Assembly: GCA_045567975.1 (NCBI GenBank)
Contig: JBJLBY010000007.1
Span: 1 to 39,534, forward strand
Length of the DNA stretch: 39,534 bases
Reading direction: 5' to 3'
Source of the DNA: Candidatus Poseidoniales archaeon
GTDB taxonomy: Archaea > Thermoplasmatota > Poseidoniia > MGIII > CG-Epi1
Part shown: piece by piece, positions 1 through 39,534 of the stretch
How positions within the stretch are numbered: position 1 is the stretch's first letter
Layout of the letters: every line of letters starts with the position of its first letter
Position numbers and translations under genes: made by a program
Notes under the pieces: model-generated
The model's database searches: none
Told to the model about the DNA's origin: nothing
Seen by the model: only the letters and a program-made list of their open reading frames with translations

Positions 1-2
1 AG

Positions 3-230
3 GATAAAGGAAAAGAAGCTTTACCTCATGAACGCATAGTTAGATTTGCAGGATATTTCGCAGGTAAAGTTAGAGATACAACTAATACAGTTGTGGACAA
101 AGTAATGGAAATGCCTAACAATTATGCTGGAAGATGGATGGCAGTCAATGTAGCTTTTGGAATGGCATTTCATCTGCTACCAATAGTTTTCATGTTCTTT
201 TTAACAACAACTTACGATTGGAATCTATAG
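3..230 (+). CDS. C-terminal fragment of a hypothetical membrane-anchored protein (5' end lies outside the window)
   Basis: The frame is open from the window edge to TAG at 228-230. It is absent from the ORF track because it has no start in the window. It translates to ...ERIVRFAGYFAGKVRDTTNTVVDKVMEMPNNYAGRWMAVNVAFGMAFHLLPIVFMFFLTTTYDWNL, with one hydrophobic C-terminal helix. No family recognised. Confidence 0.3.
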   Translation, partial: DKGKEALPHERIVRFAGYFAGKVRDTTNTVVDKVMEMPNNYAGRWMAVNVAFGMAFHLLPIVFMFFLTTTYDWNL

Positions 231-785
231 ATTTGACAATAGTTTAAGCACATCTTTTTCTAAATCGGCCAAGCTACCACTATTATCTATAACAAAATCT
301 GCCTTAGATATAGTTGCTAAAAGTTGCTGTTTATTTGGATCATCACTTTTTTCTTCTAAAGATTCTTGATGAACAAATTCTTCCCAGGAAGAACTATCTC
401 CCTTTCGACCCCTCTGTTTTAATCTATCAAACCTAATCTTTTGATCTGCATCGACTAAGAATAAATTAAAAACGTGGTTGTCATAGCTTCTTTTTAACGA
501 ATCTACTTCTGAAGGATTCCTTATTGAATCTACGATGTGATTCTCAGATGATATAAGATTCTTTATCATTAGATCTGCAAGAACACTGGGTCCTCCTGAA
601 TTTCTTAAGTCATTACCTATCTGAATTAAATTTGCTCTACTTTCTTCTTTTCCTTTTTTCTTCAATTCTTGCCTCAAAGTGTCCGATAATGAATGATAAA
701 CAAAAGAATTTTTTTTCAAAATATCTGCAACTGCACCTTTACCAGCTGCATTACGACCAGTCAAACCTATAATGTGATAAGACAA
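225..785 (-). CDS. P-loop nucleotide/nucleoside kinase-like protein (dephospho-CoA kinase / UPF0200-like)
   Basis: Walker A IIGLTGRNAAGKG lies near the N-terminus, as in small NMP/dephospho-CoA kinases, and a lid-like RLKQRGRKGD follows. The maximal ORF reaches 881 but overlaps the mutase gene by 89 nt. A TTG at 785 preceded by GAGG (791-794) starts 5 aa before the P-loop and is the more plausible start. ATG at 842 is an alternative. Confidence 0.55.
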   Translation of the reverse strand: MSYHIIGLTGRNAAGKGAVADILKKNSFVYHSLSDTLRQELKKKGKEESRANLIQIGNDLRNSGGPSVLADLMIKNLISSENHIVDSIRNPSEVDSLKRSYDNHVFNLFLVDADQKIRFDRLKQRGRKGDSSSWEEFVHQESLEEKSDDPNKQQLLATISKADFVIDNSGSLADLEKDVLKLLSNL

Positions 786-792
786 AAAAACC

Positions 793-2508
793 TCAGAAAT
801 CCGAGCCTTCTCTATATTCTCCGAAAACTCCTCGAAGAACATCACACATTTCGCCAAGTGTAACTTTAGCTTTTGCTGCATCTATGAATATAGGCATCAA
901 ATTTTGTTCACCTTCTGCAGCCTTTTCAATAGCTGTTAAATACTTCTCTGCTTTACTTTGATTTCTGTTCTTCCTAATGTTCTTCAACCTATTACACTGT
1001 CTTTCGAAACCTTCTGGATCCATTTCCAAAATTGGAATTTCTACATCCTCATCTGATGTAAACTCATTAACGCCTACAACTATCCTTTCTTTATTGTCAA
1101 TTTCCTTTTGGTACTTGTAAGAAGCTGAGGCAATTTCTTTCTGGAAAAAACCCTTTTCAATGGCTGGAACTACACCTCCCAAAGAATCTATTCTATCAAA
1201 ATAGTCTCTAGCTTGTCTCTCCATATCATCTGTCAACCATTCCAAGTAGTAACTCCCTCCAAGGGGATCTATAACGTTAGCAACCCCTGATTCATGCGCA
1301 ATTACTTGCTGTGTCCTTAAAGCAATCTGAACGGCTTTCTCAGAGGGTAAAGCAAGTGCTTCATCCATAGAGTCTGTATGAAGTGATTGTGTTCCTCCCA
1401 ATACTCCAGCCATCGCTTGAATAGCAACACGTACAATATTTATCTCAGGCTGCTGAGCTGTGAGACTACAACCTGCGGTTTGAGTATGGAACCTTAACGT
1501 CCAACTTCTTGGATCTTTTGCACCATATTTATATCTCATATCTTTAGCCCAGATTCTTCTAGCTGCCCTATACTTTGCAATTTCCTCAAAGAAATCATTA
1601 TGCGCATTGAAGAAAAAGCTAAATCTTGGGGCAAATTCATCGATATTCAATCCCCTTTCAATAGCCCAATCTGCATATGCATAACCATCTGCCAAAGTAA
1701 ATGCTAGCTCTTGTACTGCTGTAGAACCTGCTTCCCTTATATGATAACCCGAAATAGAAATGGTATTCCATTTTGGCATATATTTTGTACCATACTCTAC
1801 TGTATCAGTAACCAATCTCATTGAAGGGTTTGGAGGGTAAATGTACTCCTTCTGTGCAATATATTCTTTAAGAATATCATTTTGGATTGTACCTCCCAAA
1901 TTTGACTTAGATATTCCCTGGTTTTCAGCATTAGCTATGTACATAGCCCAAACCATTGCTGCTGGTGAATTAATTGTCATTGACGTTGTAACTTTGTCCA
2001 ACGGAATCTTATCAAATAGTATAGACATGTCCTCCAAACTACTTACACCTACTCCACATTCGCCAAATTCACCTGCTGCAAAAGGAGAATCACTATCGTA
2101 ACCGTATAATGTGGGAAGATCAAAAGCTGTACTCAAACCCGTTTGGCCCTGTTTTAACAAATACTTAAAACGAGAATTAGTTTCTTCTGCAGAACCAAAA
2201 CCTGCAAACATCCTCATAGTCCATAATCTTCCTCTGTACATTGTAGAATGAATACCTCGAGTGTAAGGAAACTGGCCGGGGAAAGAAATATCGTTCTCAA
2301 AATCAATATCTGAAGTATCTAAGGAAGTATACAGCCTTTCTACCTTTTGGCTTGAAGTAGTAACAAACTCATCTCTTCTTTCGGGATATTTTTCTAAAGC
2401 AGGCTCCAAAACCTCACTAGACCATTTAGCATATGCCTTTTGATAGGAAGAATCGTCTTTCTCAGCATTATCTCCAGATTTTTCTGAAGCTTGTTTGTCA
2501 GCTTTCAT
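793..2508 (-). CDS. methylmalonyl-CoA mutase, large catalytic (substrate/CoA-binding) subunit
   Basis: 571 aa. Typical MCM TIM-barrel sequence throughout ([89 protein letters not shown]). There is no B12-binding domain, consistent with the split archaeal enzyme. Confidence 0.9.
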
Positions 2509-2552
2509 TACTTCGCGAATATTATGGCTAAATAAGGATTTACTGTCTAGTG

Positions 2553-2564
2553 AAAACTATATAT
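2553..2564 (+). promoter_or_regulatory. TATA-like box (AAAACTATATAT) for the RNase P RNA gene
   Basis: An A/T box centred about 2559-2560, roughly 26-28 nt upstream of the inferred 5' end of helix P1 (2588). This is the classical archaeal TATA-to-TSS spacing. Confidence 0.35.
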
Positions 2565-2587
2565 CCTACGCAGAAAATATTTGGACA

Positions 2588-2884
2588 GTCAGGAGATGGA
2601 GGGCGGCCGACGGCCATAGGCTGAGGAAAGTCCCCTCTCCATGAGCAAAGCAGCCGCAAGGAACCCGAGAGGGTTGGCTCTGTAACAGAAACGACACAGA
2701 CCCATCTTAGGAATGATCGCCCCGGGCGTGACGTCGATGGTGTATTTGATGAAACGAACATCCCTGCTGGAGCAATTCCAAGTAACCGCAACGACCTGCT
2801 CGGGAGCGGTAGGTAGGAAGCAAAGCTGAATGCCGCTAGCCGGATATCCGGGTAACAGAAAGGGGCTTACTCCCATCACCTGAC
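2588..2884 (+). ncRNA. rnpB: RNase P RNA (archaeal/type-A-like)
   Basis: A GC-rich island in an AT-rich genome. It contains CR-I GAGGAAAGTCC (2623-2633), an internal GTAACAGAAAC, and CR-V GGGTAACAGAAAGGGGCTTAC near the 3' end. A terminal P1 helix is possible: 5' GTCAGGAGATGGAG (2588-2601) pairs with 3' CTCCCATCACCTGAC (2870-2884). An AT/T-rich tract follows. Ends are approximate (+/- 5 nt). Confidence 0.85.
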
Positions 2885-3059
2885 GATTATATATTTTATA
2901 GAAGATAACTATATAAAGAGGCTTCACTCCGCGCCGAACATAATGGCCGCAGACTATTCGGAAGAACCAAAATGCACGCAAAAAGGTACTGGATGGGTTA
3001 CATTTAGCCCTAGTGGAAACACCCTAAAGAAAAAACTCTTGAAGAAAAAAATTATCAAA

Positions 3060-3413
3060 CTATCTAAAAAATCTATAATGTAAAAAAGTTCCGAAAAAGA
3101 CTCCTAAAAAATCAAAAACTAAGTCTACCAAGGAGGAATCTCTTCCATCAACAAAGCTTTGATGGTACTCATCTAAACAAGAAATCAAAATTCCTACTTT
3201 AATCGAAAGACTGAGTATCTGATCAAGTTCTTTCGAATTAAAAGACAAAGAGCCAAATATTAAGAAACCTAGAATTGAAAATTCGACAAAATGAAAAAGT
3301 TTATCTACGTTTTTGATGTTTGGAGAAACATCTGAAATATCGTCTGCAGGTTGGTGACTTAGTATCGTTATTAGAATTATGTAAGTTAATGTTATAGTCC
3401 AAGGAATTTGCAT
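3060..3413 (-). CDS. VanZ-like small membrane protein
   Basis: 117 aa with 3-4 TM helices. VanZ-type pattern DKLFHFVEFSILGFL ... DEYHQSFVDGRDSSLVDLVFDFLGVFFG. Confidence 0.55.
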   Translation of the reverse strand: MQIPWTITLTYIILITILSHQPADDISDVSPNIKNVDKLFHFVEFSILGFLIFGSLSFNSKELDQILSLSIKVGILISCLDEYHQSFVDGRDSSLVDLVFDFLGVFFGTFLHYRFFR

Positions 3414-3418
3414 TTTTT

Positions 3419-4153
3419 CTACAGACTACCGTCTTTCATCCTTGCTAAATCATCTAAGTCGTAAGAATCGAAATTATTGGGTGGTTCTCCATCAATTTGA
3501 TTAGCAATATCTTGACTTTCAATTGCCCAATACATGACTGATTCTTCATTATTTGAGTGATGCGGATGATCTGGATCTTCATGATCATGGGGGGATTGGT
3601 AACCCATATTAACTAAACCAAGTAAATGTCCAAACTCATGTACAATTACTGATTTCTCAATATCCTTATCTGATATCAAAAGGAAAGATGCATCATCTAT
3701 TTTTTCCTTGAATAAAACAAATGAAGAACCTTTGTAAGCTACACCTAATGCTTGTTCATTATCTTGATACTCTCCATTGAGATACAAGATATGAATTATG
3801 AAAGTATTACCACTTTTATATCTTTGTCGCTGAGCATCCTCTATTGCTAATATCTCCTCTAAGGTATAACTATCATCGGTACTACCAAATGAGTTTTGGC
3901 TAACAGAAATTGATGATTTATCGGTAACTTCTTCAATTCTTGTTTTTAGAAGGTTTATTGCGTCCGAATCTGGGGCATTATCTGTCACATAATTTATTTC
4001 AATATGTAATCTTGAATATTTAGAAGCCTGAAGAATTTCATAACGGCAATCGCCGGTCACATTCTCACAAGAAGATATATCGTCTCTGAGATCTTCTAGG
4101 CAACCTGGCATCAAGAAAATAAGCATTACGAAAGCAATTTTCAGGCTCTTCAT
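3419..4153 (-). CDS. secreted/lipid-anchored zinc metalloprotease (HExxH zincin, possible metzincin)
   Basis: Signal peptide plus lipobox-like MKSLKIAFVMLIFLMPGC. Active-site motif VIVHEFGHLLGL, followed by the His-rich loop SPHDHEDPDHPHH and a possible Met-turn SVMY. Confidence 0.7.
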   Translation of the reverse strand: MKSLKIAFVMLIFLMPGCLEDLRDDISSCENVTGDCRYEILQASKYSRLHIEINYVTDNAPDSDAINLLKTRIEEVTDKSSISVSQNSFGSTDDSYTLEEILAIEDAQRQRYKSGNTFIIHILYLNGEYQDNEQALGVAYKGSSFVLFKEKIDDASFLLISDKDIEKSVIVHEFGHLLGLVNMGYQSPHDHEDPDHPHHSNNEESVMYWAIESQDIANQIDGEPPNNFDSYDLDDLARMKDGSL

Positions 4154-4205
4154 GATTTACTATTAATGGCACTGATTAAAAAGTTGCTAATCAAACAATT
4201 ACTGC

Positions 4206-4799
4206 TCAATAGATTGGACCCAATACTAAACGAGGATCTGGGAAATCTTTCATTGCCCTTTCCCTATCTTCCGCAGATACTACCCCTGGTAAATCATGAG
4301 TAAGGGGCTCAGCATAGGATAATTGAAAATGTAGATGTGGCTCCCAACCTCCATTCTCACTGTAATCACCAAACCAAGCAAGAACCTCTCCTTTGCTGAC
4401 TTTTTGACCCACTTTTTTTCCACTTATTGAAGCTGAATCCAAATGACCAAATAAGGCCCAAAAATTCTTCCCAGATAGCACATGCTTCGTTATTAGTACA
4501 AAACCATAGTCTCCTGGTTCAGAATTATAACCGAAATGTGATATTTCACCATCCAAAAAAGCCATACAAGGAGTTCCCACAGGCCCGCCAATATCTATGC
4601 CCATGTGGATATTACGAACTCCCTCAAACAAATTCGTGTTGTACATATCTGGCCTAACTTCGTTATACTTTCCTACACAAAATTTTCCTGAAGGTGAATT
4701 CCAATTAGATTTGTTTAAATCAAGAACTAGATAATCTTCTGGCAAGTCAACTACTGGATAAAAATCATGCTCTTCCCATTTAATCTGATTCTCTTCCAA
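4206..4799 (-). CDS. M23 (LytM-type) metallopeptidase family protein, no signal peptide
   Basis: M23 signatures HMGIDIGGPVGTPCMAFLDGEI, FGHLDS and PHLHFQL. TTG start preceded by GGAGG 7 nt upstream. It overlaps the birA stop by 20 nt. Confidence 0.8.
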   Translation of the reverse strand: MEENQIKWEEHDFYPVVDLPEDYLVLDLNKSNWNSPSGKFCVGKYNEVRPDMYNTNLFEGVRNIHMGIDIGGPVGTPCMAFLDGEISHFGYNSEPGDYGFVLITKHVLSGKNFWALFGHLDSASISGKKVGQKVSKGEVLAWFGDYSENGGWEPHLHFQLSYAEPLTHDLPGVVSAEDRERAMKDFPDPRLVLGPIY

Positions 4800-5412
4800 G
4801 ATGAACCTCCTCTGCGTATAAATTAACCATTTGGTTGGATGATCGAACTAGTAAGGAGCCATCATCTGCTATTGATTCGGCAACTCCACGATTATTATCC
4901 CAAAAAACTTCTTGACCGATTAAAGTATCAAAGTATTCAAAACTTGAGATTATTTCGTCGTTAGATTCTTCAAAAAATCTTTCAAAATTTAATAAAAAAG
5001 AAGACAAAAAAAAGCTATAAGAAAATTCCACTCCTTTAGAAGCCAGTGTAATACTATTTGAAGAAAGAACCTTATTAGTTATATTAAGACCAACTCCTGA
5101 AATAGAATAAGGGCCTAAATTCTCACACAAAATCCCACCCAATTTCTTTCCACCGAAAATAATATCATTAGGCCATTTCAAAGATATTTCTTTGACAAAA
5201 TTCTGCATGGAAGTAGCTACACTTATGCCGACAATCAACGGTAATAGTCTATGATTATTAGATATAAAAGAAAAATACAGGCCTCCAAGTGAGGATTCCC
5301 AAGAATTACCCAAACGCCCTCTACCTGCAGTTTGCTCTCTTGAAAGAATAATATCACCCTTATTCTCCGAATATTCAGATAACCAATTATTGGTTGAACT
5401 TACTTTCTCCAT
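4780..5412 (-). CDS. birA: biotin--[acetyl-CoA-carboxylase] ligase (class I, no HTH domain)
   Basis: Classic BPL motif QTAGRGRLGNSWESSLGGLYFS, plus KWPNDIIFGGKKLGGIL. ATG at 5412 is preferred over the track's TTG at 5424, which overlaps the PolD stop. Confidence 0.8.
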   Translation of the reverse strand: MEKVSSTNNWLSEYSENKGDIILSREQTAGRGRLGNSWESSLGGLYFSFISNNHRLLPLIVGISVATSMQNFVKEISLKWPNDIIFGGKKLGGILCENLGPYSISGVGLNITNKVLSSNSITLASKGVEFSYSFFLSSFLLNFERFFEESNDEIISSFEYFDTLIGQEVFWDNNRGVAESIADDGSLLVRSSNQMVNLYAEEVHLGRESD

Positions 5413-5420
5413 TATATGTA

Positions 5421-8400
5421 TCAAAGGAAGGCACCAAGATCCATTTGCTTAATCTGCTCATTCTCAAGAGTGTCTTCAATAGAGCTAAACGCAAGCTCTA
5501 AACGTTGCTTGATGAACTGACGTGAACCATACTCATTAGAAACATATTCAGCTATCTTTTTGTATTTTGACACTGAAGCTGGAGATATATTTAATTGCAA
5601 ACTTCCACCACAAACACAGGACTCTTTTAAGGGTGGGCGACGGTATTTCTTATTACATTTTTTACACCTTACACCTTGTGTAGTAAATGAACGAAGATTA
5701 CCAATTATATCTCTTATGAAATGTTTCTCAATTGTTTGCTCTGCAACATACTTGGAATCTGATGCTCGTATTTTTTCAGCTAATTCTAAAGATGCAAGTG
5801 CCTTTTCCGCCATTGACCCTAAGGAAACATATCTAGATTCATTAGGTCCCAAATTAATATTAGATGACTTATGTGAAAAACTGTAATTTTCATACTGCTC
5901 TGGACTATCTAGCCTTGTTTTAACCAAGTCTAAGTGTTCCAAAACTGCAGATGGATTCGAATATTTTTCAGTGAGATTGTACAATTCTAGAGGGTATGAG
6001 TCATTCAATTCCACATTATGAGCCTCACTGTCTATTTCGATAGGGTCAATACGTGTAGAAAGAACTCTAGGTATATCCATAGTTCCTCCTCGAGTAGTGG
6101 GCACAAAACTATCTGAATAATTTAGCAAACCTTCAAGAAGAAGCATTATGGAATCTTCATCCCCATCGCAATTACGTCTTTTTGCAGCATGCAAAAAAGG
6201 ATGTCCATACTGTGCTTTAGCTGATGTAAATCCGATTAAACGAGTAAGAACACCTGCTGATGTGTGAGGACTTAATGCTATCATCAAGTTACCAATCAAT
6301 TCAGTCGGATCCGAATTTGGACTTAAACCGTAAAATGGTTCCAAACCATAAAGTTTAGACAGTTCTTCATCCACAAAATTAGAAACTTTGACTAGCCAAT
6401 TCCCGGCTCTATCTGAGATTACTAAATCCTGTACTTTGAGCTCTAATAATTGGTCCTCAGATACCAAATCATCTCCATTAATATCCTTAGAATATCCCAA
6501 TTCTTTAGCTTTCTCTAAAGATAAACCAATTTCCTTCGGATAAAAATGTGTTATAGGCAAATCAATCATATCATATCTCAATGTTCCATCCTTGTAGACT
6601 CTCAAGTCGTATTTAGAACGCAAAATTCCTTTCTCAAGACACTCAGGTATTTTATACTTGGACTTCAAATCCTTTACACCTTTGATTTTAGGTAATATTC
6701 CTGTTTTTGTATTGTTCATAGCTTTAGCTAACAAATCAGATACATCAACTAACCTTTTCCTCGGTTGTTCTTTAACCATAGTGTGAGAACTACAACAGCG
6801 AATTGATACTGTCTCTTTATTACAAACTTTACAATAACGTAACTGTGTTTCTATCTCTATTTTACCTGTATTTCTTTGAGCAAAACCTCGAGTAGAACTT
6901 CCTGCTTTAACTGCTGTGTTAACTAATCTCTGATTACCACCATATTCACCAAGAGGAAAAAGAACATGGGGTGGAGGTTTCATACGCCTCTCATTAGCCT
7001 TTTCAGGACGACCCATACTTGCACCTACTCTTGTTGGTGCGCGATTTTTGACCTCAACATCTGCCAAATAAGAAACTAATTCTAACGATGAATCTATATC
7101 ATGAGGATCTCTTAATGATACTAATTCACCATTTTTGGCTTCAAGTCCCAATAAACCAGTCAAAGGTTCAAATCCATCATTTAAAAACAATACCTTATCA
7201 ACAGTCGAATAAAATATTCCTAATCTCTGAAATATATCCTTGTACAACAATTTAAATTTGTTTTTAGTTACATCTAAAGAATCCTTAACCAATTGATTTC
7301 TGAGATCTAAGATTTCTCTAGTATTAAGATCAGCCCAGAAATAAGTAAATTTAGGATGTAAAGGGACATTTTTTGATTTACTAAATTCCAAAAGAGAATC
7401 AAAGTCATATTCCCCCTCATAGGATTTAATCTTCATATTCTTGAGAATGGCTTCCCACCATTCAATACACCAACCTGATGGTTGAAGTGGATGATTATTC
7501 TCAACAAATTCTCCGAATGGAATCAATATTTCACCTAAGTCTACAATAGACTCCACAGTATCAACTACTTTTTTGGCTTCTTCAAAAGAGTCTAATCTGA
7601 TAAAACTGCCATCTTTTAGAGTAACTGAAGGACCTTCTATAGAATCACAGGGTGTCGCAGCTGTAGCCTTCCCCGGTAGTTGTAGCTTAAGTTGGGTTCC
7701 AATAGCTGCAAAAGAATCTACAATCAGCATTGTTGAGGGATGAATTGACATAGAAGCCAAACCTGCTAAGCGTGATCTGCCATACCTTAACCGAAATGCT
7801 CCAGGTTCATCAGGAAATGCAAAAATTGGCCTACCAGCCAAAACATCTTTCAAATATTTATGTTCTTTGACATCACCAGAAGCCGAAGCTCTTTTTTTCT
7901 CAGTATATGTTCTAAGAAAGTCCCATCCACTTATACCCAATCTGTCCACATGTTTCAAAACCTTGGCAGCTTTAAGGCAAAGACCTTCAGCCAGAACTAA
8001 ACAGGCCCCGCCTCTCAAAGAATTAGTTTCAACTCGAGGCAAATCACGATTTCCTGCGACTTCCATACGCTCAGTCCTCTCACCTGTAATACAAATCGGA
8101 CATGATTTTACAATAGTGTCTATCTCATCAGGACTAGGAACATACTGAAGATTGACTGCTCTTTTGTATAAGGGGATTTCTTCCTTGTATCTTTCTACTT
8201 CGGCGGGAGTTGGAATATATGAATCTAAGCCTAATTCTCTCCTAACGACATCAGCTATCAAAACTGAAAGTGCTTGAGCTGTACCTCCTGCAGCTCTGAT
8301 AGGTCCAGCATAGTAAATTGAGGCACATTTAGTATTGTTATTATTTTCCAAAGTACTTACTTTGACAACGCCTTCTGTTGGCGCAACTAGAACACCTTCA

Positions 8401-8735
8401 GTCAATATTGAAAGGGATGTTCTGACTGCTTGTTCTAAAGCTAATTCTATGCCCATCTCGTTTTTCAATTCCCCTGCCAATTCCTTCGCAATGATTAAGG
8501 CAGTCGATTCCCTATCATGCGTCTCAGCTATCTTCCTGATTCGAGGTGCAATACCTTCAGGTCCAACTTGCGCCTCCACCCTCTCAGCAAGATCTTTAGC
8601 TCGAGGAATTTCTGAGTCATCAGAAGGATCAAAACCTGCTTTACGCGCTTTTGATACTAATTCATAACAATCTTCAGCTTTATCTTCTAAATTACGGAAA
8701 TATGTCTGCATTTCTTCTGATGCTACTAGTGCCAC
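5421..8735 (-). CDS. polC: DNA polymerase II (PolD) large subunit DP2
   Basis: 1104 aa with a GTG start. N-terminus typical of DP2 (YFRNLEDKAEDCYELVSKARKAGFDPSDDSEIPRAKDLAERVEAQVGPEG), cysteine Zn clusters (CKVCNKETVSIRCC; CKKCNKKYRRPP...CVCGG), HPFLHAAKRRNCDGDED. The length gives no room for an intein. Confidence 0.92.
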   Translation of the reverse strand: MALVASEEMQTYFRNLEDKAEDCYELVSKARKAGFDPSDDSEIPRAKDLAERVEAQVGPEGIAPRIRKIAETHDRESTALIIAKELAGELKNEMGIELALEQAVRTSLSILTEGVLVAPTEGVVKVSTLENNNNTKCASIYYAGPIRAAGGTAQALSVLIADVVRRELGLDSYIPTPAEVERYKEEIPLYKRAVNLQYVPSPDEIDTIVKSCPICITGERTERMEVAGNRDLPRVETNSLRGGACLVLAEGLCLKAAKVLKHVDRLGISGWDFLRTYTEKKRASASGDVKEHKYLKDVLAGRPIFAFPDEPGAFRLRYGRSRLAGLASMSIHPSTMLIVDSFAAIGTQLKLQLPGKATAATPCDSIEGPSVTLKDGSFIRLDSFEEAKKVVDTVESIVDLGEILIPFGEFVENNHPLQPSGWCIEWWEAILKNMKIKSYEGEYDFDSLLEFSKSKNVPLHPKFTYFWADLNTREILDLRNQLVKDSLDVTKNKFKLLYKDIFQRLGIFYSTVDKVLFLNDGFEPLTGLLGLEAKNGELVSLRDPHDIDSSLELVSYLADVEVKNRAPTRVGASMGRPEKANERRMKPPPHVLFPLGEYGGNQRLVNTAVKAGSSTRGFAQRNTGKIEIETQLRYCKVCNKETVSIRCCSSHTMVKEQPRKRLVDVSDLLAKAMNNTKTGILPKIKGVKDLKSKYKIPECLEKGILRSKYDLRVYKDGTLRYDMIDLPITHFYPKEIGLSLEKAKELGYSKDINGDDLVSEDQLLELKVQDLVISDRAGNWLVKVSNFVDEELSKLYGLEPFYGLSPNSDPTELIGNLMIALSPHTSAGVLTRLIGFTSAKAQYGHPFLHAAKRRNCDGDEDSIMLLLEGLLNYSDSFVPTTRGGTMDIPRVLSTRIDPIEIDSEAHNVELNDSYPLELYNLTEKYSNPSAVLEHLDLVKTRLDSPEQYENYSFSHKSSNINLGPNESRYVSLGSMAEKALASLELAEKIRASDSKYVAEQTIEKHFIRDIIGNLRSFTTQGVRCKKCNKKYRRPPLKESCVCGGSLQLNISPASVSKYKKIAEYVSNEYGSRQFIKQRLELAFSSIEDTLENEQIKQMDLGAFL

Positions 8736-8753
8736 AACCTAGCAAGGGGCGCT

Positions 8754-8770
8754 GGTTATTATCTATTTGG
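8754..8770 (-). promoter_or_regulatory. TATA-like box upstream of the PolD large-subunit gene
   Basis: The minus strand reads CCAAATAGATAATAACC, centred about 27 nt upstream of the GTG start at 8735. This implies a leaderless or near-leaderless mRNA. Confidence 0.3.
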
Positions 8771-8775
8771 CAATG

Positions 8776-10278
8776 CTAGGCACCATAGCTATCAATGAAT
8801 ATAGACCGATAAGATGATGCTGCAGCTCTTATTCCAGCTAACAATATACCAAGTGATGCCGCCACAAATATGATACCTGCGAACAAACCGAGATCATGCT
8901 GAATTAGCATTACTGTAGCTGGTAAAATCAACAATATAGAGGAAAAAAGTGCAGAGGTGCCCATGAGCATGAACTGAACTAAAATATCAGGATTACCTCT
9001 ATCGCTCTCATCAAAATTGGCAAAAGCACTTCCAGCCCATACTCCTAGACCTGTGTTTGAGAAAGTTAAAATCAGCAAGCACATGCCAAAGAATAAAGTC
9101 ACCTTTAGAGGAAACTGCGCCAATATGCAAATGGGTAACCATATTGCAAGCAAACCTGGTATTGACATCATAATAATTGCTACAGCCTTTCCTTTCATTA
9201 TTAGATGTGATTCAACTGGATTAGACTTCATTATCCACATCCTCTTTCCCTCAACACCCAATATAGTTGAGCCTAGCATAGTACATTGCAAAAGAGAACC
9301 TAAATACAAACTAATTGCAAGCATCCCTGGATAGTATAGCTTAGGTGGTAAATCACCTACAGGTTCAGTTGGAATTCCAACCTTAAACCACCAGAATATC
9401 ATAATTAAAGATACTGAAAAAGTTGAGAATGCTGAACTCAAGAAATCTCTTTCTCTCAAAGATGAAGTTACTTCTTTTGAGCATATTGAAGAGGCACGAC
9501 GACCTAAAACTGATTTCAACCAGTCAAATTTAAGGATTCTAAATGGGTTCTTATGAAGTGATGAATTCAACTTGTAAGATTCTATAGCTTCTTCGAATAT
9601 TGAGTCCATATTGTAAAAGAATATCAACAAAAGAACTGTACACCCTAATACAACTGCAATAGAAATTTCAGGATAATTATGAGCCCCATTTGCAACAAAC
9701 ATCAGAGCTACTAAAAGTGGAGATAAAGTCATTAGAAATTGAAATTTACGTGAAAAAGGGTGAAGAGAACCAACTATGGAGAACATAAGTCCACAAAGTG
9801 AAGACAAGAACGATAGTAGAAATATAAGAACTAAAAATTCTATATCTAAAGGTATATCTGTGTTAGTAACAATCTTACCAATTGAAAATATAGTAAGAAA
9901 GGATATGAGTAAGATAATATTAGGAATTAAAATAGAAAAAAAAACACCTAACATAATTTGCCTAGGATATATTGGTTGAACTAAATGAATGTCCATTAAT
10001 TTTGATTTTATTACTTTTCTATACCCAATACCTGCAGATCTAAGAGTAAACAAAGCAAAGTAAATTAGCAATATTGTCCCGTAGCCTTCATTTGACCCTT
10101 CAGGAAAAAGCTCAGGATTATCTATAACGAATTTAAGAAGTCTAATACATGCAAAAGAAAATATGAATACTGTAATTCCTATGATTATCGTAGCAGCCAA
10201 TCTTTTTTTTAATGACTGAGAAGTCTTCCTTACTAAACTCCTGAATTCAGCTTCAAATATAGCGTAAGATGCACTCAT
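8776..10278 (-). CDS. polytopic integral membrane protein (about 12 TM), function unknown
   Basis: 500 aa, almost entirely hydrophobic helices. Its ATG overlaps the stop of the upstream 74-aa ORF (ATGA). It may be a permease-like protein, but no diagnostic motif was recognised. Confidence 0.6.
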   Translation of the reverse strand: MSASYAIFEAEFRSLVRKTSQSLKKRLAATIIIGITVFIFSFACIRLLKFVIDNPELFPEGSNEGYGTILLIYFALFTLRSAGIGYRKVIKSKLMDIHLVQPIYPRQIMLGVFFSILIPNIILLISFLTIFSIGKIVTNTDIPLDIEFLVLIFLLSFLSSLCGLMFSIVGSLHPFSRKFQFLMTLSPLLVALMFVANGAHNYPEISIAVVLGCTVLLLIFFYNMDSIFEEAIESYKLNSSLHKNPFRILKFDWLKSVLGRRASSICSKEVTSSLRERDFLSSAFSTFSVSLIMIFWWFKVGIPTEPVGDLPPKLYYPGMLAISLYLGSLLQCTMLGSTILGVEGKRMWIMKSNPVESHLIMKGKAVAIIMMSIPGLLAIWLPICILAQFPLKVTLFFGMCLLILTFSNTGLGVWAGSAFANFDESDRGNPDILVQFMLMGTSALFSSILLILPATVMLIQHDLGLFAGIIFVAASLGILLAGIRAAASSYRSIFIDSYGA

Positions 10279-10499
10279 CTACCAAGAGACTCCATAGCCC
10301 TATCCTTCTTAGTCGACTTTTTGAAGATTCTGTAACAATCTGCACACAGACCTACCTTTCGACTTGAACCTGAGAGACTAAGTTCTCCAGATTTTTCAGC
10401 CCTCTTTCTTGGTAAAGATCGTTTTACAGAATTAGCACAAGTACTTTGAGCACACACATCGTTTTCTTCATTGGACAGAGATATTTCCCTACGTTTCAT
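10275..10499 (-). CDS. small basic Cys4 protein (putative zinc-binding), translationally coupled to the membrane protein
   Basis: 74 aa, Lys/Arg-rich, with two Cys pairs (CAQSTC ... CADC). ATGA stop/start overlap with the 8776..10278 gene argues that it is translated. Confidence 0.45.
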   Translation of the reverse strand: MKRREISLSNEENDVCAQSTCANSVKRSLPRKRAEKSGELSLSGSSRKVGLCADCYRIFKKSTKKDRAMESLGR

Positions 10500-10540
10500 C
10501 TATCTACCACTATACTTATGACACTTAAAAGATTACGGCA

Positions 10541-10765
10541 TCATTTTTCTAATGACAAACCCGTTGAATGTGATATACTATTTCCGCATTTAGAACAGAA
10601 ATTAAGGTCTTTACCGGCCATTGAAAAATCACAAGATGGACAAGAAACTTTCTGTTTAATTATTTTTTTGTTATCTTCCTGTTTTCTATACTTAAGAGCA
10701 TAACCAATCAGTAATAATAACAAAATTACACTCTGGCTGTAACATACCAATTCTTCAAAGTCCAC
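10541..10765 (-). CDS. membrane-anchored zinc-ribbon protein
   Basis: 74 aa. One N-terminal TM helix (VILLLLLIGYAL) followed by CPSC-x13-CSKC, a canonical zinc-ribbon spacing. Confidence 0.5.
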   Translation of the reverse strand: MDFEELVCYSQSVILLLLLIGYALKYRKQEDNKKIIKQKVSCPSCDFSMAGKDLNFCSKCGNSISHSTGLSLEK

Positions 10766-10796
10766 GATTGTGTAGAACTAAGACTCTATAACTGTT

Positions 10797-11981
10797 TTAC
10801 TGTAAAGTAATATCTGGCATCAAAGGACGGGCTGCAAAACCCTTCAACGCAAAATTGCTACCTTCACCAACTCTGCACACAAACAAATCACGATGATGTC
10901 GAATTAATCCAAATTCATCTAAAGAAGCTACACCTCCGCACACTTCCATAGCCATTGTCAAATGATCTGATGCTTTGCGTGAACACTCAATCTTGACTTT
11001 AGCTGCAGATTCTCTATCTAAGGTTTCATCATCGTATCTATTAGTCAAATCAATTAACCATGTTAAACCTTGCTCTAAGGTTATATCCATATCTATAACT
11101 ACATCTTGTACTCTCTGGAAACTACCTATTGGAACTCCAAACTGTTCCCTATCTTGTGCATAAAATCGACACTTATCAAGCCCAAAGGCTAGAGATGCTA
11201 AGGACATGCCTGCAATGAATAAACGCCCACCGTTCAATGTCTGCGCCATTACCTTAAATCCTTCATTTTCTTTACCCAAAATAGAATCACTAGAGACTCT
11301 AACATTATCGAATGATATTGATCCAGTCGAAGATTGAGACCACAAATCCTTGCCTGCCATTTCTTGATAGGAAACATTGGAATCATCCATTGGAACAATG
11401 AAGCAAGTTGTCCGATAACCTGGTTTCGAATCCGGACTTGTCATAGCATGGACAACTACATGGCTTGACCACTTGGCATTAGTTGACCAACATTTTTCCC
11501 CTTTAATTATCCAATCATTACCATCTTTTGTTGCAGTTACTTGAGGATTAGTTGCATCTGAACCTCTACCTGGTTCTGATAAGCCAAAAACAAACATTCT
11601 CTTTCCAGCTGCTAAATCAGGAAGATGAGCTGCCTTTTGTTGCTCAGTACCAAACAATTGCAATGGCTTAGCTCCTAGTGACATTGCTGCACCTGGAGTT
11701 ATAGCTAAAGATTGAGATTGATATCCTAAGGCTAAACCCATCAAAATTAAATCTAATTGATTACCCCCTTGACCACCATATTTTCCAGCTACCGTAACTC
11801 CGAAAAGACCCATTTGACCCATTTCTTCAATAATATTTTCTGGAATGAGCTGATGATTACGTTCCCAATCTAAATAATTAGGTTCTATTCTTTCATCAAC
11901 AAAATCACATAATGCCCTGTAAAAAGTCATCGAATCGGAAGATACTAATCTTTCCAAATAATGATCAACGCGCCTTACCAT
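10797..11981 (-). CDS. acyl-CoA dehydrogenase family protein
   Basis: ACAD pattern across the whole length (FGLSEPGRGSDATN, KCWSTNA, FGVPIGSFQRVQD, EGSNF). The maximal ORF reaches 12098 but overlaps the upstream MFS gene. ATG at 11981 gives a typical length of about 394 aa and a 32-nt spacer. Confidence 0.85.
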   Translation of the reverse strand: MVRRVDHYLERLVSSDSMTFYRALCDFVDERIEPNYLDWERNHQLIPENIIEEMGQMGLFGVTVAGKYGGQGGNQLDLILMGLALGYQSQSLAITPGAAMSLGAKPLQLFGTEQQKAAHLPDLAAGKRMFVFGLSEPGRGSDATNPQVTATKDGNDWIIKGEKCWSTNAKWSSHVVVHAMTSPDSKPGYRTTCFIVPMDDSNVSYQEMAGKDLWSQSSTGSISFDNVRVSSDSILGKENEGFKVMAQTLNGGRLFIAGMSLASLAFGLDKCRFYAQDREQFGVPIGSFQRVQDVVIDMDITLEQGLTWLIDLTNRYDDETLDRESAAKVKIECSRKASDHLTMAMEVCGGVASLDEFGLIRHHRDLFVCRVGEGSNFALKGFAARPLMPDITLQ

Positions 11982-12012
11982 AAAACTCTTACAAAGATAT
12001 CCGTTAAAGTGG

Positions 12013-13569
12013 TTATCGTGAGCGCCCGATAGCTCCACGTGGAGGTTCTGGCTCATAATCTGCTTGTAACTCTGGTGGCCATTCTCTAGGCTCATCATCT
12101 ACACCTTGAAGAATAATATAGCCAATAATCATTACAACAAACAAGAAACCCATCGCGGCAGGTCTTCCAAAACCAAAAGTTCCAACTATTATTCCCCACG
12201 ATAATGGACCTATTATTGTAGCAAAACGTCCAACCATACTGTAAAGGCCATAGAACTGGCCAATGTACCTTGGTGGTGTAAGGACTAGCATGTAAGGTCT
12301 GTCGGCACACCATGTCCCCCCAAGAGCCACACCTGCTAAAAATGGTGCAATCCATATCATCCATTGAGGTAAACCTAACCATACTGTAGAAATTAAGAGT
12401 GTAAAAGTAGCAAACCAAACCCAAAGAACGGCATTCAATGTAGTCTTTGGACCTATGATATCTACCAAGTATCCCCAAAGGAATCCACTAAGAATTGAGC
12501 TCAAGATTCCTATTGTCATATATCCAGTAATATCTGCAGTACTCATACCAAATTCTTCACTTACATAAATCGCTGCAAAAGCTGTTGCTGTATTTGCTGC
12601 GTCTGTGTAGAAAACTCTACCAACTAAGAATCTAGAAAGCCCTGGAAATTGATCTAACATTCCCAATGTTTGTTTTAATTGCTGAAATGTGCCTGCAACT
12701 GCGGTTTTAAGCGAACCCTCTTTGAATAAAGGTGTTGTAGGGGCTTGAAAGTAAAATAAAAAACAAATCATGGCACAAAAAACTAACAAATAACTAATTA
12801 AACCTTCCATAATCCAAGAATTAAGAAGCAAAACTAGAGACATAATAATCATCATACCTGGCCAAAAACTGTCTTCTTTGGTTTCTTTAACAAATATAAA
12901 ACAAGGTATAGCAAAAATGAAAAAAAGTAAAGCTGTTGCTTGGAAAATTGTAGTAAAAGGAAAACCAAAAATTTCAATCAGTAAATAACCTGCTGCAACA
13001 CCTACTGCTGAACCAATATAACCAATACCAATACCAATTCCTCCAACTCTCCCTCTATTGCCTGGTGTAGAAATAGTTGCTAAAGTGGAATCGTAAAAAA
13101 TTAAACCTGCCTGATAAAAATAATTCGCAAGGATAAAAAAACCTAGAGACACTAGTAAGGTCGTTCGACTATCCCATTCAACATGCTTATATCCCAGCAA
13201 AGCAGTAAAAGCAACACAAAGAAGAGTTGTATAAAATAAAAATGGCATACGACGCCGAGCTTGATCAGATAATGCACCAATGATTGGTGCAGTCAAAAAT
13301 ACTAAAGCCATTGACAAAGCATTAGCAAATGCATAATCTGAATCAGTACCTCCAATTTCATCGCTTATAACCCATAAACTAAAGTAAAATGAAACTATTA
13401 GAATAGAAAAAATAGTGTTTCCTAAGTCATAGAAAGCCCAAGAGACTATACTAAAAATAGACGCCTTAGTTGTTATAGGTTCTTTAGGTTTTCTAGCTTC
13501 TTCTCTAAATTCTCTTACTTTTTCCCTAAACTCTTTTGTTTTGGCACGGATACGTTTGGCTGGACCCAT
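12013..13569 (-). CDS. MFS transporter, UMF1 / Atg22-like family
   Basis: 518 aa with about 12 TM helices. N-terminal family signature SWAFYDLGNTIFS. Charged N-terminal cytoplasmic tail. Confidence 0.75.
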   Translation of the reverse strand: MGPAKRIRAKTKEFREKVREFREEARKPKEPITTKASIFSIVSWAFYDLGNTIFSILIVSFYFSLWVISDEIGGTDSDYAFANALSMALVFLTAPIIGALSDQARRRMPFLFYTTLLCVAFTALLGYKHVEWDSRTTLLVSLGFFILANYFYQAGLIFYDSTLATISTPGNRGRVGGIGIGIGYIGSAVGVAAGYLLIEIFGFPFTTIFQATALLFFIFAIPCFIFVKETKEDSFWPGMMIIMSLVLLLNSWIMEGLISYLLVFCAMICFLFYFQAPTTPLFKEGSLKTAVAGTFQQLKQTLGMLDQFPGLSRFLVGRVFYTDAANTATAFAAIYVSEEFGMSTADITGYMTIGILSSILSGFLWGYLVDIIGPKTTLNAVLWVWFATFTLLISTVWLGLPQWMIWIAPFLAGVALGGTWCADRPYMLVLTPPRYIGQFYGLYSMVGRFATIIGPLSWGIIVGTFGFGRPAAMGFLFVVMIIGYIILQGVDDEPREWPPELQADYEPEPPRGAIGRSR

Positions 13570-13573
13570 TCAA

Positions 13574-14767
13574 TTACTCGTCACTAGTTACTTCTGAATT
13601 AAGAGAAGCTTGAATCTCCCTTAAACGTTTATCTTCTGCTCGAGCATCTGCATGGCCAGCTTCTACATCGACCATGTACAAAAGAACTAAGCCAATAAGT
13701 AATAATACGGCTATACTAAAAATACCAACACGACTGTCATACATAACCACCATAAGGAAGTAGAGTGTGGGTCCAATAAATGCTGCAACTTTACCAAAGA
13801 ATCCAAAGAAACCAAAGAATTCGGTACTACGCGTTTCTGGTATAATTTGTCCAAAAATACTACGTGATAAACCCTGTGAACCACCAAGTAGTGTTCCCAT
13901 CATGGCTCCTAAAAGTAAAAACTGTAAAAATACAGTCATGCCTAATGGTGCCCAAATATTATCTCGAACCCATACAGGTATAAAATCAATAGAACCATCT
14001 CCAAGGTTCGTAGGATGATTTACACCTACATTATTTTCTCCATCTAAAGGGCCACCTAATACACTAGCACTAAAGCGAGTATCATCTATTGAAACCAAAA
14101 AGGCCTCAATATCTGAATTATCAATATCTGTCAAATTATTTGTAAAATTTACCCACTCTCCATCTACTGTATCTCCATAATTCCAGGATTGTGTCTTAGT
14201 CTTAGTACTATATTCTAATGGAAGTACATTTTTCCACTCATCTGCCCAAGCCTGTTCATCAAACTCTCCATCCCCATAATCCAGTTTCTGTGCAATCTCG
14301 GGAGTATAATAATCAACATGAACCTCGTAAAATCCGACAGGCTGTTCCCCCTCGTTTTCAGAAGCAAATTCATTCCACTCGTAGAGAATAAAATATTCCT
14401 CATGTTCTTCTAATTCAAGAGGAACAAAAGCAAGTGCAGCAAAGCAAAGAATCACCCAACCAATTATAGAAACTGTAAGTGCTTTCTTAGTTCCAATTTT
14501 ATCTGCAAATTTTGTAAAAGCTACTGCAGAAGGTGCTGCAATAAATTGTATTACTAAAATTGTGATTATCAATTCAGTAGTTGTAACACCAAGGACTGTT
14601 GTACCAAAGACGCCACCTAAAGCCGTAACTGTATTTATACCATCTATGAAAAAGAAATAAGCTAACATATACAAAAATAAATTTGGGAATTTTTTGATAT
14701 CTCTTAACGTCTGTGTCACTTCACTTACTGCAAATTTTGCAGCCTTTCTAAACTTCATTGATTCCAA
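13574..14767 (-). CDS. MFS transporter (UMF1/Atg22-like), C-terminal half carrying a roughly 170-aa acidic loop insertion; frame-broken from its N-terminal half
   Basis: It starts in the typical mid-protein linker (LRDIKKFPNLFLYMLAYFFFIDG). This frame is already open upstream as ...CGVPEPPIENELESMKF. See the finding on the frameshift at 14794-14797. Confidence 0.65.
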   Translation of the reverse strand: MESMKFRKAAKFAVSEVTQTLRDIKKFPNLFLYMLAYFFFIDGINTVTALGGVFGTTVLGVTTTELIITILVIQFIAAPSAVAFTKFADKIGTKKALTVSIIGWVILCFAALAFVPLELEEHEEYFILYEWNEFASENEGEQPVGFYEVHVDYYTPEIAQKLDYGDGEFDEQAWADEWKNVLPLEYSTKTKTQSWNYGDTVDGEWVNFTNNLTDIDNSDIEAFLVSIDDTRFSASVLGGPLDGENNVGVNHPTNLGDGSIDFIPVWVRDNIWAPLGMTVFLQFLLLGAMMGTLLGGSQGLSRSIFGQIIPETRSTEFFGFFGFFGKVAAFIGPTLYFLMVVMYDSRVGIFSIAVLLLIGLVLLYMVDVEAGHADARAEDKRLREIQASLNSEVTSDE

Positions 14768-14768
14768 T

Positions 14769-15461
14769 TCATTTTCTATAGGGGGTTCTGGAACCCCACA
14801 TAAAAGTCAAGAGAGCAAAACCATACCACCATATTCCCGCTGTTGCCATACAGAATGGTATTACTGAGGCTCCAAGTGTCAAAAATAGACCCATATGAAT
14901 CAAAAGAAGAATGCCACCTCCCAAGTATCCATAAGCAAATGCTCGGTTTGAAATATCATCCATTTCATTTTCTTTACCCAAATGAGGTAAAAGAGAATTA
15001 TAGAAAACACCAGCACCATTAAGACCAATATTAGCCAAAAGAAACATTACCATTAACCAAATCCAAGAAGCATTACCAAAAAATGGTGCAAAAGCTAAAA
15101 GGAAAGTTGCCCCAGCACCAACATAAGTCATAATCTTCAACCATTTAATTTTTATCAAACGCCTGTCTGCTATAACTCCAAAAGGAGGACTAACTATTGC
15201 AACAATCAATGTAGCAATAGCTACGGTTAGAGACCACACAGCATCCCCAGTCATTGTTATAGATCCAATAGTTGCAGTTAGACCATTAGCCTCAAGAAAC
15301 AGATATGCGTACCAAGCCGGAAGTAATGCAACTGTAACACTAGTCTCAAAAGCAGATTTACCCCAATCATAGAAACCATATCCACTGATTGCCTTTTCTT
15401 TATCCTCGGGAAGATCTTTTAATTTTGAACCTAAACTGAATAATCTAGTGATTGGGTCCAT
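14769..15461 (-). CDS. MFS transporter (UMF1/Atg22-like), N-terminal six-TM half
   Basis: 230 aa with signature YGFYDWGKSAFETS and 6 TM helices. It ends in a stop 1 nt from the start of the next ORF, which encodes the second half of the same family. Confidence 0.65.
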   Translation of the reverse strand: MDPITRLFSLGSKLKDLPEDKEKAISGYGFYDWGKSAFETSVTVALLPAWYAYLFLEANGLTATIGSITMTGDAVWSLTVAIATLIVAIVSPPFGVIADRRLIKIKWLKIMTYVGAGATFLLAFAPFFGNASWIWLMVMFLLANIGLNGAGVFYNSLLPHLGKENEMDDISNRAFAYGYLGGGILLLIHMGLFLTLGASVIPFCMATAGIWWYGFALLTFMWGSRTPYRK

Positions 15462-15511
15462 GTTACTGAATAAAGGTGCCCTGTTAAAAATAGATAACCT
15501 CTACGTTTTTT

Positions 15512-15529
15512 AAAAAAACAGGGAAAAAA
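15512..15529 (-). terminator. oligo-T tracts directly after the guaA-A stop (putative archaeal terminator)
   Basis: The minus strand reads TAG-ATATTTTTTCCCTGTTTTTTTA, that is T6 and T7 runs within 25 nt of the stop. Archaeal RNAP terminates at oligo-T. A TATA-like TTATCTATTTTTAA (15485-15498) follows for the MFS gene. Confidence 0.3.
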
Positions 15530-15532
15530 TAT

Positions 15533-16126
15533 CTACATTTTATTCCATTCCAAGGCTTTGTCCAAAAAATTCTTGAAAATTTCAGAACCGTGCTCAGTAT
15601 GTTCTACCTCAGGGTGATACTGTACACCTGCAAACGGTAGCGATTCATGCTGAATGACCTGAACTGGACAAGCATCCGAAGAAGCCATCAATCTAAAGTT
15701 TGAAGGCATCTCATGAATTTCATCATTATGTGACTCCCAAACATTGAAATCTTTTGGAAACCCCGATAAAATCCAACCCTCTTCAATCAATGTAACTAAT
15801 GAAGAACCAAACTCAGGGATTTGAGCCGGACCTGCTTTACCTCCAAAATGCGTTGCCAAATATTGATGGCCAACACATATTCCCAAAATAGGCCACTTTT
15901 CCGAATCAATATATTCTGATGTTAAACCTAAGGCCTCTGATTCTGTCTCAATACGGGGTGCACCTCCAGATAATACTAATGCTTTGAATCGCTCTAATTC
16001 CTCAATGGGTGTAACATTAGAAACAATCTCAGATCTACAACCTAAATAATTCAAAACACGATACTCTCTATGAGTCCATTGACCTCCATTATCAACAACT
16101 GCGATTGGGAAGTTCTCGTAAGTCAT
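15533..16126 (-). CDS. guaAA: GMP synthase (glutamine-hydrolysing) subunit A, class-I glutamine amidotransferase
   Basis: 197 aa, stand-alone GATase. Nucleophile elbow ILGICVGHQ and the His-Glu pair in QYHPEVEHT. The N-terminus IAVVDNGGQWTHREYRVL is typical of the archaeal split GuaA. Confidence 0.8.
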   Translation of the reverse strand: MTYENFPIAVVDNGGQWTHREYRVLNYLGCRSEIVSNVTPIEELERFKALVLSGGAPRIETESEALGLTSEYIDSEKWPILGICVGHQYLATHFGGKAGPAQIPEFGSSLVTLIEEGWILSGFPKDFNVWESHNDEIHEMPSNFRLMASSDACPVQVIQHESLPFAGVQYHPEVEHTEHGSEIFKNFLDKALEWNKM

Positions 16127-16160
16127 TACATTCTCATAAAGGTGACTCTAAAAAGTAATA

Positions 16161-18481
16161 CTATGATGGAATGTTAGCCTTAAGCCTGCTTAATCTATCT
16201 TCACGCTCTAATGTGAATTTATCTATTGCTTCTAAGACCCAACGAGGACTCAAGTGAGCTTCATCAATAATTTCATCAACACTGCCACCAGTTCTCCAAT
16301 TATTATCCCAATCAGGAGAAACGGAATATTCAGATACTAAACGATTAGAAATCCAATTGTGCATAACTCTTAAACCTGTATTAGTAACGATCATTGAATC
16401 AGACCATTCTGTCTCCGAGATTATTGAATCTCTGTATTTCTTTGACTGCATTTGGAACAATTCCCATGAGATTGCTGATACAATTTTTACATTATGCTTT
16501 TGACCTAACTCTTCTAATATTGAAACAATTGTATTAGTTGAGCTAGTGCCCCTTACAATGACCACACCTTTCTTTAGGTCTAGAATCATAATCTCTAATC
16601 AAATAAGCTCCTTTTGAGGCATCCAAATGGCTTGCAATACCCAATTTCTCTCTATCTGGAACTTCAATTGGAGGTCTTGTCAAGTGCAAAGCTACAATCG
16701 GAACGTCTGTAGAGAAAGCAGCCGCAAGAGATGGTGCAACATCATTGTGCTCCCAAGGGTGTAAATTAATTATGTGGCCATTTGGAAATAATTGAGTAAC
16801 GCCTGGTGCAAATATACCAAAATGAGTGCGACTATCCTCTGCGGTTTCAGGACCTGAATGTCCTGCAATCCACAACAATTTTCCTACTTTAATTTGTGAG
16901 TCTTGCGCAACCTGACTAAACAATCGAATTGCACCATATTTTAGATAACTAAATGACCCATATGTACTGAATGAACCAATAAAGCCATTATATTGCTCTA
17001 ATGTATCATTGTTGAAATTTACGGTTGATAAACCTGCCATCATACCTGCATTCGCAAATTCAGTTATACCTTGTGGCATCAATGGTGAGTTTGGATTTGT
17101 AATCTTATCATACATGCCTAAATCCTCCCATATCTCCCCAACCTTTTGCAAAGCCCGAAATATTTGTTGAGCCTGCAAGGTCTGCAGACATTGCAACAAA
17201 CAAAGGCCCTCCCACATTTTTTACGACTACGTGAATTAATCCAAGAAGCTATCTTAGAAAAGCCCAACACGATTTGGTATCTTAGTTCCAGGTTCGGCAA
17301 ATACTTCATCAGGATAATTTTCAAAATCAAATATTTCCTTATCATTTAAAGGATTAGACTCATTTACCTTACATTCATCTATATCCATGGGCACTGAATC
17401 TCCTAATTCAACTAATCTATCTGCTAAATAATCAATTAATTCTTGGTTATTACGCATAACAGCAATTACTGTATTGAAATAATTTTTTGCCTGTATAACT
17501 TGCTCTTCACGTGTCTCTGCCGCAACTTCGCCTGAATTACTAAATGAAATATCATACTTTTCTTCGAAGTCTGATTTCGTTTTCCAAAATAATTCTGAAT
17601 TACGCTTGTGAGGAACTCCGTGTGATTTTTCATCGAAAACATGATAGCCGCGTCCTTTACGAGATTTAGCATAAATCATCTTTGGAATATTATCTTGAGC
17701 ATTGCCAACTACTAAATCATAATATGCTTCAGTAAAGGATGACCAATCTTCATTATCTTCAGTTCCCTCAACATGCCAACCCACTAGTTTCAAACAATTC
17801 TTTAGGAGTTGATTTTACAATAGAACTAAATGGACGACTATCTATACCAAAATCATTCCAATCTACGTAATAGATAATATTTCCAAGACCAAGACCCCAC
17901 GAAGAATTCAATGTTTCATGAGTAACGCCAGTGCTCAGACCACCTTCACCTTCAAAAGCAAATACTTTGACCTCATCAGTTCCAGCCAATTTATGAGCTA
18001 AGGCCTCTCCTGCTGCGGCAGGTGAACCATGTCCACTAGGGCCTGTATTAAATTTGAAAAATAATGTTTTACCTTCCATTTCAGCATGTCCAGGTAAACC
18101 TTTATTCTTACGTAATGTTAGTAAATCTTCCCAGACCAGCTGGAATTCATCTGCATTTCGAACTTGATATTTAGGATCTTTAGTTTGCTCAAATTTCACC
18201 CTAAGTGCTTCATTTAAGACAGCTAAGGTTGCATAGACCATAGGATTGTCATGACCTGCTACCAAAACAAATCTATCTGCAAACCTCTTAGTTGGGTCTC
18301 TCAGATCCCAACGCATGGCGCCTGAAAGAAGTGTGATAAGCATTCCATGAACTTTAGAACGTGATCCTCCAGGATGTCCACTTTGACTCAAATTCAAAGT
18401 TATATCGATACATTGATCGATTAAATCCTTAGTTATTTCCCAAAATTTATAATCTTTTTCCAATACGCTTGGCTTGTCCAT
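16161..18481 (-). pseudogene. transketolase-family (TPP-dependent) gene disrupted by at least 5 single-nt frameshifts
   Basis: Four track ORFs (17768..18481, 17254..17793, 16543..17217, 16161..16589), plus pieces in two other frames, tile one transketolase-like protein of about 770 aa. The pieces are: TPP-binding SGHPGGS...GHDNPMVYA...GPSGHG...FEGEGG; then GWHVEG...KSRKGRGY...KSHGVPH; then (other frames) GFSKIASWINS and GGPLFVAMSADLAGSTNISGFAKGWG; then the pyrimidine-binding domain GITEFANAGMMAGL...IAGHSGPETAEDSRTHFG; then the C-terminal domain KGVVIVRGTSST. Confidence 0.75.
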
Positions 18482-18530
18482 GATTATTCATCAAGTGATA
18501 TATGTGTTTTGTGGAAGCTTCGGTTAACGA

Positions 18531-28935: not shown

Positions 28936-31900
28936 TCAATTGTCAGCCTCAAAACCATCTGTCATTCCATCACCATCTGTGTCTTCATCCCAAGGATTGG
29001 TATTTGCTTCCTCTTCCCTCCAATTAGGGAAATTATGCCACACACCTTCCCAATCTTCCCAACCATCATCGTCATAATCTAAGAACCCATCAGCTCCATC
29101 AAGCGGATCTAAAGTCTGATTGGCTAACTTCGATTCGTGCTCATTCCAATATATTTCCCAGCCATCTGTGCAATTATCTGAATCTGTGTCTGCTTTAGTT
29201 GGATTTGTGCCTCTCAAGAATTCCTCATAATTTGTAAATTTCTCTGATGGTGACAACTCCCCGTCGCCATCAGCATCATATCCATCATTATCATTGTCAA
29301 ATACTGCATCTAGTGGAGAATTTGCATCTAAGCCATAATAGCCTTCCCAACCATCTGGCATGCCATCACCATCTGTATCATTATTCCGAGGATCTGTACC
29401 ATTCAAATATTCTTCATAATTTGTAAATTTTTCCCACTCTTCTATAGTTCCATTCTGGTTAAAATCCCAACCATCATCATCTAGGTCCTGTTCACCGTCA
29501 GCTGGATTAAATGGATCTAAATCAAACAGGAATTCCCAGCCATCTGGCATACCATCACCATCTGAATCGGGATTAGAAGGGTCTGTGACATAGCCATCAC
29601 TTCCAACAAAACATTCCTCCCAGTCTTCTATCATGTCTCCATCAGTATCTTTGAGTGTCGGATTAGAGCCAGTTATATTGTCTGAACTGAAGACATTATC
29701 ATCAAAGCCGTCAACTAAGCTATTATTGTATTCATGTAAATTAATCAAGGAATCGTTGTCTGAGTCTATCTGCGCATCACTTGAATTTAATGGTTGTAAA
29801 TTCCAATGTATCTCCCAACCATCTGGCATACCATCCCCATCAGTGTCACCATTTGTCGGATCTGTTCCATTCAAATATTCATGGAGATTGAAGAATTTCT
29901 CTAGATCTGTTATATTACCATTCCAATCAGCATCAAAACCATCGTTGTCAAGATCTTGAAGAGCATCTGTGGGATCTTTTGGATTAAGACCATATTTTGC
30001 TTCCCATCCATCTGGCATTCCATCGCCGTCTGTGTCATTACAAGTTGGATCTGTCAGATAATTGAACAACTCTTCACCATCTAACAAGCCGTCATCGTCA
30101 GTATCATTATCTCTAGGAGATGAAGAAGTTACATTATCTATTTCAAGGTAAGGACCTGCAGCAGTATTGTTGTATTCTAAACTGTTAATGACGCCATCTT
30201 GATCGGGATCTGCTCCTGCATCTAACGGATTAAGTGGATCTAAATCATGTATCCATTCCCAGCCATCCCACATACCGTCTAAATCTGTGTCAACATGACG
30301 TGGATCTGTATCTGCCTGAAACTCATAAACATTAATATGTTCTTCAATTTTCTCTATTGTTCCATTATAATTAGAATCAAAGCCATCATTGTCAAAATCA
30401 ATAGTTCCATCAAAATCATACAAGGGATTGAATCCGTAGTAAAGCTCCCAACCATCTGATGTACCATCATCATCAGTATCATTATCATTTGGTGAAGTAT
30501 TATTCAAAAATTCTTCAATATTAGTATAGGGTTCAGCCAATAAAACAAATCCATCTCGATTTGCATCATATCCATCATTATCACTATCCAAATCTGCATC
30601 AGAAGGGTCTGTAGGGGTAAGATTGTGGTATGCCTCCCAACCATCAAACATTGAATCTCCATCTGTATCATTGTTTGTCGGATCAGTGCCATTCAAATAT
30701 TCTTGTAGATTTGTAAAGTATTCATCAATTGAGATAGCCAAATTGCGATCATAGTCCCAGCCATCATTGTCCAGATCTTGGTTTGCATCCAAAGGAGATA
30801 TTGGATTGAGGCCATATTGATACTCCCATCCATCTGGCATTCCATCTCCGTCAGTATCATTGCTAGTTGGATCTGTGAATGAGAAATACAATTCATCATT
30901 ATCTGTTATGCCATCTCCATCGGTATCATTTGCATCAGGTCTAGTCGATAATATTCCATCTACATCAACCCAGCCAGTCTCGACTAGACTATTGTTGAAT
31001 TCATACAAATTTGGTAAAATGTCATCATCTTTATCTCCAAAATTATCTGAAGGTTGTAATGGATTTAAATCAAAATAAACTTCCCATCCATCTGACATAG
31101 TATCTTCATCTGTATCTGAAGAATATGGGTTAGTTTGATTGAAAAATTCCATATAATTGAGATACCTTTCTCCAAAAGACATCTCTGAATCATAATTTGC
31201 GTCCCACCCATCATTATCTGGATCTAACCATGCATCTGCATTATTTATCGGATTAAAACTACTGTTTGAAGTTAAACCTTTGTGTTTTTCCTTACAATTA
31301 TTATCACTTAGACAAATTGCCAACCAATCTGACCAAAAAATTTCCCATCCATCTGTCATCCAGTCTGCATCGGTATCATTTACCCAAGGACTAGTGCCTG
31401 CTTGATATTCTTCCAAATTAGTAAACATTTCATCGGAATTTATGATATTATTGCCATCTGCATCATATCCATCATTGTCATTATCCTCCTCAGCATCAAT
31501 ATCTGAAATTGGATTTAAATTATAGTAATCCTCCCAACCATCTGGCATACCATCACCATCACTGTCTGAATTGGTTGGATCTGTGCTATTTCCTAATATC
31601 AAACGCATCTCAAATTCCATTAAATTAGTAAAATATTCATCTTCTTCAATCAATCCATTACGATTCCTATCATGACCATCCATGTCAAAATCCAGAGCTG
31701 CATCAGCTGCATCAAAAGGATCTAAACCATAATCCATTTCCCACCAATCTGGCATTCCATCATTATCACTATCTTGTGTCGGTAAGTTCGAATCTAAAGT
31801 AGCCGATTCTGATTCAATATGTTGAGAAGATCTGAAAGAAACTAAGGGGGGGGGGGGGCGAAAATGGAAGGGCTGCAAGTAGCATAATCACTACTGCTAG

Positions 31901-31942
31901 GACTACGTAACGCCTTCCGCCACCTGCATTGGGGTCCGCCAT
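28936..31942 (-). CDS. secreted, highly acidic thrombospondin-type-3-like Ca-binding repeat protein (about 15 repeats); frame interrupted at a poly-C(13) tract just after the signal peptide
   Basis: The body is the 980-aa track ORF (28936..31878), built of repeated DxDxDG(M)PDGWE..YGLNP...DxDNDG.D...NG.I...E.FTNLxEYLNGTDP units. The real start is inferred to be ATG 31942, in another frame (MADPNAGGGRRYVVLAVVIMLLAALPFS-PPPP). The frames join if the C-run is 12 nt instead of 13 nt. Confidence 0.7.
31846..31858 (-). repeat. homopolymer: 13 G on plus strand (13 C on the coding strand)
   Basis: Read directly from the sequence: actaa-GGGGGGGGGGGGG-cgaaaatgg. It is the longest G/C homopolymer I noticed in the window and lies between the signal-peptide codons and the mature protein. 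Confidence 0.95.
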
Positions 31943-31964
31943 AGGTAACTAGGTTATCACTGGT

Positions 31965-31971
31965 CTATAAA
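31965..31971 (-). promoter_or_regulatory. TATA-like box (TTTATAG) for the TSP3-repeat gene / cluster
   Basis: Centred at 31968, exactly about 26 nt upstream of ATG 31942. This supports 31942 as a leaderless start. Confidence 0.35.
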
Positions 31972-31982
31972 GGGTTCATCGG

Positions 31983-33059
31983 TCAAATATACTGCAAGCT
32001 ACGAGGCAGTGATGTCAAGCTTTGTGAATCAGACTCTGAAAGGTAAACATCATCCTCTATGCGAATACCGCCTAAATCTGGGATATAGATTCCTGGTTCA
32101 ATAGTAAAAGTCATACCTTTTTGCAGAACAAAACTACTATCTGGTTTGATGTAAGGTTCCTCATGTATTTCAAGACCTAAACCATGACCTGTTCTATGTG
32201 TGAAATACTGACCAAAACCTGCATCTTCAATTATTTTTCTAGCTGCGGAGTCAACATCTCCAGCTTTTACTCCAACTTTTGCTATATTTCTTGCAGATTC
32301 ATTAGCCGATTTTACTGCATTATATGCCTCAAGCAAATTAGAATTTATGGTGCTACCAAGAGCAAATGTTCTTGTTATATCTGAAAAATAACCCTTGTAA
32401 TTAGCTCCCCAATCAATGATTATCAGCTCATTTTCCTCAAATTTCTTGTCTCCAGGATAATGATGCGGATTGGCCGCATTAACACCAGAAGCTACAATTG
32501 GTGAAAAAGGAAGATCTGACAATGAACCATTACGCAATAATTGTATCACCAATTCTGAGGCAAATTCCTTCTCAGTTACACCTGGTTTTATTTTGTCGAG
32601 AATAGACATTATTGACATCTCAGCAATACTTACTGCTTCAGCCATTAATTCCAATTCTGTAGAAGACTTAGGCATCCTAAGTGTAGCGAATATATCAGTA
32701 GCGTCATGAATATCAATTGAGATATCTTTTGCATTAATAATATCCAACTCTATATGGCGAATTAAGCGAGATTCAACTCCTAATTTTTTAATCTTCCGAT
32801 TAAATTTACTAAACGCCGATTCATAGCCTTCTTGATCATTATAAGTTATAAAATCAAAACCCAAATTCGATATCTTTGGACTTTCTAGCTCAGGTAAAAT
32901 GAAAGTGGAATTACTTTTTTCTATGAAGAGAACAACGGGCCTTTCACTCAAGTGAAACTTGGAGCCAGTTAGATACTCCATATTAGGACCAGGAACAATT
33001 GCCAATCCATCAAAAGAATGCTGACCCATAATCTCTCTAATTCTTTCGAGGTTCTTCAT
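31983..33059 (-). CDS. M24B family Xaa-Pro aminopeptidase/dipeptidase
   Basis: 358 aa. Creatinase-like N-domain plus pita-bread fold with metal ligands in IIIDWGANYKGYFSDITRT, HRTGHGLGLEIHEEP, TIEPGIY and GIRIEDDV. Confidence 0.88.
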   Translation of the reverse strand: MKNLERIREIMGQHSFDGLAIVPGPNMEYLTGSKFHLSERPVVLFIEKSNSTFILPELESPKISNLGFDFITYNDQEGYESAFSKFNRKIKKLGVESRLIRHIELDIINAKDISIDIHDATDIFATLRMPKSSTELELMAEAVSIAEMSIMSILDKIKPGVTEKEFASELVIQLLRNGSLSDLPFSPIVASGVNAANPHHYPGDKKFEENELIIIDWGANYKGYFSDITRTFALGSTINSNLLEAYNAVKSANESARNIAKVGVKAGDVDSAARKIIEDAGFGQYFTHRTGHGLGLEIHEEPYIKPDSSFVLQKGMTFTIEPGIYIPDLGGIRIEDDVYLSESDSQSLTSLPRSLQYI

Positions 33060-33107
33060 AGTGGCCTATAGACCCTCTCTCTTATTATGTGACCCCAATA
33101 GCGTAAC

Positions 33108-33878
33108 GTGGATTTGGAAACATATAACAAATTAATTGAAGAATTTAAAGAATATCCAGGTTATGGTGTGCATACTGGCGTCGATAAAGTATCTGAAAAA
33201 ATAGGGCAACCTTATGATGCTACAAGGGCAATAAGATCTCAATACCTACAACGTAAATCAATTAGAAATCACTACAGAGTTAAAGAAAAAGCTGGTTTAC
33301 ACTACAAAAAATGGAAAGAAGGAAAGACAATCAGTGAACTAGCTCTGGATCTTGATTTTCCTCCCATTTTATTGGCAAATTTTCTAATGCCAAAAATGAG
33401 ATACTCAAAGAAAAGAAGCAAAGAAATAATGAAGAATACGGATTTAGTAAAAAATAATAAGCGATTAAAGGATGAATTGGATGAAATTCTGGGCAGAGAC
33501 GAACTGTACACTCCATTTTCCCATGGCAAACAGTCTGCTGAAGGTAACCGAAGAGAAGATAAAATTGCTGTATGGCTAGACAAAAAAGAAATTGAATATT
33601 TTACTGAAAATGATCTCAGAGCTGGAACTGTAGAAGGTAAAACTCCAGATTTCTTACTATTGAAACCTATGACATGGCATGGTGACGAATATAATTGGAT
33701 TGAATCAAAAGCTAGCTTTGGTGATGAATATATTCATAGAAAAAATCACAGAGGCCAAGTTTCAGAATATGTAGAATTATATGGTCAAGGAATTTTGGTA
33801 TACTGGTATGGATATCTTAATGTTCTAAAATCTAGAGGATATACTATAGTTGATAGACACGAAATGGGATTAGAATAA
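33108..33878 (+). CDS. PD-(D/E)XK nuclease-fold protein with TPD motif (CDIN1/C15orf41-like), N-terminal helical/HTH-like region
   Basis: 256 aa with a GTG start. C-terminal motifs REDKIAVWL (acidic motif I), GKTPDFLLL (D; codons 33642-33650 = TPD), WIESKASFGD (E-x-K; 33702-33710). N-terminal half WKEGKTISELALDLDFPPILLANFLM looks HTH-like. Confidence 0.55.
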   Translation: MDLETYNKLIEEFKEYPGYGVHTGVDKVSEKIGQPYDATRAIRSQYLQRKSIRNHYRVKEKAGLHYKKWKEGKTISELALDLDFPPILLANFLMPKMRYSKKRSKEIMKNTDLVKNNKRLKDELDEILGRDELYTPFSHGKQSAEGNRREDKIAVWLDKKEIEYFTENDLRAGTVEGKTPDFLLLKPMTWHGDEYNWIESKASFGDEYIHRKNHRGQVSEYVELYGQGILVYWYGYLNVLKSRGYTIVDRHEMGLE

Positions 33879-35597
33879 TTATTTCTTTTTAGAATCTACT
33901 ACAATACTGTGCTTGGAATCTTTCAAATCTTCTTCATCTAATTCTGAATTTGTAATCACGGAAGATTCAACATTGACATTATCTTTACTGAATTCAAGAG
34001 TAGATTTACTAATAACAGAATGCTGAATATTGATAATCTGGGTTACTTGCGTTGGTCTGGCGGCTTGTATCCTAGATAAAACCCTAGCAGCAATAGGTAA
34101 ATCCGAATTGAGAGAAGTTACTTCTCTTATCATCTCGATATCAACACCTAATTTTTCCAAATCAGATAATGTGTAATTGTATGTCAAGGTATCAACCATT
34201 GAAAGGAATGAGTCTTTCTCACGAAGCATATTTTTCTTGTAACGTGATACAGTAATATCCCAAGCACCAGTAACTGCTTGTTTCTTGTATTTATCTTCAT
34301 AAGTTTTGTCTGCAAATTTGAGTTTAATAGTCTGAATGTCAGCCCTTAATGGATTATTTCGTCCAGTTCCTTGAAGAACATCTGCCCAAGTATCGTGTGG
34401 GAAACCAATTGTAGTTCCCTCTCCAGACAAATAGACAATCATCTGATTGAAAGTGTTATGATTTTGTTTGTCATCAAACATTTCCTCAAATTCGGATTCA
34501 ATCTCATCTGCAAAAGAACGATAGAGCATCTCATTGCATCTTCTATCTCTCATATAATCTGACAGGAATATCATACAAGCTAAAGCGTGTAATCCTCCTT
34601 TCTTGTAATTTGGACCATCTTTCAACAATCTTTGCAATATCAGAGCCACATAATTTTCCATTCCTTTTCTAGAATTATCTGTTACAAAATTCTTTGTTAA
34701 TGCCGAAATGCCATTGTATTGCATTTCCTTAATCATTAGCCAAATAAAAATTGGACTTCCCTGTGCATAATTTGTCAATTCTTTGATAGAAGATGGATCA
34801 TGCTTAATGTTTGAGAAATCAAACATTCTCTCGCATAATCGAGAAACATTATCGTCCGAAAATAAAGGAACTGTTAGACGCTTAAACTTCTTCTGAAAAT
34901 CGTCTGGCAATTTATTCCAATCTGCTTCTCTAGCTGTAACAACTAAACCTTTAGCATCATTATCCATAATCCCTTGAACAATATCGATATTCTCTGGAAT
35001 ATCGTCATAAAATAATCTAATTCCAAATTCTAAATGTGCATCAGACATTTCTGTTGTTGTAAGTATACCAGTTGGAACTTTGTCCATAAATGAATCAAAT
35101 ATTTCAAATAATAGAGTAGTTTTCCCTACGCCGGGTTCTCCAATAATAACATAATTATCATCAGATTTACTGCTCAAAACCTCTAGAATATGTGAAGCTC
35201 GCTCATCATCCAAATAAACATTTTTTCTAAGATTTGGTGGAAGGCTCCATTCACTCAAGACAGTCGCTGGGTCAGTTGGAATCTCAAAATAAGATGATAC
35301 TGAAATATCCTTGAAATTATTGTGTAGCTTGTCTAATTCTTTGACATTATCTGGCCATTCTGCATAACACTTCCAACGACTTGTGAATAAATCAAGAAAA
35401 GTTTTGCCGTCTGGAGCTAAATCTGCTGGTTTTTCCCATTCTTGAACTGAGGATCTATACTGTAGATTATTATCTTCTTTCTTGGTTTCGACCTTTGCAG
35501 GAGGTTCAATTTTTTCACCGCGATCAAATTTTCTTTTCTTCGAATCTGCAAGAGCTTTAGCTTTCTGAATCCTCTCAAGGATTTCTTCATAAGACAT
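33879..35597 (-). CDS. STAND / NB-ARC-like P-loop NTPase, cytoplasmic
   Basis: 572 aa. Walker A VIIGEPGVGKTTLLFEI, Walker B IRLFYDDIPE, and an hhhTxR-type sensor motif LVVTAREADW about 25 aa later, then a helical domain of about 330 aa. Its ATG overlaps the stop of the upstream giant gene (TAATG at 35595-35599). Confidence 0.6.
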   Translation of the reverse strand: MSYEEILERIQKAKALADSKKRKFDRGEKIEPPAKVETKKEDNNLQYRSSVQEWEKPADLAPDGKTFLDLFTSRWKCYAEWPDNVKELDKLHNNFKDISVSSYFEIPTDPATVLSEWSLPPNLRKNVYLDDERASHILEVLSSKSDDNYVIIGEPGVGKTTLLFEIFDSFMDKVPTGILTTTEMSDAHLEFGIRLFYDDIPENIDIVQGIMDNDAKGLVVTAREADWNKLPDDFQKKFKRLTVPLFSDDNVSRLCERMFDFSNIKHDPSSIKELTNYAQGSPIFIWLMIKEMQYNGISALTKNFVTDNSRKGMENYVALILQRLLKDGPNYKKGGLHALACMIFLSDYMRDRRCNEMLYRSFADEIESEFEEMFDDKQNHNTFNQMIVYLSGEGTTIGFPHDTWADVLQGTGRNNPLRADIQTIKLKFADKTYEDKYKKQAVTGAWDITVSRYKKNMLREKDSFLSMVDTLTYNYTLSDLEKLGVDIEMIREVTSLNSDLPIAARVLSRIQAARPTQVTQIINIQHSVISKSTLEFSKDNVNVESSVITNSELDEEDLKDSKHSIVVDSKKK

Positions 35598-38500
35598 TAT
35601 TCACTTCCCTTGTTCTTTTGGAAAGATTCTTGCAAATTCTGAGAATAATCGGAACCTACATCCCCTTCCATTTGTGAATTAAGCAAGGCCTCAATTTCAG
35701 CAATCTCAGCTTCAAGTTCAGGTGATGAAACACCAGCTGCTTCTAATTCTGCAACAACACTTTGTAATTCATCCAACTGTTGCATAGTACCCATTGCCTG
35801 ATCTGTAACGCCTGTGTAATTGTTGAGCAATTCTTGGGCATTAGCCATATCTCCTGAGAAATATCTTAATCCCTCTAAGCCTTCTAAATCTTGAATGGCT
35901 TGATTCAAGCTTGAATCATCAACTCCAGCATCAATCAAACTTTGTAATCCTTCAACAATTTGACCTACTGACTGTCTAGCTCCATACTCTGCAAATGCAG
36001 CACCTATCAACGCTGCACCAGCAAGTAGCATTCCATAAACAAATGGATCTCCATCGAACGGTAAAGCCATTTCCTCACTACCTAAATCTGGATCTACAGA
36101 CCCGTAAACACAGCTACCATCATCTGTATCTGCTTCTGGATTGAAGTTGGTCGCTGTGGAATCTACGCAACCAAGAATTGGTTCTACAAACTCACAACTG
36201 CCATCATCAATCGTTGCCTCTGGATTGTAATTTACAGCATCCATATTGAGACAACCTGGTATATCATAGACGCAACTTCCATCGTCCGTATCAGCTTCTG
36301 GATTGAAGTTAATAGCCATAGAATCAACACAACCAAATATTGGTTCTATGAATTCACAAGTTCCATCATCTACAGTTGCTTCGGGATTGTAATTAGTAGC
36401 ATCCATATTCATACAACCTAGAATCTCATAGACGCAACTTCCATCGTCTGTATCTGCTTCTGGGTTGAAGTTAATAGCTGAAGAGTCAACACAACCAAAT
36501 ATTGGTTCTACAAACTCACAACTGCCATCGTCAACTGTTGCTTCGGGATTGTAATTGGTAGCATCCATATTCATGCAGCCGTATATCCCTGAATTAACAA
36601 TAATTATAATTTCTTTTGCTGGGTCCCAACTTCCGGTAAGTACAGTGAGCCAGATACCTTGCTGTTGTACGAGCAAATCAATGTAATGTGTTCCAACTGA
36701 TAAATTATTTGTACTGAAATTTGCATTACTACTGAGGAATCCATCTATGTTTGATTCCCAAACAAGTGCTTCAACACCTTGCCAATTTGTCAAATCAGAA
36801 GTAAAATATACTAGCTCTCCAGAATATGAAGGATTAGGTGTTATACTGTAATCTGCCAATTGTATCATATATTGCAAGATTACAACATAAGACATACTAG
36901 AATCTGACCAAACATCATCGCTATCTCTTACCCTGAAAGTTATAGTGTGATTTCCTGTTGATAGACTATTCGTATGGAATATCTCAGACTCACTCAAAAC
37001 ACCATCTAAATTGGAAGTCCATTCATAACCAACAATATCTCCATCAGAATCTGAAGAATTGGAATAGAAATTGACTCGTTGACCATTATAGGCTAAATTA
37101 GAATCTTGCCATCCATAACCTCTAATGGATATATTATGAACTACAGGGGGCTGGTTCTGAATATCTATATCTAATTCAAAGGTTGTGTTAGTAGACCAAT
37201 CTCCATCGTCATCCTGAGCCCTGAATGTAATAGAATGAACTCCTGCAGACAAATCATCAGTACTGAAATTACCACTGCTGCTGAGGAAACCATCTATACT
37301 AGAATCCCAATAATGTCCGGTAATCGAACCATCAGAATCTGAGAAATTAGAATAGAAATATACTCTTTCTCCATATTCTGCTGGATTTGGACTTACATTA
37401 TAATCTGTTAATTCTGGAGCATCATTACCGAGAATTTCCCATATCAAACTGACCGAATCTCCTTCATTACCTGAAGCATCTGTTGCTTTTACCTGGAACT
37501 GATGATATGTGCCTCTTGCTAATCCTGTATAAGTCTTAGGACTTGAACAACTAGACCATGTTCCGTAATTCAATTTACATTTGAATGTAACATCATCTTC
37601 GTCAGCTTCAAAGTAGAAAGTAGCATTTGTGTAGTCACTTGGGTTTGAAGGTCCACTAGTAATGTTTGCTACAGGTGCTGTTGAGTCACTCACAGTGAAA
37701 TTCATTATTCTGGAAGTAGCCGAACCTGAAGGATCTGTTGCAACAACCTTCCAATAATATTTCTTGGATTCTGTAAGGCCTGTGACCAAATGGGTGTAAT
37801 TGGTGATATCATCAGCGATTAGGGCTGCAGAATTGTTGGTAGCAACATCATTGTAGATGAAACTGAGATAAACGTCGAAGGTGAGATTTGCGATATCATC
37901 ACTTCCTGGGAACCAGCCTAGTATGGTATCGTTCAGAGTAAGACTGCCACTACGAGGTGCGTAATTCATTACAAATGGACGTGAAGCTGAATCTTCTTTG
38001 AAAAGGTAAACATCATCCTGCTCATTGTTTCCTCTAAGAGAACCTGCTGCGATTAAAGCTCCATCTTTAGAAATGGAAATTGCTCTCCCAGATTCATTAT
38101 AATTCCACAGAAGATTACCATCCTCCTTAGAAAGTAAGTAGATCTTATCAGAAATAGCTGCAATATAATTCCCATCTGCAGATAGTGAAACTATAGGCCT
38201 ATTTCCTGTATTATAAGACCAAACTGGTGTAGAACTATCTTTGTCAAACAAAAATACATCGTTGCCAAAATCTCCTGCAGTTATGTACTCTCCATCAGCT
38301 GATATTGCTACTGATTTAACGCGATTATCTACTGCATAATTCCAAAGAGGTGTGTTACTTCCCCTATTAAATGCCAAAACTTTGTCATATCCACCTACTA
38401 TGTATTCTCCATCTGCTGAAATATCTACACAATGGTCTCTACAACTTTCAAAGCTACCTCCGGTTTGATAGCTCCAAAGAGGTGTGCTACTATTCTTATT

Positions 38501-39534
38501 GAAAAAATAAATTTTTCCAGGATCCCAAGCACCTGATGCAGCAACTATGAAACTCCCATCTGCTGAAATTGCGACAGATTGAACATCATCCTCTGTATCA
38601 TAACTCCAAAGAGGCGTGCTACTATCTTTGTGGAAAAGATATATTTTATCATTCTGTGAACCTACTACAATGTAGTCACCATCTGCTGAAATTGCAACTG
38701 AATATATTGGAGATGAACCATCTGGCTCAGATTTCCATAAAGGTGTAGAGCTATTTTTATTGAACAATAAAACTGAACCTGAATTATACGGCCCTATTCC
38801 TGCAACAATGTAATTTGCATTTGCAGATATTGAAAGTGAAGTGACTCCAGAATCAGTTTCATAGCTCCATATAGGTGTAGAACTGCTTGTACCATAAAGA
38901 TAGACGCTGTTACCACTTGAGTAATCGCCAACCACAATATATTCTCCGTCTGCAGATATTGCAATTGATTCAATCTGAACTGGAGAACTGTTATTCCACT
39001 CAGGACTTTTCCTAACATCCACCCAGCTTGTCTCATCATCAGACCAGACTCCGTCATTGTCCTTGACTCTGAAAGTTATGGTATGATTTCCAAAGCTTAG
39101 GTCGGTCTTTGAGAAACTGGCGGAATTAGATAAATCACCATCAATAGAAGATATCCACTTGTATTCTGATATTGTTCCATCTTGATCACTTCCACTTCCT
39201 GAAAACGATACTGAAGCATCCAATTCAGCAATCTGCGGTGATATCGAATCAATACTAGCAGTAGGTGGATAAGATGCCAAAACAATAATCTGGCCTTGAT
39301 AATCATCATCATACTGACAGGAATAATTGTAAGTTCCAACATCATCGAAAGTGTAACTCCAACTATTTCCAGGAAGTATACTTCCAGAATCGAATTCATC
39401 ATCATCTTCCTTCACCGTGTGGATTGAACTGTCGTCATTGGTCCAAATCACAGTTGAATCCTTGAGTATCGTCAATGTATTTGGATCATAATCATCATCG
39501 ATAGATACACAGAATATGTTGCCGTAAGATGTAA
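35597..39534 (-). CDS. giant surface protein (5'-partial): cupredoxin-like domain, PKD domains, 8-bladed beta-propeller, FN3/Ig-like domains, six Cys-bounded NYNPEA..DDGSC modules, TM helix, cytoplasmic coiled-coil tail
   Basis: The track ORF starts at a TTG (39475), but the frame stays open to the window edge (…TSYGNIFCVSIDDDYDPNT-LTILKD), so the gene is truncated by the window. The propeller has 8 repeats of about 42 aa, S(V/I)AISADG.YIV.G....IYLF.K.SSTPLWSY (about 37975-38998). PKD-like motif SGSGSDQDGTISEYKW...HTITFRVKDNDG. TM helix FVYGMLLAGAALIGAAFA. Confidence 0.8.
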   Translation of the reverse strand, partial: TSYGNIFCVSIDDDYDPNTLTILKDSTVIWTNDDSSIHTVKEDDDEFDSGSILPGNSWSYTFDDVGTYNYSCQYDDDYQGQIIVLASYPPTASIDSISPQIAELDASVSFSGSGSDQDGTISEYKWISSIDGDLSNSASFSKTDLSFGNHTITFRVKDNDGVWSDDETSWVDVRKSPEWNNSSPVQIESIAISADGEYIVVGDYSSGNSVYLYGTSSSTPIWSYETDSGVTSLSISANANYIVAGIGPYNSGSVLLFNKNSSTPLWKSEPDGSSPIYSVAISADGDYIVVGSQNDKIYLFHKDSSTPLWSYDTEDDVQSVAISADGSFIVAASGAWDPGKIYFFNKNSSTPLWSYQTGGSFESCRDHCVDISADGEYIVGGYDKVLAFNRGSNTPLWNYAVDNRVKSVAISADGEYITAGDFGNDVFLFDKDSSTPVWSYNTGNRPIVSLSADGNYIAAISDKIYLLSKEDGNLLWNYNESGRAISISKDGALIAAGSLRGNNEQDDVYLFKEDSASRPFVMNYAPRSGSLTLNDTILGWFPGSDDIANLTFDVYLSFIYNDVATNNSAALIADDITNYTHLVTGLTESKKYYWKVVATDPSGSATSRIMNFTVSDSTAPVANITSGPSNPSDYTNATFYFEADEDDVTFKCKLNYGTWSSCSSPKTYTGLARGTYHQFQVKATDASGNEGDSVSLIWEILGNDAPELTDYNVSPNPAEYGERVYFYSNFSDSDGSITGHYWDSSIDGFLSSSGNFSTDDLSAGVHSITFRAQDDDGDWSTNTTFELDIDIQNQPPVVHNISIRGYGWQDSNLAYNGQRVNFYSNSSDSDGDIVGYEWTSNLDGVLSESEIFHTNSLSTGNHTITFRVRDSDDVWSDSSMSYVVILQYMIQLADYSITPNPSYSGELVYFTSDLTNWQGVEALVWESNIDGFLSSNANFSTNNLSVGTHYIDLLVQQQGIWLTVLTGSWDPAKEIIIIVNSGIYGCMNMDATNYNPEATVDDGSCEFVEPIFGCVDSSAINFNPEADTDDGSCVYEILGCMNMDATNYNPEATVDDGTCEFIEPIFGCVDSMAINFNPEADTDDGSCVYDIPGCLNMDAVNYNPEATIDDGSCEFVEPILGCVDSTATNFNPEADTDDGSCVYGSVDPDLGSEEMALPFDGDPFVYGMLLAGAALIGAAFAEYGARQSVGQIVEGLQSLIDAGVDDSSLNQAIQDLEGLEGLRYFSGDMANAQELLNNYTGVTDQAMGTMQQLDELQSVVAELEAAGVSSPELEAEIAEIEALLNSQMEGDVGSDYSQNLQESFQKNKGSE
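36095..36580 (-). repeat. three tandem 162-nt coding repeats (36419-36580, 36257-36418, 36095-36256)
   Basis: Each unit encodes GC(M/L)NMDA(T/V)NYNPEAT(V/I)DDG(S/T)CEF(V/I)EPI(F/L)GCVDS.A(I/T)NFNPEADTDDGSCVY... Units are in exact 162-nt register and look roughly 80-90% identical at DNA level by eye. Confidence 0.9.

What the first reader, a model, noticed from the sequence alone, without database searches (positions are those of the whole stretch)
31814..31942. 13-nt poly-G/C tract separates the signal peptide from the body of the TSP3-repeat gene: candidate slipped-strand ON/OFF switch (or homopolymer miscall)
ATG 31942 has TTTATAG centred 26 nt upstream. It opens a frame encoding MADPNAGGGRRYVVLAVVIMLLAALPFS, a textbook charged n-region plus hydrophobic signal/anchor. 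That frame enters a run of 13 C on the coding strand (31846-31858, encoding PPPP) and then terminates 10 codons later at TGA 31814-31816.

The 980-aa repeat body is in a different frame. Its only 'start' is a TTG (31878), giving an N-terminus (MQPFHFRPPPP...) with no export signal, which is implausible for a Ca-binding extracellular repeat protein. With 12 C (or 15 C) the two parts fuse into one precursor of about 1001 aa; the 28936-31942 span is 3007 nt, or 3n+1.

A long homopolymer placed just after a signal peptide of a surface protein is the classical architecture of bacterial contingency (phase-variable) loci. It is essentially undescribed in archaea. As sequenced, the gene is OFF or mis-assembled.
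Basis: partly seen in the sequence, partly recalled or inferred. Interest (0 to 1): 0.7.

Follow-up and report, generated by a model that had tools for sequence, protein, structure and literature searches.

The report
Private poly-C run: likely assembly error
A run of 13 C's that splits a surface-protein gene of a marine archaeon occurs only in this one assembled contig, which carries six other run-lengthening frameshift errors, so it is most likely a sequencing/assembly artefact and not a genetic on/off switch.

Summary
There are 13 G (+ strand) at 31846-31858. The 42-aa signal-like ORF and the 980-aa TSP3-repeat ORF are one gene, and 12 or 15 C would fuse them.

The tract is private to this contig, a GenBank MAG named 'Candidatus Poseidoniales archaeon' whose nearest genomes are Marine Group III.
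- All 31 orthologous loci read at DNA level, and about 60 orthologous proteins, have a single Pro codon (…LPFS-P-LVSF…) and an intact 972-998 aa gene.
- Three independent contigs match the gene body at 99.97%. They carry CCC, and the 10-nt gap is their only real indel over more than 7 kb.
- No G/C run of 7 or more occurs in 356 kb of related DNA.

The same contig also has six other private +1 insertions, each lengthening a 2-3-nt run. Five break a transketolase and one breaks an MFS transporter. Both genes are intact in relatives and are restored exactly by deleting those bases.

The frame break is therefore most likely a consensus error (about 0.8). The tract may be wholly artefactual (about 0.5) or a private in-frame (CCC)4 allele plus one miscalled base (about 0.3); this cannot be settled without reads. 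An evolved phase-variation switch is not supported.

The parts
31846..31858 (-). 13-nt poly-C tract (poly-G on + strand). It is a private 10-nt excess over the ancestral CCC Pro codon.
   Evidence: for the tract. The alignment with L001-L003 and with L004-L006 places a clean 10-nt gap at 31849-31858.
31814..31942 (-). 42-aa ORF. It is the authentic N-terminus (charged n-region plus hydrophobic signal/anchor) of the TSP3-repeat protein, running into a spurious frame after the tract.
   Evidence: Orthologues P0001-P0054 start MADP..GGRRYVVLAVVIMLLAALPFSPLVSF and continue in frame.
28936..31878 (-). 980-aa body ORF of the TSP3-repeat protein (PF18884). The TTG 'start' is an artefact of the frame break. 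The true gene spans 28936-31942.
   Evidence: The body is 99.97% identical to L004-L006, which encode the intact 998-aa P0127.
31965..31978 (-). Conserved promoter element TGAACCCTTTATAG (archaeal BRE/TATA-like) upstream of ATG 31942.
   Evidence: It is invariant in alignment A1 and present in 30/30 orthologous loci, with the TTTATA starting 29-31 nt before the ATG.
14794..14797 (-). Another private +1 insertion in the same contig (GGGG versus GGG). It splits an ATG22/UMF1-type MFS transporter gene (13574-15461).
   Evidence: The repaired protein is 628 aa, the same length as P0260 (97% identity), and more than 100 orthologues are intact at 617-620 aa. L047 (93.3% nt identity) has GGG.
16161..18481 (-). 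Transketolase gene broken by five private +1 insertions. The sequence contexts lie at 17772-17791, 17253-17271, 17201-17216, 17113-17128 and 16562-16578.
   Evidence: Relatives L048-L050 have one 772-aa ORF. Deleting five single bases restores a 771-aa ORF that aligns without gaps over 770 aa (80.5% identity) to the L048 protein.

Best explanation
The gene at 28936-31942 (minus strand) is an ordinary, conserved, intact gene. It encodes a roughly 998-aa N-terminally signal-anchored TSP3-repeat (calcium-binding-type) surface protein. It is the first gene of a conserved cluster in Marine Group III archaea: TSP3 protein, a 1980-aa Ig-like/DUF4129 protein, DUF4350, a MoxR ATPase and DUF58.

The frame break at the poly-C tract is a sequencing/consensus error of this particular MAG contig, not a biological OFF state. 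The contig shows a recurrent error signature: an extra base added to an existing short run. The tract is the extreme instance, with CCC read as C13.

Shown:
- The tract is private to this contig.
- Orthologues are intact.
- Six other private +1 insertions occur in the same contig.

Inferred:
- These lesions are technical rather than mutational.

Unresolved:
- Whether nine of the ten extra C are real, that is an in-frame (CCC)4 = PPPP allele with one miscalled base, or the whole excess is artefact. I lean towards whole-excess artefact at roughly 0.5 versus 0.3.

The confidence given (0.78) is for the claim that the frame break is technical and the gene is intact in vivo.
For: 1. The tract is private.
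- L001 and L007-L012 have TCG CCC TTA at the site. L002, L003 and L029 have TCT CCT TTA. Eighteen further MGIII loci have CCA, CCT or CCG.
- About 60 orthologous or allelic proteins have LPFSPLV.

2. Near-identical independent assemblies lack it.
- L004, L005 and L006 come from three ENA assemblies. They are 99.97% identical to the window over 28936-31790 and carry CCC.
- The 10-nt gap is the only indel in more than 7 kb of L005 and L006.

3. The tract is foreign to the lineage.
- There is no G/C run of 7 or more in 355,772 nt of related loci and none above 6 elsewhere in the window.

4. The same contig has six more private frame-breaking +1 insertions.
- The MFS gene has GGGG where L047 has GGG. 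Its repaired length of 628 aa equals that of P0260.
- The transketolase needs exactly five single-base deletions to give a stop-free 771-aa ORF. That ORF aligns without gaps to the intact 772-aa orthologue.
- All seven lesions are insertions that extend a run. There are no nonsense codons, no deletions and no other damage, which is not what decaying pseudogenes look like.

5. Exact-sequence look-ups for the 42-aa ORF and nine tract-length or allele variants found nothing among about 15 billion proteins.

6. Gene-fragmenting indels at short homopolymers are a documented error class of long-read or poorly polished assemblies (PMC12007338, PMC9262707, doi 10.1101/2021.08.23.457338).
Against: - No common chemistry is known to overcall a 3-nt run by 10. 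The other six errors are all +1.
- The excess is 3n+1. That is what a real in-frame +9 allele plus this contig's typical +1 error would give, so part of the tract may be real.
- The six other errors cluster at 13.5-18.5 kb, 13 kb from the tract. The 15 kb around the tract (18.5-34 kb) is otherwise free of frame breaks.
- Long A/T runs in the window (A8, A9, T8) do not break ORFs, so the error process is not a simple function of run length.
- The sequencing platform and read support are unknown to me.
- If the contig came from a pure de Bruijn short-read assembly, reads carrying the tract must exist.
Confidence: 0.78

Rival explanations
1. The tract is a real, private, recently expanded allele. 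This one MGIII population carries about 12-13 C at this site. A tract of that length slips at high rate, so the gene would switch ON (12 or 15 C, PPPP/PPPPP insertion after the anchor helix) and OFF (13 C) stochastically. This would be a newborn, de facto phase-variable locus. The sequenced state is either truly OFF or a 12-C allele miscalled by one base.
For: - The excess is 3n+1, which fits an in-frame +9 plus one base.
- The insertion sits exactly on a pre-existing CCC, as slippage would require and as a random join would not.
- The tract lies in a 680-nt block (31795-32475) where the window's haplotype matches no other assembly. The block is about 90.5% identical to L004-6 and about 88% to the L001 type, so its allele history is unsampled.
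- In a k-mer assembly the tract would have to be present in reads (inference).
Against: - No intermediate (C6, C9) or alternative lengths appear in 31 loci or in the protein clusters.
- No other G/C run of 7 or more occurs in 356 kb of the lineage.
- The insertion interrupts a strongly conserved motif, LPFSPLVSF. Residues 10-45 are the most conserved segment, with mean column conservation 0.88.
- The contig demonstrably contains six other spurious-looking insertions.
Confidence: 0.2
2. The tract is an evolved contingency locus. It would be a maintained slipped-strand ON/OFF switch for a surface protein, as in Neisseria, Haemophilus or Campylobacter, here in an archaeon.
For: Only the anatomy supports this: a long G/C homopolymer just after the signal/anchor segment of a surface protein.
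Against: - The tract is not conserved in any orthologue, including relatives 89-98% identical overall (up to 99.97% in the gene body).
- No length polymorphism was found.
- There are no similar tracts at the 5' ends of the other large surface-protein genes in the window (1980 aa, 1292 aa) or in related loci.
Confidence: 0.03
3. The gene is decoded by programmed recoding. A +1 ribosomal frameshift on CCC_C, or transcriptional slippage on the C run, would normally produce the full-length protein from the 13-C gene.
For: - The shift needed is +1.
- From general knowledge, CCC-C sites and poly-Pro stalls favour +1 slippage, and long homopolymers favour RNA polymerase slippage. If the tract is real, some leaky full-length product is plausible.
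Against: - Recoding sites are conserved, and this one exists in a single contig.
- All relatives encode the protein in one frame.
Confidence: 0.02
4. The frameshifts are genuine pseudogenisation. This lineage would be losing the TSP3 protein, the transketolase and the MFS transporter through real frameshift mutations, for example in a mutator background.
For: - There are seven frame-breaking lesions in three genes.
- Six of them cluster within 5 kb, which could reflect local relaxed selection.
Against: - All seven are insertions.
- After repair there are zero nonsense codons, zero deletions and zero alignment gaps over 770 aa of transketolase.
- The TSP3 body is 99.97% identical to intact alleles.
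- From general knowledge, slippage mutations should strike the many A6-A9 and T6-T8 runs first. Those runs are intact.
- From general knowledge, large marine populations purge such alleles.
Confidence: 0.06

Closest known systems
Gene-fragmenting homopolymer indel errors in draft, long-read or poorly polished (meta)genome assemblies
   Same: - The lesion is private to one assembly.
- It extends an existing run of identical bases.
- It co-occurs with other single-base run extensions that split genes intact in all relatives.
- Repair restores full-length, gap-free orthologue alignments (PMC12007338, doi 10.1101/2021.08.23.457338).
   Different: - The magnitude is +10 on a 3-nt run. Typical errors are ±1-2 and concentrate in longer runs.
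- The long A/T runs of this contig are unaffected.
Simple-sequence-repeat (slipped-strand) phase-variable contingency loci of bacteria, e.g. poly-G/C tracts in Neisseria, Haemophilus, Campylobacter and Helicobacter surface genes
   Same: A G/C homopolymer longer than 9 nt sits in the 5' coding region just after the export signal of a surface protein. Tract length decides the frame.
   Different: - There is no conservation of the tract.
- There is no length polymorphism among strains.
- There is no enrichment of such tracts in the lineage.
- The host is a free-living planktonic archaeon.
- A survey of homopolymeric tracts that included 18 archaeal genomes found no 5' bias for poly-G/C tracts (PMC2831843).
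Bacterial/archaeal TSP3-repeat proteins (Pfam PF18884) encoded next to MoxR-DUF58-DUF4350-DUF4129 genes
   Same: - The body matches PF18884.
- Synteny with the 1980-aa Ig-like/DUF4129 protein, DUF4350, MoxR AAA_3 and DUF58 is conserved in L007, L008, L045 and L048-50.
   Different: Nothing unusual apart from the tract. Function is known only at the domain level.

Membership tests
SSR-mediated phase-variable (contingency) locus | A long homopolymer or short tandem repeat inside the 5' coding region or promoter, whose length sets the reading frame or expression. | tested here: met
   In this contig only, 13 C lie 84 nt after the ATG. 12 or 15 C restore the frame.
SSR-mediated phase-variable (contingency) locus | Tract length varies among strains, populations or reads. 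| tested here: not met
   All 31 orthologous loci have one Pro codon. In the 90%-identity protein cluster (31 members, 15 of them listed) only the window's own entry (P0121) carries PPPP. Ten hypothetical length variants are absent from about 15 billion proteins. The MAG's own read-level heterogeneity could not be examined.
SSR-mediated phase-variable (contingency) locus | The tract is maintained in orthologues, and/or such tracts are over-represented in surface genes of the genome. | tested here: not met
   There is no G/C run above 6 elsewhere in the window and none of 7 or more in 355,772 nt of related MGIII loci.
SSR-mediated phase-variable (contingency) locus | Reversible ON/OFF switching of the product is demonstrated. 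| not testable with these tools
   This needs reads, cultures or single-cell data.
Programmed ribosomal frameshift / transcriptional slippage gene | The slippery site and the two-frame gene organisation are conserved among orthologues. | tested here: not met
   All orthologues are single-frame and lack the tract.
Assembly/consensus indel artefact | The lesion is private to one assembly, while near-identical independent assemblies are intact. | tested here: met
   L004-L006 are 99.97% identical in the gene body and have CCC.
Assembly/consensus indel artefact | Other gene-fragmenting indels of the same kind occur in the same contig. | tested here: met
   There are six +1 run-extending insertions in the transketolase and MFS genes. 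Both genes are intact in relatives.
Assembly/consensus indel artefact | The lesion lacks support in accurate reads. | not testable with these tools
   Raw reads and the sequencing-technology field of the GenBank record are not available here.
TSP3_bac repeat protein (PF18884) | A significant match to the Pfam model above the gathering score. | tested here: met
   E = 3.2e-10 and 40.1 bits against a cut-off of 25. The homologues are all annotated PF18884.

The most novel reading that the evidence does not exclude
The tract is real. One Marine Group III population has recently expanded a single CCC Pro codon to 12-13 C at the exit of the signal-anchor helix of a conserved surface TSP3 protein. 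This would create a newborn hypermutable ON/OFF (or PPPP-insertion) allele, and would catch a contingency locus in a planktonic archaeon at its birth.
Probability: 0.12. Interest if true: 0.6.

Novelty: not a real feature. Interest (0 to 1): 0.12.

Why it matters
**If the tract were real:** it would be a rare glimpse of homopolymer-driven phase variation arising in an uncultured open-ocean archaeon.

**As it stands, the value is practical.**
- The GenBank annotation (MFL2941286.1, a 980-aa protein from a TTG start with no export signal) is almost certainly a truncated model of a 998-aa signal-anchored protein.
- The same contig mis-reports a transketolase and an MFS transporter as fragments.
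- Pseudogene counts or metabolic reconstructions from this MAG, for example 'no transketolase', would be wrong.
- The case also shows that a textbook-looking contingency-locus anatomy in a single MAG needs orthologue and read checks before it is interpreted.

Tried and rejected
1. **Exact-protein look-ups.** I looked up the window's M24 peptidase and the 980-aa ORF to find other assemblies of the same strain. Neither is on record.
2. **DNA pattern scan.** I scanned JGI metagenomes for TTTTCG-N{2,30}-TTAGTTTCTTTCAGATCTTC to catch tract-length variants. There were 0 hits. I replaced this with a protein-guided scan, which gave 18 loci.
3. **Exact look-up of tract-length variants.** I looked up ten hypothetical tract-length or allele variants of the 42-aa ORF. 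None is present. This is weak negative evidence, because gene callers rarely report such short ORFs.
4. **Chimeric assembly join at the tract.** The SNP pattern changes near the tract. The site-by-site table shows a fine mosaic across 31795-32475. Many differences are derived states private to L004-6 and others are private to the window. This fits a recombination or hypervariable block better than a two-piece join, so the join idea is neither confirmed nor fully excluded.
5. **Two-colour 'dark-cycle' poly-G artefact.** Rejected by reasoning. Such errors replace bases, whereas here both flanks are complete and nothing is missing.
6. **A 10-N scaffold gap converted to G.** Judged unlikely, because the insertion sits exactly on a pre-existing GGG.
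7. **Split transketolase as the natural archaeal two-gene form.** Rejected. Relatives have a single 772-aa ORF, and conserved motifs run across the frame changes.

Full report
**1. The observation**

The minus (coding) strand reads …CTTCCATTTTCG-C13-TTAGTTTCTTTC…, with the C run at 31846-31858.
- ATG 31942 opens a 42-aa ORF, MADPNAGGGRRYVVLAVVIMLLAALPFSPPPPLSFFQIFSTY, which stops at 31814-31816.
- The 980-aa TSP3-repeat ORF (28936-31878, TTG start) is in the +1 frame.
- In-silico tract lengths of 12 and 15 give 1001- and 1002-aa fusions. Lengths of 11, 13 and 14 terminate early.
- The window is 36.9% G+C and its next-longest G or C run is 6. An iid model expects 5e-5 runs of 13 or more.

**2. 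Source of the contig and identity of the gene**

- The 980-aa ORF is identical to GenBank protein MFL2941286.1 (locus tag ACJZ2N_00595, 'MAG: Candidatus Poseidoniales archaeon'), on a 39,534-nt contig. That contig is this window.
- The nearest species-representative genomes are Marine Group III euryarchaeotes / Poseidoniia, at 62-65% identity over the N-terminal third. One unnamed archaeal MAG reaches 82%.
- The body matches Pfam TSP3_bac.
- The gene heads a conserved cluster: TSP3 protein, a 1980-aa TSP3/Ig-like/DUF4129 protein, DUF4350, a MoxR AAA_3 ATPase, DUF58 and a 281-aa protein. An M24 peptidase gene lies just upstream.
- An invariant TGAACCCTTTATAG has its TTTATA starting 29-31 nt before the ATG in 30/30 orthologous loci. 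ATG 31942 is therefore the authentic start.

**3. Comparative test of the tract**

I searched with the 12-C fusion protein. It returned more than 50 full-length orthologues (972-998 aa, 58-95% identity).
- Every one begins MA..GGRRYVVLAVVIMLLAALPFS-P-LVSF…. Each has one proline where the window has PPPP plus one base.
- At DNA level the site is TCG CCC TTA in the closest relatives and TCT/TCC/TCA followed by CCT/CCA/CCG in the rest. This holds for 31 loci from ENA, JGI and GTDB genomes.
- The tract is therefore a clean 10-nt pure-C excess over an ancestral CCC.

The sharpest comparison uses three contigs from three independent assemblies, L004, L005 and L006.
- They encode the 998-aa P0127.
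- They are 99.97% identical to the window across the gene body (28936-31790).
- In L005 and L006 the 10-nt gap is the only indel in more than 7 kb. L004 has one further 3-column gap at about 26806, opposite a run of NNN.

Further checks gave the same answer.
- In the 90%-identity protein cluster (31 members, 15 of them listed), only the window's own entry carries PPPP.
- Exact look-ups of ten hypothetical length variants found nothing.
- In 355,772 nt of MGIII-like loci there is no G/C run of 7 or more.

That is the outcome, as far as public assemblies can show.

**4. The contig has a wider problem**

Pfam scans of the neighbouring ORFs showed an ATG22/UMF1-type MFS transporter in two pieces and a transketolase in four pieces.

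*MFS transporter*
- Three-frame translation shows conserved sequence running across each junction.
- Deleting one G from GGGG at 14794-14797 gives a 628-aa protein.
- That is exactly the length of P0260 (97% identity). More than 100 orthologues are intact at 617-620 aa.
- L047, at 93.3% nucleotide identity, has GGG at the site. Its only other indel is intergenic.

*Transketolase*
- Relatives L048-L050 encode one 772-aa ORF.
- The window needs exactly five single-base deletions to restore a 771-aa ORF.
- The repaired ORF has no internal stop and aligns over 770 residues without a single gap (80.5% identity).
- The first junction restores the canonical …FETSGWHVEG… motif, which aligns contiguously to solved transketolases.
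- Each extra base lengthens a run of two or three identical bases. In two cases it is ambiguous which of two neighbouring runs was lengthened.

*What this means*
- The window holds seven frame-breaking lesions. All are insertions that extend a run, and all are private.
- There are no nonsense codons, deletions or other damage.
- Real decaying pseudogenes accumulate deletions and stops. Real slippage should first hit the many A6-A9 and T6-T8 runs, which are intact.
- This signature fits a technical consensus error, a class well documented for long-read or poorly polished assemblies (PMC12007338; PMC9262707; doi 10.1101/2021.08.23.457338).

**5. What most likely happened**

The frame break at the tract is most likely a consensus error (about 0.8). 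In the organism the gene is an intact signal-anchored TSP3 protein, like its orthologues.

What cannot be settled without reads is whether the whole 10-nt excess is artefactual.

*For a whole-excess artefact*
- No intermediate alleles exist.
- The tract is alien to the lineage.
- It interrupts the most conserved segment of the protein. Residues 10-45 have mean column conservation of 0.88, against 0.70-0.85 elsewhere.

*For a partly real tract*
- The excess is 3n+1. That is what an in-frame (CCC)4 allele plus this contig's typical +1 error would give.
- It sits exactly on a pre-existing CCC.
- It lies in a 680-nt block (31795-32475) where the window's haplotype matches no other assembly. The block is about 90.5% identical to L004-6 and about 88% to the L001 type. 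It looks like a fine mosaic, consistent with recombination.

My estimates:
| Reading | Probability |
|---|---|
| Whole excess is artefact | about 0.5 |
| Real C12 allele plus one miscalled base | about 0.3 |
| Real C13 null allele | about 0.12 |
| Anything else | the remainder |

If a 12-13-C tract is real it would be physically hypermutable. It would then be a newborn private allele, not an evolved, maintained switch.

**6. Comparison with known systems**

- The anatomy resembles bacterial contingency loci. The defining comparative features, length polymorphism and maintenance or enrichment of tracts, were tested and not met.
- Programmed frameshifting is excluded for the same reason: there is no conservation.
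- The closest match is the gene-fragmenting homopolymer indel of draft assemblies. The atypical point is the size, +10 on a 3-nt run.

**7. Verdict**

This is most probably not a real biological feature, and interest is low (0.12). The useful outputs are a corrected gene model (28936-31942, about 998-1001 aa with an N-terminal anchor) and a warning that this MAG contig contains at least seven spurious frame breaks.

Noticed in passing
window 16161-18481 (minus strand): The transketolase gene is split into four or more ORFs by five private +1 insertions, with contexts at 17772-17791, 17253-17271, 17201-17216, 17113-17128 and 16562-16578. Removing them restores a 771-aa ORF that aligns without gaps to the intact 772-aa orthologue in L048.
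   Followed up: yes
window 13574-15461 (minus strand), lesion at 14794-14797: An ATG22/UMF1-type MFS transporter is split by one extra G (GGGG here, GGG in L047). The repaired length of 628 aa equals that of P0260, and more than 100 orthologues are intact.
   Followed up: yes
window 31795-32475: This 680-nt block covers the 3' end of the M24 peptidase gene, the promoter and the first ~150 nt of the TSP3 gene. It is about 9.5% divergent from L004-L006, while the flanks are 99-100% identical. Site-by-site it is a fine mosaic of alleles shared with different haplotypes plus alleles private to the window. This suggests a recombination or hypervariable block.
   Followed up: partly
window 31965-31978 and 30 orthologous loci: The motif TGAACCCTTTATAG is invariant, with its TTTATA starting 29-31 nt before the start codon in all 30 orthologous loci examined. 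It is an unusually well-conserved archaeal promoter (BRE/TATA-like) element.
   Followed up: yes
window 31830-31942 (N-terminus of the TSP3 protein): The N-terminal segment GGRRYVVLAVVIMLLAALPFSPLVSFxSSQHI is nearly invariant in orthologues that are only 60-70% identical overall. That is more conserved than a cleavable signal peptide usually is. It suggests a retained signal-anchor helix with a specific interaction or processing motif.
   Followed up: partly
window 18531-31942 (and L007, L008, L045, L048-L050): The gene order is conserved: TSP3-repeat protein, 1980-aa TSP3/Ig-like/DUF4129 protein, DUF4350, MoxR AAA_3 ATPase, DUF58 and a 281-aa protein. This is a MoxR-DUF58-type membrane/surface module in Marine Group III.
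   Followed up: partly
whole window; loci L029-L039: GenBank names the MAG 'Candidatus Poseidoniales archaeon', an order-level name usually used for Marine Group II. The nearest species-representative genomes are Marine Group III / Poseidoniia MAGs and SAGs.
   Followed up: partly
proteins P0132, P0140, P0164, P0179 (database hits, not the window): Several public metagenome proteins end in …VSYTHLTLPT…. This is the translation of the Nextera transposase adapter, so those short contigs terminate in untrimmed adapter sequence.
   Followed up: no
locus L045 about 9560-10068: In this otherwise syntenic relative, the transketolase similarity stops at residue ~320 and the contig continues with unrelated sequence. 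This is either a truncated gene or a chimeric contig.
   Followed up: no
window 16161-18481 versus one search hits: Outside MGIII, the best transketolase homologues (about 66% identity) are from Marinimicrobia/Fidelibacterota bacteria. This hints at inter-domain transfer of this long single-chain transketolase.
   Followed up: no
window 33879-39475 (minus strand): A 572-aa protein with weak NACHT/STAND P-loop hits overlaps by one base the stop codon of a 1292-aa WD40/PQQ-propeller + PKD-domain protein encoded just upstream. This gene pair was not examined further.
   Followed up: no

What the first reader, a model, noticed from the sequence alone, without database searches (positions are those of the whole stretch)
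33879..39534. Giant multi-domain surface protein with a cytoplasmic coiled-coil tail, translationally coupled (TAATG) to a STAND/NB-ARC-like NTPase: a possible outside-in sensing pair
The protein of more than 1311 aa (5' end beyond the window) strings together:
- a cupredoxin-like domain and a PKD domain;
- an 8-bladed propeller of 42-aa SVAISADGEYIV.G...IYLF.K.SSTPLWSY repeats;
- an FN3-like domain;
- an Ig-like domain with the pattern T.A.F.F...F.C.L....W..C.SP..Y..L..G.H.F.V.A.D..GN;
- three more PKD-like domains;
- six Cys-bounded modules;
- one TM helix;
- a cytoplasmic tail of about 150 aa, Glu/Leu/Gln-rich and predicted coiled-coil (…QQLDELQSVVAELEAAGVSSPELEAEIAEIEALLNSQ…).

Its stop overlaps the ATG of a 572-aa soluble P-loop protein. 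That protein's Walker A, Walker B and TAR sensor spacing resemble STAND/NB-ARC switches, and a large helical domain follows.

Coupled translation implies stoichiometric co-production. A plausible but unproven model is that the NTPase docks on the tail and transduces or regulates ligand binding by the ectodomain. I do not know of a described archaeal system with this pairing.
Basis: partly seen in the sequence, partly recalled or inferred. Interest (0 to 1): 0.6.

Follow-up and report, generated by a model that had tools for sequence, protein, structure and literature searches.

The report
Split surface protein–STAND NTPase pair
In an uncultured marine archaeon (Marine Group III), a large, variable cell-surface protein ends inside the cell in a conserved acidic tail, and its gene is always followed, stop overlapping start, by a gene for a soluble STAND-type nucleotide switch; in sister genes that switch is fused directly behind the membrane helix of giant surface proteins, so the two genes very probably act as one receptor-like unit across the membrane, though its function is untested.

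Summary
A 5'-open ORF of at least 1311 aa (35597-39532, minus strand) encodes cupredoxin-like, PKD, 8-blade propeller, FN3/Ig-like, 3 PKD and 6 Cys modules, one TM helix and a 129-aa acidic tail. Its TAA shares one base with the ATG of a 572-aa P-loop protein.

The NTPase belongs to a small family that is almost confined to Marine Group III. It is a divergent branch of nSTAND3-like STAND NTPases: Walker A/B, sensor-1 Arg, GxP and an invariant FPHD.

Two lines of evidence link the two genes.
- In 10 of 10 loci of the soluble clade with upstream DNA, the NTPase gene sits -4 to +3 nt behind a surface-protein gene. The ectodomains differ, but the TM and tail are homologous.
- In the sister clade (24 of 38 loci, including a paralogue in this genome) the same NTPase domain is fused directly behind the TM helix of giant ectodomains.

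Pairing is therefore well supported. Physical docking on the tail and the direction of signalling remain inference.

This scan had already found the fused form on other DNA. The two-gene form with its tail cassette is the new element. No description was found in the searched literature.

The parts
35597..39532 (-). Surface-protein gene, at least 1311 aa; the 5' end lies beyond the contig; the stop TAA is at 35597-35599
   Evidence: ORF list. Pfam finds PKD and propeller domains. The window is the whole contig.
36089..39532 (-). Ectodomain (residues 1-1148): cupredoxin-like, PKD, 8-blade propeller, FN3-like, Ig-like, three PKD-like domains, six Cys-bounded modules
   Evidence: It holds 22 of the 23 N-glycosylation sequons. 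It is not conserved between orthologous loci except through repeats.
35987..36046 (-). Single transmembrane helix (residues 1163-1182, FVYGMLLAGAALIGAAFAEY region)
   Evidence: It is the only 19-residue window with mean hydropathy of 1.6 or more. It aligns with the TM of 9 homologues.
35600..35986 (-). Conserved cytoplasmic tail cassette, 129 aa, net charge -20. Conserved pattern: E..aR.S...egL..L...GI....I..A...L....G...fS.....Ak..L..Y...t...l..M.eL.eL.......e..G.sS.el..Eis..E
   Evidence: It aligns end to end in 10 of 10 partner proteins, at 28-73% identity. It has no Pfam family. It occurs once per genome, only next to the soluble NTPase.
35595..35599 (-). TAATG junction: stop and start share one base, with a purine-rich aagggaag 6-13 nt upstream
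   Evidence: Homologous loci have TAATG, TAGTG, ATGA, or a 0-3 nt gap.
33879..35597 (-). Gene for a soluble 572-aa STAND-type NTPase
35523..35597 (-). N-terminal helix of the NTPase (residues 1-25, MSYEEILERIQKAKALADSKKRKF). It is basic and conserved at the start of all soluble family members.
   Evidence: helix 3-25, pLDDT 77-84. Residues 1-50 have a net charge of +3.
35163..35450 (-). Family-specific pre-NOD domain (residues about 50-145: W..P...RW.CY..WP.N..ELD.LHNN...SYFEIPTDP..EW.LP). In fused paralogues it lies 15-50 aa after the TM.
   Evidence: Invariant columns, the model and the fusions.
34353..35162 (-). NOD: Walker A G153EPGVGKT160, Walker B L195FYDD199, sensor-1 T221AR223, R240LTVPLF246, GxP G280SP282, winged-helix-like region with invariant F399PHD402
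   Evidence: These columns are invariant across the 36-38 aligned sequences. AF2 model pLDDT 87.7, pTM 0.84. Foldseek top hit is Avs5 SIR2-STAND.
33882..34352 (-). C-terminal helical bundle (residues about 416-516), then a low-confidence tail with three xSV(I/V)xxS repeats (HSVISKS, SSVITNS, HSIVVDS)

Best explanation
The two genes encode the two halves of one membrane-spanning unit of a Marine Group III archaeon.

The first product is a type-I surface protein. Its large ectodomain is freely exchangeable (adhesin-like or ligand-binding), and it crosses the membrane once. It ends in a conserved 129-aa acidic helical tail.

The second product is made from the same transcript by re-initiation at the overlapping TAATG. 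It is a soluble STAND NTPase (nSTAND3-like NOD: P-loop, helical lid, winged-helix with FPHD), preceded by a basic N-terminal helix and a family-specific juxtamembrane domain.

I infer that the NTPase docks on the tail. That would reproduce non-covalently the architecture of the sister clade, where the same NTPase is fused 15-50 aa behind the TM helix of giant ectodomains. By analogy with other STAND proteins, nucleotide exchange or hydrolysis would then switch the NOD between monomer and oligomer. This would couple the state of the ectodomain (ligand engagement, clustering) to the cytoplasm.

Shown: gene structure, homology, conserved adjacency, the fusions, and intact catalytic motifs.

Inferred: physical docking, translational coupling, oligomerisation, and the direction of signalling (outside-in or inside-out).
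For: 1. The NTPase domain recurs behind a TM helix at the end of giant open frames.
- The paralogue at G000:C4 lies in an open frame of 2951 aa.
- In relatives the open frames reach 7474 aa.
- 24 of 38 genome loci have a TM ending 60 aa or less before the domain.

2. In the soluble clade, the upstream gene encodes a surface protein with a TM and a homologous acidic tail in 10 of 10 loci that have upstream DNA. Junctions are -4 to +3 nt. The upstream gene is 8525 aa in GCA_000372505.1.

3. The tail tracks NTPase divergence while the ectodomains are unrelated or share only repeat units. Tail identity is 28-73% and NTPase identity 58-87%. DNA homology between orthologous loci starts inside the tail and runs through the NTPase.

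4. There is one tail per genome, and only where the adjacent soluble NTPase exists.

5. STAND assignment.
- The profile search reaches proteins that pass PF20720's cut-off: P0148 at E 5e-63, P0162 at 1e-41, P0192 at 2e-30 and P0207 at 2e-27.
- Their PF20720 scores are 28.1-32.0 bits against a cut-off of 27.2. Other distant hits carry TPR (P0155, P0257) or WD40 (P0167) C-termini.
- Walker A/B, sensor-1 Arg, GxP and FPHD are invariant.
- The high-confidence model's best PDB match is EfAvs5 SIR2-STAND, with NLRP2 and SAMD9 also listed.

6. Charge is complementary: the tail is -20 and NTPase residues 1-50 are +3.
Against:
- A subclade of soluble homologues (L042/L070, 49% identity) keeps the N-terminal helix but has no surface-protein gene upstream. 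So the helix alone cannot be a dedicated tail receptor.
- Foldseek scores do not separate STAND from classical AAA+. RuvB, RFC and ClpC have similar E-values, and TM-scores are 0.2-0.48.
- The window protein itself is below every Pfam cut-off.
- It lacks the C-terminal repeat sensor typical of STAND proteins.
- The tree shows the soluble and fused clades as old sisters. The pair is therefore not a recent fission, and fused and split forms could have diverged in function.
Confidence: 0.7

Rival explanations
1. This is an antiviral or conflict system of the Avs type. The STAND NTPase would be an immune sensor or executor, and the hypervariable surface protein would be its sensor, decoy or effector (for example detecting virus attachment or altering the envelope).
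For: The only characterised nSTAND3 proteins are Avs5 antiviral proteins, and the top Foldseek hit is EfAvs5. The ectodomains turn over quickly next to a conserved cytoplasmic module, as expected under an arms race. One distant relative (L067) ends in an FGE-sulfatase/C-type-lectin-like domain, a typical variable sensor.
Against: The 572-aa protein has no effector domain (nuclease, SIR2, TIR or protease). PADLOC gives only P-loop-level noise. The locus is syntenic chromosomal DNA: TPD nuclease, M24 peptidase and TSP3 genes are conserved in the orthologous loci L026 and L027. There are 1-4 copies per genome across the family. This does not look like a patchy mobile island.
Confidence: 0.12
2. 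This is a biogenesis, anchoring or quality-control ATPase. The NTPase would bind the tail to assist membrane insertion, folding, turnover or sub-membrane anchoring of very large surface proteins, rather than to signal.
For: There is a strict 1:1 pairing with giant proteins and a conserved tail. The fold is of AAA+ grade with Clp/RuvB/RFC-like hits.
Against: The motif set is of STAND type, not that of a hexameric unfoldase: sensor-1 Arg, GxP, and a winged-helix with invariant His-Asp. Relatives carry TPR, WD40 or lectin-like sensor domains. Covalent fusion at the C-terminus of the client would be unusual for a chaperone.
Confidence: 0.12
3. The split is an artefact, or the adjacency has no functional meaning. 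Either a frameshift or assembly error cut a fused gene in two, or two unrelated genes merely happen to abut.
For: Earlier notes report homopolymer frameshift errors elsewhere on this contig (e1-3679282).
Against: The same gene boundary, with a conserved MSYEEIL-type start and a separate stop for the tail, occurs in at least 10 independent assemblies. The tail cassette does not exist in the fused clade. The adjacency and the fusions are both conserved.
Confidence: 0.03

Closest known systems
nSTAND3-type STAND NTPases (Pfam PF20720), e.g. the NTPase of Avs5 SIR2-STAND antiviral proteins (PDB 9jap; bioRxiv 10.1101/2025.07.08.663546)
   Same: They share a P-loop NOD with sensor-1 Arg, a helical lid with GxP, and a winged-helix region. 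Distant relatives of the window protein pass the PF20720 cut-off. The best Foldseek hit is EfAvs5.
   Different: There is no N-terminal enzymatic effector and no C-terminal TPR/Sel1/PPR sensor. The partner is an extracellular protein reached through a TM helix and tail. The family-specific pre-NOD domain is absent from Avs5. The window protein is below the Pfam cut-off (19.4 vs 27.2 bits). No defence context was found.
Giant Marine Group III surface proteins with a C-terminal fused STAND NTPase
   Same: The NTPase core is homologous (44-50% identity over about 480 aa) and on the same side of the membrane. The ectodomains are the same type of variable PKD/LamG/propeller assembly, and the lineage is the same.
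   Different: In the window the link is non-covalent: there are two genes, a 129-aa tail cassette on the surface protein and an N-terminal helix on the NTPase. The roughly 400-450 aa that follow the NTPase in fusions are missing (no Pfam match in the C4 paralogue; acidic MDDLFSKLDEL repeats). The two forms are sister clades, not a recent fission.
SPEARE proteins of Nanohaloarchaeota (Hamm et al. 2019, PMC6642349)
   Same: The design principle is the same: a very long, variable, adhesion-rich ectodomain; a single TM near the C-terminus; and a cytoplasmic portion that is the most conserved part and is a nucleotide-dependent enzyme.
   Different: The cytoplasmic part of SPEARE is type III restriction-enzyme-like, not STAND. 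SPEARE is a single polypeptide, comes from a different phylum (DPANN symbionts), and shows no sequence relation.
Predicted metazoan (oyster) receptors with a Cys-rich ectodomain, a TM, and an intracellular Death/TRADD-N module with STAND NTPases (Kaur et al. 2021, PMC8195603)
   Same: Both have an extracellular domain, one TM, and a cytoplasmic module that can include a STAND NTPase.
   Different: The oyster proteins are eukaryotic, use Death-fold adaptors, and arose by lineage-specific expansion in an immune context. There is no homology of tail or ectodomain. They too are only predicted.

Membership tests
STAND NTPases (Leipe et al. 2004 definition) | P-loop NTPase core with intact Walker A (GxxGxGKT) and Walker B (hhhhDD) | tested here: met
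   G153EPGVGKT160 and L195FYDD199 are invariant or nearly invariant in alignments A1 and A2. Strands and helices are in the expected order in the model.
STAND NTPases (Leipe et al. 2004 definition) | Sensor-1 arginine after the strand that follows Walker B (the 'TTR'-type motif), instead of the polar sensor-1 of classical AAA+ | tested here: met
   In VVTAR223EADW the Arg is invariant in both alignments, directly after strand 218-222. That this motif marks STAND proteins rests on established knowledge of Apaf-1 and plant NLRs.
STAND NTPases (Leipe et al. 2004 definition) | Helical lid with GxP motif, followed by a winged-helix domain carrying a conserved His (MHD-type) that senses the nucleotide | tested here: inconclusive
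   G280-S-P282 and F399-P-H-D402 are invariant. FPHD follows a short strand in a helix-strand region.
STAND NTPases (Leipe et al. 2004 definition) | C-terminal sensor built of repeats (TPR, WD40, LRR and the like) | tested here: not met
   The window protein ends in a helical bundle of about 100 aa and a disordered tail. Distant relatives do have TPR, WD40 or FGE-like ends.
Pfam PF20720 nSTAND3 | Score at or above the gathering cut-off (27.2 bits) | tested here: not met
   The window protein scores 19.4 bits, over the P-loop region only. 28 of 38 family members hit it weakly. Relatives found by the family profile at E 5e-63 to 2e-27 do pass, at 28.1-32.0 bits. The link is therefore transitive, not direct.
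   16.2 bits against a cut-off of 23.5, over residues 135-170 only. Only 1 of 38 members hits it.
Classical AAA+ (Clp/RuvB/RFC type) | Fold match with ring-forming AAA+ proteins plus a polar sensor-1 and an arginine finger | tested here: inconclusive
   Foldseek lists RuvB, RFC and ClpC at E about 1e-6 with TM-scores of 0.3-0.48, the same range as the STAND hits. HMM matches to ClpB/ClpC cover only the P-loop. Sensor-1 is Arg, which argues against membership.
SPEARE proteins | Cytoplasmic type III restriction-enzyme-like domain behind the TM of a giant adhesin | tested here: not met
   No ResIII or helicase family matches the window proteins. The likeness is architectural only.
Known anti-phage systems (PADLOC) | Significant match to a defence-system model | tested here: not met
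   Only mad8 (E 1.3e-3) and PtuA (E 3.7e-3) matched, both P-loop-level.

The most novel reading that the evidence does not exclude
The tail cassette and soluble STAND NTPase are a portable cytoplasmic adaptor. It would turn any giant surface protein of Marine Group III into a receptor. Ligand binding or mechanical load on the ectodomain would be relayed through the tail to an NLR-like nucleotide switch that oligomerises under the membrane (or, running the other way, clusters the ectodomains). That would be a prokaryotic surface-receptor-to-NLR pathway, assembled non-covalently and distinct from two-component signalling, which these genomes also have in small numbers.
Probability: 0.3. Interest if true: 0.8.

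Novelty: new variant of a known kind. Interest (0 to 1): 0.62.

Why it matters
STAND/NLR switches are known as cytoplasmic sensors for immunity, cell death and transcription. Here one is tied, in two independent ways (fusion and a conserved two-gene pair), to the cytoplasmic end of giant, fast-changing surface proteins. These proteins take up a sizeable share of a genome of about 1.1 Mb in abundant, uncultured ocean archaea.

The split form is useful experimentally. It supplies two small soluble pieces, a 129-aa tail and a 572-aa NTPase, that can be expressed and tested for binding, nucleotide dependence and oligomerisation. The ectodomains of 2,000 to 8,500 aa need not be handled at all.

If the pair signals, it would be a new route for archaeal surface sensing or adhesion control. 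It would also give a function to some of the largest archaeal genes known.

Tried and rejected
- The first AF2 model, built from close homologues only, was poor (pLDDT 63, pTM 0.39) and its Foldseek matches were uninformative. A more diverse alignment fixed the model.
- Profile searches against PDB sequences found only P-loop-local matches to ClpB/ClpC.
- The tail has no Pfam family. A suspected SHOCT-like motif (…ELEAAGVSSPELEAEI…) was not supported: SHOCT hit only an unrelated neighbour in L024, at E 0.084.
- The C-terminal 474 aa of the fused paralogue has no Pfam hit. It shows no BLASTP similarity to the N-terminal coiled-coil/CARDB insert of the long soluble forms.
- PADLOC gave no defence-system match.
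- The hypothesis that the split is a recent fission of a fused gene was rejected by the tree. The soluble and fused clades are sisters, and the 572-aa form derives from longer soluble forms.
- The idea that the C-terminal xSVIxxS repeats are a shared tag in this genome was rejected: this is the only ORF with the motif.
- The idea that the lineage lacks two-component systems was rejected: response regulators and histidine-kinase ATPase domains are present.
- Literature searches for Marine Group III giant proteins and for transmembrane STAND proteins found no description.


Full report
**1. What is in the sequence**

The minus strand of 33879-39534 carries two ORFs.
- The first is 5'-open, 1311 aa, at 35597..39532.
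- The second is 572 aa, at 33879..35597.

The junction reads gaa-TAATG-tct, so stop and start share one base. The window is the whole contig C7 of a 750-kb assembly that is 71% complete. The missing 5' end therefore cannot be recovered here. Record titles of related loci identify the lineage as Marine Group III euryarchaeotes (Poseidoniia, CG-Epi1).

**2. The surface protein**

Pfam supports PKD domains and a PQQ/WD40-type propeller. It gives a just-sub-threshold cupredoxin-like N-terminus. I counted eight propeller blades and six Cys-bounded modules.

There is one hydrophobic segment (1163-1182), followed by 129 residues with a net charge of -20. Twenty-two of 23 N-x-S/T sequons and all Cys modules lie before the TM. 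A conserved Arg follows the TM in all ten homologues. In paralogues, a P-loop domain sits on the tail's side of the membrane. The tail is therefore cytoplasmic.

The tail contains conserved Gly/Pro breaks. A bundle of short helices is at least as likely as one long coiled coil, but this was not tested.

**3. The NTPase**

On its own it gives only P-loop-level hits below the cut-offs, to nSTAND3, NACHT, AAA_16 and NB-ARC. Its family is small: a profile search of 1.84 billion representatives found 168 proteins.

Distant members found by that profile (E 5e-63 to 2e-27) pass Pfam's nSTAND3 gathering score. Some carry C-terminal TPR or WD40 repeats, and one ends in an FGE-sulfatase/lectin-like domain.

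The following positions are invariant across 36-38 sequences:
- Walker A, GEPGVGKT
- Walker B, LFYDD
- a sensor-1 Arg, TAR223
- RLTVPLF
- a GxP motif, G280SP
- FPHD402 in a winged-helix-like region

A first AF2 model was poor. With a more diverse alignment the core (residues 45-530) reached pLDDT 87.7 and pTM 0.84. Its best PDB match is EfAvs5 (SIR2-STAND), and NLRP2 and SAMD9 are also listed. RuvB, RFC and ClpC score similarly, and TM-scores are low.

My reading is a divergent nSTAND3-like STAND NTPase. It is not NB-ARC, not a housekeeping ATPase, and not a member of any curated family by direct score.

**4. The link between the two genes**

*(a) Fusions.* The same genome has a paralogue (46% identity) inside a 2951-aa open frame. 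Its order is PKD/LamG ectodomain, TM helix, NTPase, then a further cytoplasmic region. In relatives the domain lies in open frames of up to 7474 aa. In 24 of 38 genome loci, a TM helix ends no more than 60 residues before the domain.

*(b) Conserved adjacency.* Every soluble-clade locus with upstream DNA has, directly upstream, a surface-protein gene. These loci are the window, L022, L025, L027, L029, L032/L033, L039, L072, L074 and L076, with NTPase identity of 57-91%. The ectodomain differs from case to case, but the TM and tail align end to end. One of these upstream genes is 8525 aa.

Junctions are TAATG, TAGTG, ATGA, or a 0-3 nt gap, usually with a purine-rich stretch 6-14 nt upstream.

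*(c) Co-inheritance.* Tail identity (28-73%) follows NTPase identity (58-87%), whereas the ectodomains match only through repeat units or not at all. DNA homology between orthologous loci begins in the last 65 or so codons of the tail and runs through the NTPase.

*(d) One-to-one occurrence.* The tail occurs once per genome, and only where the adjacent soluble NTPase exists.

**5. Evolution**

A tree rooted on nSTAND3-passing relatives splits the Marine Group III family into a soluble clade (SH-aLRT 90) and a TM-fused clade (94). The window's 572-aa form is nested among longer soluble forms (735-912 aa). Those forms carry a coiled-coil and CARDB-like insert between the conserved N-terminal helix and the NTPase core.

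The pair is thus an old, stable alternative to the fusion, not a recent fission or an assembly artefact. Earlier notes warn of homopolymer frameshifts on this contig. However, the gene boundary is reproduced in at least 10 independent assemblies.

One subclade (L042/L070) lacks the upstream partner. It sits next to a HerA-like ATPase and DUF805 membrane proteins.

**6. Mechanism**

Shown: two co-oriented, overlapping genes; homologous tail cassettes; a STAND-type NOD with intact catalytic motifs; and the same NOD covalently tethered behind a TM in sister genes.

Inferred: the soluble NTPase docks on the acidic tail. The candidate surfaces are its basic N-terminal helix, and the family-specific pre-NOD domain that lies next to the membrane in the fusions. 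Like other STAND proteins, it would then switch by nucleotide exchange between monomer and oligomer, coupling ectodomain state to the cytoplasm.

The direction of signalling is open. In STAND logic the N-terminal side is usually the output. That would favour inside-out clustering in the fused forms. The window protein lacks any C-terminal sensor, which leaves the tail as its only obvious input.

Rival explanations are an Avs-like antiviral role and a biogenesis or anchoring role. Neither is excluded.

**7. Comparison and novelty**

- The closest relatives by sequence are nSTAND3/Avs5 NTPases.
- The closest by architecture are the fused Marine Group III proteins. This scan has already reported them on other DNA (e1-3193229, e1-3581880).
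- SPEARE proteins of Nanohaloarchaeota share the layout of variable ectodomain, TM near the C-terminus and conserved cytoplasmic enzyme, but with a restriction-enzyme-like domain.
- Predicted oyster receptors place STAND modules behind a TM.

I found no description of the Marine Group III design or of the tail cassette in the searched literature. These genomes do have a few two-component systems, so this is not their only possible sensing route.

**8. Limits**

- No multimer prediction was available.
- There were no model coordinates to check the geometry of the conserved His.
- The N-terminus of the surface protein is missing.
- No member of the family has been studied experimentally.

Noticed in passing
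G000:C4:1-8856 (+), outside the window (L002 covers part): This is the fused paralogue: a 2951-aa 5'-open frame with PKD/LamG repeats, a TM, the NTPase domain, and then about 470 aa with no Pfam match. It ends in an acidic region with three MDDL(F/L)(S/G)KL(D/G)EL repeats, the last one at the very C-terminus. These look like short docking peptides.
   Followed up: partly
L033 1-10004 (NCBI GCA_000372505.1, AQTW01000003.1): The surface-protein gene upstream of an 841-aa soluble NTPase is called at 8525 aa. That is in the size range of the largest archaeal proteins cited in PMC6642349 (halomucin about 9000 aa, SPEARE 8553 aa).
   Followed up: no
L024 (G013:C5:48000-66000) and L023 (G016:C31): The partner-less 840-845-aa soluble homologues sit divergently from a 740-aa HerA/DUF87-like ATPase with a C-terminal hydrophobic end. 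They are followed by two DUF805 membrane proteins and a primase-small-subunit-like gene. Several neighbours end in short helix-Gly-helix (SHOCT-like) or DSVINRS-like motifs.
   Followed up: partly
L067 9920-13075: A 1051-aa relative (37% identity) has the NTPase at its N-terminus and a C-terminal FGE-sulfatase/C-type-lectin-like domain. That is the kind of variable sensor seen in STAND 'antigen sensor' proteins.
   Followed up: no
window 33108-33878 (+): A TPD-family (PF14811) gene lies convergent and stop-to-stop with the NTPase gene. It is also next to, or near, the NTPase in L026, L027, L004, L072 and L074, but not in L029 or L032. This looks like local synteny rather than a functional link.
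   Followed up: partly
window 33882-34049 (-), NTPase residues 517-572: The disordered C-terminus carries three xSV(I/V)xxS repeats (HSVISKS, SSVITNS, HSIVVDS). The family consensus is IINIQDSVINRSTLNF..EDSVI. No other ORF of this genome has the motif.
   Followed up: partly
L034, L039, L040, L041, L060 (genome contigs record titles): Contigs carrying this archaeal gene pair are binned in MAGs labelled Rhodospirillaceae, Dehalococcoidia and Kiritimatiellia. These are most likely binning errors in those public MAGs.
   Followed up: no
G000:C16:30483-32896: A small two-component cluster is conserved across the genus: a histidine-kinase ATPase domain plus two response-regulator receiver domains. 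The lineage is therefore not devoid of classical sensors.
   Followed up: partly
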